Positions 1-64,000 of a stretch of 64,000 bases of DNA are shown piece after piece (position 1 is the first letter of the stretch; each line of letters starts with the position of its first letter). Position numbers and translations under genes: made by a program. The notes below the pieces were generated by a model. It did not search any database. It was given only the letters and a program-made list of their open reading frames with translations, and was not told where the DNA came from. This DNA is from Dehalococcoidia bacterium (GTDB taxonomy: Bacteria; Chloroflexota; Dehalococcoidia; Lucifugimonadales; JADFKI01), in contig OY730226.1 of the NCBI GenBank assembly GCA_963422525.1, positions 958,453 to 1,022,452 of the forward strand, read 5' to 3'.

Positions 1-1098
1 CCGCAAATCATAGAGGTCGAGAGGATAGTGGAGAAAGCCGTTCCCGTAGAAACGGTGCGGGAGGTAGTCAAGGAGGTGCCTGTTGAAAAACAGGTTGTGG
101 TCGAGAAAGAGATAATCAGGGAAGTGCCGGTCGAGCGCGTGGTTGAGGTCGTGCGCGACAGGGACCCTGGCTCACTCATCATCTATTCGGGCAGAAGCGA
201 ATCGCTGGTCGCGCCTATCATCGAGCAGTTTGAAGAGGTTAGCGGCATCAATGTCGCCGTCAAGTACGGCAAGACGGGGGAAATTGCGGCAACGCTGCTG
301 GAGGAAGGCGACAACTCGCCGGCGGATGTGTTCTTCGCACAAGACCCGGGCGGGCTTGGCGAGGTCGCCAATGCGGGTATGATGATGACGCTGCCTACGA
401 GCATCATGGATAAGGTGCCCGCATGGGCGCGCTCCCCGCAGAGCGAATGGGTTGGCATATCGGGCAGGGCGCGCGTGGTCGTTTACAATACCGACAGCCT
501 TACTACCGACCAACTGCCGACATCCATGGAAGACTTCACGAAGCCGGAATGGAAGGGACGCATCGGCTGGGCGCCGACTAGCAGCTCGTTTCAGGCTATG
601 GTGACCGCGATGCGCGTCGTTTGGGGCGAAGACAGGACGCGTGAATGGCTGCTTGGCATTCAGAGGAATGAGCCGACAGTCTATCCTAAGAACACGCCAA
701 CTGTCGCCGCTACCGCTGCCGGCGAGGTGGATGTCGGGTTCGTCAACCACTACTATCTGCATCGCTTTATCGCCGAAGAGGGCGAAGACTTTGCGGCGCG
801 CAACTACCATGTGGCAACCGGCGGGCCCGGCGGCGTTATTCTGGTAGCGGGCGGCGGCATCCTCAAATCGGCGGAGAACAAGGATAACGCCGAGCGTTTC
901 TTCAATTTCATGCTGTCCAAGGTGGCGCAGCAGTACTTCGCCGGCCAGACCTTCGAGTATCCTCTGGTCGAGGGTGTGCGCACAAACCGCATACTCACGC
1001 CGCTCGACGAAATCAACAACCCTGACATAGACATGGCGTCGCTGGATGACCTATCGGGCACGCAAATGCTGCTACGCGACCTCGGTATCCTGGACTAG
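1..1098 (+). CDS. Iron(III) ABC transporter substrate-binding protein, 5' end probably outside the window
   Basis: The frame of ORF 28..1098 stays open back to nt 1. The body (SLIIYSGRSESLVAPII, GRIGWAPTSSSFQAMV, VGFVNHYY) looks like FbpA/AfuA/FutA-type iron-binding proteins. The matching permease and ATPase genes lie downstream. No signal peptide is seen within the window. Confidence 0.75.
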   Translation, partial: PQIIEVERIVEKAVPVETVREVVKEVPVEKQVVVEKEIIREVPVERVVEVVRDRDPGSLIIYSGRSESLVAPIIEQFEEVSGINVAVKYGKTGEIAATLLEEGDNSPADVFFAQDPGGLGEVANAGMMMTLPTSIMDKVPAWARSPQSEWVGISGRARVVVYNTDSLTTDQLPTSMEDFTKPEWKGRIGWAPTSSSFQAMVTAMRVVWGEDRTREWLLGIQRNEPTVYPKNTPTVAATAAGEVDVGFVNHYYLHRFIAEEGEDFAARNYHVATGGPGGVILVAGGGILKSAENKDNAERFFNFMLSKVAQQYFAGQTFEYPLVEGVRTNRILTPLDEINNPDIDMASLDDLSGTQMLLRDLGILD

Positions 1099-1218
1099 CC
1101 TGCGTTACGAAGCGCCTTCCCAGAGAACGGTTAGCCTATGGAATCATGCCCTTGAACGGAGCGCCAACAAGTGACGACGCACTGGCGTCGAGCCAAAACG
1201 ATAGAATAGAATACTCAG

Positions 1219-2865
1219 ATGGTGGCAATCGAGAAATTCTCGCATAGTATTGGCGCCGCTGGCTGGGCGTTAATCGCAGGCCGGCGGCGTCCACTATTGC
1301 TGCCCCCCATGACGGTACTGATTCCCGCTCTGTTGGTCGGAGCGGCGATGGCTTTGCCTGTGGTCTATCTGCTCATCAGGGGGGCGAGCGCGAGCGATCA
1401 AGCGTGGGACTTGCTGTTCCGAGTTCGCACTTTGCAGACGCTTGGCCGCACGCTGCTGCTCATCGTCTGCGTTACGACGCTGTCTGCCGTGATCGCCGTG
1501 CCGTTCGCTTGGCTCACCGTCAGATCAGACTTGCCACTTCGCAGGGCGTGGACTGTGCTTGCGACGCTGCCACTGGTGATTCCCAGCTTCGTGGGGGCAT
1601 TCCTGTACATCTCTGCGCTAGGCCCGAAGGGGCTGCTGCAATCCGCGCTTGAGGGCGCGTTCGGTGTTGAGCGCCTGCCGGACATGTATGGTCTGCTGGG
1701 CGCGACCTTCGTGCTCACGCTGCTGAGCTACCCATACCTGTTCCTCACGGTGCGCGGCTCCATCGCCAACCTCGACCCGTCCACAGAAGAAGCGGCGCGC
1801 GGCTTGGGGCATGGGGTCTGGGGTACGTTCTTTCGGGTTACGCTTCCACAGCTGAAACCTTCGATTGCTGCCGGCTCGTTGCTGGTCGCGCTCTATACGC
1901 TGAGCGAGTTCGGCGCTGTTGCGTTGCTGCGGTATAACACCTTCACCTTCACCATATACCAGCAGTACGAAGGCTCTATTGACCGCTCCGTCGCAGCTTT
2001 GTTGTCGTTTGCGCTGGCGCTGATGGCAGTCATAATCCTGCTGCTGGAAAGCTACACGCGAGGACGCGGGCGATACTATCGCGTCGGCGCGGGTTCGGCG
2101 CGCAAGCCGGCGGTTGCCGGATTGGGGCGCTGGAAGTGGCTTGCGATAGGGGCATTCTCCATCGTGTTAGGGCTGGCGCTTGCGCTGCCGATTGGCGTGT
2201 TGATGTTCTGGCTGGCGCGCGGACTTGGCGCAGGCGAGCCTTTGCTGCTGCTTTGGAGCGCCACGCGGAATTCGTTGCTTGTGTCGGGAGCGGCGGCGCT
2301 GGTTACGGTCGCTATGTCCATAGCTATGGCGGCGCTGCTGGTGCGCTATCCGACAAGGTTAAACCGCGTGCTGGAGCCTATCAGTTTCACCGGCTATGCC
2401 CTGCCCGGCGTCGTAGTAGCGCTTGCGTTGGTCTTCTTCGGCGCTCGATACGCCAGGCCGCTCTACCAAACGCACTGGCTTCTTATATTCGCCTACGCCG
2501 TCCTGTTCTTCCCGGTTGCGCTCGGCTCAGTGCGCTCCGCACTGCTGCAAATCAGCCCGCGCCTCGAGGATGCAGCACGCAGTCTAGGGCACAACCCGAT
2601 GCGCGTAATACAGCGGGTTACACTGCCCCTGATGCGATCCGGTGTGATGATGGGCGCAGCGCTCGTGTTTCTGCTGACGATGAAGGAGCTGCCGGCAACG
2701 CTGATACTGGGTCCCTTCGGATTCAAAACGCTCGCCACAGCCGTCTGGTCGGCATCCTCTGAAGCATTCTTCGCGCAGGCGGCAGCGCCGGCGCTTATGA
2801 TTATCCTGATGTCTTCCGTGCCAATGACGTTGCTCGTGCTAAAAGAAAGGAAAGCGCTGACATGA
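1219..2865 (+). CDS. Iron ABC transporter permease, fused double-domain FbpB/AfuB type
   Basis: 548 aa and strongly hydrophobic. It has two tandem permease halves, each with an EAA-type loop (EEAARGLGHGVWGTFFRVTLP and EDAARSLGHNPMRVIQRVTLP). Confidence 0.85.
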   Translation: MVAIEKFSHSIGAAGWALIAGRRRPLLLPPMTVLIPALLVGAAMALPVVYLLIRGASASDQAWDLLFRVRTLQTLGRTLLLIVCVTTLSAVIAVPFAWLTVRSDLPLRRAWTVLATLPLVIPSFVGAFLYISALGPKGLLQSALEGAFGVERLPDMYGLLGATFVLTLLSYPYLFLTVRGSIANLDPSTEEAARGLGHGVWGTFFRVTLPQLKPSIAAGSLLVALYTLSEFGAVALLRYNTFTFTIYQQYEGSIDRSVAALLSFALALMAVIILLLESYTRGRGRYYRVGAGSARKPAVAGLGRWKWLAIGAFSIVLGLALALPIGVLMFWLARGLGAGEPLLLLWSATRNSLLVSGAAALVTVAMSIAMAALLVRYPTRLNRVLEPISFTGYALPGVVVALALVFFGARYARPLYQTHWLLIFAYAVLFFPVALGSVRSALLQISPRLEDAARSLGHNPMRVIQRVTLPLMRSGVMMGAALVFLLTMKELPATLILGPFGFKTLATAVWSASSEAFFAQAAAPALMIILMSSVPMTLLVLKERKALT

Positions 2866-3587
2866 ACAAACCGCCCCAGACATCTCCCGACACCGCTTCG
2901 AACGCCGCTGCCCCCAGAGCGGGACTTCTTCTCATACTCACTGCGATACTCACCATCGTCGCGGTCGTCGGACGAGTCGCCGCAGACGCAGACCAGCCTA
3001 CGCTTATCCAATCGCTTGCCGCCATCTCAGAGAACCCATTTGCCTACGGCATAGGAGGATTAGCGCGCCTCGCATCGGGCTTGACTCTGGTGGTGGGCGC
3101 GTTCCTGCTGCTGAGAACATGGATTATCCGCCAGCGATACGGAACGCCGCTGGCGCCTTGGCTGTTCATAATATCGGGCATATTCACGGCAGTATCGGGC
3201 GCATGCGCGCTCGCCCTAGTGGCATCAGCGCCTACTTCGGTTGCGCTCGGTTCAGCAGACTCTATCGCGGAAACAACAGCGTCGCTGCGATGGATTGCGG
3301 GTAAGGCGGGCTTCACAATGGCAGGGTTGGCGCTGATTGTCGCAGCGCGCTATCAGTGGATGGCTGGCGCAACTCTGAGGCGCATCGCACCCATATCCGC
3401 ACTGCTCGGCATCGCAATGCAGCTTATCTGGGCGCCGGCGCTGAGCATCGTTCACCAAGCCGCGGGCGCGCTGTTCGTCTTATGGCTGCTGGTAATAGGT
3501 ATTATGCTTCTCACCGGCAGAGTAGAGCGCCACTTCGCCACAATGGTTGCATCGTCTTCATCGGACGAGGAAGAGACTTCGGCGTGA
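2862..3587 (+). CDS. Hypothetical polytopic membrane protein embedded in the iron ABC operon
   Basis: 241 aa with several hydrophobic spans. The ATG overlaps the permease stop (ATGA), and its own stop overlaps the GTG of the ATPase gene (GTGA). I recognise no family motif. Confidence 0.55.
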   Translation: MNKPPQTSPDTASNAAAPRAGLLLILTAILTIVAVVGRVAADADQPTLIQSLAAISENPFAYGIGGLARLASGLTLVVGAFLLLRTWIIRQRYGTPLAPWLFIISGIFTAVSGACALALVASAPTSVALGSADSIAETTASLRWIAGKAGFTMAGLALIVAARYQWMAGATLRRIAPISALLGIAMQLIWAPALSIVHQAAGALFVLWLLVIGIMLLTGRVERHFATMVASSSSDEEETSA

Positions 3588-4636
3588 GCCGCCCGCTAAT
3601 CGAGTGCATCGGCGCAACAAAGAGCTTCGGCGATGTCCTCGCCGTGGATGATGTGAACTTTCATCTTATGCCGGGCGAGGTTCTGTCTATACTAGGAGCA
3701 AGCGGCTGCGGCAAAACATCGCTGCTTCGTCTTATCGCAGGCTTCGAGACGCTCGACAGCGGTCAGATACGCATAGAGCCGGGCATCGTGTCAGACGCTG
3801 AACATCATACCCCGCCGGAGCGTAGGAACATAGGCATGGTGTTTCAGGAGTACGCGCTGTTCCCTCACCTGACCGTAGCGCGCAATGTCGCCTTCGGGCT
3901 TCGCGGCATGCCGAGAAGCGAGCAGCGCCGCTGTACACAGGATGCGCTGGAGTTGGTGCGGCTTACGGGACTTGAAGCGCGCTATCCACATGAGCTTTCA
4001 GGTGGGCAGCAGCAGCGCGTGGCGCTTGCGCGAACGCTTGCGCCCTCTCCGATTGCGGCGCTGCTCGATGAACCGTTTAGCAACCTTGACGCCGGCATGC
4101 GTCAGGATGTGCGGCAAGAGGTGGCGACGATACTGCGCGACAAGGGTATCGCCGCCATATTCGTTACGCACGATAGGGAGGAGGCGTTTGCGTTCGCCGA
4201 CCGGGTGGGCGTGATGAGCGAAGGGCGGCTCGAACAGATTGATACGCCGGAGGCGCTGTATAGAACGCCTGCGAACCTTGAAGTGGCGCGAATTGTAGGG
4301 GAGTGCGATTTTCTGACAGGGATTGCCCGCGGTGATGCCGCCGAAACCGACATCGGCATGCTGCCGTACATCTGCGCTGACGGGCGGATGGCGGACGGCG
4401 CGACGCTGCTGCTGATGGTGCGTCCGCAAGATATGCGCATAGAAGCGGACGAATCGGGCATCTGCACGCTGGCAGCTATGGAGTATCGCGGCGGCGAGAC
4501 GATGTTGCTAGTGAACACGCCGGGGGGCGCAACGCTGCGTTGCCGGCAGCTCAACTATTCCAACCTGGGCAAGGGCGCGCGAGTAACTATCAGCCCCAAA
4601 ACCACAACCTCTTTCCTAGCTTTCCTCGTCGCATAA
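3584..4636 (+). CDS. ABC transporter ATP-binding protein, FbpC-like
   Basis: Walker A GASGCGKTS, signature LSGGQQQRVALAR and Walker B LLDEPFSNLD are present, with a C-terminal TOBE-like tail. I start it at the in-frame GTG 3584, because the ORF-track extension back to 3356 overlaps the upstream gene and has Arg-rich junk composition. Confidence 0.88.
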   Translation: MSRPLIECIGATKSFGDVLAVDDVNFHLMPGEVLSILGASGCGKTSLLRLIAGFETLDSGQIRIEPGIVSDAEHHTPPERRNIGMVFQEYALFPHLTVARNVAFGLRGMPRSEQRRCTQDALELVRLTGLEARYPHELSGGQQQRVALARTLAPSPIAALLDEPFSNLDAGMRQDVRQEVATILRDKGIAAIFVTHDREEAFAFADRVGVMSEGRLEQIDTPEALYRTPANLEVARIVGECDFLTGIARGDAAETDIGMLPYICADGRMADGATLLLMVRPQDMRIEADESGICTLAAMEYRGGETMLLVNTPGGATLRCRQLNYSNLGKGARVTISPKTTTSFLAFLVA

Positions 4637-4685
4637 ACCCACACGCTTGCTTCCTCTATCCTGTGCATCCTGTCGGCTCGCGTGA

Positions 4686-4715
4686 TTGACTTGATGCGCG
4701 GCGAAGTGTTAATCT
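4686..4715 (+). promoter_or_regulatory. Possible sigma70 promoter upstream of the DtxR-family regulator gene
   Basis: TTGACT (4686-4691), then an 18-nt spacer ending in TGT (extended -10), then TAATCT (4710-4715), about 35 nt upstream of the ATG at 4750. This is a motif match only. Confidence 0.3.
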
Positions 4716-4749
4716 CGAACCATAACGGCACACTGATTGGTGCATCCTA

Positions 4750-5481
4750 ATGGCAAAATCCAACCCCAAAACCGACACACTGCCGCTGTCCCGACAGCGC
4801 CTTTCCATGACAGCGGAGAACTACCTGCTGTCCATCTACCGGCTGAATGAAGAGGACACGGTGGTTACGCTCACGCAGCTTGCCGAGCACTTGAAAATGC
4901 TGCCGGAGGGCGAAGGCTTGGGCACTTCGTTGCCGACGGTGGGCGGCATGATACGCCGGTTGGAGCGCGAAGGACTGCTCGCCGTCGATTCCAAGAAGCA
5001 GCTTTCCCTAACCAGAAAAGGCGTGAGGCACGCAGAGAGCATCGTGCGGCGGCATCGCCTCGCCGAGCGCATGGTCGTGGATATGTTCGATGTTGAGCTG
5101 CACCGCGCTCATATCGAGGCGCACCTGCTGGAGCACGCCATATCCCCTTATCTCGAAGAGCGGATCATGGACAAGTTGGGCATGCCTACGACATCGCCAT
5201 TCGGGTATCCTATACCCGGCACCGACTATGCGCACAAGAAGCCTTCGTTTCGGCTGAACGAGGCAAAAGCGGGGCAGTGCATGGAGATTGACAAAATCCC
5301 GGTGGACGATGAGGTGCTGTTGGAGCATCTCGTCCAAAATCAGGTCATCCCCGGCAACGCCATATGTGTCAACGAGATAAACACCTCAACAGGTATTATT
5401 TCGTTCAAATGCATGGACAAGGATGTGGTTGTCGGCTATCAGGTGGGGCAGTTTATCTGGGTGTGTTCGTCCGACGCATAG
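4750..5481 (+). CDS. DtxR/MntR/IdeR-family metal-dependent transcriptional regulator with a C-terminal FeoA/SH3-like domain
   Basis: N-terminal winged helix (ENYLLSIYRL...LTQLAEHL) and a metal-binding/dimerisation region (HRLAERMVVDMF...AHIEAHLLEHAIS), with a C-terminal tail of about 70 aa. It sits next to the iron transporter. Confidence 0.85.
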   Translation: MAKSNPKTDTLPLSRQRLSMTAENYLLSIYRLNEEDTVVTLTQLAEHLKMLPEGEGLGTSLPTVGGMIRRLEREGLLAVDSKKQLSLTRKGVRHAESIVRRHRLAERMVVDMFDVELHRAHIEAHLLEHAISPYLEERIMDKLGMPTTSPFGYPIPGTDYAHKKPSFRLNEAKAGQCMEIDKIPVDDEVLLEHLVQNQVIPGNAICVNEINTSTGIISFKCMDKDVVVGYQVGQFIWVCSSDA

Positions 5482-5519
5482 ACGGGATTTTTTCTGCCAG
5501 CCGCCGCCCTAACGTCCGC

Positions 5520-6131
5520 CTAGCTAACCGCTCGTGGTGAGCCTGCCGAACTACATGTCGGCAAATCAGCGCTGTCTTCAAGAGCGCCCAACGCCGTCAT
5601 CTGATTCCGCGTAAGCCTTATGAATGGGCGCGCCGTTCGTATAAGGGCGAGCGCGTCGTCCAGGCTATGCCCGCGACTGATGAGGTATGCCGCCGCCATC
5701 GTTGGCGCGCGTCCCACGCCTGCGGAGCAGTGGATATATACCTTGCCGCCCTCCGCTATTGCGCTATCTATGAAGGCTATGCCCTCGTTGAGGCGCGCCG
5801 GCGATGGCGCATGGTCATCCGTCGTTGGCAAGTGGCAGTATCTTTTGTGCGTGGCTGTCGCGCTGAGTGTCAGTCCGTGCGCCGCGTCGTCGAACTCGGA
5901 GCGCATGTTCACTATGTGCGTGATGCCCGCCTGAAGCAGCGCGCGCTTGCCGCTCCTGCGATGCTGCGGCCCGACATATAGCGATGGCGTTACGTGGCTG
6001 TATGTCAGCATCGGCACGCCCGTGATGTATGGTATGCCCCTGGCGTATGCCCACAGCGCGGTCGTGCGAACACCCTGAGTGCGAAGGCGGCCGCTCACGG
6101 TGCGCACGCCCTTGCCCAGCGCCTTCAGCAA
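5520..6131 (-). CDS. Dual-specificity / tyrosine protein phosphatase family protein
   Basis: CX5R P-loop [11 protein letters not shown], with an upstream LYVGP...GITHIVNM motif typical of the DSP fold. Confidence 0.8.
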
Positions 6132-6406
6132 GGCGTCGGCTCATAGTCCGATGCGCTTTCGGCGAGGAAGCGCATCTGCTCGCCATGCGCCGTGCGTATG
6201 CGCGTGATTCGAAGCTCAGCCGATGCGAGCGCTTCGCTGCACATACGCGCGAGATTTATCCCCTCTTCATAGAGACGCGTTGCCTCTTCGAGCGACAGCC
6301 CGCCCGACTCCAACGCATGCACTGTGCTGTCCAGGCGCTCCAACGCCTGCTCGAAGGTCAGTTCGCCAAACTCTTTGTTGCGCTCGTTGGCGTTAGTGTC
6401 CGTCAT
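6125..6406 (-). CDS. xseB: Exodeoxyribonuclease VII small subunit
   Basis: 93 aa, with [34 protein letters not shown] typical of XseB. It overlaps the xseA stop by 4 nt. Confidence 0.9.
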
Positions 6407-7611
6407 CGTTGCTCCCGCTGCCCCTGTTCCGTGGATGTAACTTTCGCCTCTATCATACCGCGCGTTAGCGTAATATCTACTACATCGCCGCCGTCAACCT
6501 GTGTATGCTCGCTTACTACGCCGCCGTCGCTGCGCCGTTGCACTATGGCATAACCGCGCCGCAGCGTGTCGCGCGGGCTGAGTGAGTCTAGCCGCAGCTT
6601 CAAACCTTGCGCGCGCTCTGAGTTCAGCGTGAGCATGTGCCTGAGCAATCTTCGCGCGCTTGTGAGCCGGTCGTCTATGTGCAACCGCATCCTGTCGAGG
6701 TCGGGGACCGCGCCCTGGAGACGCCTGTCGAGCTGCCTTGTAGCGTCGATGCTCGCTGCGAGTTGGCGCGATATGTCGGCGTTCAGGCTCTGCGCTGCAC
6801 CGACAGCGAACGCCATCAGTTCAGCCCTGTCCGGCACGGTCAGCTCTGCCGCCGCCGATGGCGTAGGCGCGCGCAGGTCTGCCACCAGATCGGCGATAGT
6901 ATAGTCTGTTTCGTGGCCGACGGCGCTCACGACTGGCGCGGCGCAGGCGTATATCGCCCTCGCCACTTCTTCTTCGTTGAATGCCCATAGGTCTTCCAGC
7001 GAGCCACCGCCGCGCGCCACGATAACGATGCCCACATCGGGTTCGCTGCCGGCGGCGTTCAGCGCCTCGGCGATTGCGGGCGCGGCGTCCTCACCCTGCA
7101 CCGGAGCCGGCGCCAGCGCAAGCTCGACCAGCGGGTAGCGACGGCGTATCACATTCTGGATGTCGTGCCAAACGGAGCCACTTGGCGAGGTAACTACCGC
7201 AATCTTCTTGGGAAAGCGGGGCAGAGCGCGCTTGCGGGATTGCTCGAATAGCCCTTCCTGTTCCAGCTTCATCTTGAGCTGCTCCAGCTTCAGCTGAAGC
7301 TCGCCGACGCCCTCAGGCTGCGCAATGTCCGCAATGATTTGCAGGTCGCCGCGCTGCTCGTATATCGAGATGCGGCCGTGCAGAATTATCGCCGCGCCGT
7401 TATCCAGATGATCAGCGCCGCGCGAGTTGCGAAACATAACGCAGCGCAAAGTGGCTTTGCTGTCGCGGAGGCTGAAGTACGAGTGGCCGGAGCCGGGGCG
7501 CGCAAGGTTGGCGACTTCGCCGCTTACCCACATGTCCTGAAGCAGGCTGTCGCGTTCCAGCGTCTCCCTGGTGTATGACGAAATCTGTGAAACGGAGTAG
7601 ATTGGCGGCAT
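6403..7611 (-). CDS. xseA: Exodeoxyribonuclease VII large subunit
   Basis: 402 aa, with an N-terminal OB-fold region (VSGEVANL..GHSYFSLRD) and a central catalytic region (VVTSPSGSVWHDI, ARGGGSLEDLWAFN). It is followed by xseB. Confidence 0.92.
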   Translation of the reverse strand: MPPIYSVSQISSYTRETLERDSLLQDMWVSGEVANLARPGSGHSYFSLRDSKATLRCVMFRNSRGADHLDNGAAIILHGRISIYEQRGDLQIIADIAQPEGVGELQLKLEQLKMKLEQEGLFEQSRKRALPRFPKKIAVVTSPSGSVWHDIQNVIRRRYPLVELALAPAPVQGEDAAPAIAEALNAAGSEPDVGIVIVARGGGSLEDLWAFNEEEVARAIYACAAPVVSAVGHETDYTIADLVADLRAPTPSAAAELTVPDRAELMAFAVGAAQSLNADISRQLAASIDATRQLDRRLQGAVPDLDRMRLHIDDRLTSARRLLRHMLTLNSERAQGLKLRLDSLSPRDTLRRGYAIVQRRSDGGVVSEHTQVDGGDVVDITLTRGMIEAKVTSTEQGQREQR

Positions 7612-7614
7612 TGG

Positions 7615-8178
7615 CTATGCGCGCGAAAGGTATTGGCCTGTGCGCGTATCCACCTTTATTTTCTCGCCTTGGTTCACGAACAGAGGCACTTGCACCACCA
7701 GCCCCGTTTGAAGCGTTGCAGGCTTGGCGCCGCCCTGCGCCGTGTCGCCGCGCACGCCGGGAACGGTTTCGACGACCTCTAGGTTGACCGTGATAGGCAG
7801 CTCGATTGCGACGGGCGCTTCGCGGTAGAGCACCAAATCAACTTCAATCTGCTCAACTAAAAACTGCAAGGCGTCGGCTATCTGGTCATCGGATAGCGGA
7901 AACTGGTCGTAGGTTTCGGTGTCCATGAAATAGTAAAGGTTGTCGTCCTTGTAGATGTACTCCGCCGAGCGTCGTTCCACATCGGCAATCTTGAAGTCAA
8001 CGTCGTATCCGGAGAAAGAACGCTCGACCTGTCGCCCGGTGGTCAGTTCACGGAACTTGATGCGCATCGTCGGGGCGCGCTGCTGCATCTTGCGCTGTTC
8101 GTACTCAATAACGATGTAGGGCGCGTCGTCCATCTCAATCGCCATGCCCTTACGCAGCCCGCCATAGTTCACTGTCAT
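7615..8178 (-). CDS. efp: Translation elongation factor P
   Basis: 187 aa. The sequence is EF-P-like throughout, e.g. GDTAQGGAKPATLQTGLVVQVPLFVNQGEKIKVDTRTGQY. Confidence 0.95.
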   Translation of the reverse strand: MTVNYGGLRKGMAIEMDDAPYIVIEYEQRKMQQRAPTMRIKFRELTTGRQVERSFSGYDVDFKIADVERRSAEYIYKDDNLYYFMDTETYDQFPLSDDQIADALQFLVEQIEVDLVLYREAPVAIELPITVNLEVVETVPGVRGDTAQGGAKPATLQTGLVVQVPLFVNQGEKIKVDTRTGQYLSRA

Positions 8179-8218
8179 ATCCTATCCATCCTGTACCTCA
8201 TTGTTGAACCTAATGCTT

Positions 8219-9292
8219 TTACAATTTCTTCGCTTTGCTTATCACGCGGGCGCGGCCATTTTCCAGCGCCACGATGTCTTCGATGCGGACACCGCCCCAG
8301 CCCGGCAGGTATATGCCCGGCTCGATGGTGAACACCATCCCGTCTTCGAGCGTGTCTTCTTCCGCCGTTGGGCCGAGGTGCGGAAACTCATGGACGGCAA
8401 GACCGACGCCGTGCCCGAGGCTGTGCCCGAAGTCGTCGCCGTGTCCTGCGTCTGCGATGATGTCCCGCGCGATGGCGTCTGCATCCTTGCCGCTCATCCC
8501 CGCCGTAACCTGTTCTTCGGCGGCGAGCTGCGCTTGCAGCACGATGTCGTATATCTTGCGGAACTTATCATCAGGTTCGCCGACGAACACCGTGCGCGTC
8601 AAGTCGCTGCAATAGCCCTCGTACTTCGCCCCCATATCTATGACGATAGCGTCGCCCTGCTTGATGACGCTGTCGTCGGCTCGATGATGCGGCAGCGCGC
8701 CGTTGGGTCCCGCGCCTACGATGGTATCGAACGAAATCATCTCTGCGCCGCGCTCGCGCATCGCTTTTTCGAGCTCCCATGCGACCGCCTCTTCGGTAAC
8801 GCCCGGCTCTATTTGCGGCGCAACCTCGTCTATCGCCGCATCCGCAATCTCGATAGCCTTCGTCAGCAGCGCCAGCTCTTCGGCGTCCTTATACACTCTG
8901 AGTTCCTCGACGATGCCCTTTGTTGGCAGAAGTTCGGGGTGATTGGTCGTCTCTTCCTCTTCTGCCGCCTTGAGGAACGCCTCGTGAACCGAAACCGTCA
9001 TATCCGCACTCTCGAAGCCAACGCGCTTGACGCCGCACTCCGCCGTCCACTCCGGGAACCAGCCCAGTCCGCGCTGAATGCGCTGTATGCGAAAGTCCGG
9101 CGCCTGCTTGCCCGCCTGCTCGATATAGCGGAAGTCGGTCGCAAGCGTAGCTTCATCCCGCGATACGAGCAGCCAGCCGGCGGACCCGGTGAAGCCGGAC
9201 ATATAGCGTCTGTTCTCCGGCGACGATATGAGAATGGCGTCCAGTTCCTCTTCTTCGATTCGTTGGCGCAGCTTTTGAAGTTTGATGCTCAT
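8219..9292 (-). CDS. pepP: Xaa-Pro aminopeptidase / M24 family metallopeptidase
   Basis: M24 metal-ligand motifs are present (DMGAKYEGYCSD, HSLGHGVGLAVHEFP, FTIEPGIY, VRIED). It lies in the conserved aroQ-pepP-efp arrangement. Confidence 0.9.
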   Translation of the reverse strand: MSIKLQKLRQRIEEEELDAILISSPENRRYMSGFTGSAGWLLVSRDEATLATDFRYIEQAGKQAPDFRIQRIQRGLGWFPEWTAECGVKRVGFESADMTVSVHEAFLKAAEEEETTNHPELLPTKGIVEELRVYKDAEELALLTKAIEIADAAIDEVAPQIEPGVTEEAVAWELEKAMRERGAEMISFDTIVGAGPNGALPHHRADDSVIKQGDAIVIDMGAKYEGYCSDLTRTVFVGEPDDKFRKIYDIVLQAQLAAEEQVTAGMSGKDADAIARDIIADAGHGDDFGHSLGHGVGLAVHEFPHLGPTAEEDTLEDGMVFTIEPGIYLPGWGGVRIEDIVALENGRARVISKAKKL

Positions 9293-9735
9293 GCAATTCC
9301 TTCTCGTTTCAAATGGGTTGCGAGGTATTCGAGGGCGAACAGATAGCCCTGCCAGCCCAGCCCTGCAATCTGCCCCTGCGCAATGTCGGCGATGACGGAG
9401 TGGCGTCGGAACTCCTCACGGGCGTGGATGTTCGACAGGTGCACCTCCACGACGGGCAGCCGCGAGTCGACGAGCGCATCGCGCAGCGACAGCCCGTAGT
9501 GCGTGATTGCGCCCGCATTCACCACGATACCCTCCACATCAGGCGTCAGCCTTTGCAAGTAGTCCACCAGCGCCCCCTCATGGTTGGACTGGTAGAACTC
9601 CGTCTCCACCTCGATTTCGCGCCCCCGCTCCGCCACCAACTCTTCGATGTCCGCCAGCGTCTTTACGCCATAGTACGACTGCTCGCGCTTGCCCAGCATG
9701 TTCAGGTTGGGTCCGTTCAGGATGATGATTTTCAT
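9289..9735 (-). CDS. aroQ: Type II 3-dehydroquinate dehydratase
   Basis: MKIIILNGPNLNMLGKRE..YG and HLSNIHAREEFR motifs. I start it at the ATG at 9735, because the longer ORF-track start at 9795 would overlap the upstream gene. Confidence 0.92.
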   Translation of the reverse strand: MKIIILNGPNLNMLGKREQSYYGVKTLADIEELVAERGREIEVETEFYQSNHEGALVDYLQRLTPDVEGIVVNAGAITHYGLSLRDALVDSRLPVVEVHLSNIHAREEFRRHSVIADIAQGQIAGLGWQGYLFALEYLATHLKREGIA

Positions 9736-9760
9736 ATCGCCGCCGTTAGCCTCGCCGCCA

Positions 9761-10645
9761 TTAGCCGCTGATTTTCGTGTCTGCCATGTCCTCAATGAAG
9801 TTGGCTATGGCGGAGTGATCGGCGTCCCCTTTGCCTTCGTTCATTAGTGATCCTATGACCTGCTGCGCCAACGCCGTGAAGGGCAGAGGAACGCTGAGTT
9901 CACGCGCCGTCTGCAAGGCGTTGTTCAGGTCCTTCTGGTGCAGACGAATGCGGAAGCCGGGGTTGAAGTTGCCTTCTATCATCATCGGGGCTTTGGCGTT
10001 CAGCACAGTGCTTCCGGCGAGACCGCCCTTGATCGCCTCGAAAACTACATTAGGGTCAAGCCCCGCCTTCTTTGCGAGCACAAGCGCCTCGCTCGCAGCG
10101 GCGATGTTGATGGCTACGATAATCTGATTTGCAAGTTTGGTCGTGTTGCCTGCGCCGTAGCCGCCGCAGTATGTGGAGTTGCCCAACGGCGCGAACACAT
10201 CGACATGCTTGTCGTACATATCCTTCTTGCCGCCGACCATGATGGCGAGTGTGCCCGAGATTGCGCCCGGCTCGCCGCCGCTGACCGGCGCGTCAAGGAA
10301 GTCAACGCCCTGAGCCTCGCAGCCGTCGGCAATCTTCTGCGACGATGCCGGCGCGATTGAACTCATGTCGATTACGACTGAGCCGGACGCCGCCCCTTCG
10401 AGCACGCCATTTGCGCCCAAGATAGCGGCTTCGGCGTCTGCCGAGTCCGGCACCATCGTTATGATGAGTGGGTTCTTCGCCGCCACTTCGCTCGACGACG
10501 ACGCAGGTATTGCGCCCTCCGTCGCCATCTCTTCCACTGCCGTGCCAACTATATCGTACACGGTTACGCTGTTGCCCGCCTTCATAAGATTTCTGACCAT
10601 AGGCTTGCCCATAATGCCCAGCCCCACGAATCCAATATCTGCCAT
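9761..10645 (-). CDS. NAD(P)-dependent 3-hydroxyacid dehydrogenase (2-hydroxy-3-oxopropionate reductase / 3-hydroxyisobutyrate dehydrogenase family)
   Basis: Rossmann motif IGFVGLGIMGKPM and body typical of GarR/MmsB. The ATG at 10645 is preceded by AAGGAG. Confidence 0.85.
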   Translation of the reverse strand: MADIGFVGLGIMGKPMVRNLMKAGNSVTVYDIVGTAVEEMATEGAIPASSSSEVAAKNPLIITMVPDSADAEAAILGANGVLEGAASGSVVIDMSSIAPASSQKIADGCEAQGVDFLDAPVSGGEPGAISGTLAIMVGGKKDMYDKHVDVFAPLGNSTYCGGYGAGNTTKLANQIIVAINIAAASEALVLAKKAGLDPNVVFEAIKGGLAGSTVLNAKAPMMIEGNFNPGFRIRLHQKDLNNALQTARELSVPLPFTALAQQVIGSLMNEGKGDADHSAIANFIEDMADTKISG

Positions 10646-10841
10646 TGCCACTCCTTTCAATGCCATAGCGCCCCTTCAGGGCGATGTGGTTGTCTTCATG
10701 CGTATCGCAACATTATCAGTCTAATGCGCGCGCGTGGTCAAGCGCTTTCTTTGTCGGCGCAGCCTCCGGCGGCGCTATCCTGTCCATCCTGTTCATCCAT
10801 GTTAGTATGTCCTTTGCATATTATCGAAGGAGAGTGTTCAT

Positions 10842-11240
10842 ATGTCATACTCTATCAACCATGTCCACATAAGGTCGGCGGACCCGCATGCGTCGGCGGC
10901 GTGGTACGAGGAACACTTCGGCGCAAAGCTTCTATCGTCCAGGGAAGTGATGCCCGGCACGATAACCGTAAGCATGGACGCCGGCGGCCCCGTCAGGCTC
11001 AATATCTCGTCCAAGCCCGCAGGCTCGTCCGACGCGAGGGCGGTCGCCGAGTTGAACCGGCTTGGCCTCGAGCATTTCGGGTTCGATGTAGAGGACATAG
11101 ACGCTGATATATCCAGACTCGAAGCGGCTGGCGTCCGCGTCGTACTGCCGATAACCGAGGTGCCGGGCGGTACCCGTCTGGCATACATCGAGGGGCCGGA
11201 TGACGTGCTCATCGAGCTGGTGCAGCCTGCCCGTTCATAA
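10842..11240 (+). CDS. VOC (glyoxalase/bleomycin-resistance/dioxygenase) family protein
   Basis: 132 aa. INHVHIRSADP...LEHFGFDVEDID...IELV is a typical paired beta-alpha-beta-beta-beta module. AAGGAG lies upstream. Confidence 0.75.
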   Translation: MSYSINHVHIRSADPHASAAWYEEHFGAKLLSSREVMPGTITVSMDAGGPVRLNISSKPAGSSDARAVAELNRLGLEHFGFDVEDIDADISRLEAAGVRVVLPITEVPGGTRLAYIEGPDDVLIELVQPARS

Positions 11241-11383
11241 TCTTCTGTCCATCAACATCAGCCGAGTTCAGCGGGCTTCGGCACACTTCGAATTGACGGC
11301 AGTATGTGGCATGGTAACATTGCGCCGGACATAAGCCGCGCCAGACATAAGCCCCTCGAATCATCCAGCAAAGGAGAGCGCGA

Positions 11384-11704
11384 ATGAGCGACGACATTGT
11401 GCGCTGGCATCGTGTGCAGCAGATTCTGACTGACATCATGCAGCGCTGGGAGCAGCGGGAGAGGCGGCGGGGCTTGCCGGGCATCCACGGCTACTACTGG
11501 GACACGCCACAGGAGCTTGCCGGCGACGAGGCGATGGGCATGCAGTTCATCGAGCCCGGCGTGCCTGCCTCCGAAACGGCGATTGTTATATCTCTGCGGC
11601 GTGGGCTTGGCAGCATTCCGAAGATGCCGATGGGCGGACCCTTCCTCACGGAAGACGAAATTCAGGAGATAGAGCGCTGGATAGACGGCGGCATGCCGGA
11701 GTAA
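11384..11704 (+). CDS. Hypothetical protein
   Basis: 106-aa ORF with an AAAGGAG RBS and GC-rich third codon positions. No motif recognised. Confidence 0.5.
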   Translation: MSDDIVRWHRVQQILTDIMQRWEQRERRRGLPGIHGYYWDTPQELAGDEAMGMQFIEPGVPASETAIVISLRRGLGSIPKMPMGGPFLTEDEIQEIERWIDGGMPE

Positions 11705-11773
11705 ATGTTCGGTCTGCAACGCAGGCTGGAAAGCAGGCGGCCGGCTCGCCCAGTTTCGTAGTCAGGAGATCGG

Positions 11774-12211
11774 ATGACTGTGGACAGACCAACAAGCAAT
11801 GTACGGCTGGGATGGCAGGGCGGCTTCAAGTTCGCGTCGCGGGACGAGCATTCCCACACGCTGACGGTGGACGCCCCTCAGAGTGAAGGCGCGGCGTTCG
11901 ACGGGATGATGCCGGGCGACCTGCTGCTGACGAGCCTCGGAGGTTGCAGCGGTATCGACATCGTGAACATCCTCCGGCGACAGCGGCAAGATGTAACCGG
12001 ACTTGAAATCAGCGTTGCGGGTGAGCAACTGCCTGATGCGCCATGGACATGGGTTGCCGTAAGGCTCGAATACACGGTGCGCGGGCGCGGGTTGCGCGAG
12101 TCCGCCGTGCGGCGAGCTATTGAACTCTCCGAGGAGAAGTACTGCTCCATCGGCGCAACGATAGCCGGCCGAACGAAGATTAGCAGCAGCTTCACAATCA
12201 TCGAAGAATAG
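11774..12211 (+). CDS. OsmC/Ohr family protein
   Basis: 145 aa, with the two conserved Cys contexts (LGGCSGIDI and EEKYCSIGATI). Confidence 0.85.
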   Translation: MTVDRPTSNVRLGWQGGFKFASRDEHSHTLTVDAPQSEGAAFDGMMPGDLLLTSLGGCSGIDIVNILRRQRQDVTGLEISVAGEQLPDAPWTWVAVRLEYTVRGRGLRESAVRRAIELSEEKYCSIGATIAGRTKISSSFTIIEE

Positions 12212-12271
12212 TCGCCTCCGTTGGGCGTGCCGCCGTATGCCAGACGGCGCCGGTCTATGGTATGATCCGAT

Positions 12272-12502
12272 GTGCATCCAGTTGGTGATGGCGGCGTCGG
12301 CATGGTGATTGAGGCGCATGAACGAATCGAGAACGATGCCGAGACGACAGAATGGACGACGAAAGCGGATTTTCAGAATCTAGCCTTGGAAGTTATCAGA
12401 ATACAAGTCGGGCATAAGTGGATTGCGTGGATACTTGGTGTCATCTGTGCGGCGCTTGTAGCCATATTTTGCGGGTTGGTCGCTTTAGCATTACAAATCT
12501 AA
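12272..12502 (+). CDS. Small hypothetical membrane protein
   Basis: 76-aa ORF with one C-terminal TM helix (WIAWILGVICAALVAIFCGLVALAL). Local GC looks lower. The start is uncertain. Confidence 0.35.
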   Translation: MHPVGDGGVGMVIEAHERIENDAETTEWTTKADFQNLALEVIRIQVGHKWIAWILGVICAALVAIFCGLVALALQI

Positions 12503-12540
12503 AAAACAGCGCTTGAAAACATTCGTTTAGGAGGTTGCTT

Positions 12541-13233
12541 GTGCCTAGCTTGAGTTCAGAGCAGTTGGAGGAGCTGCGACAGATTCCGTCCTGCTCGATT
12601 GCCAACGCCATCGAGACATTCGATGTGATGCCGCGTACTGACGGCTTTATGTTGCCCGCCGTCAAGTCCATATTCCCGGAGATGGGGCATATGATAGGTT
12701 ACGCGGTGACAGGCGTAATCTCGGCGGACATGCCGCCAAGCGCCAACATGAGCGTATCGCGCATCGACTGGGTGGACACCATCCTGAGCGTGCCTGCCCC
12801 GCGCGTGCTGGTGCTCAAAGACATCGACTATCCTAATGTCATCGGCTCGTTCTGGGGCGAAGTGCAAGCGAACATTCATGGCGCGCTCGACTGCGTCGGC
12901 ACCGTGACGGACGGCGGCGTACGCGACCTTGACGAGATGCGCGAACTGGGCTTCAACGCATTTGCGTCCGATGTCCTAGTATCGCATGCGTATGTCCACC
13001 TCATTGATGTCGGCGTGCCGGTTACCGTCGGCGGTCTCAATGTGAATATGGGCGACATCATCATGGGCGATCAGCACGGTGTTATGAGCATCCCTCATGA
13101 CATCGCCGCCGATGTTCCCGCCGCCGTAAAGCGGGTAGAAGACAGGGAGCGCGAGATGATTAGCCTATGCCAAGCCGACGACTTCACTGTTGACAAGCTC
13201 AAAGACCAACTCCGCAAGATGTATGGTGGGTAG
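12541..13233 (+). CDS. RraA family protein (4-hydroxy-4-methyl-2-oxoglutarate aldolase / oxaloacetate decarboxylase-like)
   Basis: GSFWGEVQANIHGALDCVGTVTDGGVRDLDEM and GDQHGV motifs. The GTG at 12541 lies 6 nt after AGGAGG. Confidence 0.8.
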   Translation: MPSLSSEQLEELRQIPSCSIANAIETFDVMPRTDGFMLPAVKSIFPEMGHMIGYAVTGVISADMPPSANMSVSRIDWVDTILSVPAPRVLVLKDIDYPNVIGSFWGEVQANIHGALDCVGTVTDGGVRDLDEMRELGFNAFASDVLVSHAYVHLIDVGVPVTVGGLNVNMGDIIMGDQHGVMSIPHDIAADVPAAVKRVEDREREMISLCQADDFTVDKLKDQLRKMYGG

Positions 13234-13241
13234 GGGATGAT

Positions 13242-14216
13242 ATGACAGGCGCTAAAGTAGCCTTTCTTCACGGGTTGCCATCCGAAATTGTGAATGTCAT
13301 TATCCCATACACGCCCGACGGCTGGACGACCGAGGTCGTCGGGCGAGACACGCCGATTGCCGAACAGAAGGCAATTGTCAGCGACGCCGACTTCATCATG
13401 GTGTACCGCGCGCCGCTGCATGATGATGCGCTGCGCGCCGCAGGCAAGGCGCGTCTCGTGCAGCTTCTAGCAGCGGGCTACGATAGCATGAACCTTGAAC
13501 TGATGCATGCGCTAGAAGTGCCGTGCGCCAACAACGGCGGCGCCAACTCTTGGGCAGTTGCCGACCACGCCGTCCTGCTGATGCTCTCGCTGTACAAGCG
13601 TCAGATGCACACTCACCCTGCGACGCGACAAGGGCGGTGGAACGCGCCCATCAGCGGCGCTAACACCTTCGAGATGGCAGACAAGCTCGTTGGAACGCTA
13701 GGCATCGGCAACATCGGGCGTCAGGTGGCGCGGCGCGTGCAGGGCTTCGACGCCGATGTGCAATACTACGACTTGTATCCGCTGCCGGAAGAACGGGAGC
13801 GCGAACTGAATGTGCGGCGCGTGAGTCTGGATGAGCTATTCCGCACATCGGACATCTTAACCTGCCACACCCCTCTGACGCCGCAGACGCATCACATCGT
13901 CAATCGTGAGCGTCTTGCGATGATGAAACCGACGGCGGTTCTAATAAATACCAGCCGAGGCCCAGTCGTCGACGAGGCTGCGTTGATAGAGGCGCTGCAA
14001 GAAGGCAGAATTGCTGGCGCAGGACTGGATGTGTTCGAGCAAGAGCCGGTTGACCCCGCCAACCCGCTGCTACAAATGGATAATGTAGTGGTAACGCCGC
14101 ACATCGCAGGCACGACATGGAACACATGGTTCCGCCGCGCCGAGTTCGCCTACCGGAACATGCAGCGCGTATGGAACGGCGAAGCGCCGCTGGCTGTCGC
14201 CCAAGATTTCGACTAG
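13242..14216 (+). CDS. D-isomer-specific 2-hydroxyacid dehydrogenase
   Basis: NAD-binding GTLGIGNIGRQVARR, catalytic-region NTSRGPVVDE and TPHIAGTT. Confidence 0.88.
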   Translation: MTGAKVAFLHGLPSEIVNVIIPYTPDGWTTEVVGRDTPIAEQKAIVSDADFIMVYRAPLHDDALRAAGKARLVQLLAAGYDSMNLELMHALEVPCANNGGANSWAVADHAVLLMLSLYKRQMHTHPATRQGRWNAPISGANTFEMADKLVGTLGIGNIGRQVARRVQGFDADVQYYDLYPLPEERERELNVRRVSLDELFRTSDILTCHTPLTPQTHHIVNRERLAMMKPTAVLINTSRGPVVDEAALIEALQEGRIAGAGLDVFEQEPVDPANPLLQMDNVVVTPHIAGTTWNTWFRRAEFAYRNMQRVWNGEAPLAVAQDFD

Positions 14217-14304
14217 CCAATAGCTTCGGCGTTCTGATTTACCTATCAGCCCAATGGCCGGCGACTGATCGCTGAAACCGGACAACTCTGAAAGAGAGGC
14301 AAAG

Positions 14305-14616
14305 ATGGAACCCGTCATCAAGAACTACGAAGGCAGAAGCAACCCGATACTGGGACCGGAAGATGGAGCGCCCAACTATGTGATGTTGTATGTGCAGCAC
14401 CCGCCGGGAGGCACAAGCCCCCAGCACATCCACGAGTGGGAACATCAGGCGTTCATCACTGAGGGCGCGGGCGCGCTCTGGGTTGAAGGCACGGAATACC
14501 CCATTAAGAAGGGCGACGCCGTGCTGGTGCCGCCTAATGTCAATCACCAGTTCCGCAACACAGGCGATGTTACGCTAAGCCGTGTAACGGTGAATCCGCT
14601 GAATTCGGTGGAGTAG
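14305..14616 (+). CDS. Cupin domain protein
   Basis: 103 aa, with the cupin metal motif PQHIHEWEHQAFITEG...GDAVLVPPNVNHQF. Confidence 0.8.
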   Translation: MEPVIKNYEGRSNPILGPEDGAPNYVMLYVQHPPGGTSPQHIHEWEHQAFITEGAGALWVEGTEYPIKKGDAVLVPPNVNHQFRNTGDVTLSRVTVNPLNSVE

Positions 14617-14641
14617 CGCTGATTTGCAGGAGGGTTGAAGC

Positions 14642-16261
14642 ATGCCACAGATGAGCGGAGCGCAGGCGCTAGCGCAGCAGTTGCGTTCAGAAGGCGTGGA
14701 CACCGTGTTCACACTGCCCGGAGTGCAGATAATGGCAGCCTTCGACGCGCTGCATGAGGTTCAGAACGACATTCAGCTCGTCCACACTCGCCACGAACAA
14801 GCCACCACATACATGGCTGACGGCTACGCCAAGGTTACCGGCAAAGTGGGCGTAGCTATGGTTGTGCCCGGCCCCGGCGCTCTTAACGCTACCGCCGGAC
14901 TTGGGACTGCCTTTGCTAGCTCTTCCCCCGTGCTGTTGATTTCAGGGCAGATTGCCAGCAACGCTTTGGGCAAGCGGCAAGGACAACTTCACGAAGTCGA
15001 AGACCAGCTCGATGTGTTTAAGCCCATCACCAAGTGGAATCACCGCGTTACCGAAGTGGGAGCGATCCCCGAAGCGGTGCATGAAGCCTTCCGCCAATTG
15101 AGCGTCGGGCGTCCCAGGCCTGTGGAGCTGGAAGTGCCGCCCGATACGCTAGCCGCCGTCGGCGACGCCGACATTATAGAGCCGGAAGAGTACCCTGCCG
15201 ATGCGGGCAGCGATGTGGACATTCGGAGGGCGGCGGAGATTTTGGCGCGCGCTAAGAAGCCGGCTATCATCGCCGGCGGGGGTAGCATTATATCCGGCGC
15301 ATCCGAAGAACTGCGAGAGCTGGCGGAGTTTCTGCAAGCGGCTGTGATGACAACCCAGCAGGGCAAGGGCATCATTCCCGCTGACCATGAGCTTATGGTA
15401 GGCGTAAACTATGCCATGGTGGAGCCTATCAAAGACATTCTTCCGGAGTGTGACGCGCTGCTTGCCGTGGGAACGCGCCTGCTGTTCAGAACATTTTCGC
15501 CTGATAACGCCCCGGACATCGTTCACATAGATGCCGACGCCTCCGAAATCGGTAAGAACCTGCCTACTGAGGTAGGTATTGTAGCCGACGCTAGGCAAGC
15601 CCTAAGTAGGTTGCTGCATCAAATTCGCGCCATAAGCGCGCCGAAAGCGTCCCGCCGTCTAGAGATTGCTGGCTACAAGAAGGCGGCGGCAGATAAGTTG
15701 ACAGAGCTTGCGCCCGAGCAGGTACGAATTATAGATGACATTCGCGGCGCGCTTAATGACGACGACATTTTGGTTAGCGGCATGACCAACATCGGATACT
15801 GGAGCCATCTCGCCTATCCCGTGAGCGTACCTCGCGCCTATGTAACATCCTCATACTTCGGCACGCTGGGCTACGCATATCCCACAGCTCTGGGGGCTAA
15901 GGTGGGGCAGCCCGACAAGCGAGTGGTTGCCCTATGCGGCGATGGCGGGTTCATGTACAACCTGCAAGAGCTTTCCACGGCGGCGCGATACGGCATCAAC
16001 GTTGTGGCGGTCGTGTTCAACAACCGTGCCTACGGCGCGTCCATGTGGGACCAGACTCATCAGTACGGTGGGCGGTTCATTGGCACAGATCTCAACAACC
16101 CCGACTTCCTGAAGCTGGCGGAAGCCTTCGGCGTGCGCGGGATGAAGTCCGAACCCGACGGCATTGGCGGCGCGCTGCGGCAGGCGCTCCAAGCCGACGC
16201 CCCCGTGCTGCTGGAGGTCGAACTCCCCAACATGATGCCGCCATTCCAGATAATGCGGTAA
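14642..16261 (+). CDS. Thiamine diphosphate-dependent enzyme, acetolactate synthase large subunit-like
   Basis: 539 aa. N-terminal Pyr domain (VDTVFTLPGVQIM...HEQATTYMADGYAK) and a C-terminal ThDP-binding motif (GDGGFMYNLQEL...VVFNNRAYG). Confidence 0.85.
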   Translation: MPQMSGAQALAQQLRSEGVDTVFTLPGVQIMAAFDALHEVQNDIQLVHTRHEQATTYMADGYAKVTGKVGVAMVVPGPGALNATAGLGTAFASSSPVLLISGQIASNALGKRQGQLHEVEDQLDVFKPITKWNHRVTEVGAIPEAVHEAFRQLSVGRPRPVELEVPPDTLAAVGDADIIEPEEYPADAGSDVDIRRAAEILARAKKPAIIAGGGSIISGASEELRELAEFLQAAVMTTQQGKGIIPADHELMVGVNYAMVEPIKDILPECDALLAVGTRLLFRTFSPDNAPDIVHIDADASEIGKNLPTEVGIVADARQALSRLLHQIRAISAPKASRRLEIAGYKKAAADKLTELAPEQVRIIDDIRGALNDDDILVSGMTNIGYWSHLAYPVSVPRAYVTSSYFGTLGYAYPTALGAKVGQPDKRVVALCGDGGFMYNLQELSTAARYGINVVAVVFNNRAYGASMWDQTHQYGGRFIGTDLNNPDFLKLAEAFGVRGMKSEPDGIGGALRQALQADAPVLLEVELPNMMPPFQIMR

Positions 16262-16314
16262 CAAAGAGGCGAACCAAATTAAGGAGAACTGTTCGAAGTT
16301 GGTGGCGTGAGGGA

Positions 16315-16707
16315 TTGGCATTGAAACTCGAAAACCACCAAGGCGCAAATTCCATTCTCCATGGAAATGCCTTAAGTATTCTTGGAAGGATGCCTAGCGA
16401 ATCAGTTCATTGCATCATCACAAGTCCGCCTTACTATATGCAGCGCGATTACAGCGCTCCGGTTCAAATTGGAAACGAGAAATCTCCCGTAGAATATGTA
16501 CAAAATCTGCAAAGAGTGTTTTCGGAATGTCAGCGTGTTCTGAGAGAGGATGGGACGCTGTGGCTGAATCTAGGTGATAAATATTACAATGGCGAATTGC
16601 TTGGAATGCCTTGGCGGGTCGCATTGTCGCTTAAAGATGATGGATGGATGCTTCGTTCAGATATAATTTGGCATAAACCCAATTGTATTGCCTACTTGCA
16701 GCGGTAA
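16315..16707 (+). pseudogene. 3'-truncated N4/N6 DNA methyltransferase (PF01555-like) fragment
   Basis: SILHGNALSIL...VHCIITSPPYY...DGTLWLNLGDKY...SDIIWHKPN is the N-terminal half of a beta-class MTase. After KPN (16675-16683) the sequence becomes the antisense of a convergent ORF and stops, and no motif I (FxGxG) follows. AAGGAG is at 16281. The start codon (TTG 16315 or 16321) is uncertain. Confidence 0.7.
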
Positions 16708-17233
16708 CTCGTGTGCCTTTATCAGGTCTTCAAGGTTTCGTCTTACGAGTCTTTCGAATAGAGTTCCTTTCAAAGCGCGTCTGCTACCCTCAAGTCTCGA
16801 AAGCATGACTTCAGAAACGGCCGGCCACTCCCAATTCTCGGCTCTAGGAAATAACGGCGCTGCAAACCTTCGCACCTCGTTTAGCAGGTAAGTCTGGCGT
16901 TCAACGGGTGTGTCGCCGGGGACAGTTCTAAGCAGCGGCTGAAGTCGCTGTGTCGCCGCATCTCGAAGAAGCCAAGCAAGGAAAATACCACTTGGCTCTG
17001 GAGTTGGAGTAAGGGCGAAGCAAGCCATCATAGAGCCTAAATTCACTACGACGATTGAGATAACGACTTATAGTTTGCGTCGCTTTTTCATCCAATGGCT
17101 CTTGAATGAAGTCCAGCACAGAAGCATACCCTTCTTGTCCAAGAAAACCGACGAAATCCTCATAGAATCGTCGGTTTTCCTGAATGATTGCCACAAGTTC
17201 CCGCAGACGCAGGTTGTGTAGCACGAAGTCCAT
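16657..17233 (-). pseudogene. Disrupted hypothetical gene convergent with the MTase fragment; possible remnant of the cognate restriction endonuclease
   Basis: Two overlapping minus-strand ORFs (ATG 17233 ...ISRYLNRRS, then another frame ...LFERLVRRNLEDLIKAHELPLQV) indicate a frameshift near 17040. The last residues (GFMPNYI) are simply the antisense of the MTase coding sequence. The function is inferred from context only. Confidence 0.4.
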
Positions 17234-17234
17234 G

Positions 17235-18941
17235 CTAGAAAGCGTCCTCTTCCTGTGCAATCCTGTCAAAGTCAGCGTGGGTATAAGTCCCCAGGCTGCG
17301 GAAGTTGAACTCGGTGTAGTTCTTAATCCAGCGCAGCGAAACCTTGTAGGCTTTCTTGTAGCGTTCTTCCTGCTCGTGGTATGCGGCGCGGGCAGATTCA
17401 TCGCCCGCGGGAATTGCTGCCTTGCGATGCGTGAGGATGTCGGCGAGTTCGTTCTGCATGATCTGCTTGGCGAGTGCGAAGTTGTGCGCCTGCTCGGTGT
17501 CCTCGGCGACTGCGCCGTGTATGATGCGCTGAGCCATCTGCGCCACTGAGATGCGCCCAGTAGCGAGGTCTTCCATTAGCGCAGGATGCACGCCCGGCTT
17601 GCCTTCCAGGCTGTCGATGCCTTTTGCGCCGCGACCCGTCAGCCAGCCCTCGACATACTCGATAATCATCCGCGCGTTGCGCCGCGTGCCCTCGGCGGTG
17701 ATTGAACCTTCCGGGCGTGCGATTTTCACCGGGTAATTGTTCGGGTCGTCCATGCCATCCGAAGGCTGCCAATCACCGGTGATGTACTCTTTGAAGGGAT
17801 CGCCGGCGGTCTTCATATGAAATATGTGGGCAACCCAGCCCCGCAGGAAACCCTGCTGAGCTTCCCATACCTTATCAGCGTGAATTGAGGCGGCTGCGAC
17901 CTCATTCACTTCTTCGTCTCGGCTAGGCAGCGCCGTTGCCATGCCACCGATGGGCACTGCGCCGCGCTTTAAGCATACCGCCACCAGTCGACGGAAGATA
18001 TTCGCCATAAAGTCGGTCGTCTTGATGTCGACGCCGAACCTGTCGGGCCAGACGAGACCGGCGTCGTTCATGATGTACTCAAGGATGCTTGCCTTCAGGT
18101 CCCAGCGCGCGGCGTTCAGCCCCGCGGCATACGGCCCCAGCGCATAGAGCAGGTCTTCCATGATATAGACGGCGGGCAGCGATTCAACTAGGAATATGGC
18201 GCGTATCACCGCGTCGTCCGGATAGCCGAGACGTTCACGGCTGAAATCGAAGAAGTCGCGGTAGAGTATCGCTTCCTCGACGACCTCTACCTTCGGCAGG
18301 TAGAAGTACAACCCCTGTCCGCGCTCCGCCTGCGCCTTGCCGCCGTAAGCGAATGTGAGCGCCATGCCCAAGATAGTGGCGGGGATGGGCTTGCCGTCCA
18401 CCGTGAAGTCGGCTTCGTCGAGGTGTAGTCCACGCTCGCGGTGCATGAAGAAGGGTGTATCGCCCTCCTCGATGGCGTAGGTGCGGTCGCGCGCCGGGTT
18501 GTGGAACGACAGCGTGCGCTCTGTAATGCCGAGCCGATTTCGGGCGGCGCTCAGTGTATCTATCAGGCGGTGCCCGCCCGAATCCTCGTCGTCGTCAAGG
18601 TATCCGACGGCGCGCTCGCCCTCCGGACCCGGATTGACGGCGTTGATTGCCATGTTTGTGATAGACACCGGCCCCGAAATTTCGATGCCGGGCTGGCGCA
18701 GGTCGTCGGGAACTTCTGGCGCCTGCCAGTCGCCGTATGACTTGGAATTGGGCAGGAATGTGGGCATTACGCCTTCGTTGAGCGCCTTTCGCAGCAGCGC
18801 CTCACGCTTGTCTCGCACATCCTGCACGCGGTCTGCGAACTTGTCGTATGCCTCGACCACATAATCCAAGAACTCCGGTGTTAGCAACTCATCAGCGCCT
18901 TCTACGGCAAGGTAGCTGACTCTGCTTTCTGTATCTGACAT
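17235..18941 (-). CDS. aceB: Malate synthase A
   Basis: 568 aa. The FYLPKVE...AIFLVESLPAVYIMEDLLYALGPYAAGLNAARWD block matches the malate synthase A catalytic core. Confidence 0.9.
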   Translation of the reverse strand: MSDTESRVSYLAVEGADELLTPEFLDYVVEAYDKFADRVQDVRDKREALLRKALNEGVMPTFLPNSKSYGDWQAPEVPDDLRQPGIEISGPVSITNMAINAVNPGPEGERAVGYLDDDEDSGGHRLIDTLSAARNRLGITERTLSFHNPARDRTYAIEEGDTPFFMHRERGLHLDEADFTVDGKPIPATILGMALTFAYGGKAQAERGQGLYFYLPKVEVVEEAILYRDFFDFSRERLGYPDDAVIRAIFLVESLPAVYIMEDLLYALGPYAAGLNAARWDLKASILEYIMNDAGLVWPDRFGVDIKTTDFMANIFRRLVAVCLKRGAVPIGGMATALPSRDEEVNEVAAASIHADKVWEAQQGFLRGWVAHIFHMKTAGDPFKEYITGDWQPSDGMDDPNNYPVKIARPEGSITAEGTRRNARMIIEYVEGWLTGRGAKGIDSLEGKPGVHPALMEDLATGRISVAQMAQRIIHGAVAEDTEQAHNFALAKQIMQNELADILTHRKAAIPAGDESARAAYHEQEERYKKAYKVSLRWIKNYTEFNFRSLGTYTHADFDRIAQEEDAF

Positions 18942-18983
18942 TGGTTTCTCCTCTGACGGACAAGTGTTGTTTGCTTATAGTTG

Positions 18984-20141
18984 CTATCCTGAAGCGTCCC
19001 GCTGCCAGGCGTCGACGACGGCTTTGGCGACAGCAGGAACGACCTTCGTATTGAGCGCATAAGGGATAATCTCGTCGGGCGTCGGCTCAGACACGAGGTC
19101 CGAGATGGCGAAGCCGGCGGCGATTTTCATCTGTGTGGTGATGCGCGCGGCGCGCGCATCGAGAGCGCCGCGCAGGATGCCCGGGAACGCGAGCACATTG
19201 TTTATCTGGTTAGGCAGGTCGCTCCTGCCGGTGCCGACGACTGCCGCCCCGCCCCGAACTGCTTCTTCCGGCATAATCTCAGGGTTGGGGTTTGCCATTG
19301 GCAGCACGATGGCGTCACCGCGCATAGCGCTGATGTCGTCTGCGGTCAGCAGGTTCGCCGTGGACAGCCCGATGAATACATCAGCGCCCTTGATAGCGTC
19401 GTGGATGTCGCCCTTTATGCCTTCTTCGTTTGTCGTCTCCGCTATCTCCTGCTTGACGGGTGTCAGGTCGTCGCGCCCTTTATGGATCGTGCCGCCCGTG
19501 TCAACCATAGTGATGTCCTCGACGCCCATCACTTGCAGAATCTTGCAGCAGGCGATTCCACTCGCCCCCGCACCGCTAAAGACGACCCTGACTTCGGAGA
19601 ATTCCTTGTTGACCACACGCAGAGCGTTGACCATCGCCGCAAGAACTACAACCGCCGTGCCGTGCTGATCGTCGTGGAAGACTGGGATGCCCAAATCTTG
19701 CAGACCTTCTTCCACCTCAAAGCACTTGGGCGCTGCGATGTCCTCAAGGTTTATTCCGCCGAAAGTAGGCGATATGGCGCGTACGATGGCGATAATCTCG
19801 TCAGCCTTGTGAGCATCGATGCAGATGGGCACTGCGTCTATGTCCGCTAACTCCTTGAACAGCAGCGCCTTGCCTTCCATCACCGGCATCGAGCCTTCCG
19901 CTCCGATGTCGCCCAGTCCGAGCACCGCCGAACCATCGCTTACCACGGCGACCATGTTGCCCTTGCCTGTGAGTTCATAGACCTTGCTGCGGTCACGCGC
20001 GATCTCCATGCATACCGCTGCTACCCCGGGCGTGTACGCCGTTGACATATCGTCAATGGTCTTCAGTTCGACCTTGGAGTGAACGCCCAGCTTACCTCGA
20101 TTTCTGGCGTGAAGCTCAAGTGCCATTTCGTCGTAGTTCAT
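18984..20141 (-). CDS. NAD(P)-dependent malic enzyme (short form, no PTA domain)
   Basis: [32 protein letters not shown] and [16 protein letters not shown] motifs. The ATG at 20141 is preceded by AAGGAG; the longer ORF-track start has junk composition. Confidence 0.9.
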
Positions 20142-20484
20142 GTCTGCACTCCTTTGCCGTCGTGCGCAGTTTCGGGGCTGGTAGGGTGTACGGGGCGTAT
20201 GCCCCGAATCAAGGGGATGCGCTTGCATCCGATTAAGTGTATTCTGCGTGCTTGATGTTAGTCAAATACAGGAGGCTGACTGGCTGGGTGGGCAGGATGG
20301 AGGGAATGTTGATGCTAGAAGATGGCGATGGGGTTGACCGGGCTGCCCGTAACATTGCGCGGCGCGAGCGGCCCATGCTGAGCAGGAATTCGTAGCGACC
20401 GTGGCGGCGGCAGGCGGCGGAGAGCCGCTCAAGGTTGGCGTTGTCTATTCCTATTCATCTTGCATATCCCGCTAGCCGCCGCTC

Positions 20485-20973
20485 CTACATAGACAACCCG
20501 GCGATGAACTGCGCTCCGGGTATCTTGCCGATATCCTTAGGCGCTACCTTAATCTTCGAAGAGCGGCTGCCGGAGCCAAGTATCACATACTCTTGCGACA
20601 GCAGTTTCTCGTCGGCATACACCGGCAAGTCTTCCGGCAGCGCGAATGCGGTTACGCCGCCAATCATCATGCCCGTAAGTTCCATCGTCTCTTCTGCGGA
20701 CGCAAATGATGCGCGCGACACGCCCATCAGCCGCTTGACCGTCTTGTTCACATCGAGACGCGCCGAACCCTGCACGATGCAAGCGCAATACTTCTTTGCG
20801 CCGCGCTTAGATGCGACGATGATGGTATTGCCGCTGCCCTCGAGCGTGTAGCCGTACTTTTCACAGAACTCCGCCGTATCCGCAAACTCCGGGTCGATGC
20901 GAATTAGTTCATGTGAGATGCCAAGCCCGTTCAGCGTAGAAACCACCTGCGCTTCAATATCAGCCGATGCCAT
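20485..20973 (-). CDS. YbaK/EbsC/ProX-type aminoacyl-tRNA editing domain protein
   Basis: 162 aa, with the KTVKRLMGVSRASFASAEE...TGMMIGGVTAFALP pattern of the YbaK domain. Confidence 0.75.
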   Translation of the reverse strand: MASADIEAQVVSTLNGLGISHELIRIDPEFADTAEFCEKYGYTLEGSGNTIIVASKRGAKKYCACIVQGSARLDVNKTVKRLMGVSRASFASAEETMELTGMMIGGVTAFALPEDLPVYADEKLLSQEYVILGSGSRSSKIKVAPKDIGKIPGAQFIAGLSM

Positions 20974-21027
20974 AGTCGCGCCGCACCTCCGTAAGATTGC
21001 GTCAATAATATAGCGTCAATCCCCCGC

Positions 21028-21627
21028 CTAGCGCAACGCTTGCGCAGTTTTGCTTACGAGGGCAATGCGGCGGCAAATCAGTTCATCCACCAGTTCCAGC
21101 GCATCCACGGGCCGATAGACTTCAGGGCGTGGCTGGTACACACCCGGTTCTCCCGCTTGCGGGCGACGATTTAGGACCTCTTCGTCCCACTGCTTGGTCA
21201 AGGTCGTAGTTGACGCCGAATATGCTCAATGGACTGATCCTCATTAGCGCGCCGTTGGTTTGGCTTTCCGAATTATATTCTCCATGCAAACCGGACATGG
21301 CGGTGAAGCCGCAGTCGAACGGCTCGGATTCCAGCCAGTGAATATACGCCCGGCGGACGGTGCCCGCGTCGAAGCGCCGATATTTTACCAGCGCAAGCGT
21401 CAACGCCATTTCAGAATCGTCCGTAGGCTGACCAGAAATTGTTTTGTAAGTCCTGCCGTCCGCAAGAAAACGCACGCCGTTCGGGTATTGGCGCAATATC
21501 TCAGTCTGTGTCTGAAACTCCACAAGGCTGCCCGGGGAATCCCCTGCGAGCTGACCTAGCATGCTGCCTTGCGCGCGTAGCGTAATAGAACCGAAGGGTT
21601 GACAGCGTTTTGGCTGTCGGATGTCAT
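21028..21627 (-). pseudogene. ADP-ribosylglycohydrolase family pseudogene
   Basis: ORF 21122..21562 encodes only the first 125 aa or so of the fold (GQLAGDSPGSLVEF, GQPTDDSEMAL, TNGALMRISPL). A C-terminal-like piece (KQWDEEVLNRRPQAGEPGVYQPRPEVY...) is in another frame and ends at 21028. A possible original ATG at 21627 is in a third frame. Confidence 0.55.
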
Positions 21628-21755
21628 TTGGCGCACCTTGCCTATTTCGAATCGGTTTATGCTTGTGTTCTAATTCCGCTGTCGTGTAGCGTTCATTGTA
21701 AGTAATGCCCAGGACAGGAACAAATCTCGATGCCGAAAAGAAGAATAAATCGTAA

Positions 21756-23057
21756 GTGAGTGGATTTACTGAAAAGGTTCTCAGTTGGCATCCCCGTCCA
21801 CGCTTCTACTATGGTTGGCTTGTGCTTGGGACGGCGGCTTTAGGCGCTTTCATCGCCACCGGCGTTGCTCAGACGACGCTGGGCGGCGTGCAGGATTTGA
21901 TAGCCGCAGACATGGGCTGGGAGCGCACTACCATTGCGTTCGCTGCGACGGCGGCAACATGGGCATCCGGGCTGACGATGCCCTTCGTCGGCAAGCTCGT
22001 TGACCGATATGGCCCGCGCTACATGATGCTTGCGGCGGCGCTGGCGGTCAGCGCCTGCTTCTTTGCGCTCGGCGGCGTTAACTCGGTGTGGCAATTTAGC
22101 CTGACATACATCATCGCGCGTTCATTCGCCGGCCCGAACTTGCAGAATGTAGCGCCGCGCACGGTCGCCGTGAACTTCTTCAGACGCAAGCGCAACTTGG
22201 CGCTCGGCATCACCGCGCTCAACCGCATCGGTGGCGAGTCGCTCAATCTGCTCATAATCACGCTGATCGCCGGCGCGCTGAGTTGGCGCGCCGCATACCG
22301 CACACTCGGCATCATTGCCTTGCCGCTGTCCATTCCATTGTTCGTGATAATGCGCAAGCGGCCGGAAGACATCGGGCTGCTCCCTGACGGAGAATCGATG
22401 GCTCATACTCCAAGCGCAAATGTGGGCGACGCTTCCACGCCCATGCGTGAGTTCGATTGGCGGCTGCGCGAAGTAATGTCCGTGCCATCGTTCTGGTACA
22501 TCGTATGGGCTGAATTTTTGGCGGTGTCAACAACAGCCGCCGTAACATTCCAGCTCGTGCCCTTCCTGACCGACAGCGGCATGTCGTACTCACTCGCTGC
22601 GGGCGCGCTCATGCTGAGCGTGCTGCTGGGAGGCATGTCCGTGCCGCTTTGGGGGCATCTGTCCGACAAGTTTACCATCAGGAGGCTGACAATCGCCGCG
22701 CTGCTGGCGACGAGTGTTCCGACCCTGCTATTTATACTAGTTGACCCCCGGAGCGTCGGCGTCGGCTTCTGTGTGTCGGTAGCCTGGGGGGTAGCGTCGG
22801 GCGGCATTCCTGTGGTAGGCAGCATGATGATTGGCGAGTATTTCGGGCGCAGATCATTCGGCGCGCTAACAGGGCTGACAGGCCCGTTCCGCACCGCCGC
22901 CATGGGGCTTGGTCCCACGCTGGGGGCGCTGCTGGTCAACACCACAGGCGGCTACACCGCCATATTCGTCGCCGCGGTTGTATCGTACATCGCTGCAGCG
23001 CTGATGAACTACAGCGTGCGCCAGCCAAAGTTGCCGTCAAGAGTTGCCGCCGACTAA
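21756..23057 (+). CDS. MFS transporter
   Basis: 433 aa with about 12 TM spans, an MFS-type loop (GKLVDRYGPR) and a GTG start. Confidence 0.85.
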   Translation: MSGFTEKVLSWHPRPRFYYGWLVLGTAALGAFIATGVAQTTLGGVQDLIAADMGWERTTIAFAATAATWASGLTMPFVGKLVDRYGPRYMMLAAALAVSACFFALGGVNSVWQFSLTYIIARSFAGPNLQNVAPRTVAVNFFRRKRNLALGITALNRIGGESLNLLIITLIAGALSWRAAYRTLGIIALPLSIPLFVIMRKRPEDIGLLPDGESMAHTPSANVGDASTPMREFDWRLREVMSVPSFWYIVWAEFLAVSTTAAVTFQLVPFLTDSGMSYSLAAGALMLSVLLGGMSVPLWGHLSDKFTIRRLTIAALLATSVPTLLFILVDPRSVGVGFCVSVAWGVASGGIPVVGSMMIGEYFGRRSFGALTGLTGPFRTAAMGLGPTLGALLVNTTGGYTAIFVAAVVSYIAAALMNYSVRQPKLPSRVAAD

Positions 23058-23553
23058 GGCGCAAATCAGCTGACTCGCGTAAGCACTGCTCCATAAGCTC
23101 GAATGCCGCCTTTGCGAATGCCCACATGTTGGCTTCACGGTCGGCGTTGCCCGTCTCAATCGTGATGGCGCGCTCCACCGGGCCCGATACGGCGATGCAC
23201 GCATGCCCAGCGTCGTCCCCATAGCGATTGCCGGTCGGGCCGCTCGCCCCCGTTTCGCTCAGCGCCCATGTCGTGTCCAATATCCCCCGCAGCTCGCGCG
23301 CGTTGAGGGCGGCATATGCTTCTGTGCTTGCGCGCAGCCCTTCCATCGCTTCGTCGGGCACGCCAAGCAGTCCTCGTTGTCCCATGCGAGTGTAGATTAT
23401 CGCCCCGCCGACGTAGTAAGCCGACGCGCCCGACACCGACACGAGCGCCGCCGACAACAGCCCGCCGCACGACGACTCCGACACGGCTATCGTCTGTCCA
23501 TTCCGCTTCAAAAGCTCACCGACCGTCGCCGCCAGTCCGCCCAGTTCTGACAT
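22936..23553 (-). CDS. CinA-family nicotinamide-nucleotide amidohydrolase (PncC domain)
   Basis: TIAVSESSCGGLLSAALVSVSGASAYYVGGAIIYT is the CinA C-terminal domain signature. The last 40 codons or so overlap the convergent MFS gene and look like junk, so the true stop is uncertain. Confidence 0.75.
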   Translation of the reverse strand: MSELGGLAATVGELLKRNGQTIAVSESSCGGLLSAALVSVSGASAYYVGGAIIYTRMGQRGLLGVPDEAMEGLRASTEAYAALNARELRGILDTTWALSETGASGPTGNRYGDDAGHACIAVSGPVERAITIETGNADREANMWAFAKAAFELMEQCLRESADLRLSRRQLLTATLAGARCSSSALQRCTIQPRRRIWRCSRLWC

Positions 23554-23734
23554 ATCAGCCTCCGTTATCTATCTGCCTCAACCCTTGTCTTTGTATCGGA
23601 CACCCGACAGACTTAACCGGTTAACCACTTAACCACAAATTGGACTTATTCAACTCCTAGCCAATTGAAAACTGACTAGGCTCTGTGGACATTTGCCCCG
23701 AGAAGCGTTTTCAGCCGAAAATTACGCCTGTTGT

Positions 23735-23863
23735 GTCATTCTGAAAGCCTCTCGTTGTCATTCTGAATGCCTCTCATTGTCATTCCAAACGCAGTGAGGA
23801 ATCTCAAATTGTTGCATGTAAATCTTTTTGCGACTTTAGATTTCGAGCGAAGCGAGAAATGAC
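23735..23863. repeat. MITE-like repeat cluster: three 22-bp tandem units plus an inverted partner
   Basis: GTCATTCTGAAAGCCTCTCGTT (23735), GTCATTCTGAATGCCTCTCATT (23757) and GTCATTCCAAACGCAGTGAGGAATC (23779). GATTTCGAGCGAAGCGAGAAATGAC (23839-23863) is an imperfect reverse complement of the third unit. Confidence 0.6.
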
Positions 23864-23914
23864 AAAGTGATGATAGCCGGCGCCCAAATATCCACACAAC
23901 CTAGCTGGTAAACT

Positions 23915-24913
23915 CTAAACCAGATGCAGGTGTTCACGCACCTGCGGGTTGACTAGATTGCGCGGCATCTTGCCGTCCAGCACAGCAGCGACCTCCTCGC
24001 CGTAGCGTCCGGTGCGCAGTTGCAGCGACAAGACCGAAGTGTGTCCTGAGTGCGGCGATAGCACAACATTGTCCATAGAGAGCAACGGATTATCACTTGT
24101 GGGCGGCTCCTTCTCGAGCACATCCAACCCTGCGCCTGCTATCCAGCCCTCTTGCAGCGCCTTGATGAGCGCGGCTTCATGCACCACCGGACCGCGCGAG
24201 GTATTGATGAGATAGGCGTTGGGCTTCATCAGCCGCAGAGAATTTTCACTGATGATGTGCCGCGTCTCGTCGGTAAGCGGTGTGTGAACCGATATGTAAT
24301 CCGATTGCGACATCAGCCCGTCGAACGACACCGCCGTAACGCCGCGTTCCTCGAACGCCTCGGCGGAGATATACGGATCGTGCGCGATTACATTCAGTTC
24401 GAAGCCCTTGGCGCGCTGTGCCATTGCGCTGCCGATGCGTCCAAGTCCTAATATGCCAAGCGTTTCGCCATGCAGCGCGCCTACGGCATAGGGCGGTCGC
24501 GGCGTCCAAGCGCTCGAGCGTATGTCGCTGTGCAGGTTCACCACACGGCGGTTCAATGCCAGCAGCAGCGACATCGCCTGATTGGCGACCTCGCGCGTCC
24601 ACAGGTCCGGGATGTTGACAACCGCTATGCCCTGCTCGGTAGCAGCCTCCACATCAATCACATCGTATCCGACGCCTGTTCGCAGCACCACCTTGCACTG
24701 CGTCAGTGATTCTAGTACGCGCCGCGTCATCGGCGACTCTGAAGTGATGATGCCGTCTGCGTCCCGCACATGCTCGATGATTTCGTCCTCATCGTCCATC
24801 GACTCCACCAGTTCGAGGCTTGCCCCCACCTCCGCCAACGCCGCGCGCGTATCACTCAAGTCCTCGCTCTGCCATCGCCCCATGTAATAGACGGTGAATC
24901 TCTGTTCGTTCAT
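23915..24913 (-). CDS. D-isomer-specific 2-hydroxyacid dehydrogenase (phosphoglycerate dehydrogenase-like)
   Basis: GILGLGRIGSAMAQRA, NTSRGPVVHE and SPHSGHTS motifs. It is a paralogue of the gene at 13242. Confidence 0.88.
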   Translation of the reverse strand: MNEQRFTVYYMGRWQSEDLSDTRAALAEVGASLELVESMDDEDEIIEHVRDADGIITSESPMTRRVLESLTQCKVVLRTGVGYDVIDVEAATEQGIAVVNIPDLWTREVANQAMSLLLALNRRVVNLHSDIRSSAWTPRPPYAVGALHGETLGILGLGRIGSAMAQRAKGFELNVIAHDPYISAEAFEERGVTAVSFDGLMSQSDYISVHTPLTDETRHIISENSLRLMKPNAYLINTSRGPVVHEAALIKALQEGWIAGAGLDVLEKEPPTSDNPLLSMDNVVLSPHSGHTSVLSLQLRTGRYGEEVAAVLDGKMPRNLVNPQVREHLHLV

Positions 24914-25141
24914 ACATCCCCCTCTGTAAACTTATTGGCGAGAATACGAATTAGCGCCTAGTATATCACGGCGCGAGCGTTGTGAATGAGATGCTGATGA
25001 AGCGCATTGCCGTCGTTCGGCGTGCGCGTATAGAATGTGGAGAAAGGGAGATGCGGCATGACTCAGAGAGTTGAGGCGAAGGCTGTTGTAGCAGGGGAGT
25101 ATCAGCGCACGGAGAAGTCTGATGTTGTTCGGCAGCACAAT

Positions 25142-25732
25142 ATGGTGCAGCGCATACGCGGGGAGATTGTAGATATGCTCGCTGCCAAGAAGCGAGGGTT
25201 CAGCGCCGAGGATTACCAGCTGCTGGGCCGGGTAGGCATCTTGCACGAAGACGATAGGGTGGAGCTTATAGAGGGAGAGGTTGTACTGATGTCGCCAATC
25301 GGGAGCAAGCATGCGGCTTGTGTGTCTATATTGAGCTACCTGTTCATTGACCGGGTAGAAGGGCGAGCTATTGCGTCAACACAAAACCCGATTCGTCTTG
25401 GGGACGACTCAGAGCCTCAGCCCGATATTGCGTTACTGCGCCCGCGTGATGATTTCTACGCCGAAGCGCACCCTACACCCGATGACATCCTGCTGCTGGT
25501 TGAGGTGGCGGACAGCAGCCTTGAGCGTGACAGAAAAAAATCGATGGATTTGTATGCGAAGCACGGGATACCTGAGGTATGGATTGAGAACCTGTCCGAC
25601 GATTGTGTAGAACGCTTCCGCAATCCCACTGAAAGCGGCTACAGCGATGTAAGGATATTCTCACGAGGAGAAAGAATTTCGCCCGCGCTGTTGCCGGGTG
25701 TGGAGTTGGAGGTTGACGGCATGTTGCCGTAG
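25142..25732 (+). CDS. Uma2 (DUF820) family putative endonuclease
   Basis: ELIEGEVVLMSPIGSKH...QPDIALL...LLLVEVADSSLERDRKKSMDLYAKHGIPEVWI is the Uma2 PD-(D/E)xK-like pattern. The start is ambiguous (25037, 25142 or 25175). Confidence 0.8.
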   Translation: MVQRIRGEIVDMLAAKKRGFSAEDYQLLGRVGILHEDDRVELIEGEVVLMSPIGSKHAACVSILSYLFIDRVEGRAIASTQNPIRLGDDSEPQPDIALLRPRDDFYAEAHPTPDDILLLVEVADSSLERDRKKSMDLYAKHGIPEVWIENLSDDCVERFRNPTESGYSDVRIFSRGERISPALLPGVELEVDGMLP

Positions 25733-25761
25733 GGGAGTGGGCATGGTGTCAGATAAGTGAG

Positions 25762-25836
25762 TGGTGGCAACGGGTGGGTTCGAACCACCGACCTAACGCT
25801 TATGAAGCGTCCGCTCTGCCCCTGAGCTACGTTGCC
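25762..25836 (-). tRNA. tRNA with CAT anticodon (elongator Met, or Ile2 if lysidine-modified), CCA encoded
   Basis: The minus-strand sequence GGCAACGTAGCTCAGGGGCAGAGCGGACGCTTCATAAGCGTTAGGTCGGTGGTTCGAACCCACCCGTTGCCACCA is 75 nt. It has a 7-bp acceptor stem, a TTCGAA T-loop and an anticodon loop TTCATAA. Position 1:72 is paired, so it is not an initiator tRNA. Confidence 0.92.
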
Positions 25837-25917
25837 ATAGACGCATGCGCACAACGCATTATACGGGAAATGCGGCCACAGTTAAAGTAATCCAGACGAA
25901 AAAAAGGCGTTGAATGA

Positions 25918-26313
25918 ATGACAAACGACACATGGATAGACCCGCTTGTAAAGCGCGCCGTCGCCGATGCTGTGATGGAGCGCGCCGCCATTGAACTCAA
26001 CAAGCTGCTGGTCGAGATTGCGGCGGCGCTCCAGCCGTTCCCCAATTTCCTGGGCTTGACCACTATCCAGGCGGTCGAGATTGACCCTACCGGCGTGTCC
26101 AACCCCGAAAATGGCTGCGTAGTCGTCTGTCCGGACGGCGTATTGCGCGAACTGGCGCTGCGGATGATTCCAGGCCCGTTTGACATGGGCGGCGTTGAGC
26201 AGACGGACGAGATGGTCGAGCTTGACCTGCCGCCCGGCGAATATGTCGCATATGCCCACGCTGCCGTCCATGAACTGCTTAGGCTGCTCGAACAGCGCCA
26301 GTCCGCTCATTAG
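25918..26313 (+). CDS. Hypothetical protein
   Basis: 131-aa ORF with high third-position GC and ordinary composition. I prefer it over the overlapping 218-aa minus-strand ORF. Confidence 0.5.
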   Translation: MTNDTWIDPLVKRAVADAVMERAAIELNKLLVEIAAALQPFPNFLGLTTIQAVEIDPTGVSNPENGCVVVCPDGVLRELALRMIPGPFDMGGVEQTDEMVELDLPPGEYVAYAHAAVHELLRLLEQRQSAH

Positions 26314-26745
26314 CCATCCGTAGCCCTCCGTATAAACCTCTTGCGGTGCGGCAATTCGCCAAGTGTCCGCCTGAACGCCAACTCGCCACAGGATCAAAGT
26401 AGCGGCTTCGGCGCCGTCAGTAATGGCGATGAACTCAGCCACTCCCGTCCCCTGTTTGCGAAGATGACGCCGTCGCGTGGAGGTGTCTCCCCTGTTTAAG
26501 CGGTTTTGCCGAGACATTCTGCCCTGCAACAGGTTCAAGATGAACAGGATTTCGTTTTCGACAGCCTATTGCGAAACGCTATCGAAGGCAGGGGCAAGCT
26601 TGCCCATATACACCCCCAATCTTCGCCTACCTGAGCAAGCAGGCACGAAATTCCATTACGGAACATTATCCATCGCGTGTCCCCTGTGGCAGTAGCAAGA
26701 CAGTTCGGCGTATAATGAGCGAAACTTCGAGGAGGCGCTGCGTTT

Positions 26746-27588
26746 ATGGATATTGGTATTTCAACCTTTCCGACCGACTATTCCGTTGACATTGCCGTTG
26801 TAGCGAAGCGGGCTGAGGAGCTTGGCTTCGATTCGCTCTGGGTACCAGAGCACCCCATACTGCCCGTCAACGCCGGCTCGCCCTGGCCCGGCTCACCCGA
26901 CGGCGTGATTCCAAAGGTCTATGCCGACATAGTTGACCCGTTCGTGGCGCTGGCTAGGGCGTCAGCGGTTACGAGCGCGATAAAACTAGGTACAGGCATT
27001 TGCCTTGTGCCGGAGCGCAACCCGCTGCTACTGGCGAAAGAGATAGCGACGCTCGACATGTACTCCAAGGGGCGCTTCCTTTTCGGCATAGGCGCGGGAT
27101 GGCATCGTGAAGAGACCGAGATTATGGGCGGCGACTTCGACCACCGCTGGACGCAGACGCGCGAGGCAATCCTGGCGATGAAAGAGCTTTGGACGAAGGT
27201 CGAAAGCGAGTTTCATGGCCAGTATTATGACTTTCCTGCCGTATATTCGTTCCCGCGCCCCGCGCAGCGCCCGCACCCGCCCGTGTTGCTGGGCGGCATG
27301 GCGCGCAATGTATTCAGGCGCGTAGTCGATTACGGCGACGGCTGGATGCCCAACCGCGTTACGCCGGAGCAGGTGCGGCAGGGATGCGCCACTATTGCGG
27401 AGCTTGCCGACGCTGCGGACAGGGATCCGTCCTCCATGAGCGTGTCCGTCTTCGGACAACCCGCCGACCGCGACCTGATTGAGCAGTTCCATGATGCCGG
27501 CGCCGACCGCGTTATGGTGCGTCTGGAGACTGCTCCTGAGGACGAATCGCTTGCCAACCTTGAAAGCATCGCCGCCGCCGTCATGTAG
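26746..27588 (+). CDS. LLM-class (luciferase-like) F420-dependent oxidoreductase
   Basis: 280 aa, with FDSLWVPEHP, LGTGICLVPERNP and FGIGAGW patterns. GAGGAGG RBS upstream. Confidence 0.82.
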   Translation: MDIGISTFPTDYSVDIAVVAKRAEELGFDSLWVPEHPILPVNAGSPWPGSPDGVIPKVYADIVDPFVALARASAVTSAIKLGTGICLVPERNPLLLAKEIATLDMYSKGRFLFGIGAGWHREETEIMGGDFDHRWTQTREAILAMKELWTKVESEFHGQYYDFPAVYSFPRPAQRPHPPVLLGGMARNVFRRVVDYGDGWMPNRVTPEQVRQGCATIAELADAADRDPSSMSVSVFGQPADRDLIEQFHDAGADRVMVRLETAPEDESLANLESIAAAVM

Positions 27589-27608
27589 CGACGAAACGAA
27601 CGCCCCCG

Positions 27609-28661
27609 TCAGCGCCCACGCAGCAGTGGCATCACCTTGTCGCCGAAAAGATTCATCGACGCCTGCGCTCGCTGCGTGTCCGTCTCGCCTGTGTTGAACT
27701 TCAGCATCAGGTTGCGGACGCCTGCGTCGTCCATTGCCGCAATCTCGTCAACCACTTGACTGGGCGTTCCCATGATGAACGACATAGACAGATCTTCGGA
27801 AACCGATGTTGTGCCGCTGCCGCTCTGCGGCGCGAAGCCATTCGGATTGAACATCTCACGCGCCGCTCTGAAATGCTTTCGTTCGCGCGCAAAGCCCTGC
27901 TCTGCGACATCGCGCGCCTCAGTGTAAGTGTTTGCCACGACCACATTCCTCGACGCCCAGCATCGGTTGAGCGTCGCTTCCGTCGTCTGCTCGTCGAAGC
28001 CGGCTGTTAGCATAGCGTCTTGGTACGCCGTCAGGCGGCTGCCCAGCGTCTGCACGGGCAGGATGCCCAGCATCACCGGCCTGCCAATACTCGCCATTGC
28101 GATTGCGGACGCCTCGCTGATGCATGCCCGCACCAGCGGCGGGTGCGGCTTCTGATAGGGCTGCGGGCGCAATATCGGAAATTTCACCTGCCAATGTTCG
28201 CCTTCGTGCTTCAACTCATTCGTGGTCCACGCTTTCACCAGCAGATCTTCAGACTCGTCCAGCCGCTCTAATCCGTCCTCCATGCTCAGCCCAAACCCGA
28301 TATATTCGTAGTGATTAAACGCCGAACCGCGTCCCAAGCCCACGATTAGCCTGCCGTGGCTCAGGTTGTCCAGCAGAGCCGTCTGCACCGCAAGCCGTAC
28401 CGGATGATGCAAAGCCAACTCCACGACCGCAAAGCCAATCTTGACGCGCTTGGTACGCGCCGCTATCGCCGCGCCGAAAACCAACGGATCGGCGTATGCG
28501 ACCGCTCCGTCGAAGTGGTGCTCCCCAAGCCAAACGGTATCCAGGCCGATATGCTCCGCCAGCTCAACCTCCTGCAGTGTGCTGTCTATGACCGCGCTAT
28601 CATTGTTAGGATCGCGGCTTACGGGAAATACGAACGAACCTATATGCATTGATGCCTCCAA
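27609..28661 (-). CDS. LLM-class flavin-dependent oxidoreductase
   Basis: 350 aa, with LDTVWLGEHHF, GFAVVELALHHP and GRLIVGLGRGS patterns. Confidence 0.82.
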   Translation of the reverse strand: MEASMHIGSFVFPVSRDPNNDSAVIDSTLQEVELAEHIGLDTVWLGEHHFDGAVAYADPLVFGAAIAARTKRVKIGFAVVELALHHPVRLAVQTALLDNLSHGRLIVGLGRGSAFNHYEYIGFGLSMEDGLERLDESEDLLVKAWTTNELKHEGEHWQVKFPILRPQPYQKPHPPLVRACISEASAIAMASIGRPVMLGILPVQTLGSRLTAYQDAMLTAGFDEQTTEATLNRCWASRNVVVANTYTEARDVAEQGFARERKHFRAAREMFNPNGFAPQSGSGTTSVSEDLSMSFIMGTPSQVVDEIAAMDDAGVRNLMLKFNTGETDTQRAQASMNLFGDKVMPLLRGR

Positions 28662-28972
28662 GTATCCTGATGTTCACCCGTCAAGTATATCGCACTTGCC
28701 GATAGCATTTCCTTCAAGCCTACGCTGAGATTGAGGTTTCGACAGATGACAGCTGCGCAAACAAGCAGGGCAAACCGCTGAAGCAGGGATTGGTTCATAT
28801 TAGGATCGGCATCCGCAGACACAATGCCGCATCGAGGCTGGAATGCGTCGGGAGGGAGCTTTACTTGTCAGAGTGTTGGGGTAAATGCTACCATTGGGCA
28901 GTAGTTGTAGTGTTGGGTGCGGTGGGTCGTATCGCTGAAATTCGGTTGCTTTTTATAAGGAGTTGTGCTGGA

Positions 28973-30049
28973 TTGGGAAGCATTAATGTCGCTGTCATAG
29001 GCGTTGGGAACTGCGCCTCGTCGCTGGTGCAGGGCGTATCGAAGTATGCCGAAGCCACTAACAATGAAGAAATTCCCGGGCTGATGCACCCGGTCCTCGG
29101 CGAGTACGGTGTTGGCGACATTAACTTTGTCGCCGCATTCGATATCGATTCCAATAAGGTGGGGCTTGACCTGTCGGACGCGATATTCGCTAAACCGAAC
29201 AACACGGTGAAGTTCCAAGATGTGGATAATATAGGCGTTACGGTGCAGCGCGGCATGACGCACGACGGTGTAGGCAAGTACATGTCCGACATCATCCAGA
29301 GGGCGTCGGGGCCGACGGACGACATCGCGGGCATACTCAAAGAGCGCGAAGTCGATGTCGTCATCAACTACCTGCCCGTTGGCTCAGAGCAGGCGACCAA
29401 ATGGTATGTGGAACAGGTGCTGGCTGCTGGCTGCGGCTTCATCAACTGCATTCCCGTATTCATCGCAAGCGGCGAAGGCGACTACTGGCAGGGGCGATTC
29501 CGCGAGGCAAACTTACCCATCATCGGCGACGACATCAAGTCGCAGGTCGGCGCGACTATCGTCCACCGAGTGTTGACCCGCCTGTTCATGGACAGAGGCG
29601 TAAGGCTGGACAACACCTACCAGCTTAACTTTGGCGGCAATTCGGACTTCTTCAATATGCTGGAGCGCGAACGGCTTTACAGCAAGAAAATATCGAAGAC
29701 GAGCGCCGTTACATCTCAGGTTGACTACGACCTGCCCGGTGACAATGTGCATGTCGGCCCCAGCGATTATGTGCCGTGGCTGAGCGATCGCAAGTGGGCG
29801 TACATTCGGCTTGAAGGCACCAGCTTCGGCGATGTTCCACTAAATGTAGAGCTGAAGCTCGAGGTGCACGACAGCCCAAACTCCGCAGGCGTCGTGATCG
29901 ACGCCATACGCTGCGCCAAGATTGCCAAGGATAGAGGGATAGGGGGGCCGATGCTTGCGCCGTCGTCGTACTTCATGAAGTCGCCCCCGGTGCAGTACAC
30001 CGACGACGAGGCGAGGCAGAAATTGGAAGATTTCATTGTCGGCAAGTAG
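28973..30049 (+). CDS. ino1: myo-Inositol-1-phosphate synthase
   Basis: [20 protein letters not shown]-binding start, then [15 protein letters not shown] and [10 protein letters not shown] blocks. The TTG at 28973 lies 10 nt after AAGGAG; the longer ORF-track N-terminus is implausible. Confidence 0.88.
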
Positions 30050-30132
30050 TTCTCGACTTAAGGATAGGCGCAGGTGGATTCCAACAACTTTCACCCCATC
30101 ATAGCCTTTCCTCATCAAGAGGGAGCGGATAA

Positions 30133-31314
30133 GTGGAGGCGGCTTTGCGAGATATGGAAGAATGTCGCAAAATAGCGCTCGTGTCGCCTTACGACCACGC
30201 CTTTCACGGCGGCGTCGCTGACCATATCAACAACCTTGCGGCTCAGTTCAGAACCTGGGGGCACACAGTCAAAATTATCGCGCCGTGCAAATCCGTGGAT
30301 GCGATTGACGACGAAGACTTCATCCCATTGGGCAAGGCGGTTCCTATTCCAAGCGGCGGCTCCATTGCTCGTGTCTCTCTCTCCGTATGGCTTAAACCGC
30401 AAATAAGACAGATGCTCGAGCGCGAAAATTTCGACGTCGTGCACTTCCATGAGCCGTTCGCCGGGCTAATCAGCAAGGATATGCTAAGCCTCATAGCCCC
30501 CTCCGAATCCACCGCAATAGGCACGTTCCACACATACGAAGGGACGCGGCTGTACAAGATTGGCGCAAAGCATCTGGCTATGCCTTACTTCAAGATGCTG
30601 CAAGGGCGCATCGCCGTATCACGCCCCGCCCACCAGTTCATCAGCCGTCATTTTCCGGGCGAGTACGAGATTATCCCGAACGGCATTCAAGTTGACGACT
30701 TCGCCAATGCAGAACCATTCACCCATCTCAAACACGATGGCATGATCAACTTGTTGTTCGTCGGCAGGCTGGAGAAGCGAAAGGGGCTGAAGTACCTACT
30801 GGGCGCATTCAGCAAGCTGAAATGGGACTGGCCGAACTTGCGACTGCTTGTCGTCGGCCCCGGCAAGCCCGATGAAGACTCCCTGCGCATAATTAGCGAG
30901 CGTAACTTGCAAGATGTTGTCTTCCTGGGCAGAGTATCCGATGAGGACAAGTTCAGGTACTACAAGACGGCGGACATCTACTGCTCGCCCGCGACGGGCA
31001 AAGAGAGCTTTGGCATCGTGCTCCTAGAGGCAATGGCGGCGGGCGTCCCTATCGTGGCAACCGGCATCAAGGGCTACTCTAGCGTCATCACGCATGGCAG
31101 AGAAGGGTTGCTAGTGCCGCCTAAGGACGACGAGGCGCTTGCGGCTGCGATATCCACGCTGCTGCAAGACGCCGCGCTGCGGCGTAGGCTGTCGAATGCG
31201 GGCAGCCTGCTTGTACAAGAATATCGCTGGGAGCGCGTAGCGCGGCGCGTGATGGCGTGCTACGAAGCGTCGCAGACAGCATCCTCGCGGCACGCCACCG
31301 GCGCGCAGGCATAG
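30133..31314 (+). CDS. GT4-family glycosyltransferase (PimA-like)
   Basis: 393 aa. N-terminal IALVSPYDHAFHGGV, FVGRLEKRKGLKYLL, and the C-terminal E-x7-E region ESFGIVLLEAMAAGVPIVAT. Confidence 0.85.
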   Translation: MEAALRDMEECRKIALVSPYDHAFHGGVADHINNLAAQFRTWGHTVKIIAPCKSVDAIDDEDFIPLGKAVPIPSGGSIARVSLSVWLKPQIRQMLERENFDVVHFHEPFAGLISKDMLSLIAPSESTAIGTFHTYEGTRLYKIGAKHLAMPYFKMLQGRIAVSRPAHQFISRHFPGEYEIIPNGIQVDDFANAEPFTHLKHDGMINLLFVGRLEKRKGLKYLLGAFSKLKWDWPNLRLLVVGPGKPDEDSLRIISERNLQDVVFLGRVSDEDKFRYYKTADIYCSPATGKESFGIVLLEAMAAGVPIVATGIKGYSSVITHGREGLLVPPKDDEALAAAISTLLQDAALRRRLSNAGSLLVQEYRWERVARRVMACYEASQTASSRHATGAQA

Positions 31315-31323
31315 GCGGCAGCG

Positions 31324-31935
31324 ATGAACAGGGTGTCTGCCCGCCAAGCGCTATCCACTTACATCGAGCAGCCGGTCGCCGGCGTACTTGCGCGGCTTGG
31401 CGTATCCCCGAACGCCGTTACCTTTGCCGGACTGCTGGGCGCTGCGATTGCTGCCTGGCTCATCAGCGAGGGCATCCTGTGGGCAGGCGGGCTTGTCATG
31501 CTGTTCGCAGGCGCGTTAGACATGTTCGACGGCGCGCTTGCCAGAAGCACCGGGCAAGATTCCGCTTTTGGCGCATTGCTCGACTCGGTGGTGGACCGCG
31601 TATCAGAAATAATAGCGCTGCTCGGCATCCTGCTGTATTACCTGCGCGCCGACTCCCTTGAAGGGGCTGTGCTGGTATATCTTGCCGTCGGTGGCTCCGT
31701 TATGGTCAGCTACCTGCGCGCCCGCTCTGAGGGGCTCGGCATAAACTGCAAGATCGGCATAATGACGCGCCCGGAGCGCGTTGTGGCGCTGGGCGTCGGG
31801 CTTATAATCGGGCACTGGCTGCCTGTGGCAACCCTGGTGGCTCTCGGAGCGATTGCGGCGCTGACCATCCTGACGACGGCGCAGCGCCTGTTCCATACGG
31901 GGCGAGAGCTGAAAACGGAGCGCGACGGGGGCTGA
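31324..31935 (+). CDS. CDP-alcohol phosphatidyltransferase (candidate phosphatidylinositol-phosphate synthase)
   Basis: Signature DMFDGALARSTGQDSAFGALLDSVVDRVSE, i.e. D-x2-DG-x2-AR-x8-G-x3-D-x3-D. 203 aa with about 6 TM spans. The substrate is inferred from the ino1 neighbourhood only. Confidence 0.8.
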   Translation: MNRVSARQALSTYIEQPVAGVLARLGVSPNAVTFAGLLGAAIAAWLISEGILWAGGLVMLFAGALDMFDGALARSTGQDSAFGALLDSVVDRVSEIIALLGILLYYLRADSLEGAVLVYLAVGGSVMVSYLRARSEGLGINCKIGIMTRPERVVALGVGLIIGHWLPVATLVALGAIAALTILTTAQRLFHTGRELKTERDGG

Positions 31936-31961
31936 CAGGATATGCGGGATGCGCCGGCCGT

Positions 31962-33536
31962 TTGTCCCGCATCCTAACCTCAGCGTTTCATAGGGCGTTT
32001 AACTGGATGATAGGGATGCTGAAAGTTCGTAGCAGGATGGAGTCCGGATTGAGTTGTCGTCGAATTGCCATAGCATTGGTGGTTGCTTTCGCTGCGCTTG
32101 GAGGGCTTGCAGGGCAGGCGTGGGGACAGGCCGGCAGCGGCGATATTGAGATTATATCCGCCAATGTAAACGGCGAGTTCCCGGAAGGCATACGCTTCGC
32201 CGTTGAAGTGCGGTCGGTGGCTGAAATCGATGAGATAGCGATTCGCTTTCGGATTGGGCAGCGCACGGTAGGGGCGTATGAGTACATGGAAGTGAGCGAA
32301 CCGGACGGCGGCGAAAGCGTAAAGGCTTCGCTGTTCTATCGGACGAATACTTCAGCGAGGTATATCCCTCCCGGCGCTACCATCACCTATATCTTCGAGA
32401 TTAAGGATGTGAACGGCAACCGTCTGGATACGAAGCAGGCGAAGTTCTTATACCATGACGGACGCTATGAGTGGAACGAAATCTCCGACGGCGTGGTTAC
32501 CGTCTCATATCACGGTCCCGTGAGCTTTCGCGCCGAGGATGTGCTGGATGCTATCGTAGAGACGCTTGGCTTTATGGGGCCTCTTTTGGGCGCGGGCGTG
32601 GACGAACCTATCCATGTTACGATGTACAACAACTGGCCCGAGATGCGGGAAGCGTTGCCGCCGGCGAGCGCGGTTTCTCGCAGCCGGCTTATAACGGAGG
32701 GACAAGCGCACTCCGAAGAAGGCGTGTTGCTGGTGCTTGGCGGGGCGTCGCGCGCGCGAGGCGTTGCGGCGCATGAAGTTACACATATTCTAGTCCACAG
32801 GGCTGGCTCCGGCGTCCTGGGCCGTGTTCCGAGCTGGCTCAATGAAGGGCTTGCGGAGTACGGAAACTTCCAGCCGGGCGAATCCTATGACAACGCATTG
32901 GCGTTTGCCATCCGCACGAACAATCTGCTGCCCATCACTGCTATGGCGGCACAGCCGGGCAATCCCGATGATGTGATTATCTTCTACGGTCAAGCGCGCA
33001 GCATCGTAAGGTTCATGGTCGAAAAATATGGCGAAGAGAAGATGCGCGAGCTGATGGCGACGCTCAAGAGCGGCAAGAGCGCGCGCAACGCCGTACCACA
33101 AGTCTATGGCGTTACGCTGATTGAACTGGAAAACCTCTGGCGCGACAATCTTGGCGCAGTCCGCAGGCAAGTCGCCGATGAGGCCTCGGCGTTCCCGACG
33201 CCGCTGCCTACGCCGAAGCTGGAGCTGCTTTCGCTGGACTCGATGCGCGATAAGGGCAACGCTTCGGCGGCAGCTGCGCCGCCGTCCGCAACTGCCGCGC
33301 CGCCACCGACCGCTGCGCCCGCGCTTCCTACGCCTCCCGCTGCTGAGCGCGCCGATGAGCCGCTTGCGGCCGATGCCAACGCCGGCGCGACCAATGAACG
33401 CCAATCAGAAGGTGAACCGCGCGCGAGTGGCTCTTGCTCTCTCCCTGTTGATGGAACTGCCGGCATGGTTGAAATGTCGTCCGTTCTCATACTGGCAGGC
33501 GTGGCTTGGCTGTGGGTGCGGCGGCGAAGCGGCTAA
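31962..33536 (+). CDS. Secreted/anchored peptidase MA-like protein (HExxH...E) with a Pro/Ala-rich linker and a C-terminal TM anchor
   Basis: HEVTHILVH-x17-NEGLAEY gluzincin motif, an N-terminal signal-like segment (RRIAIALVVAFAALGGLAGQAWG), and a C-terminal LILAGVAWLWVRRRSG. The true start is probably internal (e.g. ATG 32037). Confidence 0.65.
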   Translation: MSRILTSAFHRAFNWMIGMLKVRSRMESGLSCRRIAIALVVAFAALGGLAGQAWGQAGSGDIEIISANVNGEFPEGIRFAVEVRSVAEIDEIAIRFRIGQRTVGAYEYMEVSEPDGGESVKASLFYRTNTSARYIPPGATITYIFEIKDVNGNRLDTKQAKFLYHDGRYEWNEISDGVVTVSYHGPVSFRAEDVLDAIVETLGFMGPLLGAGVDEPIHVTMYNNWPEMREALPPASAVSRSRLITEGQAHSEEGVLLVLGGASRARGVAAHEVTHILVHRAGSGVLGRVPSWLNEGLAEYGNFQPGESYDNALAFAIRTNNLLPITAMAAQPGNPDDVIIFYGQARSIVRFMVEKYGEEKMRELMATLKSGKSARNAVPQVYGVTLIELENLWRDNLGAVRRQVADEASAFPTPLPTPKLELLSLDSMRDKGNASAAAAPPSATAAPPPTAAPALPTPPAAERADEPLAADANAGATNERQSEGEPRASGSCSLPVDGTAGMVEMSSVLILAGVAWLWVRRRSG

Positions 33537-33587
33537 CTTTAGATGCCGACTATTGGGCTAATATGGATGGACAGGTTGCATTAGCGA

Positions 33588-34307
33588 ATGATTCAGAACG
33601 AAGGCGACTGGCGACTGGCAATCGAAAAGACTTGGGTGGTGCGCTTCCCGAGGCAAAGCCTGGCGACTTTTGGCGTCACCAACGTAAGGTACTTTGTTGT
33701 TACTGAGCCAATCTATCAAGAGATGATGCCGGACAAGCGTGAGGCGGTAGTGCGCACCGGCCAGGTCGTCGCCGAAAAGCCTGCGGTCGTTACCCCGTTC
33801 TATGCGATGAACCTCGAAGGGTTCAGCGATGGCGCTTACGACTATTTTCAGAGCATGATGCAAAAGCATGGGCCGAACACTCCGGGTATCCTCTATCAGT
33901 ACAAGAACGAACCGGAAGGGATGGACATTCTTGCCGGCTTGCCGGAGGAGGTTGCGCACCGCATCAGCGACGACCTGGACGAGCGCAGGCAGGACCTTGC
34001 GGTCGTCATGGTGAGCGTCGACGAGTATTGGGATGTCGCGCTGCTGAAGTTCATCTATGAGTTCACTTCGTCGTCCGCCAGCCGGAATGTACAGGAGTTC
34101 AAATCGAGCGGACTGCTTGAGCCGCATCCTGGGCTGAACGGCATCCCCCGCGCCGCTACGCGAGAGGTTGAGCGCATGTTCGTTGAAATAGAATCCGGCT
34201 TGGGATTGAGCAACCCCGACACGCTCAAACGCGAGCTTGACCGCTGGGGGCTGTTCGACTTCTACGAAGATCGTTTTCTAGCGCTGTTTCGGCGGGGGCT
34301 GTTGTGA
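33588..34307 (+). CDS. Hypothetical protein
   Basis: 239-aa ORF with normal composition and codon bias. No motif recognised. Confidence 0.55.
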   Translation: MIQNEGDWRLAIEKTWVVRFPRQSLATFGVTNVRYFVVTEPIYQEMMPDKREAVVRTGQVVAEKPAVVTPFYAMNLEGFSDGAYDYFQSMMQKHGPNTPGILYQYKNEPEGMDILAGLPEEVAHRISDDLDERRQDLAVVMVSVDEYWDVALLKFIYEFTSSSASRNVQEFKSSGLLEPHPGLNGIPRAATREVERMFVEIESGLGLSNPDTLKRELDRWGLFDFYEDRFLALFRRGLL

Positions 34308-34343
34308 AGGCTGACCATGGCTAATCCGGAAGCGCTTGTTCTT

Positions 34344-35429
34344 TCATCTCCGTCCGAGCCTTCCCGCATCAAGAGAGAGCGAACCTTGCGCGCGCCCTAC
34401 GGCATCCGCGCCTTCGGTATCGTCGAACGAACCGGGCGAGACTAACTCATCCAAACGGACATGCCTTTGTTCGGTGGCGGAGCGGTAAGCCGCTAGGACG
34501 ACTGCTAAGTCTTTGACACCTTCTTCCCCGCTCATGAGCGGCGCGCGATCTTGCTGGACGCTCTCCCTGAACTCCTGCGCCATGCTGCGTACACCCATGC
34601 CGGCCGCAGGCAGTCGCACCGTGCGCTTTACCAGCGTATTCTCGAAGATGATCTCATTGCCGTAAGGCTCAAACCCAAGCCAACCGTCGTTGCCGGTAAT
34701 AGCCACCCAGTTGCGCTCTTCAGTCTTGGATGTGGCGCGAGAGAAGTTAATCACGCCCACCGCGCCGTCGGGCAAATTCGCCATCATCACCATTCCGTCT
34801 TCGCCTTCGGAGCGCCGGTGCGCCCTTGGCGGTATGGCGGCATACACTTGGCTGGGCATGCCGGCGAGGTTGCGTATCAAGTCCACATAATGGATGCCTG
34901 CGTCTATAAACGAACCCCCTCCTGTGAGAGCCGCGTCGTAGCGCCATGGCGTTGACGGCGGACGGTATGCCTCAACCTGTATGTCTATGAGACGCAGCCT
35001 GCCTATATTGCCTGCCTCTATCATCGTTTTGGCGCGCCGCGCCGTGTGCAGAAAGCGGTAGTTTTCGGCGACCATCAGCCGAACGCCGCCCTCGCGCGCA
35101 GCGTGCGCTATACCTTCAGATTCCTCTATTGTGCGAGCAATCGGCTTCTCTATCAGGATATGCTTTGCGTTCCGGGCGGCGAGCCGAGCATTTTCGAGGT
35201 GGACATGGTGCGGCGTAAACAGGTAAGCGGCTTGCACTCGCGAATCCGACAAGGCTTCTTCGTAGCTGCCGAAGTAATCTACGCCGCCGAAGCGCTCGCA
35301 GTAGGCTTTTGCCTTCGTCAGGTCGCGGCTGGCGAAGTAGAAGTCGAAGTCATCCTTCATGTCCTGAATCTCTGTGAGGACGGAGTTGGCGTAATTGCCG
35401 CAGCCAACGATGCAAAGTGATAGTTTCAT
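34344..35429 (-). CDS. Gfo/Idh/MocA family oxidoreductase
   Basis: N-terminal Rossmann LSLCIVGCGNYANS and an EKPIA motif. 361 aa. Confidence 0.85.
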   Translation of the reverse strand: MKLSLCIVGCGNYANSVLTEIQDMKDDFDFYFASRDLTKAKAYCERFGGVDYFGSYEEALSDSRVQAAYLFTPHHVHLENARLAARNAKHILIEKPIARTIEESEGIAHAAREGGVRLMVAENYRFLHTARRAKTMIEAGNIGRLRLIDIQVEAYRPPSTPWRYDAALTGGGSFIDAGIHYVDLIRNLAGMPSQVYAAIPPRAHRRSEGEDGMVMMANLPDGAVGVINFSRATSKTEERNWVAITGNDGWLGFEPYGNEIIFENTLVKRTVRLPAAGMGVRSMAQEFRESVQQDRAPLMSGEEGVKDLAVVLAAYRSATEQRHVRLDELVSPGSFDDTEGADAVGRAQGSLSLDAGRLGRR

Positions 35430-35474
35430 TGATCATCTCCTTACTGAGTTACAATAATATAACCCGAATCAAGG

Positions 35475-36767
35475 GTGAACGGGAACAAACTCGATAAACG
35501 GGATGGACAGGGCAGAGTGAAAACTTTCTTGTTTAGGACGCTTTGGTGGGGACTGGTGGCATTGCTCGGATTGGCTACGCTGGTCTTGCCGTCCGATTCG
35601 CGGCGCTTCAATCCGGCGCAGTGGGCTGCCGCTCCGTATCTCTACGACATAATGAGCTGGGAGCTGGATAATTTTTTCAGCAAGTGGCTGGTCAAGGCTG
35701 CGGGGGCGCTGCCGGGCGACGATGACGCCGCGCGAGAAAGAGACACCCGCGAATACTTCTCCATGAGTACCAAAATGGCGCAGATTCGTGGAAGGATCAG
35801 GGCGGCGGCGGCGCGGAACTTGCATGACGAGGCTGCGACTATGCAAGCCCTACTGGACGAAGCGGAGACGCAAGCGGCTGCTCTGTCCGACGGCGCGGAA
35901 GAGACGATAGAGAGCTACATCAGCGCCGTGTTGGTCGATAACGACTTGGCGGTGTTTGGCGAGGTCGTCTTGCCCCCTGTAGATGTTCGGTTGGTGCAGC
36001 CGCCAAAGCTGCTTGTAACTTCGCCCCGCGATCGAATCTATCGTGAACATGATGTGCTGCTGCGCTCGGATGTCAACTTATCGGTGCGGGAAACGCTAGA
36101 GCGCAAACTCTTGCGCGACGAGAATATGTCGGCGTTGGTGGAAGACATCGGCGGGCTTGCAACCTATCCCGCCTCCGTATCAAACGGGCATCCGATGCGC
36201 TGGACGCTTCAAGCGTCGGCGCACGAATGGCTGCATCACTACTTCTTCTTTCAGCCGCTCGGCCAGCACATGTTCGACGATGGCGATATGCTCAATCTCA
36301 ACGAAACGATTGCTAACGTGGCTGGAAAAGAGATTGGCGACCGCGCGTTCCAGATGATGTCGGATGCCTTATTGACGCCGGCCGATACGCCCCCCGGCAG
36401 CGCTCCAAGCCGCACCACTGAGTCGGATGCGAAAGCGTTCGACTTCGGCACAGAGATGCGGCGCACGCGCTTGGAGGTGGAGGCGATGCTGGAAGATGGC
36501 CGCGTCGAGGAAGCCGAAGCGTACATGGAGGAGCGCAGGCGATTATTCGTGCAGAACGGGTACGCCATACGCAAGCTTAATCAGGCATACTTCGCCTTCT
36601 ACGGCACATACGCCGACCTGCCTGCCTCTATCAGTCCGATAGGCGATGAGGTAAAACGTTTCCGCGAACTCGTGCCTGACCTGGGGGATTTCATTGCGAT
36701 GGTATCGGAGATTGCCAGCTACGATGAGTTTCTGCTCAAACTGGATGAGCTTGAGAACGGTAGCTAA
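35475..36767 (+). CDS. Hypothetical membrane-anchored protein with an HExxH motif (putative gluzincin)
   Basis: 430 aa with an N-terminal TM helix (LWWGLVALLGLATLVL). SAHEWLHHYFF is followed about 25 aa later by NETIAN. No family assigned. Confidence 0.55.
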   Translation: MNGNKLDKRDGQGRVKTFLFRTLWWGLVALLGLATLVLPSDSRRFNPAQWAAAPYLYDIMSWELDNFFSKWLVKAAGALPGDDDAARERDTREYFSMSTKMAQIRGRIRAAAARNLHDEAATMQALLDEAETQAAALSDGAEETIESYISAVLVDNDLAVFGEVVLPPVDVRLVQPPKLLVTSPRDRIYREHDVLLRSDVNLSVRETLERKLLRDENMSALVEDIGGLATYPASVSNGHPMRWTLQASAHEWLHHYFFFQPLGQHMFDDGDMLNLNETIANVAGKEIGDRAFQMMSDALLTPADTPPGSAPSRTTESDAKAFDFGTEMRRTRLEVEAMLEDGRVEEAEAYMEERRRLFVQNGYAIRKLNQAYFAFYGTYADLPASISPIGDEVKRFRELVPDLGDFIAMVSEIASYDEFLLKLDELENGS

Positions 36768-36920
36768 AATTAGATTTAGCCGCAGAAAACACAAAGTGGC
36801 GCAAGGAAGGTAAGATGCGTGGTAAACTTGGTTGCCATAAATGAAATGAAAGATTTTTGCGCGCTCGCGCTAAAAATGTGCTAATATCTATCGTGTAGTT
36901 GATGCAGGTTGCGGAGTGAT

Positions 36921-37964
36921 ATGTATCGCCAAGACGAACCGGAAGTTAATCTGGAACAGATATTGGAGCGGATTCGCTCCTTCAACCCGTTCAGGAACAG
37001 GGGGGGAGGCGGCGGCGGCAACGGCGTCGCGTACTTCATTCTAGGTCTGTTTGCGTTAGCCGCCGTCATCTGGCTCGGCACCGGAATCTATACGGTTCAG
37101 CCGGGCGAAGAAGCTGTGCTGCGCCTCGTCGGCCGATACGAAACCACCACCGGGCCCGGCCTGCACTGGTACTGGCCCGCTCCTATCGGCAAGCGCGATG
37201 TCCTCAAGGTCGACGAAGTGCGGCGGTTGGAAATCGGCGTGCGCGGCAGCGCCCCCATTCCCGACGAGGCGCAGATGATTACCGGCGACCAGAATATCGT
37301 GGATGTGCAGCTCCTCGTGCAGTATAACATCAAGAGTTCCCGCGATTTCCTGTTCAAAGCCGTCGACCCCGGCGGGCTTACCATCAAGGACGCCGCCGAG
37401 ACATCCCTGCGTCAGGTTGTGGGCCAGCGGGAAATTGACGATGTGCTGACCATAGAAAAGGAAGCGGTTCAGGAAGATACACGCATCAAACTTCAGCAAC
37501 TGCTGGACCTCTATCAGACGGGCATACGGGTTACCGAAGTCAAATTGCTGAATGTGCGCCCGCCCGATCAGGTGCAGGACGCCTTTGACGATGTGGTTCG
37601 CGCACGTGAGGACAAGGATCGCATCATCAACCTCGCCGATGCTTACAAGGAGGCGCAGCTGCCGCTCGCTCGAGGCGAGGCAGCGCGGCTCACAGAGGCG
37701 GCAGCGGCGTTCAAGGAGACGCGCGTGGCTCAGGCGACAGGTCAAGCGGAACGCTTCCTCGCCGTTTTGCAAGAGTACCGCAAGGCGCCGGATGTTACAC
37801 GGCAAAGGCTGTACCTAGAGGCGATGGAAGAGATTCTGCCCGGTGTTACCAAGTTTATCGTGGACGCGGACAACGGCGGCAACCTGTTGCAACTGTTGCC
37901 GCTAAACGATACGGGCAATACCACGACGCCGTTCAATGTTCCGACCCCAAGGCCCAATCAATAG
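36921..37964 (+). CDS. hflK: FtsH protease modulator HflK (SPFH/band-7)
   Basis: TM helix followed by an SPFH domain (YTVQPGEEAVLRLVGRY..., MITGDQNIVDVQLLVQY). It is followed by hflC. The ATG at 36921 follows GGAG. Confidence 0.88.
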   Translation: MYRQDEPEVNLEQILERIRSFNPFRNRGGGGGGNGVAYFILGLFALAAVIWLGTGIYTVQPGEEAVLRLVGRYETTTGPGLHWYWPAPIGKRDVLKVDEVRRLEIGVRGSAPIPDEAQMITGDQNIVDVQLLVQYNIKSSRDFLFKAVDPGGLTIKDAAETSLRQVVGQREIDDVLTIEKEAVQEDTRIKLQQLLDLYQTGIRVTEVKLLNVRPPDQVQDAFDDVVRAREDKDRIINLADAYKEAQLPLARGEAARLTEAAAAFKETRVAQATGQAERFLAVLQEYRKAPDVTRQRLYLEAMEEILPGVTKFIVDADNGGNLLQLLPLNDTGNTTTPFNVPTPRPNQ

Positions 37965-37988
37965 CAACGTAGGAAGCGATAACGCATA

Positions 37989-39140
37989 ATGAAACTGCTC
38001 GCCGGCTTAGTAGTCTTGTTCGTTCTGGTAGGCGCCATCATCGGCCCCCAGACGCTTTTCATCGTGGATGAAACCCAGCTTGCCATAGTCACTCGCTTCG
38101 GCGAACCGCGACAGTCCATCAACTCGCCGGGGCTCTATCTCAAGACACCTTTCGTTGACACTGTGAGATACTTCGATAAGCGTATTCTGATTTTTGATGC
38201 GCCTCCGGACTCGCTGCTGACGGAAGACAAGAAGCGGCTTGTGATTGATGTCTATGCCAGGGGCAGGATATTCGACCCGTTTCTGTTCTTCAAGACAGTG
38301 AACACGGAGTCGCAGGCGGCTTCACGCGCAATTGACATCATCGGCTCAGAGCTTCGCCGCGAGATTGCGCTCGATACGCAAATCGAAGTAATCCGCGAGA
38401 CGCGCGAGGGCATCATGAACCGCGTCCGCGATTCGGTCGCGCCAAAACTGGCAGAGTTCGGCATCGAAACCCTCGATGTACGCATCAAGCGCGCCGACTT
38501 CCCGGACACCATCGCCGAGAGCGTATATGCGCGGATGCAGGCGGAACGCAAGCGTATTGCCGACCGTGAGCGCGCCGAAGGCGCGGAGCGCGACGCCGAG
38601 GTACGCGCTAATGTTGACAGGCAGGCGGCTATCATCCGCGCCGAGGCGGAGCGGGACGCCCAGATTATGCGCGGTGACGGCGAGGCGGAGGCAGTCCGTA
38701 TCTTCGCGGAATCGCTCGGACAGGACCCGGAGTTTTACGCATTCCAGCGCAGCCTCCAGGCGTACAAGATCTTCCTGCCCGAAAACAACACCACGGTCGT
38801 GCTTCCGGCAAACAGCTCGCTCTTCCAGTTCCTCCAAACCCCGGGCGGCAGGGGCCAATTCAACGGCGATCTGACGGACGCACAGCCCACGCCCGAAACT
38901 ACCCTCGAACTCCTTGCCGCGAACTACCTTGCGGGCAAGCTCGGCGTTGGCGCCGGCGAGATTACGCTTGTCAGCTCCGATGCGGCCGAATGGGCGGATG
39001 CCAGCCTCGGTTGCCCACAACCCGATGCCGCCTACGCTCAGGTCGTCACCCCCGGCTACAAGATCACCTTCGAGCACGAAGGCGACGCCTACACCGTACA
39101 CTCCAACGGCGACGCCTCGTATATGACATCCTGCGAATAG
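37989..39140 (+). CDS. hflC: FtsH protease modulator HflC (SPFH/band-7) with a C-terminal extension of about 95 aa
   Basis: N-terminal TM plus an SPFH domain (LFIVDETQLAIVTRFGEP...) and a coiled-coil ERKRIADRERAEGAE region. There is an extra tail with two Cys (SLGCPQPD...MTSCE). Confidence 0.85.
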   Translation: MKLLAGLVVLFVLVGAIIGPQTLFIVDETQLAIVTRFGEPRQSINSPGLYLKTPFVDTVRYFDKRILIFDAPPDSLLTEDKKRLVIDVYARGRIFDPFLFFKTVNTESQAASRAIDIIGSELRREIALDTQIEVIRETREGIMNRVRDSVAPKLAEFGIETLDVRIKRADFPDTIAESVYARMQAERKRIADRERAEGAERDAEVRANVDRQAAIIRAEAERDAQIMRGDGEAEAVRIFAESLGQDPEFYAFQRSLQAYKIFLPENNTTVVLPANSSLFQFLQTPGGRGQFNGDLTDAQPTPETTLELLAANYLAGKLGVGAGEITLVSSDAAEWADASLGCPQPDAAYAQVVTPGYKITFEHEGDAYTVHSNGDASYMTSCE

Positions 39141-39319
39141 CGATTGGCATTCAGGCTCAGGCTTATACCCTTCGCCCATCGGCCTGTTCAGTCGATGCCT
39201 CCCCCCATCCGACAATAAGACGGCAAGCGTGGTTTCCCCCACTTTTGGGCGGCTGTCATCAACGCATTTGTGGCCGGCAGCCGCTATAATGAACTCATTC
39301 ATGCCGAAGAGGTGAGATC

Positions 39320-39838
39320 TTGCGTTCGCCGAATAGCCAAAATGCCGATGTCGCCATTCAGGTCTTCGACGAATTCGAGAGTTTGGTGTGCGTCGCATGG
39401 CTGGATGCGGTCTGCCGGGCGGCGCTGATGCAGGAAGGTGTGGAGCGGCAGGTGAGTCTGGTCATTGCGGATGATGACACTTTGCGCGCGCTGAATGCCA
39501 AGTATCGCGGTAAGGATACGACAACCGACGTGCTCTCCTTCGGGTTCGAAAATCAGGGCGAATACTACGGCGAGGGCGCCTCGCCTTCGGAGTGGTCAGC
39601 GGGCGACCCGTTCGTGCTGCCGCCGGGTGAAGCCGTCAGCCTCGGGGAGGTGCTAATCTCATATCCGCAGGCGGTGCGGCAGGCGGGCGAACACGGGCGC
39701 TCGGTTAAGGTTGAACTTGCCCATCTCGTTGCGCACGGCGTATTGCACCTGATAGGGCTTAATCACCTGAGCGATGCTGAAGAGTTGGCAATGAACTCGA
39801 AGGAATGCTGCATAATAGCGCGCGTGAATGCGGACTAA
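39320..39838 (+). CDS. ybeY: rRNA maturation endoribonuclease YbeY
   Basis: HLVAHGVLHLIGLNH zinc motif and DVLSF motif. 172 aa. The TTG start is uncertain. Confidence 0.88.
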   Translation: MRSPNSQNADVAIQVFDEFESLVCVAWLDAVCRAALMQEGVERQVSLVIADDDTLRALNAKYRGKDTTTDVLSFGFENQGEYYGEGASPSEWSAGDPFVLPPGEAVSLGEVLISYPQAVRQAGEHGRSVKVELAHLVAHGVLHLIGLNHLSDAEELAMNSKECCIIARVNAD

Positions 39839-39887
39839 CCTCCATTCGCAATCTCGATAAGATTGGGGACGAACAGGACTGACCGGT

Positions 39888-41552
39888 ATGGCTGAGGTCT
39901 TTTACAGGAAGTGGCGGCCCAAGAGCCTGAGCGAAGTTGTTGGACAGGAAGCCATCACCAAAACGCTGAAGCAGGCGGTAGCGCAGGGACGTGTGGCGCA
40001 CGCCTACCTGTTCTGCGGCACTCGTGGCACGGGCAAGACGAGCACCGCGCGTATCTTGGCGAAGGCTATCAACTGCCTTTCACCGCAGGACGGCGAGCCT
40101 GATAACGAGTGCCATATCTGTGTCGGCATCAACGAATTCCGCGCTCTCGACCTCATTGAGATCGACGCTGCCAGCAATCGCGGCATCGACGACATACGCG
40201 ACCTAAGCGACAAGGTTCGCTTTTCGCCGAATGAGTCTAGCCGTAAGATATACATTATCGACGAAGTGCACATGCTCACCGAGCCTGCTTTCAACGCTTT
40301 GCTGAAGACGCTCGAAGAGCCACCCGCGCATGCCGTGTTCATCCTTGCGACTACCGAAGCGCATAAAGTGCCGCCGACCATCATATCCCGCTGTCAGCGC
40401 TTCGACTTCCGACGCATTCCGATTGAGCAAATGGTCGCCAAACTCAGCGACATCTGCGCCCAAGAGGGCATTGAAGCGTCGGACGGCGCCCTGCGTACCG
40501 TGTCGCGTATCGCCAACGGCGGCTTGCGCGACGCTGAAAACATCCTGGAGCAGGTATTCGTCTCATACGGTTCGCCCGTCGATGAGGAGAATGTGCGCAA
40601 TCTGCTGGGGCTTGGCGGCGACGAAATGGCGATGGAACTCGTCGTGCACATAATTGGCAAGTCCGTGAGCGAGGGCATCACCGCTATCAACAGCGCCTCC
40701 GAGCAGGGGAACGACCTGCGCCAGCTGTTGCGCGGCGCTCTGGAATACCTGCGCTCGCTGCTGCTCATAAAAACGGGCGCAGGTGTGCAATTCGGCTACT
40801 CCGACGAGATTGCCGAGCGGCTGAACACGCTCGCCGCAGACACGCAGATGGAACATCTTTATCATGCGCTGAAGGTGTTCGCCGGCGTAAACATGCGCCG
40901 CGATTCCGCATCTACCCTGCCGCTCGAACTAGCAATGGTGGAGTCGGCGATGCAGCGGGAGCGTGTTCAGGCAGTGACGGTATCTGCGCCTCGTGGTGAT
41001 GAAGCGCCACAAGCCGCGCCCCTGGGCTACATATCGCCTGCGCCACCGCCGCAAAGTCAGCCATATCCTCGGCCACAGCGCCAAAGCCGGCCGCAGCCGC
41101 CGGCAAGACCGACAGGCGCCCCCATAGGCGCGCCTGCCGACGCTCCGTCCACTGCCGACGAAGATACGCCCACCCAGCCGGCGGCAAGGCTGGAGCATCA
41201 GTGGCGGGCGATTACCTGGGATCTGCGGCATGTCGGCGCACGCTTCATGCTGGGCGCGCTTCTGAATAGTTGCAAAGAGCGCGAGGTCGCCGATGATACC
41301 ATAGTGTTGAAGTTCGCCCATCGCTCCAATATGGAACGCATTCAAGAAGAGCTTGACAACCCCGAAAGTCGCCGCGCCCTGAACGATGCGCTCGTGAAGG
41401 CTATGGGAAGTAGTTATCGAGTGAATGTGTCGCTAGTCAATGACGGCAACGGCTCTGGAACGCAGCCCGCATCGCAAAGAAGCCACTTAGTGCTCGCGGC
41501 GCAGTCGATGGGCGCTAGAATTGTCAGTGAAAAGGAGGAAGAACAACTATGA
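39888..41552 (+). CDS. dnaX: DNA polymerase III subunit gamma/tau
   Basis: YRKWRP, Walker A GTRGTGKTS, the zinc module CLSPQDGEPDNECHIC, DEVHML and SRCQRFDF. Pro-rich linker. Confidence 0.93.
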   Translation: MAEVFYRKWRPKSLSEVVGQEAITKTLKQAVAQGRVAHAYLFCGTRGTGKTSTARILAKAINCLSPQDGEPDNECHICVGINEFRALDLIEIDAASNRGIDDIRDLSDKVRFSPNESSRKIYIIDEVHMLTEPAFNALLKTLEEPPAHAVFILATTEAHKVPPTIISRCQRFDFRRIPIEQMVAKLSDICAQEGIEASDGALRTVSRIANGGLRDAENILEQVFVSYGSPVDEENVRNLLGLGGDEMAMELVVHIIGKSVSEGITAINSASEQGNDLRQLLRGALEYLRSLLLIKTGAGVQFGYSDEIAERLNTLAADTQMEHLYHALKVFAGVNMRRDSASTLPLELAMVESAMQRERVQAVTVSAPRGDEAPQAAPLGYISPAPPPQSQPYPRPQRQSRPQPPARPTGAPIGAPADAPSTADEDTPTQPAARLEHQWRAITWDLRHVGARFMLGALLNSCKEREVADDTIVLKFAHRSNMERIQEELDNPESRRALNDALVKAMGSSYRVNVSLVNDGNGSGTQPASQRSHLVLAAQSMGARIVSEKEEEQL

Positions 41553-41857
41553 TGAACCGAAAGATGATGAAGCAGGCTCAGCAAATTCAAAAGCAGATGG
41601 TGAAACTGCAAGAGGAGCTGGAATCCACAACGGTTACTGCCACAGTCGGCGGCGGCGCGGTTACGGTGTCTGTGAGCGGCAAGATGAAGGTGGAATCCAT
41701 CAGCATAGACCCGGACGCCGTGTCCCCCGAAGATGTCGAAATACTCGAAGATCTCGTGCTCGCGGCTGTCAATGAGGGGCTGGACAAGGCGCAGCGGATG
41801 GCATCTGATAAGATGGGCGCGCTGACTGGAGGAATGAACATACCGGGGCTCTTCTAG
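41549..41857 (+). CDS. ybaB: YbaB/EbfC family nucleoid-associated protein
   Basis: 102 aa, with MMKQAQQIQKQMVKLQEELE... and the typical C-terminus. It overlaps the dnaX stop (ATGA). Confidence 0.9.
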   Translation: MMNRKMMKQAQQIQKQMVKLQEELESTTVTATVGGGAVTVSVSGKMKVESISIDPDAVSPEDVEILEDLVLAAVNEGLDKAQRMASDKMGALTGGMNIPGLF

Positions 41858-41904
41858 CCACTCAGCGCCTTGTGCTCCTACAGCGGCGATAATGGAGTTG
41901 CTAT

Positions 41905-43530
41905 ATGACAAGCCAGCAATGGAACAACAGCCTGTATTTCGGCGACAACCTGAACATACTCAGGGAACATATCGCCGCTGACAGCGTTGACCTAATCTAT
42001 CTGGACCCGCCATTCAACTCCAACGCCACCTATAATGTGCTGTTCAGAGAGCGCAGCGGCGAGGAATCTTCAGCGCAAATCACTGCTTTCGACGACACTT
42101 GGCGCTGGGGACTTGAGTCCGAGCTCGCCTATCGCGAAGTGGTTACGGACGGCCCCGGAGCGCTGGCTGATATGCTTCAGGCGATGCGCTCCTTCCTGGG
42201 GCAGAACGACATGATGGCGTACCTGACGATGATGGCGCAGCGGATGATTGAGCTTCACCGCGTACTCAAGCCCACAGGCAGCATCTACCTCCACTGCGAT
42301 CCCACAGCCAGCCACTACCTCAAACTGATGCTGGATGCCGTGTTCGGCGCTAGGAATTTCAAGAATGAAATTGCCTGGAAAAGAACCTCCGCACATAGTG
42401 ATTCAAGTGCATGTGGGCGCACACACGACGTCATTTTTCTTTACACCAAGGATAGGACAAAGTTTTTATGGAATCGTCAGTATCAAAGCTACGATCCAGA
42501 GTACATAGAATCGCATTATCGTCGTGAGACTGCTGATGGCTGCCGTTATCGAACTGATAACTTAACGGCGACGGGGTTGAGTGGCGGCGGGTATGAATAT
42601 GAGTGGAACGGTGTGACTCGCGTATGGCGCTCGCCTCGTGGAACGATGGAACGATTGCATAATGAGGGCAGAATACACTACACACGGAACGGTGCAGCAG
42701 AATACATACGCTATCTGGACGAAATGCCCGGCGTACCGCTCCAGGATGTTTGGACAGACATTCCGCCCATCAACTCCCAAGCGCGCGAACGCCTAGGCTA
42801 CCCCACGCAAAAGCCCGAGGCCCTGCTGGAGCGTATCGTCAGCGCGTCCAGCAACGAAGGCGATGTCGTGCTCGACCCGTTCTGTGGCTGTGGCACGGCG
42901 ACCGCCGCCGCCGAGCGGCTCAAGCGCCGTTGGATTGGCATCGACATCACCCACCTCGCAATATCGCTGGTGCGCCACAGGCTGCACGACTCTTTCGGCA
43001 GCGACCTGCGCCCGTATGAGGTCAGCGGCGACCCTAAGAACCTAGCCGGCGCACAAGCATTGGCGCAGCACGACCGCTACCAGTTCGAGTGGTGGGCGCT
43101 GGGGCTGGTTGATGCCAGACCCGCGCAGGACAAGCGCAGGGGAGCCGATTCTGGCATCGACGGCTACATCAATTTCTTCGACGACAACAGCGGCAGGGCG
43201 AAGCGTATTATCGTACAAGTCAAGAGCGGCAATGTGAGTGTGTCCCAGATACGCGACCACAAAGGCGTTCTGGAGCGTGAGCAGGCTGAAATCGGCATAT
43301 CCATCACGCTGGCGCCACCCACAAATCCGATGCGCAACGAAGCGCTCTCCACCGGCATCTACGCGCCCGAACACTACCCGAATCACCGGTTCCCGCGTCT
43401 GCAGATTCTCACCATCCAAGATTTGCTTTCGGGACGAGCTGCGCAGTATCCGCGTGTGGCGCCGCAGGCAACTTTCCGGCAGGCGCCCCGCCGCCAATCC
43501 GACAACGCCGAACAGATGATGATGGTGTAA
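41905..43530 (+). CDS. Beta-class N6/N4 DNA methyltransferase fused to a C-terminal Mrr-like (PD-(D/E)xK) domain
   Basis: Motif [14 protein letters not shown] precedes motif [20 protein letters not shown] (PF01555 order). The C-terminal 130 aa or so has GADSGIDGY...IIVQVKSG, resembling the Mrr_cat restriction endonuclease core. TGGAG RBS. Confidence 0.82.
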
Positions 43531-43545
43531 CTACGGAGCATTTTG

Positions 43546-44157
43546 ATGACGATCGACGGAACTTTCGCCGCTGCGCCTGTGGCTCGGCTTGCGGACGAGT
43601 TTAGCAAGCTTCCGGGGATTGGGCCCAAGACAGCGCAGCGCTTGACCTATTATCTGGTGCGCATGCCGGAAGAGGACGCGCGCGCGCTTGCAGAGGCGAT
43701 TATCGCCGTAAAGGAGCGCATCGTCTTCTGCTCCCAATGCTTTAACATAACTGATTCCGACCCGTGCGCCGTCTGCGCCAACCCGCGCCGCGACCGCACG
43801 CGCATCTGCGTCGTGGAAGAGGCGCTCGACGTGCTGGCGTTGGAGCGCACGAACACTTACAGAGGGATGTACCATGTGTTGCATGGCGTAATATCCCCTA
43901 TGAACGGCATCGGGCCGAGCGACCTGCGAATTCAGCCTCTCCTAGAGCGCTTGAATGGCGAGGACATCCAGGAAGTCATACTCGCCACCAATCCCAACCT
44001 TGAGGGCGAAGCCACATCAATGTACATCCAGCAGCTGATTGCGCCCCTGGGGATACGGGTTACGCGCCCTGCGCGCGGCTTGCCGGTGGGCGGCGACCTA
44101 GAATATGCCGATGAGGTTACACTGGGACGCGCCATCGAAGGCAGGCAAGAGTTTTGA
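43546..44157 (+). CDS. recR: Recombination protein RecR
   Basis: LPGIGPKTAQRL helix-hairpin-helix, the zinc finger CSQCFNITDSDPCAVC, and a Toprim region. The ATG at 43546 lies 7 nt after GGAG. Confidence 0.93.
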   Translation: MTIDGTFAAAPVARLADEFSKLPGIGPKTAQRLTYYLVRMPEEDARALAEAIIAVKERIVFCSQCFNITDSDPCAVCANPRRDRTRICVVEEALDVLALERTNTYRGMYHVLHGVISPMNGIGPSDLRIQPLLERLNGEDIQEVILATNPNLEGEATSMYIQQLIAPLGIRVTRPARGLPVGGDLEYADEVTLGRAIEGRQEF

Positions 44158-44193
44158 TGCCAACATCGATGGGCAGAATGGATAGGATAGGCT

Positions 44194-44955
44194 TTGAGCC
44201 GACTTAGGACATACCGAACTGAGGCGGTGGTCATCCGTCAAATGCCGCTAGGCGAAGCTGACCGCATACTGACACTGTGCTCGCCCGACATGGGCAAGGT
44301 GCGCGCCGTCGCTAAAGGCGTCCGCCGCACGAAGAGCAGGATGGGCGGACATCTCGACCTGCTCAACCATGCCGCCGTGTCGCTGGCGCGCGGCAGAAAC
44401 CTCGACGCCATCAGCGAGGCGTCCGCAATCTCCACATTCGGCGGCATTCGCGCGGACTTGCGGCGGGTATCCCGCGCCCTGTATGTCGCCGAACTCGTGG
44501 ACCGATTTTCTATGGAGGGAAACGGCAATCTAGCCGCCTACCTGCTGCTACTGAATACGCTTGGCTGGCTGGAGCGCGCGCCTAATCTCGACCTGCTGCT
44601 GCGCTGGTTCGAATTGCGCCTTCTGGACTACTCCGGCTACATGCCTGAGCTTGTGCACTGCATCGAATGTCGTGAATGGCTCGAACCCGGCGACCACTTG
44701 TTCACCTGCGAGGGCGGCGGCGCGCTCTGCCCTCAGTGCCGCTCCGGCTCCTACAGCCCGCTGATTCCCGTCCCCGTGAGCGCCATGAAGACCCTGCGCT
44801 TCTTGCAGCGTGAAGCGGATTTTGGCAAGATGGCGGCGCTGAATGTAGGCGACCGTGTGCTGAAGGACATCGAGCGCTTGATGCGCGCCTACATCCGGCA
44901 CATCATCGAACGCGAAGTTAAGAGCGCCGAGTTTATGAACCTAACAACGAGTTAA
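44194..44955 (+). CDS. recO: DNA repair protein RecO
   Basis: N-terminal OB-fold pattern (TEAVVIRQMPLGEADRILTL) and the zinc motif CIEC...CPQC. TTG start. Confidence 0.88.
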   Translation: MSRLRTYRTEAVVIRQMPLGEADRILTLCSPDMGKVRAVAKGVRRTKSRMGGHLDLLNHAAVSLARGRNLDAISEASAISTFGGIRADLRRVSRALYVAELVDRFSMEGNGNLAAYLLLLNTLGWLERAPNLDLLLRWFELRLLDYSGYMPELVHCIECREWLEPGDHLFTCEGGGALCPQCRSGSYSPLIPVPVSAMKTLRFLQREADFGKMAALNVGDRVLKDIERLMRAYIRHIIEREVKSAEFMNLTTS

Positions 44956-44957
44956 GT

Positions 44958-46364
44958 TTGACAGACAGGATAGACAGAATGACAAATGCGGACGACAGGC
45001 TAAAAATCGATAATGCGCGGTTCATCCTAACGGTTGACGCCGGGCGCAGAATTATCAGCGATGGCTCAATCCTGATTCAGAATGGGCGCATCGTCGAGGT
45101 CGGCAAGGCGGCAGCTCTGGAATCTGCGCCGGCGGACCGCGTGATCGACGCGAGTGAGATGGTCGTAACACCCGGCATGCTGAACGGACACGCCCATATC
45201 AGCTACGCACACGCCACGCGCGGCATATTCCCCGACACACTCGGGCCGGATTACCTGCCCAATGTGTTCCGGCTTCAAGGCGAACTGAATGAGGAAGCCG
45301 AGTATTACACGAGCCTGCTTGCTATCACCGAACTGCTTAAGGGTGGTACAACCTGCTTTATGGACCCCGGAAGCACAAAGTTCCTCGACGCAAGCATGGA
45401 CGCATACGAGCAGTCAGGATGCCGCATCATCATCGGCACGCATGTTACCGACAAACCCAATCCCGTGAACCTACCGCAGTACTCGACCGCCGAAGCCGTC
45501 GCCATCATGGAAAACACAATACGCGAGTATGACCATCGCCTCGACGACAGAGTAAGGGCGTGGGCGATGCCGTTCGACGCCAGCTACTCCACAGACGGAC
45601 TGCTGCGCGCCGCCAAACGTCTTGCCGATGAGTACAACACCGGCTTCACGCTCCACCAGATAAACATGCCAGCCGTCGTGGAAGAGAGCGTCAGAACGCA
45701 CGGCATGCGACCGATAGAGTATCTCGAATCGTTAGGCGCGCTCGGTGAAAATGTGCTTCTGTCGCATGTAATTGGCGTCGATGACGCCGAGATGGACGCT
45801 ATGGCGCGCACGGGCACGACGACGGTCATGTGCCCGTCGCAGACGCTGAAGCAGGGCAGCGGCATCACGCGGATAGGCAAACTGCCGGAGCTGCTTGAGC
45901 GGGGCATCAGCGTCGGGCTTGGCACCGATGCGCCGAACAACTCCAACCTGATGGAGACGATGCGCGCGATGTACCTAGCGGCGATCATATACAAGGACGC
46001 GCGCCAGGACACGAGCATGATCCCGCCTGAAACGGCGCTGGAACTTGCGACTATTCGCGGGGCGGCGGCGTTCGGCATGGCAGACGAAATCGGCTCCATA
46101 GAGGTCGGCAAGAAAGCCGATATTGTGCTGTTCGATACGCGCCGCGCGGAGTGGCGCACGCTGTTCAATCCAGTAAACAATCTGGTGTACAACGCAGACG
46201 GCAGAAGCGTCCACACCGTCTTGGTGGATGGCAAAGTGGTCATCGAAAACTACAAGCCCGCGTTCGTGGATGAGTGGACGCTCATCCAGAAGGTGCAGCA
46301 GATTGGGGAGGATGTGCTGGCGCGGACGGGCGTGTCGTTCCCGTCGCGATGGCCCGTGATGTAG
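44958..46364 (+). CDS. Amidohydrolase family protein (chlorohydrolase / nucleoside deaminase-like)
   Basis: Metal-ligand HxH (NGHAHIS), later HQI, SHVIG and a GTDAPN aspartate motif. The start may be the ATG at 44982. Confidence 0.82.
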   Translation: MTDRIDRMTNADDRLKIDNARFILTVDAGRRIISDGSILIQNGRIVEVGKAAALESAPADRVIDASEMVVTPGMLNGHAHISYAHATRGIFPDTLGPDYLPNVFRLQGELNEEAEYYTSLLAITELLKGGTTCFMDPGSTKFLDASMDAYEQSGCRIIIGTHVTDKPNPVNLPQYSTAEAVAIMENTIREYDHRLDDRVRAWAMPFDASYSTDGLLRAAKRLADEYNTGFTLHQINMPAVVEESVRTHGMRPIEYLESLGALGENVLLSHVIGVDDAEMDAMARTGTTTVMCPSQTLKQGSGITRIGKLPELLERGISVGLGTDAPNNSNLMETMRAMYLAAIIYKDARQDTSMIPPETALELATIRGAAAFGMADEIGSIEVGKKADIVLFDTRRAEWRTLFNPVNNLVYNADGRSVHTVLVDGKVVIENYKPAFVDEWTLIQKVQQIGEDVLARTGVSFPSRWPVM

Positions 46365-46497
46365 CGCAGGCCGCCAACTAGTGCGCTGAGATGGGCGGAC
46401 AGGCAAGAGTCGACCGATGCGCGAATATCGATCTTGCCGCCTCTAACGCCGCAATCTCATCCTGCCGGCTTTCTCAGAGGCAGCTCAGCGTCTTCAC

Positions 46498-47517
46498 TCA
46501 GGACAGCGCCGTCTCCCTCTGATAAACCTGGATGCGATGGCGGCAACTATCCACCACATATATCCGATAGTCGTCATCAATCCTGACCGAAGTAGGTCCC
46601 CAAAAGTACTTTTCGATACTGGCAGACTCGTCCCGCGCGTCGTAGATGGTGAGCGGGTCCAGAATGGGTTCCAGATCGGCTTTCTGCCGCTCCTCCAGCT
46701 CATCAGGATTGGCGCGGAAGTACTCCTCGGACCATGTGGACATCCCGGCGTCGCCCCGCAAGGCGGCAAAAAACCTGCCTTCTGCGTCAAGAACCTGTAC
46801 GCGGTGGTTGCCCCAGTCGGCAATATACAAGTTGCCATCATCGTCGAGGCTCACCCCTGACGGCCTATGCAGCTGGCCTTCTCCCGCTCCGGGTGTGCCG
46901 AAAACCGCAAGATGCTTGCCGTCGGCATCAAACTTCTGCACCCTGTCGTTGCGCCAATCCGCGACGAAGACATCGCCGTCTGCACCCACACTCACGCCCC
47001 ACGGAACATTGAACTCGCCGCAGCCACTGCCGGCGCTTCCCCAGCCACCGAGGTAGCGCCCTTCGTAAGTGAACCTTTGCACGCGATTGTTAAGGCCGTC
47101 CGCAACCAGCAGGTTGTCATCACCGTCGAAGGCAATGCCCGCAGGTCGGTTGAACTCCCCCTCTCCCGTTCCCCGAACACCCCAGCTTTCCACAAAGCCA
47201 CCATCTCTGTCGAAAATGCTGATGCGGTGCAGCGCTTCGTCAGACACGAACAGGTAGCCGTCGTCGCTCATTGCCATGGCGCATGGCCACATCATCTCTC
47301 CACGCCCAACTCCACCCTTTCCGAACTCGCCGATGTAGCCTTCCTCGACGGTGCAGATGGATATACGCTTGGAAACCATGCGCTCCGTTACATCCGAGCC
47401 GGCGCGGTTCAACACATACAGAAGCCCACCTTCGCCCACAACGAGGTCAACAGGGTTATTGAAGCCCCGTCCGCTGACGGAAAGGAAGCCTATGGTGTGG
47501 CTGTAACGATAATTCAT
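46498..47517 (-). CDS. NHL-repeat beta-propeller protein
   Basis: Six repeats of the GxG.G.F..P.G...D..G...VAD..N.R.Q.F type. Confidence 0.82.
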   Translation of the reverse strand: MNYRYSHTIGFLSVSGRGFNNPVDLVVGEGGLLYVLNRAGSDVTERMVSKRISICTVEEGYIGEFGKGGVGRGEMMWPCAMAMSDDGYLFVSDEALHRISIFDRDGGFVESWGVRGTGEGEFNRPAGIAFDGDDNLLVADGLNNRVQRFTYEGRYLGGWGSAGSGCGEFNVPWGVSVGADGDVFVADWRNDRVQKFDADGKHLAVFGTPGAGEGQLHRPSGVSLDDDGNLYIADWGNHRVQVLDAEGRFFAALRGDAGMSTWSEEYFRANPDELEERQKADLEPILDPLTIYDARDESASIEKYFWGPTSVRIDDDYRIYVVDSCRHRIQVYQRETALS

Positions 47518-47537
47518 GCGCCTTTCCGTTCAATAGT

Positions 47538-48974
47538 TCACGCCAGCTGATACTCGCGTGAGGATGCGACAAGCTGCATCATCTCGACTATCCGCCGCAC
47601 TGCCTCCGTTTCGTCCGCATCCGTCCCAAAGCGCAGATCCCCTTGCAGCGAAGCGTGTTCATCTAGTTCGCGCCGTGTTCGTTCCGACGCCGCGATACCG
47701 CCCATCATGTCGAGGCACTCATCAACGAACTGCGGCGGCGACAGGCTTTTGCGCCGTCCCCTGAGGCTGTCGATGATGTAGCGAACTCCCGGCTTGTTCG
47801 CGTCGGAGAACAGATCCACGGCAAAATTGATTCGGTTGACCAACCCCGCTGTGTTTATCCATTCCGTCCCCGTATGCCACCCTTCTACGCTGGGCGGGTC
47901 GAGGATGTTCTGGCCCATGAAGTTCGCCTGAAGCCCTAGGCGGATGTCCTCGACCGCCGGAAACTCGTAGCTTCTGCTCAGGCGCGCAGAGCCGACGACC
48001 ATCTCAACCGGGCTTTTCACCCTGCGAAATGCCGATTGCTTGAAGAAGTCGGAATTGAACAGTGTCCTCAACACCGACCGAATGTCGTATTCGTGCGTCA
48101 CCAAGGCTGCAGCCAACAGGTCGATCGCATACGGATCCTTGGGAGGGACTGTCTGCCATGCCGGCGCCGGCGCCTCGTCTGCCACGAAGAAGTTGTAGAT
48201 ATGCCGCGCCACGAAGCGCGCCGTTGCCGGGTTCCTGCAAATGATGTCTATCACTTCTTCGCCGTCGAAGTCGCCGCGCTCGCCTAGAAACGCCTTTTCG
48301 CCGTTGTCATGGTCTTCGCTCAAGTATTCGAACTGCCAGTCAAGCCTTCCATAGGGCCAGACCGAATCACGCGAGACCCTAGATGCGTGCAACGATGCGT
48401 TGCGTATTGTCCAGCCCGTGAACGCCCTAGAACACTGGCGCACATCGTCTTCCGTGTAGTTGCCCACACCCATCGAGAACAGCTCCAGGATTTCCCGCCC
48501 ATAGTTCTCGTTCACGGCGTCCTTGCGATTGTCCTTGTTATCGAGCCAGAACAGCATAGCAGGGTCCCGTGAAAGCTCGACCAGCAGATTGCGAAAGCTT
48601 CCCAGCCCGTGTCTGCGGAACATCTCCACCTGTTTCAGGATTGCCTTAGGCTGATTCAGCTTGGTGTAGCCGGTAGCGAAGATATGGTGCCAGAAGAGCG
48701 CTATCTTCTCCTCCAATGGGCGGCGCGTGTTAATCATGCGGTATAGCCAGTAAGCCTGGCAGCTTTCCACATAGATAAGGCTATTCTGGTCGATGTGATA
48801 CCGCCGTATCAGGTCCTCATCCTCGAGAGCGGGCGGCGCTTCCTCAGGATGAAGCAACTCTTCCACCGTCGCTTCGTAACCTTGAGCCGCGTACCTCTCC
48901 AGCTCCCAGCGACCTGCGCCAAACCCTGCGCGGCGCAGCAAATGCGCCATCAGCGCCAAATCCCTGTCAGCCAT
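47538..48974 (-). CDS. DUF1800 domain protein
   Basis: The HLLRRAGFGA opening and overall length and pattern are typical of DUF1800. The ATG at 48974 follows an AGGGGG RBS; the ORF track extends to 49022. Confidence 0.7.
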   Translation of the reverse strand: MADRDLALMAHLLRRAGFGAGRWELERYAAQGYEATVEELLHPEEAPPALEDEDLIRRYHIDQNSLIYVESCQAYWLYRMINTRRPLEEKIALFWHHIFATGYTKLNQPKAILKQVEMFRRHGLGSFRNLLVELSRDPAMLFWLDNKDNRKDAVNENYGREILELFSMGVGNYTEDDVRQCSRAFTGWTIRNASLHASRVSRDSVWPYGRLDWQFEYLSEDHDNGEKAFLGERGDFDGEEVIDIICRNPATARFVARHIYNFFVADEAPAPAWQTVPPKDPYAIDLLAAALVTHEYDIRSVLRTLFNSDFFKQSAFRRVKSPVEMVVGSARLSRSYEFPAVEDIRLGLQANFMGQNILDPPSVEGWHTGTEWINTAGLVNRINFAVDLFSDANKPGVRYIIDSLRGRRKSLSPPQFVDECLDMMGGIAASERTRRELDEHASLQGDLRFGTDADETEAVRRIVEMMQLVASSREYQLA

Positions 48975-49164
48975 TGCTCGCCCCCTTGCTTGTGTCACAT
49001 CAACGCCGCCTCTGCGCTGCATTATACTTCACCGCTGCCAAGAGCCTCAACCGCCAGCCCATCCTCGCTTGGCAGGTCTGCGCCCGCAGACCACCTCAAC
49101 TCAGGCGCTCGCAAACCCAATATATTGCCGCACCCTTGGCTGGCTGTGCTAATATAGTCGATAT

Positions 49165-50289
49165 ATGGAATCGGACAAGCTGAAATACTGGTTGGCGTTC
49201 AATCGGATTCGCGGCATAGGCAGGGCGCGCTTCAAACTGCTTGAAGACTACTTCGAGTCGATGGAAGCGGCATGGGCTGGCAGCCAAGCGGAATATCGTC
49301 GTGCGGGTCTCGATAGGCGCACGATTGCCTCGATCGTCAGTGGCAAGCAGAAGGTTGACCCCGACGCCGAGATAGACCTGCTGGATCGCAGCGGTGTTCG
49401 CGCGCTCACTTGGCACGACGACGAGTACCCGGCGCGTTTGAAGCAGATATACGACCTGCCGCCGCTCATCTATCTCAAAGGCAGCCTGTTGCCTGACGAT
49501 GAACGCTCGCTGGCGGTAGTGGGCACACGCAATCCGTCAGCGTATGGGCGTCAGGTGACCGAGCGGCTGGTGTATGATATTTCCATCGCAGGTGTTATCA
49601 TCGTCAGCGGCCTGGCGCGTGGCGTGGATGGCATAGTGCACCGCGCCACCCTAGACGCCGGTCAGCGCACAATTGCCGTGCTCGGAAGCGGGCTGGACAT
49701 CATCTACCCGCGAGAGCATAGCAATCTTGCCGAGAAGATTGCTGAAAACGGAGCGTTAATCTCCGAACATCCGCTTGGCGCTAGGCCGGACGCCCGCAAC
49801 TTTCCGCGCCGTAACAGGATTATGAGCGGAATGACACTCGGCACGCTAGTCATAGAGGCGGGCATGAAAAGCGGCGCGCTCATAACCGCGCGGCAAGCGC
49901 TAGATGAGAACCGCGAGGTTTTCGCCGTGCCCGGCAGCATCTACTCGGAGAACAGCAAAGGCGCTAATCGGCTCATCAGAGAGTCGGCAGCGAAGTTGGT
50001 GACCTGCTGTAAGGATGTACTCGAAGAGCTAAACTTGACGGCGGTAACGCAGCAGATAGAGATGACTGCGCTGTTCCCGGAGGATGAGAACGAAGCCGAA
50101 CTGCTGCGATACATCACCTTCGATCCCGTGCATATCGATGAGGTTTGCCGCAGTTCTGAAAGATCCGCGTCCGATGTGAGCGGCGCCCTCGCAATGATGG
50201 AACTCAAAGGACTCGTAAAACAGGTCGGAGGCATGAACTATGTTAGGATGCGTGAAGCCTCCGGTGGATATTCTGTAACCGCAGTGTGA
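49165..50289 (+). CDS. dprA: DNA-processing protein DprA
   Basis: Rossmann-like core (AVVGTRNPSAYG, VSGLARGVDGIVHRATL, AVLGSGLD.IYP) and a C-terminal winged helix. It lies upstream of topA, a common arrangement. Confidence 0.92.
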   Translation: MESDKLKYWLAFNRIRGIGRARFKLLEDYFESMEAAWAGSQAEYRRAGLDRRTIASIVSGKQKVDPDAEIDLLDRSGVRALTWHDDEYPARLKQIYDLPPLIYLKGSLLPDDERSLAVVGTRNPSAYGRQVTERLVYDISIAGVIIVSGLARGVDGIVHRATLDAGQRTIAVLGSGLDIIYPREHSNLAEKIAENGALISEHPLGARPDARNFPRRNRIMSGMTLGTLVIEAGMKSGALITARQALDENREVFAVPGSIYSENSKGANRLIRESAAKLVTCCKDVLEELNLTAVTQQIEMTALFPEDENEAELLRYITFDPVHIDEVCRSSERSASDVSGALAMMELKGLVKQVGGMNYVRMREASGGYSVTAV

Positions 50290-50297
50290 GAGGAAGA

Positions 50298-52592
50298 ATG
50301 GCAAAAGATATTGTAGTCGTAGAATCACCCGCGAAAGCCCGCACGGTCGGGCGCTTTCTTGGCAGCGGATACTCCACGCTTGCCTCGATGGGGCACGTGC
50401 GCGACCTGCCCAAAGGCAAAATGGGCGTAGAAATTGATGATGAAGGCTTCCATCCCACCTACACCGTCATGTCCGACAAGAAGAAGATCGTTACGCAGCT
50501 TCGCAAAGCATCCAAAGATGCCGAGATCGTGTACCTGGCGACCGACCCCGACCGCGAAGGCGAGGCAATATCGTGGCACCTGCTGGACGCCGCGAAAATC
50601 GACGTCTCCAAGGTGAAGCGCGTCGTGTTTCACGAAATCACGAAAGAGGCAATCAGCGAGGCGTTCGACCACCCGCGCGAACTTGACTACAACCTAATCG
50701 ACGCACAGCAGGCGCGCCGCATACTAGATAGGCTTGTCGGCTACCGCCTGAGCCCCGTTCTGTGGGGCAAGGTGAGGCGCGGCTTGTCCGCCGGGCGCGT
50801 GCAATCGGTGGCGCTTCGCCTCGTCGTTGACCGCGAGCGCGAGATTGACGCCTTCACGCCGGTCGAGCACTGGAGCATCGACGCTATGCTCGCCAAGCAG
50901 GCGCTGGTTGATGCCAAGCGTATCGAGTTCAAGGCGGCGCTGCATTCGCTCAAAGACGAGAAGCGGATTGAGATCCCCAACGGCGAACGCGCGAGTGAAT
51001 TGACGACTGACTTGGACGGAGCCGCTTTCAGCGTGGAATCGGTACGGAAACGTGAGACGCGCCGCCGACCGGCAGCCCCGTTCATCACCTCCACATTGCA
51101 GCAGGAAGCCTCCCGCAAACTTCGATTCACCGCGCGCCGCACAATGCAGGTGGCGCAGCAACTCTACGAAGGCTTGGCTATCGGCGACGAAGGTGAAGTC
51201 GGACTCATCACTTATATGCGTACAGACTCCACGAATGTCGCCGCGCCCGCCCTCAAAGAGGCGAGCGACTACATCAAAGCCAAATTCGGCGCAAAGTACG
51301 CCCCCAGAGCGCCCCGTACCTACACGAAGAAGGTGAAGGGCGCGCAAGAAGCGCATGAAGCCGTTCGCCCGACATCCATACTGCGCGCGCCGCAGGACAT
51401 CCGCGCATACCTGAACAACGAGCAATTCAGACTGTACGACCTTATCTGGAAACGCATGCTAGCAAGCCAGATGACGGATGCGCTCTTCGACTCCACCAGA
51501 GTTGACATCACCGCCAAGAGCGGCAAATCGTCGAACGAGTATCTCTTCCGCGCCACCGGCTCCGTCCTGAAGTTCGCCGGCTTCCGCACGCTCTACATGG
51601 AAGGCTCTGACGACAACGACGACGCCGATGAGGACACGCCCCCGCTGCCGGATCTTGCTAACGGCGATTCGCTGGACTGCCTCGGCATTACGCCCGACCA
51701 GCACTTCACGCAGCCGCCGCCGCGCTTCACCGAGCCGACGCTCATTCGTGCCTTAGAAGAGCGAGGCATCGGCAGACCAAGCACCTATGCCCCCATCATG
51801 AGCACCATCATGGACAGGGACTATGTCCTTAAGGACGGCGGAAGATTCGTTCCGACAAGGCTTGGCATCGTCGTTACCGACCTGCTCACCGCCAACTTTC
51901 CGGATGTGATGAATGTAGGCTTCACGGCGACGATGGAGCAGCAGCTCGACAACATCGCCGAAGGTCAGCGCGCTTGGGAGCCGATGTTGAAAGAGTTCTA
52001 CGAGCCCTTCGACCAGCTCATCGAAAAGACGATGAAAGAGGCAGAGCGCGTGCCGCGTGAGCTTCTCGAAGAGGAGACCGGAGAGTTCTGCGAGAAGTGC
52101 GAAAACCCAATGGTCATCAAGTCCGGTCGCTTTGGGCGATTCATGGCATGCAAAGGCTACCCGGAGTGCAAGAACACTCGCCCGATAGAGTCGGACGAAG
52201 AGCGCGCGATCAGAGTGCGCGTAAGCGAAGAGACGGATGCCCACTGCGAAAAGTGCGAACGACCTATGGTAGTGAAATCCGGCCGTAACGGGCGCTTCCT
52301 CGCTTGCAGCGGCTATCCGGAGTGCAAGAACGCCAAACCACTGCCCGTCGGCGTCGATTGCCCGAAGTGCGGCGGTGAGCTGGTGGAGCGCAAGCAGCGC
52401 GGTCGCAATGGCAAGATATTCTACGGCTGCGTTAACTATCCTGAATGCAAGACGGTGGTCAACCCGCTGCCGCAGCCCTGCCCCGACTGCGGCGAACTAC
52501 TCGCCTCCGCGGGGCGCGGCAAGGCTCGCTGCCTGGATGATGCCTGTGGCTATGAGGGCGCTGTGCCGCAGGCTGAGACGGCGGCCGTGTAA
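50298..52592 (+). CDS. topA: DNA topoisomerase I
   Basis: Toprim start VVVESPAKA, the active-site tyrosine region ITYMRTDST, and four C-terminal CxxC...CxxC zinc ribbons. ATG at 50298 after GAGGAAG. Confidence 0.95.
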   Translation: MAKDIVVVESPAKARTVGRFLGSGYSTLASMGHVRDLPKGKMGVEIDDEGFHPTYTVMSDKKKIVTQLRKASKDAEIVYLATDPDREGEAISWHLLDAAKIDVSKVKRVVFHEITKEAISEAFDHPRELDYNLIDAQQARRILDRLVGYRLSPVLWGKVRRGLSAGRVQSVALRLVVDREREIDAFTPVEHWSIDAMLAKQALVDAKRIEFKAALHSLKDEKRIEIPNGERASELTTDLDGAAFSVESVRKRETRRRPAAPFITSTLQQEASRKLRFTARRTMQVAQQLYEGLAIGDEGEVGLITYMRTDSTNVAAPALKEASDYIKAKFGAKYAPRAPRTYTKKVKGAQEAHEAVRPTSILRAPQDIRAYLNNEQFRLYDLIWKRMLASQMTDALFDSTRVDITAKSGKSSNEYLFRATGSVLKFAGFRTLYMEGSDDNDDADEDTPPLPDLANGDSLDCLGITPDQHFTQPPPRFTEPTLIRALEERGIGRPSTYAPIMSTIMDRDYVLKDGGRFVPTRLGIVVTDLLTANFPDVMNVGFTATMEQQLDNIAEGQRAWEPMLKEFYEPFDQLIEKTMKEAERVPRELLEEETGEFCEKCENPMVIKSGRFGRFMACKGYPECKNTRPIESDEERAIRVRVSEETDAHCEKCERPMVVKSGRNGRFLACSGYPECKNAKPLPVGVDCPKCGGELVERKQRGRNGKIFYGCVNYPECKTVVNPLPQPCPDCGELLASAGRGKARCLDDACGYEGAVPQAETAAV

Positions 52593-52683
52593 CCGCCGCC
52601 GCATACTCTCATTATACCCGGGGTTGCTGCCAGAGCGCCCTTTCTGTCAAACTTCGGCCCCGCCTAACTGCATTACAAGCCGG

Positions 52684-53628
52684 ATGTGCGCTTTGCGACT
52701 GCGCCTGTTTGCTATCTTCACTATCCTGTCCCTGCTGCTCATCGCCTGCGACATGCCGGCGGCGAGCAGCCCTGTGTTGCCGTCCCCTGTGCCGACCGCC
52801 ACGCCGCGCGCAACTGCCACGCCTACACCGCCGCCGCCGCCCACTCCAACGGCAGTGCCCACACCGCCGCCGACACCCACGGCAATGCCCACGCCGCCGC
52901 CGATACCCGCCCCAACGGCAGCCGCCATCAGCAGCGCCGCGCCGCCGGACGACACTCCGGGCGCAATCATAGACGCAGCCCTAGTCAACATGCGCAGGCT
53001 TACCTCCTTCCACGCCGATGTGGACGCCGTCTTCAAGGTCGTCCAGACCGAAGCAAGCTTCAGGATGGATGAGCAGACTTTTGGATCTGAGTTCCCCATC
53101 CGCTTCACCGGGGACTTCCAGTCGCCTGATCGCGCCGCCGGCAAGTTGCTGCTGTCGCTCGGTTTCGCAGCCCTCGAAGTGGACATCATCACGATAGGCG
53201 ACGACGCCTACATCACCAATCCTGAAACGGGCATCTGGGAGAGATACCCCCTCATCTACACGGGCATGCCGGACCCCTACGACTTCGTGCTGCTCCCTGT
53301 AGGCGCATCGCGTTACACCGACATTCAAGTCGTAGGCGACAAGACGATTGACGACGTACAGACACAGCACATCAAGGCGAACTTGCACGCCAGCGTACTC
53401 GGCAACTCTTACGACAACCTCTATCTGCAGATGTGGATAGGGGTAGAGGACAACCTCATACGCCGCTTGAGCATAGCAGGCGAAACCACCGCAGACGCGC
53501 AAGACTCCGCAGGCTTGGCAGGCAGCTCGCTCGGCGCAGACGACATCGGCGGCAAAGTCGAATTCAGCATGACCGTAACCTACTCCAACTTCAACCTGCC
53601 TCTAGCAATTGAGCCGCCTATCCAGTAA
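52684..53628 (+). CDS. Putative lipoprotein with a Thr/Pro-rich linker
   Basis: Lipobox LLLIAC after a basic/hydrophobic signal (MCALRLRLFAIFTILS), a long TP-rich linker, then a globular domain of about 200 aa (possibly LolA/LppX-like; I cannot confirm this). The upstream ORF-track extension overlaps topA. Confidence 0.65.
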   Translation: MCALRLRLFAIFTILSLLLIACDMPAASSPVLPSPVPTATPRATATPTPPPPPTPTAVPTPPPTPTAMPTPPPIPAPTAAAISSAAPPDDTPGAIIDAALVNMRRLTSFHADVDAVFKVVQTEASFRMDEQTFGSEFPIRFTGDFQSPDRAAGKLLLSLGFAALEVDIITIGDDAYITNPETGIWERYPLIYTGMPDPYDFVLLPVGASRYTDIQVVGDKTIDDVQTQHIKANLHASVLGNSYDNLYLQMWIGVEDNLIRRLSIAGETTADAQDSAGLAGSSLGADDIGGKVEFSMTVTYSNFNLPLAIEPPIQ

Positions 53629-54280
53629 AGCCGCCCTAATGCCCAAGCGACCTTTCTGAGGAGCCGGATGAAATGTCCACAGCAGCGCTTGGCTACCGGC
53701 GCAACACAAAGACCTTCCCGCTGATTTGTAAATATTTCAGCAGCAAAATCTTCTTCTTCCAATGTGATTGCGGATGCAGGAGGCAGAGTGATGTTCGACG
53801 AACTCGGTCCCCCCATGGCCGCTTCACTATTGCGGCGCTGAACCACCCGCAAATACGCGCAATCCCTCCACTGCCGATACTTTCAAGGCGTTGCAAGGCG
53901 TAACCCAGAGTGTTCAGCCGAAAGACCACGGGCTGCTTCCGTGTATGAAGCGCTTTTATGGCAACGTCGGGCCTTCGCTGGCGTGCAGGGTTGTGCAAAT
54001 CTAAAGCCGCGCCAGAGAGACGATGCGAATAGATACTATGGGCGGCGCGGAAACCCACATCGGTGTGATTTCTCATATCAGCAAAGTGTCGCTTGAGCAA
54101 AATACCACATAGCTGCCCGATTCTTTAGAGGCTAGGGCAATCAGCGACAGGCTCGGCGGCATGATAGTTACGCAAATGACCATTCATGTGGACGAAATCG
54201 CATCCTGCCCCAACGCCGAAGACCTGTTAAGTTACACTTTCTGCCCCCGAAGCTTGTCCAGTCAATATCGGCAAATAATA

Positions 54281-55143
54281 GGCATTCTCTACAGGGGTTA
54301 AAGTGGTGTGGTGCGTCGCGCTGTATGCAAATAGCGAGGCGACGCTAAATCGGGGGGCTGATGTCAGCGCGTCCATACAGCGAAGACAGGCAGCGTCGGC
54401 GCTGTGGCAGCAACCGGCTGCGCAAGTACGGACATCCTAGGGGCAGGCAGCCGTACAGTTGCGGCGATTCCCACTGCAAGTTCACCACCGAAGGTAGCCG
54501 CAGTTACTATTCGGAGGCTGTGAAGCGGCAGGCATTGAGCCTGTACGGAGAAGGTATGAGCGTATCCGCGATAAGCGGGATGATAGGGTGATGGAGGTGA
54601 AACTGTGCGCTGCGCCCCCGTGGGTCAAAGAAAGTCTGTCAGTCGGATGCGGCGGTGAAATTGGAGCGCAGGCGGCGGTGGGCGGTCGGCAAGCCCGCTA
54701 AGGTCATATCCTTTGATGAGATGCGGACATATGTATGTTCAAAGGCGCAAGGGCAAGCATAATTCGGTATGAGGATGGATATATGGATATGGTCGTAGTA
54801 GAAGATGGGTATGGCAGTCTGTGGCATATCTATGAGGTGGGAGGTCGTGATGAGGCTGCCTTTGTGAAACTATATGAGAGTATGCATGATGCGAGGCTGA
54901 GGCTGTATAGGAGCGGTGGCTACAATGCGAACGGGTGGTTGCCATCTGATAGGAGCAAGGTAGGCAAAGGCAGCGAAGTGAACAGGAATGAGGGGTTGGG
55001 CTCTGTGTTGAGGGACAAGTTGAACAGGCTGGTTCGCAAGACGAAGGGCTGCTCAAAGAGCATACGGACGCCGGACGCTTCGTTGGCGCCGATATGGGCA
55101 AGACAAGGCTGGATCTGACACTTCAACGCTTATAGAGAATGCC
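54281..55143 (+). mobile_element. IS1-family insertion sequence, decayed
   Basis: Terminal inverted repeats: GGCATTCTCTACAGGGGTTAAAGTG (54281->) against the reverse complement of 55143<- GGCATTCTCTATAAGCGTTGAAGTG (20/25 identical, first 11 perfect). An internal IS1-type transposase is broken into several frames. No target-site duplication is visible. Confidence 0.75.
54361..55118 (+). pseudogene. IS1-family transposase (InsA/InsB-like), interrupted by stop codons and frameshifts
   Basis: InsA-like zinc finger plus HTH (CGSNRLRKYG...YSCGDSHCKF, ALSLYGEGMSVSAISGMIG). InsB-like pieces lie in different frames (VISFDEMRTYVCSK, IWIW, EVGGRDEAAFVKLY, NRNEGLGSVLRDKLNRLVRKTKGCSKS). There are more breaks than the single programmed frameshift of IS1. 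Confidence 0.75.
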
Positions 55144-55183
55144 CACAAGCCTTCAAAATCAAAATCTCCCATCCTTTCTTGAC

Positions 55184-55213
55184 AAAAAAGAGGGCAAGGC
55201 CGTAGCCCTGCCC
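55184..55213 (-). terminator. Rho-independent terminator of the candidate tracrRNA
   Basis: On the minus strand: GGGCAGGGC-UACG-GCCUUGCCC (9-bp stem, one G.U) followed by UCUUUUUU. Confidence 0.7.
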
Positions 55214-55303
55214 AATTTTATGCCATAAGTCTTGTTAACGGTTGGTACTCTCGCTGACGCGATTTCCCCAAGGTTCCCCGATCTCCCTTCGGCTACAACC
55301 ATT
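55184..55303 (-). ncRNA. Candidate tracrRNA (5' end approximate)
   Basis: The minus-strand RNA would read AAUGGUUGUAGCCGAAGGGAGAUCGGGGAAC-[28 nt]-CAACCGUUAACAAGACUUAUGGCAUAAAAUUGGGCAGGGCUACGGCCUUGCCCUCUUUUUU. The first block pairs with repeat nt 10-36 and the second with repeat nt 1-10 of a minus-strand crRNA, and the RNA ends in a strong intrinsic terminator. The spurious ORF 55159..55344(-) translates to VVAEGRSGN, mirroring IIAEGRSGNNRN from the array. Confidence 0.6.
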
Positions 55304-55436
55304 GGTATAACATATAGCCTTATGCGCACGGGAGAGCATATCATTGTTTTAATGTAGAGGCAATCCTGAATAAGGTATGCTTGCGCCTAAATTGGGTGCA
55401 AGCAGATTGGGCAAGTGACTTGATAAGGAGAGCATT

Positions 55437-58400
55437 ATGAGTACGAATAACGTGAAGTATAGGCTCGGACTTGATATGGGCACGAACTCCATTGGATGGG
55501 CGGCTGTCAAACTTGATACGGATGACAAACCCTGCGGAATACTGGATATGGGCGTCCGTATCTTCCCTGACGGGCGTAACCCAACGGACAAGACGTCCAA
55601 CGCTGTGGAGCGCAGACTTGCGCGTGGACAGCGGCGGCGGCGCGACCGCTACTTGAAGCGCCGTGAAAAACTTTTAAGCGCGCTTGTCGAATACGGCTTG
55701 ATGCCGCAGGACGAGAATGAGCGCAAGGCTATCGCCAATGATAACCTGCTAGACCCTTACGAACTCAGGGCGCGCGCCCTTGACTATCCGCTGAGCCCCT
55801 TCGAATTGGGACGATCTATATTCCATATCGATCAGCGGCGTGGCTTCAAGTCGAACCGCAAAGCGGCGGGCGATGACAACGAAGCCCAAAAGACGCGCGC
55901 CGATATAGATGAACTTCGCCGTCGCATCGCGCAAAGCGGCGCTCGAACGCTAGGCGAATACCTAGCACGCCGTCGCAAGAAGAGCAAAGCCGTCCGAGCG
56001 CGGCCCGATATGGGACTATATCCCGACCGCGCTCTGTACGAGGATGAGTTCGGCAAGATACAGGCAATCCAACAGCCGCATCAAAATCTCAATGACGAAA
56101 ATTGGGACAACTTGCGCAAAATCATATTCTACCAGCGCCCCTTGGAACCTGTGGACTCCGGATGGTGTCTGTTCGAGGACGGAGAGCGTCGTGCGGAGCG
56201 CGCTCTGCCGCTGTTCCAAGAGTTCCGCATGCTTCAAGAAGTCGCCAATCTCAAAATACGGGTTGGCGCGGAGCCGGACCGTTTCCTACATCACGACGAG
56301 CGTGAGCGCGCTATGGAGCGGCTGCGCTCCGGCAAAGACATAACTCTCAGCAAAGGCAAGAACAACACGGCCGCCAACCCCACAAGAGACTTGGGTCTGC
56401 CGTCAGGCGCTACTTTCAATCTTGCCGCCGGTGGCCGCAAAGCAATCAAGGGCGATGAGACGGCAGCAAAGTTAGCGGCGAAACCAAAGACCGAGACGGA
56501 AAAGAAGCCGGCTGAGCCGGGCTTGTTCGGCAAGAAATGGCTTATCCTTTTACTCGACGAGCGCAATGAAATCGTGAAGTTCCTGCTGAATACTGAAGAA
56601 CCGGACGCAGTTCGTGAGAAGGCGATTGCCGATTGGGGGCTGAATGAAGCGCAGGCCGTCGCCGTATCCAATGTCTCGCTCGTGAGCGGCTACGGCAACC
56701 TGAGCGAAAAAGCCATCCGAAAGATACGCCCACACATGCAGAAAGGGTTAGGATACTCGGATGCGGTTCTTGCCGCCGGATACCTCCACCATTCGGACTT
56801 CCGAAACGCCGAATCCCGTGAAAGGCTGCCCTACTACGGCGAAGTTCTCCCCCGAGACGCGGTAGGCGCTGATCCGACCAAAGACCCTGAGAAAGACGGC
56901 GAACCCGCGCGCTACGGTCGCATCGCCAACCCAACCGTGCATATCGGACTGAACCAGTTGCGCCGCGTCGTCAATCGCCTGACGGAGGTTCACGGCAAGC
57001 CGGAAGAGATAGTCGTCGAGCTGGCGCGCGACCTCAAGATGAGCCGTGAACAGAAACGCAACTACGAGCAGCGTCAAAATGAGGGCGGCGATCGCAACGA
57101 GCGTTTTAGGAAGATGCTAGAAGAATCTGGATTAACCGTATCCGCGAACACGCTTCGCAAGCTTCGTCTGTGGGAAGAGCAAGGGCCACCCCAGAAGCGG
57201 ATTTGTCCGTACAGCGGGAAGCCTTTATCCTTCGGCATGGTGGTGTCTGCGCAGACCGAGATTGATCACATCCTGCCATTCTCCCGCACCCTGGACAACT
57301 CAGTGAGCAACATGGTCGTCTGCATGGTCGCCGCCAACCGCGCGAAAGGCAACAGGTCGCCCTACGAAGCGTTCGGGCACAATCCGCCCGGATACTACTA
57401 CGACGAGATACTCGCCAATGTCGCAGATTTTCCCGGCAACAAGCGCTGGCGCTTCCAGACGGACGCCATGGAACGCTTCGAGAGCGATGACGCATTTCTC
57501 GACCGCCAGCTGAACGAAACGCAGTACCTGTCCAGAACCGCCCGCACATATCTTGCCCATCTGTACGACGAGAAAACAGAGGGCAAGCAGAGAGCGCGCG
57601 CCATCCCGGGGCGCATGACGGCTCTGCTCAGGCGCGGCTGGGGACTGAACGGCATGCTGAGCGAGTTTGGGGAAGATGAGACCACTCGCAAGCAGCGCGA
57701 CGACCATCGGCACCACGCGATAGACGCCTTCGTGGTTGCGAATACGACGCCAGGATTGCTTCACCAATTCGCAAGAGCCGCCGGCTCATCCTGGCAGGAC
57801 GCGGCAAAGAGCCTCGCAAAATTGACGCCGCCACCCTGGGAAGGCTTCAGCAGAGAGCATCTAAAACCGTACCTCGACAACATCGTCGTATCCTACAAGC
57901 CTGACCACGGAACGCGCGGCGTTAAGGCAGGCGGCGCAACCACCGGCCAACTGCACAACGAAACTGCTTACGGGATCATAGAACTGGTTGAAGATGGCCA
58001 GTCTGAAATAGTAGCGCGCAAGCCCCTTTCATCAATCAGTCGCAAAGCATTGGATGGCGTGCGAGACCCTGCGCTAAAATCTGCGCTCCTAGAACTTTGG
58101 GACGAAGTTGGCGGCAGTAAGTCCAAATTCGCAGAACGCGCTGAACATAAAGGGGTCTTAATGAACGGACGGCGCCAGAAGGTACGGCGTGTCAGGATTG
58201 TCGAAACACAGCGCGTCATACCAATCAGAGACGGCGCTGGGAATCCGTACAAAGCCTATTTGCCGGGCGGCAATGAGTTCGCCGATATATGGCGGATGCG
58301 CGACGGGAGCTGGCGAACGATCGTCATCCCCACCTTCGACGCCAACCAGCCTGACTTTGACATCGAAAAGTTTCGCCCCAAAACGACTAAAGGCAAGCAT

Positions 58401-58730
58401 AAGGGAAAACCTGACCCAGCCGCGAGGCGACTTATGCGGCTTCAGATAGATGACATGGGGGCCTTCGGAGAGGGGATAGAACGCCGCGTCGTGCGAGTTC
58501 GGAAAATCACAAATGCCAAAGCAGGCGTATCCGTCGTACTGGATGAACATAATGAAGCCAATGTTCCTGCTCGTATAACGCGAGATATGCGTATACGAAG
58601 GGAAACAGGCATAGACGCTGGCATGAAAGAAAAAGCGTACTCCACTCAACAACTCCGCAGACTTGGCTTCCGCAAGATACATGTGGACGAGATAGGGCGC
58701 GTGCGCGACCCTAGACCATTTGCGTCATGA
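55437..58730 (+). CDS. cas9: Cas9, compact type II-C-like (1097 aa)
   Basis: RuvC-I GLDMGTNSIGWA (D13), Arg-rich bridge helix RRLARGQRRRRDRYLKRR, RuvC-II IVVELARD (E528), HNH EIDHILPF...SNMVV...ANRAKGNRSP (H611, N634), RuvC-III HHAIDAF (H760, D763). AAGGAG RBS. It overlaps cas1 by 4 nt. Confidence 0.95.
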   Translation: MSTNNVKYRLGLDMGTNSIGWAAVKLDTDDKPCGILDMGVRIFPDGRNPTDKTSNAVERRLARGQRRRRDRYLKRREKLLSALVEYGLMPQDENERKAIANDNLLDPYELRARALDYPLSPFELGRSIFHIDQRRGFKSNRKAAGDDNEAQKTRADIDELRRRIAQSGARTLGEYLARRRKKSKAVRARPDMGLYPDRALYEDEFGKIQAIQQPHQNLNDENWDNLRKIIFYQRPLEPVDSGWCLFEDGERRAERALPLFQEFRMLQEVANLKIRVGAEPDRFLHHDERERAMERLRSGKDITLSKGKNNTAANPTRDLGLPSGATFNLAAGGRKAIKGDETAAKLAAKPKTETEKKPAEPGLFGKKWLILLLDERNEIVKFLLNTEEPDAVREKAIADWGLNEAQAVAVSNVSLVSGYGNLSEKAIRKIRPHMQKGLGYSDAVLAAGYLHHSDFRNAESRERLPYYGEVLPRDAVGADPTKDPEKDGEPARYGRIANPTVHIGLNQLRRVVNRLTEVHGKPEEIVVELARDLKMSREQKRNYEQRQNEGGDRNERFRKMLEESGLTVSANTLRKLRLWEEQGPPQKRICPYSGKPLSFGMVVSAQTEIDHILPFSRTLDNSVSNMVVCMVAANRAKGNRSPYEAFGHNPPGYYYDEILANVADFPGNKRWRFQTDAMERFESDDAFLDRQLNETQYLSRTARTYLAHLYDEKTEGKQRARAIPGRMTALLRRGWGLNGMLSEFGEDETTRKQRDDHRHHAIDAFVVANTTPGLLHQFARAAGSSWQDAAKSLAKLTPPPWEGFSREHLKPYLDNIVVSYKPDHGTRGVKAGGATTGQLHNETAYGIIELVEDGQSEIVARKPLSSISRKALDGVRDPALKSALLELWDEVGGSKSKFAERAEHKGVLMNGRRQKVRRVRIVETQRVIPIRDGAGNPYKAYLPGGNEFADIWRMRDGSWRTIVIPTFDANQPDFDIEKFRPKTTKGKHKGKPDPAARRLMRLQIDDMGAFGEGIERRVVRVRKITNAKAGVSVVLDEHNEANVPARITRDMRIRRETGIDAGMKEKAYSTQQLRRLGFRKIHVDEIGRVRDPRPFAS

Positions 58731-59623
58731 TAGGCAGAGTAATCGAGATAGCCAACGATGGGCGGCATCTCGCGCGCTCACGCGGGTTCATGACGGTATC
58801 CGTAAATGGCGAGGAACAGGGGCGCATCCCGCTGGACGACATAGCCGTTCTGCTCTGCAACGCGCGTGGTATGACCTACTCCAACGGGCTTATGACCGAG
58901 CTGGCGCGGCGCGGTTCTATCGTCGTGCTGTGCGGTCCTAATTATATGCCGACCGCCTGGATATGGCCCTTGGAAGGTCACCACCTGCAAACCCTGCGTA
59001 TGCGCTGCCAGTTGGAAGCGTCCAAGCCGCTGCGCAAACGCTTGTGGCAGATGATAATCAAAGCGAAGATTACGCAGCAGAGCAACACGCTCGATCTGCT
59101 GGAAATACCCGGCAGCAGCCTGAAATCGCTTGTGCGCCGGGTCAGGTCGGGCGACCCCGACAATGTTGAGGCGCAGGCGGCGCGGCTGTACTGGCGGCTT
59201 CTGTTCGGAAACGACTTCAAACGCGAACGCTTTGGCGCTATGCCCAATCCGCTCCTAAACTATGGCTACACCGTGTTGAGGGCGACGGTGGCGCGGGCGG
59301 TCGTCTCCGCCGGACTTCATCCGTCTCTCGGCGTCCATCATCATAATCGCGGCGATGCCATGTGTCTCGTTGACGACCTGATGGAGCCTTTTCGTCCGCT
59401 GATAGATTATGCCGTCGTTCAGCTGGTTGCGGCAGGGTGCGAAGGGGTAACTACAGACGCCAAGCGCGCGCTTGTGGGAGCGCTGGCAACCGACATGCAC
59501 ACGGACAGGGGCGTTTCGCCACTGCAAATCTGTCTGGAGCGCGCCGCTCAAACACTCGCCCAGTCGTTCGAGGACAAAAAGCCTTCGCTCACGTTCCCCG
59601 GCCAGCCCGTAGTGGCGCAATGA
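58727..59623 (+). CDS. cas1: CRISPR-associated endonuclease Cas1 (type II)
   Basis: 298 aa, with LNYGYTVLRATVARAVVSAGLHPSLGVHHHNRGDAMCLVDDLMEPFRP, typical of Cas1 NMENI/type II. Confidence 0.93.
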   Translation: MIGRVIEIANDGRHLARSRGFMTVSVNGEEQGRIPLDDIAVLLCNARGMTYSNGLMTELARRGSIVVLCGPNYMPTAWIWPLEGHHLQTLRMRCQLEASKPLRKRLWQMIIKAKITQQSNTLDLLEIPGSSLKSLVRRVRSGDPDNVEAQAARLYWRLLFGNDFKRERFGAMPNPLLNYGYTVLRATVARAVVSAGLHPSLGVHHHNRGDAMCLVDDLMEPFRPLIDYAVVQLVAAGCEGVTTDAKRALVGALATDMHTDRGVSPLQICLERAAQTLAQSFEDKKPSLTFPGQPVVAQ

Positions 59624-59633
59624 GAGTTGATCG

Positions 59634-59960
59634 GTGCTAAGCGGCTATCGGCTTATGTGGATGATGGTACTCTTTGACCTTCCCGTGCTCACGAAAACAG
59701 AGCGAAAGAACGCCAACAAGTTCAGAAAGTTCCTGCAAGACCAGGGCTTTGACATGTGCCAACTGTCTGTGTACATGCGCTTCTGCGCCGGCAAGGAACA
59801 GACGCAAGTCTATACGCGGCGTGTTCAATCCGCCTTGCCGCCGTCCGGCAATGTGCAGATTATCTATTTTACCGATAAGCAGTACGAGAACATCGTCAGT
59901 TTCAACGGACCGAAAAGAAATCCCTCCAATAAAAATCCGGAGCAGTTCGCGCTATTTTGA
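59634..59960 (+). CDS. cas2: CRISPR-associated endoribonuclease Cas2 (type II)
   Basis: 108 aa. MWMMVLFDLPVLTKTERKNANKFRKFLQDQGFDMCQLSVYMRF matches type II Cas2. GTG start. Confidence 0.9.
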   Translation: MLSGYRLMWMMVLFDLPVLTKTERKNANKFRKFLQDQGFDMCQLSVYMRFCAGKEQTQVYTRRVQSALPPSGNVQIIYFTDKQYENIVSFNGPKRNPSNKNPEQFALF

Positions 59961-60035
59961 CGCGGCAGACGCCATTTTCAGGCTTGCCGTCAACCTATAT
60001 GCGCCTGATGTCCACCTGCTGGAGCGGTCGGTCGA

Positions 60036-61518
60036 ATTATAGCCGAGGGGAGATCGGGGAACAACCGCAACAGCTTTGCTTCGGCACGCATGGCGTACCT
60101 GAATTATAGCCGAGGGGAGATCGGGGAACAACCGCAACACCTAGCACGATACGGCACATCGTATCTGATTATAGCCGAGGGGAGATCGGGGAACAACCGC
60201 AACTGAGGCTCAAAGCCGGCGCGGGCCGCAGTGATTATAGCCGAGGGGAGATCGGGGAACAACCGCAACAGTACGGAGATGCACTCGCCGATGCTCACGA
60301 TTATAGCCGAGGGGAGATCGGGGAACAACCGCAACTAGTATCGCATGCGCTTGCATGGCGATTTCATTATAGCCGAGGGGAGATCGGGGAACAACCGCAA
60401 CGTAGTGGCGCGGCGGCGGCATAGATGGTAATTATAGCCGAGGGGAGATCGGGGAACAACCGCAACGCGAGTGGACGGCTCTGTTCTGTTTGCCGATTAT
60501 AGCCGAGGGGAGATCGGGGAACAACCGCAACATAGGCGCGCTCTGGGCACGAGGGCGCTATATTATAGCCGAGGGGAGATCGGGGAACAACCGCAACTGC
60601 GCGGCGCACAGGGGGCTCTATGGGCAATTATAGCCGAGGGGAGATCGGGGAACAACCGCAACAGCGCTCGGAGTTCATCGGCTCGGAGTTTGATTATAGC
60701 CGAGGGGAGATCGGGGAACAACCGCAACGGCAAGCGCTTTGTCGAGATACTGGACGCATTATAGCCGAGGGGAGATCGGGGAACAACCGCAACCACTCCG
60801 TAGGACGCCATAGTCGCCGTAGGATTATAGCCGAGGGGAGATCGGGGAACAACCGCAACTATGCCTGAGTTGATGAAATTGTTCCGCTTATTATAGCCGA
60901 GGGGAGATCGGGGAACAACCGCAACAGCACTTTGCGAGTGTGCTGATAGGCTTGGATTATAGCCGAGGGGAGATCGGGGAACAACCGCAACATATCGAGC
61001 TCGTCGTCTTCGAAGGCGTCATTATAGCCGAGGGGAGATCGGGGAACAACCGCAACTACGGCGATGTGCGGCGTCCGTCCACCGAAATTATAGCCGAGGG
61101 GAGATCGGGGAACAACCGCAACTATGTCGTATCGGCGTCCCCCTGCTGCTGAATTATAGCCGAGGGGAGATCGGGGAACAACCGCAACTGTCCAGTGTCT
61201 TTGAGCCACGAGACGCTCATTATAGCCGAGGGGAGATCGGGGAACAACCGCAACCTCAGCATTTGCGTTACGCCGTCCAGATCAATTATAGCCGAGGGGA
61301 GATCGGGGAACAACCGCAACAACTCGGCCCGCGCGTCTGCCACGCTTTTTATTATAGCCGAGGGGAGATCGGGGAACAACCGCAACTACACACGCCGAAC
61401 GCCGTTGTCAAGGGTTATTATAGCCGAGGGGAGATCGGGGAACAACCGCAACAACTCGGCCCGCGCGTCTGCCACGCTTTTTATTATAGCCGAGGGGAGA
61501 TCGGGGAACAACCGCAAC
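60036..61518 (-). CRISPR. CRISPR array: 23 identical 36-nt repeats, 22 spacers of 29-31 nt, predicted to be transcribed on the minus strand
   Basis: The plus-strand repeat is ATTATAGCCGAGGGGAGATCGGGGAACAACCGCAAC, and its minus-strand form is GTTGCGGTTGTTCCCCGATCTCCCCTCGGCTATAAT. Repeat starts: 60036, 60103, 60168, 60234, 60300, 60366, 60431, 60496, 60562, 60627, 60693, 60758, 60824, 60890, 60956, 61021, 61087, 61153, 61219, 61285, 61351, 61417, 61483. Orientation is called from the GTTG start, the TATAAT end and the polarity of the tracrRNA terminator. Confidence 0.97.
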
Positions 61519-61530
61519 GCATTAACGCCG

Positions 61531-61878
61531 ATGCCATTACCCACGACCATGCCGCAAGTTGCTCTCACTGCCAACGCCCGCCTTGCCGCAAGTGATTGGC
61601 CCGACGCAACAAATGACACGCGCGCCAACACCGGGCACACTACCTCAGGAAGTGCGTATCAGCCCGCCAATTCAGCAAAGTCGCTGATACTTGTCGTGGA
61701 CACCTGCACGCCAACCCCCAAAATCGCAACGCCGGTGTTAACACCTACGCCTACCAACAATGCTACTGCCGTTCACATCGACGCGGCGGCATCATCTCTT
61801 GTGGATGTAGTTTTTATAGGAATAGCCACCGCGTTGGGACTAATTGCGCCGGCTTCCACCATGATAGTGCGGCGCTAG
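61531..61878 (+). CDS. Possible small Thr/Pro-rich protein with a C-terminal TM anchor, or a gene remnant
   Basis: This is the non-repeat tail of ORF 61195..61878, with ATGs at 61531 and 61549. It ends ...VVFIGIATALGLIAPASTMIVRR, followed by a weak hairpin (GTCGCG...CGCGAC, 61884-61907) and TTT. No RBS or homology recognised. Confidence 0.25.
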   Translation: MPLPTTMPQVALTANARLAASDWPDATNDTRANTGHTTSGSAYQPANSAKSLILVVDTCTPTPKIATPVLTPTPTNNATAVHIDAAASSLVDVVFIGIATALGLIAPASTMIVRR

Positions 61879-61951
61879 GGCATGTCGCGTCAGATGCTTG
61901 GCGCGACTTTGTCAGGAAGCGGCGAAATCGTAGTATCGCAGCCCGTATTGC

Positions 61952-63241
61952 CTACGGCTGACATATCTCCCGCAGCCGCTCGAAGTAGTCGGGGAATGTC
62001 TTCGATACCGTGTCCGGGTCATTGATGGTGATGCAAGAATCACCGAGCGCCGCCAGCGAGAAGCACATCGCCATGCGATGGTCGTTGTATGTGTCGATTG
62101 TCGCCGGCCGGATTTGCGCAGGCGGCGTAATCTCGATGTAGTCCTCACCCTCGACCACGCCTGCGCCCACCTTGCGCAACTCCGTCGCCATCGCCGCCAG
62201 CCTGTCGGTCTCCTTGACGCGCCAGTTGCGCACATTGCGTATCGTCGTCTTTCCCTCTGCGAACAGCGCCGTAACCGCGACCGTCATCGCGGCGTCCGGA
62301 ATGTGGTTCAGGTCGGCGTCTATCCCCGTCAGCTCGCCGCTCGAAATCTCTATCCAGTCGGCGCCGCTAGACACATTTGCCCCCATCTGCCGCAGCACAT
62401 CGGCGTGCGCTATATCCCCCTGGATGCTGTCGCCGCCGACGCCGTTCACGCGCACTGTCCCTCCGCCTATCGCCGCCGCCGATAGGAAGTACGACGCCGA
62501 CGATGCATCGCCCTCAACCAGTATGCTGCCCGGCGATTCGTATCGCTGTCCACCCGGCAGACGGAACCACTCGTAGCCGCCGCGTTCCACCTCGACGCCG
62601 AATCGACGCATCATATCGATAGTCATGTCCACATACGGCTTGGACACCAGTTCGCCCTCGACTTCTATCGTCAGCGGCGCAAGCGACATCGGCGCCGCCA
62701 TCAGCATACCCGTGAGGTACTGGCTCGATATGCTGCCCCGAATGCTGACGCTGCCGCCCGTCAGCCCGCCCGCCGTAATCTCCAGCGGCGGATACCCCGG
62801 AGCGCCGGCGTACTCGATTCGCGCCCCCACCCGTCGCAGCGCGTCAACCAGATCGCCGATTGGCCGCTCCAGCATACGCGGCTCGCCCGTCAGCGTGTAG
62901 CGCCCGTTTCCCGCGCATATGGCGGCGCATAGCGAGCGCATCGTCGTGCCAGAATTGCCGAGAAACAGCGTCGCCTCACTGTCGGGAAATGCGCCGCCCA
63001 GCCCCGTAACCTCACAGTGTGCGTCATCTTCCGAGCGCCGAATGCCCGCGCCCAGTGTGCCCAGCGCCTTCAGCATGTGGCTGGTATCGTCGCACTCTAG
63101 CAGATTTCGAACCTGCGTTGTGCCTTGTGCCAGCGCCGCCAGCAGCAGCGAGCGGTTCGACATGCTCTTCGAGCCCGGCAGTCGTATCTCACCTTGCACC
63201 CTGCGGATTGGTTGTAGCGTGAGCTGTTTCATAGGGTCCAC
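61952..63241 (-). CDS. aroA: 3-phosphoshikimate 1-carboxyvinyltransferase (EPSP synthase)
   Basis: [34 protein letters not shown] and DHRMAM motifs. 429 aa. Confidence 0.95.
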
Positions 63242-63274
63242 CTTCGTCTAATCCATAATAATCTCTTTCAAGAA

Positions 63275-64000
63275 TTATAGCCGAGCGCGAAAATCTTTGC
63301 CGCGCCGCAGGAGGTAAATCTGCGGCGTGATGTAGCCTCCACTATGCGGCAGGCTGATGGGAATCGCCGCATGCGTATCCCAGCTGCGAACCACATCAAG
63401 CGCGCTAAGCAATGCTCGCTTGCGCGTCGTAATCACCACCAGCGAGGCGCCCGCAGCGCCCACCCTGTCCGCCTCTGCCAGAGCGGCGACATACAGCCCG
63501 GCGATGTCGCCGCTCCCTCCCAGCATGCCGTAAGGCAGGTCCGCCAAGATTGTATCCACCGATGCGTCGGATATCGGCAGTCTGCCGCAGTCCCCAAGTG
63601 CGAGCGCGACCGACGAGCGATGCCCCGCCGCGCGCAAGTTGCTATCGGCGTACTGCAGAGTTGTCGGGCTGATGTCCACCCCCGTCACGCTCTGCGCCTT
63701 ACCCATGCCCAACCGCTCCACCATCAGCGTGCCGGAGCCGCAGCAGATGTTCAGCATCCGCTCAGCCGGGCGTGCGCCGCCGAGCGACGCCATCACGCTC
63801 GCCACGGTCGCATTCAGCGCCCCCGGCATGTCGCGGACCCGCCACCTGCGCGCCGACAACGGCATAGCGCTTGTGCGTATCAGCGCCTGCCAATCGCCTT
63901 CATCGCCGCGCCGCACTGTAACTTGCAGATGAGCCGCAGTATTCGTCGCTTCCAGCTTTGTTGCAGCCGCAATCTCATTCCGCAGCCGCATGAATACGCC
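63275..64000 (-). CDS. Class I SAM-dependent (UPF0020/THUMP-associated type) methyltransferase, N-terminus outside the window
   Basis: SAM motif I LNICCGSGTLMVE and catalytic ILADLPYG. The frame stays open to nt 64000. Residues before motif I look like the end of a THUMP-type domain. Confidence 0.75.
   Translation of the reverse strand, partial: GVFMRLRNEIAAATKLEATNTAAHLQVTVRRGDEGDWQALIRTSAMPLSARRWRVRDMPGALNATVASVMASLGGARPAERMLNICCGSGTLMVERLGMGKAQSVTGVDISPTTLQYADSNLRAAGHRSSVALALGDCGRLPISDASVDTILADLPYGMLGGSGDIAGLYVAALAEADRVGAAGASLVVITTRKRALLSALDVVRSWDTHAAIPISLPHSGGYITPQIYLLRRGKDFRARL

Follow-up and report, generated by a model that had tools for sequence, protein, structure and literature searches.

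The window, the whole 64,000-nt stretch of DNA that was analysed, carries a cas9-cas1-cas2 operon on the plus strand, as read from the sequence. A tracrRNA gene lies on the minus strand 135 nt upstream of cas9, and a CRISPR array starts 75 nt downstream of cas2. The features are as follows.

55184–55302, minus strand: tracrRNA gene, about 117–119 nt, with a predicted 5′ end and a 3′ end at a T-tract
55437–58730, plus strand: cas9, 1097 aa, RuvC and HNH nuclease sites intact
58727–59623, plus strand: cas1, 298 aa, type II, NMENI subtype
59634–59960, plus strand: cas2, 108 aa from a GTG start
60036–61518, minus strand (predicted): CRISPR array, 23 identical 36-nt repeats and 22 spacers

Upstream, the locus borders on the fragment of a decayed IS1 element and on topA; downstream, it borders on the gene for EPSP synthase. 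Its gene set is that of type II-C, namely cas9, cas1 and cas2 alone, without the csn2 that marks II-A or the cas4 that marks II-B. Neither of these genes nor a further cas family was found in the neighbouring reading frames scanned with Pfam, NCBIfam and PADLOC, a scan that covered the small open reading frames in the gaps only partly. Because neither csn2 nor cas4 was found in these frames between the flanking housekeeping genes, the type II-C call holds. The features of type II in general were present as well, in the form of a single split-RuvC/HNH effector, a tracrRNA gene with an anti-repeat, and an array adjoining type II cas1 and cas2.

The three cas reading frames were full length and matched their family models end to end. 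Against TIGR01865, for which the cut-off is 100 bits, Cas9 reached 613 bits with model positions 1–1069 of 1070 covered, and it contained the Pfam domains RuvC_III, HNH_4 and Cas9_a. The residues D13, E528, H611, N634, H760 and D763 were found in the expected motifs together with an arginine-rich bridge helix. All six residues aligned with those of solved Cas9s and were invariant in an alignment of 30 sequences, which bears out an earlier statement that the catalytic signatures are intact. A structure model of Cas9 (pLDDT 64.8, pTM 0.31) was too poor to lend support. Cas1 matched TIGR03639 cas1_NMENI with 240 bits, and Cas2 matched TIGR01573 with 68 bits and also the PADLOC Cas2_II model. An alternative start for cas2, the ATG at 59655, would give 101 aa and is the start used in the gene call of one related locus (L005). 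The ATG of cas1 overlaps the TGA of cas9 as ATGA, as had been noted before, and the same 4-nt overlap occurs in L005 and in two other related loci (L087 and L089).

A preliminary description of this DNA had proposed a complete and intact type II-C locus. Every element that it listed was found at its position, and gene content, catalytic residues, the ATGA overlap, the identical repeats and the tracrRNA all agree with that reading. Very probably, the locus is an adaptive immune system of CRISPR-Cas9 type II-C, intact and chromosomal, and its host is an uncultured Dehalococcoidia-like member of the Chloroflexota. Cas9 loaded with the dual RNA would cut PAM-flanked DNA with its RuvC (D13, E528, H760, D763) and HNH (H611, N634) sites, and Cas1–Cas2 would insert new spacers, with the cas-proximal end of the array as the probable site. 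Biologically the case is routine and adds another intact type II-C system.

Guide RNAs and the direction of the array

Outside the array there is a single anti-repeat (match at 55264–55299). On the minus strand, the terminator consists of a 9-bp GC-rich hairpin and then six T that end at 55184. Since the minus-strand T-run ends there, this position, the start coordinate in the preliminary description, is the 3′ end of the tracrRNA. The tracrRNA, until then a candidate, was upheld by the sole out-of-array anti-repeat with its intrinsic terminator and by homologues at the same position in related loci. Its parts are listed below.

55273–55298, minus strand: upper-stem half of the anti-repeat, TTGTAGCCGAAGGGAGATCGGGGAAC, pairing with crRNA repeat positions 10–35 in the cofold
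55245–55272, minus strand: 28-nt hairpin insert, CTTGGGGAAATCGCGTCAGCGAGAGTAC, inside the anti-repeat, with a predicted three-way junction with the crRNA
55234–55244, minus strand: lower-stem half of the anti-repeat, CAACCGTTAAC, pairing with the first 10 nt of the repeat, GTTGCGGTTG, with one bulged U
55184–55233, minus strand: 3′ half of the tracrRNA, with AAG, a small nexus-like hairpin, the CATAAAAT motif, a GC-rich terminator hairpin (55213–55192) and a U-tract

The array repeat is ATTATAGCCGAGGGGAGATCGGGGAACAACCGCAAC, present in 23 exact copies from 60036 to 61518, and in the crRNA sense it reads GTTGCGGTTGTTCCCCGATCTCCCCTCGGCTATAAT. The cofold of crRNA and tracrRNA had an energy of −85.8 kcal/mol. 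In this fold, the first 10 nt of the repeat would pair with CAACCGUUAAC to form the lower stem and positions 10–35 with the 26-nt upper block, and the 28-nt hairpin between the two pairing blocks would give rise to a three-way junction. Homologues of the tracrRNA were found in 55 of 61 related loci with the full 36-nt repeat. The 3′ half, its terminator hairpin included, covaried in 34 homologues, with compensatory changes at 7 of the 9 consensus pairs, and the lower-stem motif CCGTTAACAAG was nearly invariant across related loci and also present in the tracrRNAs of the characterised Ghh1 and Sdo systems.

The strand of the array was assigned from that of the anti-repeat and its terminator. 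Both the terminator and the conserved 3′ structure lie on the minus strand, and the anti-repeat has the sense of the plus-strand repeat, which means that the tracrRNA would pair solely with minus-strand array transcripts. Almost certainly, array transcription uses the minus strand and runs towards cas2, antisense to cas9. Wherever a related locus has its array downstream of the cas genes, the orientation of the repeat was identical. We also considered that the array could be read from the plus strand together with cas9-cas1-cas2, as one long precursor with a leader next to cas2, like II-A. In favour of this, the array follows immediately after cas2 on that strand, which makes read-through physically possible, and several relatives have a short conserved CGGTC motif and a hairpin between cas2 and the first repeat. 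The pairing and termination of the tracrRNA argue against plus-strand transcription, as does the minus-sense repeat, which begins with GTTG and ends in a −10 box like those of other II-C systems. Furthermore, the hairpin beside the cas-proximal repeat in two related loci (L069 and L031) has a T-run on the minus strand only and would thus terminate minus-strand array transcripts. We consider plus-strand transcription extremely improbable.

In the crRNA sense, the last six letters of every repeat form a TATAAT −10 box, and TTGTTC lies 17 nt upstream of it. TAnnnT at repeat positions 31–36 was kept in 45 of 51 distinct related repeats, 19 of them also having TG at positions 28–29. Position by position, T31, A32 and T36 were kept in 50, 51 and 46 of the 51 repeats, with positions 33–35 varying freely, and this pattern of conservation is that of a −10 element. 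The tracrRNA pairing at this end of the repeat was often lost (0–8 mismatches of 9), so pairing is not the reason why TAnnnT is conserved. A consensus promoter scan found no full −35/−10 promoter in the repeats, which it misses because their −35 matches at only 3 of 6 positions, and none upstream of the tracrRNA. TATAAT and the conserved TAnnnT point to putative Neisseria-style promoters within the repeats. Given the TATAAT end and the TTGTTC upstream of it, each repeat-spacer unit probably has its own promoter; transcription would start about 6–8 nt into the next spacer and yield a crRNA with a guide of about 23–25 nt followed by the repeat. Repeat-embedded promoters and antisense arrays are documented in the type II-C systems of Neisseria meningitidis and Campylobacter jejuni, and the promoter work on type II-C repeats is reportedly that of Zhang et al. 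and Dugar et al., both in 2013.

The type II-C system of N. meningitidis (NmeCas9; PDB 8ja0, 6kc8 and 6jdq) has the same order of tracrRNA, cas9, cas1, cas2 and array. Its repeat is likewise 36 nt long with a GTTG start and a −10-like end, its spacers are 30 nt, and its array is also oriented opposite to the cas genes (PMC3737331). It serves as the mechanistic model for repeat promoters, whose activity was shown there and is only predicted here. In contrast, the Neisseria repeat and tracrRNA sequences are unrelated to those of the window beyond general features, and the match to NmeCas9 is limited to residues 3–780 (E = 4e-58).

Spacer content and probable activity of the array

The exact copies that were counted agree with the earlier statement that all 23 repeats are identical, and the array has no degenerate terminal repeat. 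The 22 spacers are 29–31 nt long; spacers 20 and 22 are identical, leaving 21 unique. One database protein is 93% identical to the Cas9. Its locus is syntenic, has an identical repeat and lies beside a topA whose product is 99% identical, and none of the 18 spacers of this relative are shared with the array in the window. Across related arrays, 995 of 1005 spacers were unique. That a relative at 93% with an identical repeat shares no spacer lends support to the suggestion that the array is active or was so recently. The Cas9 branch is common among uncultured members of the Chloroflexota, and spacers turn over fast between hosts that are nearly identical.

A different reading is that of a silent or decaying remnant, in which the genes look intact but spacer acquisition and interference have ceased. 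The preliminary description had named a spacer search as a route to the PAM. It was run, and no protospacer was found for any spacer tested; with every search negative, there were no protospacer flanks to align and no PAM was inferred. Such an outcome is to be expected where the host is uncultured and its viruses have hardly been sampled. Two close relatives (L086 and L088) have lost cas1 and cas2 but kept cas9, the tracrRNA and an identical repeat, which shows that members of the group can lose the adaptation module; in the window, by comparison, all three cas frames are complete and the catalytic residues are intact. The decayed IS1 element that adjoins the tracrRNA could also be taken as a sign of decay, but it is common to the window and the 93% relative and is hence older than the spacer turnover. 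The identical repeats, with none degenerate at the array end, and a spacer set wholly different from that of a relative with nearly the same TopA further speak against a remnant, which we regard as very unlikely. An intact system remains the preferred reading.

Relatives of the Cas9 and its guide RNA

The Cas9 in the window is related to more than 120 protein clusters at 62–77% identity, and relatives are encoded on 556 metagenome stretches. Those relatives that are named or genome-resolved come from Chloroflexota or Dehalococcoidia assemblies. Among solved structures, the best matches were II-C-type Cas9s of about 1080 aa, of the Geobacillus and Neisseria types (E = 1e-77 to 1e-53). Solved Cas9s of about 1053–1056 aa and of 1368 aa matched in the nuclease core only (E = 1e-31 to 1e-12); we take these to be of the S. 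aureus and S. pyogenes types, respectively, and the Geobacillus and Neisseria type names are likewise our assumption. By similarity to solved structures, the Cas9 groups with II-C enzymes and not with those of II-A or II-B.

The best solved relatives were Geobacillus-type Cas9s (PDB 9ar4, 8jtj, 8uza and 8uzb; E = 7e-77 to 6e-71), which are presumably ThermoCas9 and GeoCas9. The aligned part begins at the RuvC-I motif and extends to about residue 968, with the same domain order and catalytic motifs. The identity is about 30%, our own estimate from 262 bits over about 960 residues. In contrast, the predicted PAM-recognising C-terminal region aligns poorly or not at all, and the repeat and tracrRNA belong to a different family.

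The closest characterised enzyme found was Ghh1 Cas9, a clade IX protein from the Hot Lake hypersaline mat metagenome Ga0008833_1001252 (Gasiunas et al. 2020, PMC7606464), with 42% identity (E = 4e-70) in a comparison that covers the N-terminal 399 residues. Ghh1 and the window enzyme are similar in size (1094 versus 1097 aa), and their repeats are related (GUUGCGGUUGGCCCCUGAUCUCCAAGCGGCUAUGGU versus GUUGCGGUUGUUCCCCGAUCUCCCCUCGGCUAUAAU). The tracrRNA core is the same, consisting of the anti-repeat, CCGUUAACAAG, a small hairpin, an A-rich motif and a GC-rich terminator with a CUGCGG/CUACGG loop, but the anti-repeat of Ghh1 is contiguous and lacks the inserted hairpin. The PAM of Ghh1 is N(C>D)M(A>C)RN(A>B)AY(C>T) (PMC7606464); judged by sequence, it cannot be transferred to the window Cas9 at such a distance. 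Sdo Cas9, from Sulfitobacter donghicola and also of clade IX, has the same tracrRNA motif, GCCGUUAACAAG...CACCACAUU...GC hairpin, and a repeat that begins with GUUGCGGCUGG..., like the window repeat (PMC7606464). Its first 399 residues are 38% identical; Sdo differs in its alphaproteobacterial host, in the more distant protein and in the lack of the inserted hairpin, and its PAM is NRRNTT (PMC7606464). The guide-RNA families were compared using the sequences of supplement file 4 of PMC7606464 against the window and 55 related tracrRNAs. The window has the features of the Ghh1/Sdo family, namely a GUUGCGG repeat start, CCGUUAACAAG after the anti-repeat, a small hairpin, CAC(C/A)AAAU and a GC-rich terminator.

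These searches against characterised Cas9s, which the preliminary description had called for, bear on its suggestion of a new small Cas9 lineage, which would have guide-RNA and PAM properties unlike those of any characterised enzyme. The low identity to solved structures and to Ghh1 would fit such a lineage, as would the extra tracrRNA hairpin that Ghh1 and Sdo lack. However, the hairpin is also missing from close relatives (L002 and L003), and both the repeat (GUUGCGGUUG...GGCUAUNNU) and the tracrRNA core (CCGUUAACAAG, nexus, CACNAAAU, GC hairpin) fall into one family with their counterparts in Ghh1 and Sdo. Moreover, 1097 aa is the usual size of a II-C Cas9, and relatives reaching from 62 to 93% identity are abundant. 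A new lineage is hardly likely, and the suggestion was not sustained; by sequence similarity, the Cas9 is a new member of a large branch with characterised relatives. For tool development, it is a 1097-aa enzyme about 42% identical to the nearest tested one over the residues compared. With the repeat, both ends of the tracrRNA and the conserved core defined, a guide can already be designed, but given hundreds of similar candidates the enzyme is useful rather than special.

The covarying hairpin in the anti-repeat is the one feature that may merit specialist attention. The 28-nt insert was present in 17 of the 55 related tracrRNAs, and its stem sequences varied between loci with pairing kept; the hairpin of the window is weak when folded alone (−7 kcal/mol, z = −1.2). 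The predicted three-way junction sits where other Cas9 guides have a mere bulge. It is rather unlikely, though conceivable, that the hairpin is a functional module of the guide RNA and not neutral baggage. As a module, it could set the RNase III cut site, stabilise Cas9 binding or block hijacking by foreign guide-like RNAs, and the Chloroflexota Cas9s with this hairpin would then use a guide architecture not yet characterised.

Composition of the locus and probable strand of its guide RNAs

The type II-C locus and the transposase remnant beside it contained the following features:

54361-55118: decayed IS1-family transposase remnant, just upstream of the tracrRNA terminator
minus strand: tracrRNA gene, reading GGTTGTAGCCGAAGGGAGATCGGGGAAC...CAACCGTTAACAAG... 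and continuing into a GC-rich hairpin of 9 bp (55213-55192) and a six-T run that ends at 55184
CAACCGUUAAC: lower block of the anti-repeat, pairing with the repeat's first 10 nt and leaving one U bulged
55245-55272, minus strand: insert of 28 nt between the blocks, a small hairpin forming a three-way junction with the crRNA
55273-55298: upper block of the anti-repeat, 26 nt, pairing with repeat positions 10-35
55437-58730, plus strand: cas9, 1097 aa (ORF listing, translation)
58727-59623, plus strand: cas1, 298 aa (ORF listing, translation)
59634-59960, plus strand: cas2, 108 aa (ORF listing, translation)
60036-61518: CRISPR array, 23 exact copies of a 36-nt repeat and 22 spacers of 29-31 nt

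The preliminary description had claimed a complete, apparently functional, compact type II-C locus. Observation of a complete, intact locus was confirmed, and its interpretation was supported. The proteins were identified by NCBIfam (Cas9, end-to-end match to TIGR01865 with 613 bits; type II Cas1, TIGR03639 with 240 bits; Cas2, TIGR01573), and Pfam and PADLOC agreed with all three assignments. The catalytic signatures of Cas9 were intact, as had been stated: D13, E528, H611, N634, H760 and D763 each lay within the expected motif, aligned with its catalytic counterpart in Cas9s of solved structure and showed no variation across 30 aligned relatives that were 64-93% identical, and the arginine-rich bridge helix was present. 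The ATGA overlap between the cas9 stop codon (TGA) and the cas1 start codon (ATG) was seen in the window and in three relatives, and the 23 repeats were indeed identical, all copies being exact between 60036 and 61518. An AlphaFold model of the Cas9 had a pLDDT of 64.8 and a pTM of 0.31 and was thus too poor for a fold search.

The sole repeat-like sequence outside the array was found at 55264-55299, in reverse orientation. The proposed tracrRNA was borne out by this anti-repeat, by the terminator and by homologues in 55 of the 61 loci with a full 36-nt repeat, within a comparison set of 89 related loci. The repeat in crRNA sense is GTTGCGGTTGTTCCCCGATCTCCCCTCGGCTATAAT, and its duplex with the tracrRNA was predicted at -85.8 kcal/mol (RNAcofold). 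Because the tracrRNA has the sense of the plus-strand repeat, it can pair only with minus-strand transcripts of the array. In every related locus whose array follows the cas genes, the repeat was oriented as in the window. Homologous tracrRNAs usually preceded cas9 and were encoded on the other strand; in two loci (L002 and L004) they lay between cas2 and the array. Their 3′ half comprised UAACAAG, which hardly varied, together with a small hairpin, CAC(C/A)AAAU and the terminator hairpin, and seven of nine consensus pairs showed compensatory changes (34 sequences). An Rfam scan returned no family for the tracrRNA or any other part of the locus.

The split anti-repeat

The split anti-repeat was the only feature of the locus that went beyond the routine. 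Among 55 related tracrRNAs (54 tabulated, and that of L003 read by hand), the spacing of the two blocks was bimodal. The anti-repeat was contiguous in 38, and an insert of 18-31 nt was present in 17, namely in the window, L001, L004, L005, L007-L011, L013, L015, L038, L084 and L086-L089. Every insert folded as a hairpin, mostly with a 3-6-bp inner stem under a tetraloop, and the stems differed in sequence (UCGC/GCGA, CUCG/CGAG, CCGC/GCGG, GUCC/GGAC, GACC/GGUC, GGCC/GGCC and GGGUG/CACCC). When 11 distinct hairpin cores were aligned, 93% of the cells paired and covariation was 0.873 compared to 0.226 in shuffles, with none of 500 reaching the observed value and slid controls collapsing, in an alignment that was centred on the predicted hairpins and thus leans towards structure.

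The claim for a hairpin is limited, because the hairpin was weak in the window (z = -1.2), the insert was absent from the close relatives L002 and L003, and no insertion or residue pattern in Cas9 tracked the tracrRNA hairpin, the few discriminating columns following phylogeny. In the supplementary data of Gasiunas et al. 2020 (PMC7606464), the guides of the characterised clade IX Cas9s Ghh1 (from a hypersaline mat metagenome) and Sdo (Sulfitobacter donghicola) were without the insert hairpin. We regard the insert as a genuine variant of the anti-repeat that may be dispensable. Literature searches of moderate depth found no description of a split anti-repeat.

Relationship and divergence of Cas9

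In the protein database, one protein was 93% identical to the window Cas9 and the next was at most 77% identical, with identities taken from an aligned subset. All four genome matches were Dehalococcoidia assemblies, and the named relatives of the neighbouring topoisomerase I were only Chloroflexi/Chloroflexota. The JGI metagenome collection held at least 556 stretches encoding relatives, mostly 37-51% identical. The best match among solved structures had E = 7e-77 and an identity of approximately 30%, estimated from the printed alignment; the best solved matches were to what we take to be Geobacillus-type Cas9s, followed by Neisseria-type. Ghh1 and Sdo are biochemically characterised (PMC7606464), and over the first 399 residues of each protein they were 42% and 38% identical to the window Cas9, respectively. 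Their PAMs are unlike each other, and neither can therefore be transferred to the window Cas9. In the literature library that was searched, no paper joined Cas9, Dehalococcoidia and type II-C. The suggestion of a new small Cas9 lineage was not upheld, since the protein has an ordinary II-C size, more than 120 protein clusters in the database were at least 62% identical to it, and its repeat and tracrRNA belong to the family of Ghh1 and Sdo. From these comparisons, the window Cas9 is best placed as an uncharacterised member of a known, populous branch.

The syntenic locus L005 kept the gene order of the window from dprA through to a methyltransferase beyond the array, with ~93% of nucleotides identical, and its TopA was 99% identical. 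The repeat was identical and the tracrRNA differed by one base. Despite the identical repeat, none of the 18 L005 spacers was common to the window array, which supports the earlier claim that the array is active or recently active; among related arrays overall, 995 of 1005 spacers were unique. Cas9 evolves faster than the neighbouring genes, with 77 non-synonymous and 76 synonymous codon changes between the window and L005, compared to 5 and 23 in topA. The cas9 genes are mosaic. Residues 551-600 (57087-57236, 150 nt), directly before the HNH catalytic motif, had a nucleotide identity of 66% and held 24 of the 77 amino-acid differences. Most other 50-codon stretches were 95-100% identical, and three, in residues 151-250 and 951-1000, dipped to 85-90%. 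The 551-600 stretch looks like a recombination patch, with L005 carrying the unusual allele.

Two loci from sample ERZ19489113 (L086, 4001-8600; L088, 4001-7950) encoded Cas9s 74-77% identical to that of the window, with an identical repeat and a tracrRNA, and were without cas1 and cas2. Their arrays began ~50 nt past the cas9 stop codon, in L086 with a lone repeat followed by a 729-nt gap. Both look like interference-only derivatives.

crRNA production, spacers and flanking genes

The window repeat ended in TATAAT, with TTGTTC 17 nt upstream. In a comparison of 51 distinct repeats from the clade, 50 kept T31, all 51 kept A32 and 46 kept T36, positions 33-35 varied freely, and 19 had a TG two bases upstream. 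This conserved end reads as a sigma-70 -10 pattern. Pairing to the tracrRNA was often lost there (0-8 mismatches of 9) and thus does not explain the conservation. A simple promoter scan made no call at the window repeats, because the -35 element matched at three of six positions. Zhang et al. 2013 and Dugar et al. 2013 reportedly found a promoter within each repeat in Neisseria meningitidis and Campylobacter jejuni. In both species, the array is read from the strand opposite to that of the cas genes (PMC3737331). By analogy, we infer that repeat-embedded promoters drive the crRNAs in the window; transcription would start ~6-8 nt into each spacer and yield a guide of ~23-25 nt.

The whole window array gave no match in 50,697 phage records and no protospacer among its matches in 72,556 plasmids. 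The one strong plasmid match (H1) arose from the resemblance of the repeats to those of a CRISPR array carried by a plasmid of Azospirillum thermophilum, and 14 further matches (27-40 nt, E = 0.4-5) were at chance level, none a protospacer. The unannotated Azospirillum stretch (NZ_CP029356.1, 666790-667620) was 65% identical to the window array over 824 nt. The similarity is at repeat level, to a further array whose repeats belong to this family, and the guide family thus extends to Alphaproteobacteria. When eight 19-20-mers taken from spacers of the window and of L005 were scanned against IMG/VR, they gave a single match (L090) and no accepted protospacer; 19 nt of spacer 21 matched, followed by 2 of the 11 remaining positions, and the match was rejected as chance. 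Approximately 1000 spacers of related arrays had no match outside arrays in the window and the fetched loci. With every search negative, no PAM or targets were derived.

Spacers 20 and 22 of the window were identical (61321-61350 and 61453-61482). Duplicates were also seen in L005 (11492/11557), L003 (10555/10620) and L004 (11927-12288, a block of three spacers), on the cas-distal side in all four cases. A degenerate 24th repeat after 61518 was rejected, as 37% of random windows reached its alignment score. An ORF over the distal third of the array (61195-61878, plus strand, 227 aa) had no family match and was treated as spurious; it is almost certainly no gene. Where relatives had degenerate repeats, these sat at the cas-distal end, whereas the cas-proximal repeat was recurrently flanked by a short CGGTC-like motif, which often directly abutted it. 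Together these hint that new spacers may join at the cas-proximal end. The short stretch separating cas2 from the first repeat (59961-60035 in the window; also L003, L007-L011, L020, L031, L069, L087 and L089) often contained a long inverted repeat, which in L069 and L031 was a clear minus-strand intrinsic terminator. Together, the inverted repeat and the motif may act to terminate transcripts of the array and to anchor the leader when spacers are integrated.

The IS1 remnant, common to the window and L005, consisted of two fragments in different reading frames, an N-terminal one with the zinc finger (54361-54591, E = 5.5e-10) and a C-terminal one (54735-55118, E = 8e-5), both scoring far below the family cut-off. 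The 374-aa protein encoded at 49165-50289 matched ShosA in PADLOC (E = 6e-68). A Shosta defence gene was disfavoured by the usual dprA-topA pair and by the DprA Pfam domains of the L005 counterpart, and the product is most probably DprA, a housekeeping protein of DNA processing. An ORF of 417 aa (52375-53628) that lies between topA and the IS1 remnant gave no Pfam hit passing the gathering threshold (sub-threshold DUF2092, E = 0.007) and no PADLOC match. It contained a 30-nt tandem repeat of 2.6 copies at 52831-52920.

Follow-up and report, generated by a model that had tools for sequence, protein, structure and literature searches.

The question raised by this stretch of DNA (64 kb, here referred to as the window) is whether the candidate tracrRNA gene beside its cas9 gene has an anti-repeat that is broken in two, and what the segment between the two halves represents. 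The earlier note on the window had proposed a candidate tracrRNA whose anti-repeat is split by a 28-nt insertion, and had regarded such a guide as unusual. We examined the locus itself and compared it with related type II-C loci. The CRISPR locus in the window consists of the following features:

Positions 55437 to 58730, plus strand: cas9, 1097 aa, of type II-C size (TIGR01865, 613 bits).
Positions 58727 to 59623, plus strand: cas1 of the NMENI type (ORF and NCBIfam match).
Positions 59634 to 59960, plus strand: cas2 (ORF and NCBIfam match).
Positions 60036 to 61518, minus strand: CRISPR array of 23 identical 36-nt repeats, directly after cas2.

No fourth cas gene (csn2 or cas4) was found in the locus among the ORFs and the NCBIfam matches. 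As cas9, cas1 and cas2 are the only cas genes and the Cas9 is compact, the locus belongs to type II-C. All three genes are full length and encode the catalytic motifs, those of Cas9 being RuvC D13 and HNH DH...N, and the nearest solved structures to this Cas9 are those of II-C Cas9s, with low identity to it. In the crRNA sense (minus strand) the repeat reads GUUGCGGUUGUUCCCCGAUCUCCCCUCGGCUAUAAU, with TATAAT at its end. The candidate tracrRNA gene lies upstream of cas9, and its parts are:

Positions 55273 to 55299, minus strand: upper anti-repeat GUUGUAGCCGAAGGGAGAUCGGGGAAC, pairing with repeat nt 10-36.
Positions 55245 to 55272, minus strand: 28-nt insert (side arm) CUUGGGGAAAUCGCGUCAGCGAGAGUAC, which folds as a hairpin and is homologous to arms in 20 other loci.
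Positions 55234 to 55244, minus strand: lower anti-repeat CAACCGUUAAC, pairing with repeat nt 1-10.
Positions 55214 to 55233, minus strand: AAG, nexus-like segment and linker (AAGACUUAUGGCAUAAAAUU), for which relatives keep AAG-GCC-UUAU-GGC-AC(A/C)AAAU.
Positions 55184 to 55213, minus strand: intrinsic terminator, GGGCAGGGC-UACG-GCCUUGCCC and then UCUUUUUU, a 9-bp hairpin (7 GC) with U6.

On the plus strand, positions 55273-55299 read GTTCCCCGATCTCCCTTCGGCTACAAC, with 3 differences from nt 10-36 of the crRNA-sense repeat (GTTCCCCGATCTCCCCTCGGCTATAAT). When we rechecked the pairing of this segment as a minus-strand RNA on the sequence, we obtained the coordinates and counts of the earlier note, namely 24 Watson-Crick pairs, 2 U·G pairs and 1 C/A mismatch, so that 26 of the 27 positions are paired. 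It is the sole copy of the repeat outside the array in the 64 kb, where repeat matches with at most 3 mismatches numbered 24 (the 23 of the array and this one) against 0 expected. The lower block also lies where it had been placed: the minus strand of 55234-55244 reads CAACCGTTAAC and pairs with GUUGCGGUUG through 10 pairs, with one bulged U and one G·U, and exact CTTGTTAACGG occurs once in the window, at this position. The 28-nt insert between the two blocks, likewise confirmed, starts with a CUU linker, followed by a hairpin closing onto the first bases of the lower block. The terminator hairpin (55213-55192 on the minus strand, with its tail to 55184) begins 20 nt past the lower block, in agreement with the 9-bp GC-rich hairpin and U6 described before.

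The gene thus has the sequence features of a tracrRNA: an anti-repeat outside the array, adjoining cas9, and a structured 3′ tail with an intrinsic terminator. In Rfam, no family matched at its gathering score, and at E values up to 10 only chance-level matches driven by the terminator were found; since tracrRNAs are too diverse for one family model, the missing match is no argument against membership. On the other hand, the guide duplex departs from the canonical form of a contiguous anti-repeat with few unpaired bases between the stems. The co-folding that had been suggested as a check, RNAcofold of the repeat with the candidate, returned the proposed three-way junction as the minimum-energy dimer, with 28-30 nt on the tracrRNA side between the stems (18-32 nt in the other 19 co-folded loci).

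We consider it very probable that this is the tracrRNA gene of an intact type II-C locus, with a split anti-repeat and a hairpin arm, and that its crRNA:tracrRNA duplex is a predicted three-way junction. Its transcript, on the minus strand and directed away from cas9, would run from about 55327 to 55184. The 5′ part of the anti-repeat would pair with repeat nt 10-36 to give the upper stem and the 3′ part, CAACCGUUAAC, with repeat nt 1-10 to give the lower, spacer-proximal stem, the part usually gripped by Cas9, while the arm of about 28 nt would leave the tracrRNA strand at the very point that is occupied by a small internal loop in related guides. Here, too, Cas9 would be expected to contact the lower stem and the nexus, together with the region of the junction. 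What is shown is how the sequence is arranged and conserved, that both intermolecular stems and the arm covary, and how the architecture is distributed over the clade; transcription, the RNA ends and use by Cas9 are inferred.

For the comparison, we used four Dehalococcoidia MAGs from GTDB (L001-L004, Cas9 identity 58-66%) and metagenome loci retrieved with generic peptide patterns from the Cas9 alignment (L005-L084, mostly 35-50% Cas9 identity), the distant II-C loci among which served as outgroups. Exact-protein look-ups of the closest database relatives added L085-L095 and L119-L121 (69-93% Cas9 identity); the protein search gave over 100 Cas9 relatives with at least 60% identity, of which 12 were taken into the comparison. 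Nearly all loci with an array also had a similarly built tracrRNA gene, placed directly upstream of cas9 and on the other strand; the gene of L002 and L004 lies between cas2 and the array.

Within the window sequence alone, the lower block is within chance. Shuffles of the 113-nt downstream segment paired as well with repeat nt 1-11 in 5.7% of cases, as did 22% of equal-sized (113-nt) tiles of the window, and the significance of the block comes only from the comparison across loci. This chance-level score is what could be said for the use of the 27-bp upper duplex only, with CAACCGUUAAC belonging to the 3′ structure of the tracrRNA and repeat nt 1-9 left unpaired; the tracrRNA folded alone, in which the lower block pairs with its own 5′ end, points in the same direction. 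The related loci make such a reading very improbable. CAACCGUUAAC(AAG) is conserved in dozens of related II-C loci, and related tracrRNA genes share GUUAAC-AAG (bulged U included), the nexus-like GCC-UUAU-GGC, AC(A/C)AAAU and the terminator hairpin. Moreover, in L002, L003 and about 40 outgroup loci with identifiable tracrRNA, all of which have no arm, the block directly abuts the upper anti-repeat as an ordinary lower stem, and it is therefore the detached lower half of the anti-repeat. The earlier note had named relatives with a contiguous anti-repeat and no conservation of the block as evidence that would refute the split; relatives with a contiguous anti-repeat do exist, and they conserve the block. 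In addition, the lower stem and the bulge are reportedly required by Cas9 and the upper stem dispensable (Briner et al. 2014).

Pairing was measured in 22 loci on sgRNA-like chimeras (repeat, GAAA and tracrRNA core). Over both intermolecular helices, 95.3% of the cells were paired and 11 pairs had changed on both sides, while controls with the partner slid by 1-3 columns were 31-49% paired. The lower helix, which covaries with repeat position 8, was 96.8% paired; one of its pairs was UA 12 times, CG 7 times and UG twice, and another was GC 14 times and AU once. This stem is mostly invariant, with 5 of its 10 pairs never varying, and in L085, the closest relative (93% identical), a C-to-G change breaks one lower-stem pair. 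The upper helix was 94.7% paired, with 9 pairs changed on both sides. Conserved, covarying and abutting the upper block in arm-less relatives, the lower block supports the split anti-repeat that had been proposed.

Two further features, upstream of the anti-repeat, bear on the strand from which the RNA would be read:

Positions 55335 to 55363, minus strand: tracrRNA promoter-like site, with -35 TTGCCT (55363-55358), 17 nt, and TG-extended -10 TATGCT (55340-55335).
Positions 55300 to 55328, minus strand: predicted 5′ leader of the primary tracrRNA, overlapping the plus-strand cas9 promoter-like site.

A tracrRNA start near 55327 is predicted. The promoter-like site of the window scores 8/12, which is below the threshold of the scan tool. 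In the alignment of upstream regions from 12 relatives, TTGCAT/TTTGCA ... TGATATACT recurs at an equal distance, with the TG-extended -10 conserved 35-40 nt upstream of the anti-repeat, and in L086 the homologous site was called by the scan on the minus strand (TTTGCA-18-TATACT, TG present). The cas9 promoter-like site on the plus strand consists of TAGCCT (55315-55320), 18 nt and TATCAT (55339-55344), with homologous sites in L095 (TTGGCC-17-TATCAT) and L086 (TAGACT-17-TATCAT). The -10 element of the tracrRNA overlaps the plus-strand TATCAT, and the overlapping sites probably mark divergent promoters of the tracrRNA and cas9.

Since complementarity is symmetrical, a plus-strand transcript of 55273-55299 could also pair with an array read on the plus strand, and beyond this symmetry nothing speaks for it. 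We regard such a partner as hardly credible. No terminator follows the anti-repeat on the plus strand, where cas9 starts, in divergent orientation to the tracrRNA, only 138 nt on from the end of the anti-repeat, and the conserved nexus, the terminator and the TG-extended -10 promoter are all on the minus strand. Homologous terminator hairpins, with differing stem sequences, are present in all relatives. The related repeats, taken in the minus sense, start with GUUG, and 49 of the 56 distinct ones end in TAnnnT. The terminator, the TG-extended -10 conserved in relatives and these repeat ends thus support the minus strand. A further support is the precedent of Neisseria meningitidis and Campylobacter jejuni, whose arrays are read opposite to the cas genes (PMC3737331). 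Promoters embedded in the repeats are also described for these two species, and the repeat of the window, with its TATAAT end, may carry one.

As for the insert, what had been noticed as an oddity of one locus is found, in the same place, in 20 further distinct loci related to it. It measures 27-31 nt in L085, L086, L089, L087, L090, L092, L093, L094, L095, L001 and L119, is short (18-20 nt) in L091 and L004, and has 25-30 nt in a marine subclade (L005, L006, L008, L011, L023, L007 and L009). When the 16 distinct inserts were folded alone, all 16 gave a hairpin ending exactly at the lower block, with z scores down to -4.0. A linker of 2-5 unpaired nt, U-rich in the Dehalococcoidia subclade (CUU in the window), leads from the upper stem to the arm, and the lower stem follows the arm without any intervening base. 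In co-folds of trimmed RNAs, the three-way junction was the minimum-energy dimer in 20 of 20 arm-bearing loci (window included; duplicate loci L119-L121 were outside the set), with a lower stem of 6-11 bp, an arm of 5-11 bp and an upper stem of 22-26 bp, and L002 and L003 gave a plain duplex. Trimmed RNAs were used, as flanks of 150 nt had led to spurious pairings over long distances in several loci.

The sequence of the arm stem differs among lineages: UCUCG/CGAGA, GCCGC/GCGGU, GUCGC/GCGAU, AUGUCGC/GCGACAU, GGGAAUCCC/GGGAUUCCC, GACC/GGUC and GGCC/GGCC, with the variant UCCGC/GUGGA in a Chloroflexi MAG. The loops vary freely (UCAG, GAAA, UAAG, CACG and UCCG); no kink-turn or other named motif was seen by eye in the internal loop of the arm, and these loops do not form one class. 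As plain MAFFT mis-registers the arm, 20 tracrRNAs were re-aligned with a covariance model built from 13 of them. Searches with the model needed a stricter threshold, because the anti-repeat resembles the repeat and all CRISPR repeats were matched. In the 20-tracrRNA alignment the two arm helices were 91% and 93% paired, with 8 pairs changed on both sides, and slid controls were 30-45% paired; the nexus-like small helix was only 78% paired across the loci and is weak in the window. The covariation score of the arm was 0.342 against 0.122 in shuffles, none of 500 of which reached it, a result to be taken as supportive and not as a formal probability, since the alignment was fitted to the model structure, which favours pairing, the sequences are related, and shuffles overstate significance.

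The arm of the window is the weakest of its clade. Aligned by homology with L086 and L089, it reads GG(G)(G)-AAA-UC(G)CG-UCAG-CGAGA-G-U(A)CC, a hairpin of about 10 bp with the loop UCAG and two mismatches (2 of 10 cells unpaired). The small UCGC/GCGA hairpin described earlier can form and is indeed the thermodynamic optimum, but it is a shifted 4-bp stem with a z of -1.5, and by homology the arm is the longer hairpin. L085 has the same arm as the window, and in this lineage it looks relaxed rather than optimised.

It could be asked whether the split is real and the arm irrelevant, the insert being a palindromic scrap that sits neutrally and dispensably in a tolerant internal loop. Inside the clade, L002 and L003 have no arm and L004 and L091 only a short one, the copy in the window and L085 carries its two mismatches, the loops vary freely, and no Cas9 indel correlates with the arm. 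We nevertheless regard a wholly neutral insert as rather unlikely, although it deserves serious weight, because lineages with as little as about 52% Cas9 identity still have both arm helices paired through compensatory changes, which is unexpected of a drifting 28-nt insert, and neither the position of the arm nor the way it closes onto the lower block varies.

All 20 arm-bearing loci with a usable Cas9 sequence fell in one clade of a neighbour-joining tree calculated from 95 Cas9 sequences of the compared loci; this clade is composed of a Dehalococcoidia/Chloroflexota subclade and the marine subclade (about 52% Cas9 identity to the window). In reading the tree, it has to be considered that L006 is misplaced (its ORF was mis-extracted), that L119 was added only afterwards, and that L010 and L088 are cut by contig ends. 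The arm was absent from all of the about 40 outgroup loci with identifiable tracrRNA, and a contiguous anti-repeat is confined, within the arm clade, to L002 and L003. The sequence in L003 and the outgroups is GGGGG-CUUU-CCGUCAAC, which leaves an internal loop of about 3x3 against the repeat UUU/UUG, the arm lineages have GGGGG-CUUU(C)-[arm]-AACCGUUAAC, and L002, the sister of the short-armed L004, has GGGGG-CCAACCGUUAAC and is fully paired. The old loop strand would thus have been kept as the linker, with two new A residues pairing with repeat U8 and U9, and the form in L002 suggests that the arm was deleted there. We read the arm as a lineage-specific expansion of the guide, apparently inserted into an ancestral internal loop of one Cas9 clade; selection then apparently preserved the helix, which some descendants shortened or lost. 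No insertion or deletion in Cas9 that tracks the arm was found; the sole clade-specific block, of 10 aa, is also present in the arm-less L002 and L003. Viral contigs were searched with the pattern GCTTGTTAACGGYTGS, and none of the 23 matches was a tracrRNA. Locus L118, with one weak match to the model, was rejected as a viral tracrRNA, since the match is inside an ORF and there is no array.

An IS1-like element lies on the terminator side of the gene. Its transposase frames are broken, terminal inverted repeats of 25 nt bound it at 54281-54305 and 55119-55143, and its right end is 40 nt from the end of the tracrRNA terminator. The earlier note had pointed to this proximity, and the spacing is correct, but it has no tie to the insert: L086 and L089, without the IS, have the same arm. 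The IS1 was thus ruled out as the cause of the split anti-repeat by arm-bearing relatives that have no IS. A decaying system, in which such a neighbour and an interrupted anti-repeat would go together with a nonworking tracrRNA, might also be read from the partly degenerate arm of the window. We find this improbable, as cas9, cas1 and cas2 are full length with their catalytic motifs and 23 of 23 repeats are identical, the IS lies outside the terminator, and the interrupted architecture is present in 20 other loci, most of them without an IS.

Because no Cas9 indel tracks the arm, arm-less loci are nested among the arm-bearing ones and the loops vary, the arm would seem to point away from the protein and to be tolerated or mildly useful rather than essential. 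It may serve RNA stability, the folding of free tracrRNA, the binding of a factor, or a switch. A switch is conceivable because the first bases of the lower anti-repeat are contested between the GGG/CCC pairs that close the arm and repeat nt 10-11. That the arm is a working module of the guide, which would make this the first natural Cas9 dual guide on a three-way junction, is a tentative and on the whole doubtful proposal; in that case it could serve Cas9 loading or orthogonality, or position RNase III or a host factor.

The claim that the architecture is unusual agrees with published surveys of Cas9 guides, in which the only irregularities between the stems are bulges; they describe bulges, differences in stem length and complex 3′ tails, and no helix branching from the repeat:anti-repeat duplex. 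In the searchable full-text literature (which does not include subscription-only papers and patents), we found neither an interrupted anti-repeat nor a branching Cas9 guide duplex described. On its sequence features, we therefore file the gene as a tracrRNA with a new structural variant of the guide duplex. The arm bears on guide design for the Cas9 enzymes of this clade. The usual tracrRNA finders and recipes for sgRNAs take the anti-repeat to be contiguous; once it is found, the duplex is truncated and a tetraloop added. On the arm clade they would mis-set the boundaries or drop the spacer-proximal lower stem, which Cas9 enzymes generally need. Sister loci with a long, a short or no arm on similar Cas9s amount to a natural experiment on what is tolerated at the bulge position, which in these compact II-C enzymes would be a natural site for inserting functional RNA modules. 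The arm series also documents gain and loss of guide RNA helices in the evolution of Cas9.

Among known systems, the locus is most readily compared with the II-C system of N. meningitidis. Both have the order cas9-cas1-cas2-array and lack a fourth cas gene; their Cas9 measures about 1,100 aa, and their 36-nt repeats start with GUUG and end in a -10-like box. The array is read opposite to cas9 in N. meningitidis (PMC3737331) and would be so in the window. The duplexes are also alike: an irregularity in the centre separates a lower stem from a long upper one, and AAG, a nexus and a terminator come after them; the compact II-C guides of GeoCas9 and CjCas9 belong to the same comparison. However, the irregularity in the N. 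meningitidis guide is a "central bulge" (PMC3737331). It and the other known II-C guides have a bulge or loop of a few nt, whereas the clade of the window has a helical arm of 18-31 nt (28 in the window). Also close are the arm-less L002 and L003, with a Cas9 identity of 58-67%, and the about 40 outgroup loci, which have the same GUUAACAAG lower block with its bulged U, the nexus motif and the type of terminator, and differ in that their anti-repeat is contiguous, with a loop of about 3x3 in L003 and the outgroups and full pairing in L002.

Engineered sgRNAs carry aptamer hairpins, such as MS2 in the tetraloop or in stem-loop 2. They resemble the guide of the window in bearing an extra helix on the scaffold with the guide-target logic unchanged, but their hairpins are artificial and sit at helix ends, whereas the arm of the window is natural and sits at the bulge, a site that is reportedly sensitive in SpCas9 (Briner 2014). 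Finally, the omega-RNA of IscB and the guide of Cas9d have, like the guide of the window, more helices than a canonical Cas9 sgRNA. In Cas9d, a plain helix of 17 bp makes up the repeat:anti-repeat, and the additional ones follow on its 3′ side (PMC11706934). The IscB and Cas9d proteins are much smaller and depend on their RNA scaffold, whereas the protein of the window is a full-size II-C Cas9.

The tracrRNA gene and cas9 diverge from each other in the window, and the sequence between them contains a block that is conserved in L086 and L095, two related type II-C loci of the same Cas9 clade:

Conserved tracrRNA-cas9 intergenic block with overlapping -10 elements, both strands: window 55300-55370; L086 3918-3966; L095 2928-2956

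Within this block, -10 elements of opposite strands overlap (TGaTATACT on the minus strand and TATCAT on the plus strand), each having its own -35 element. The two sets are probably the divergent promoters of the tracrRNA and cas9. An imperfect inverted repeat, GCTTGCGCC...GGGTGCAAGC, was also identified at 55370-55400, in the presumed 5′ untranslated region of cas9; L086 does not conserve it.

An IS1-family element lies beside the tracrRNA gene at 54281-55143; its 25-nt terminal inverted repeats are 84% complementary, and its transposase is divided between a decayed frame at 54361-54591 and another at 54735-55118. L085, the closest relative (93% identical), has this remnant beside its own tracrRNA gene as well. 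The L085 tracrRNA (3783-3863) carries CAACCCUUAAC in place of CAACCGUUAAC, a change that disrupts the pair with repeat C5; the L085 repeat itself is unchanged.

In L002 (14560-14640) and L004 (14830-14910), the tracrRNA gene is located between cas2 and the array rather than upstream of cas9, indicating that it has moved within the clade. Across the whole loci of L086 and L089, the array directly follows cas9 and no cas1 or cas2 genes were called; the adaptation module may have been lost. L086 also has a solitary repeat immediately 3′ of cas9, near 7280.

Elsewhere in the window, a 30-nt tandem repeat (2.6-2.7 copies, 52831-52920, within the ORF 52375-53628) and a minus-strand tRNA gene (25765-25836) are unrelated to the split anti-repeat.

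The window array contains an identically duplicated repeat-spacer-repeat unit (61285-61386 and 61417-61518; spacer AACTCGGCCCGCGCGTCTGCCACGCTTTTT), with one other spacer between the copies. In crRNA sense, TAnnnT forms the 3′ end of 49 of the 56 distinct related II-C repeats, taken from the window array (60036-61518) and the arrays of L001-L095, and the window repeat ends in TATAAT. Such an end looks like a -10 box within every repeat, resembling the -10 box described in each repeat of N. meningitidis.
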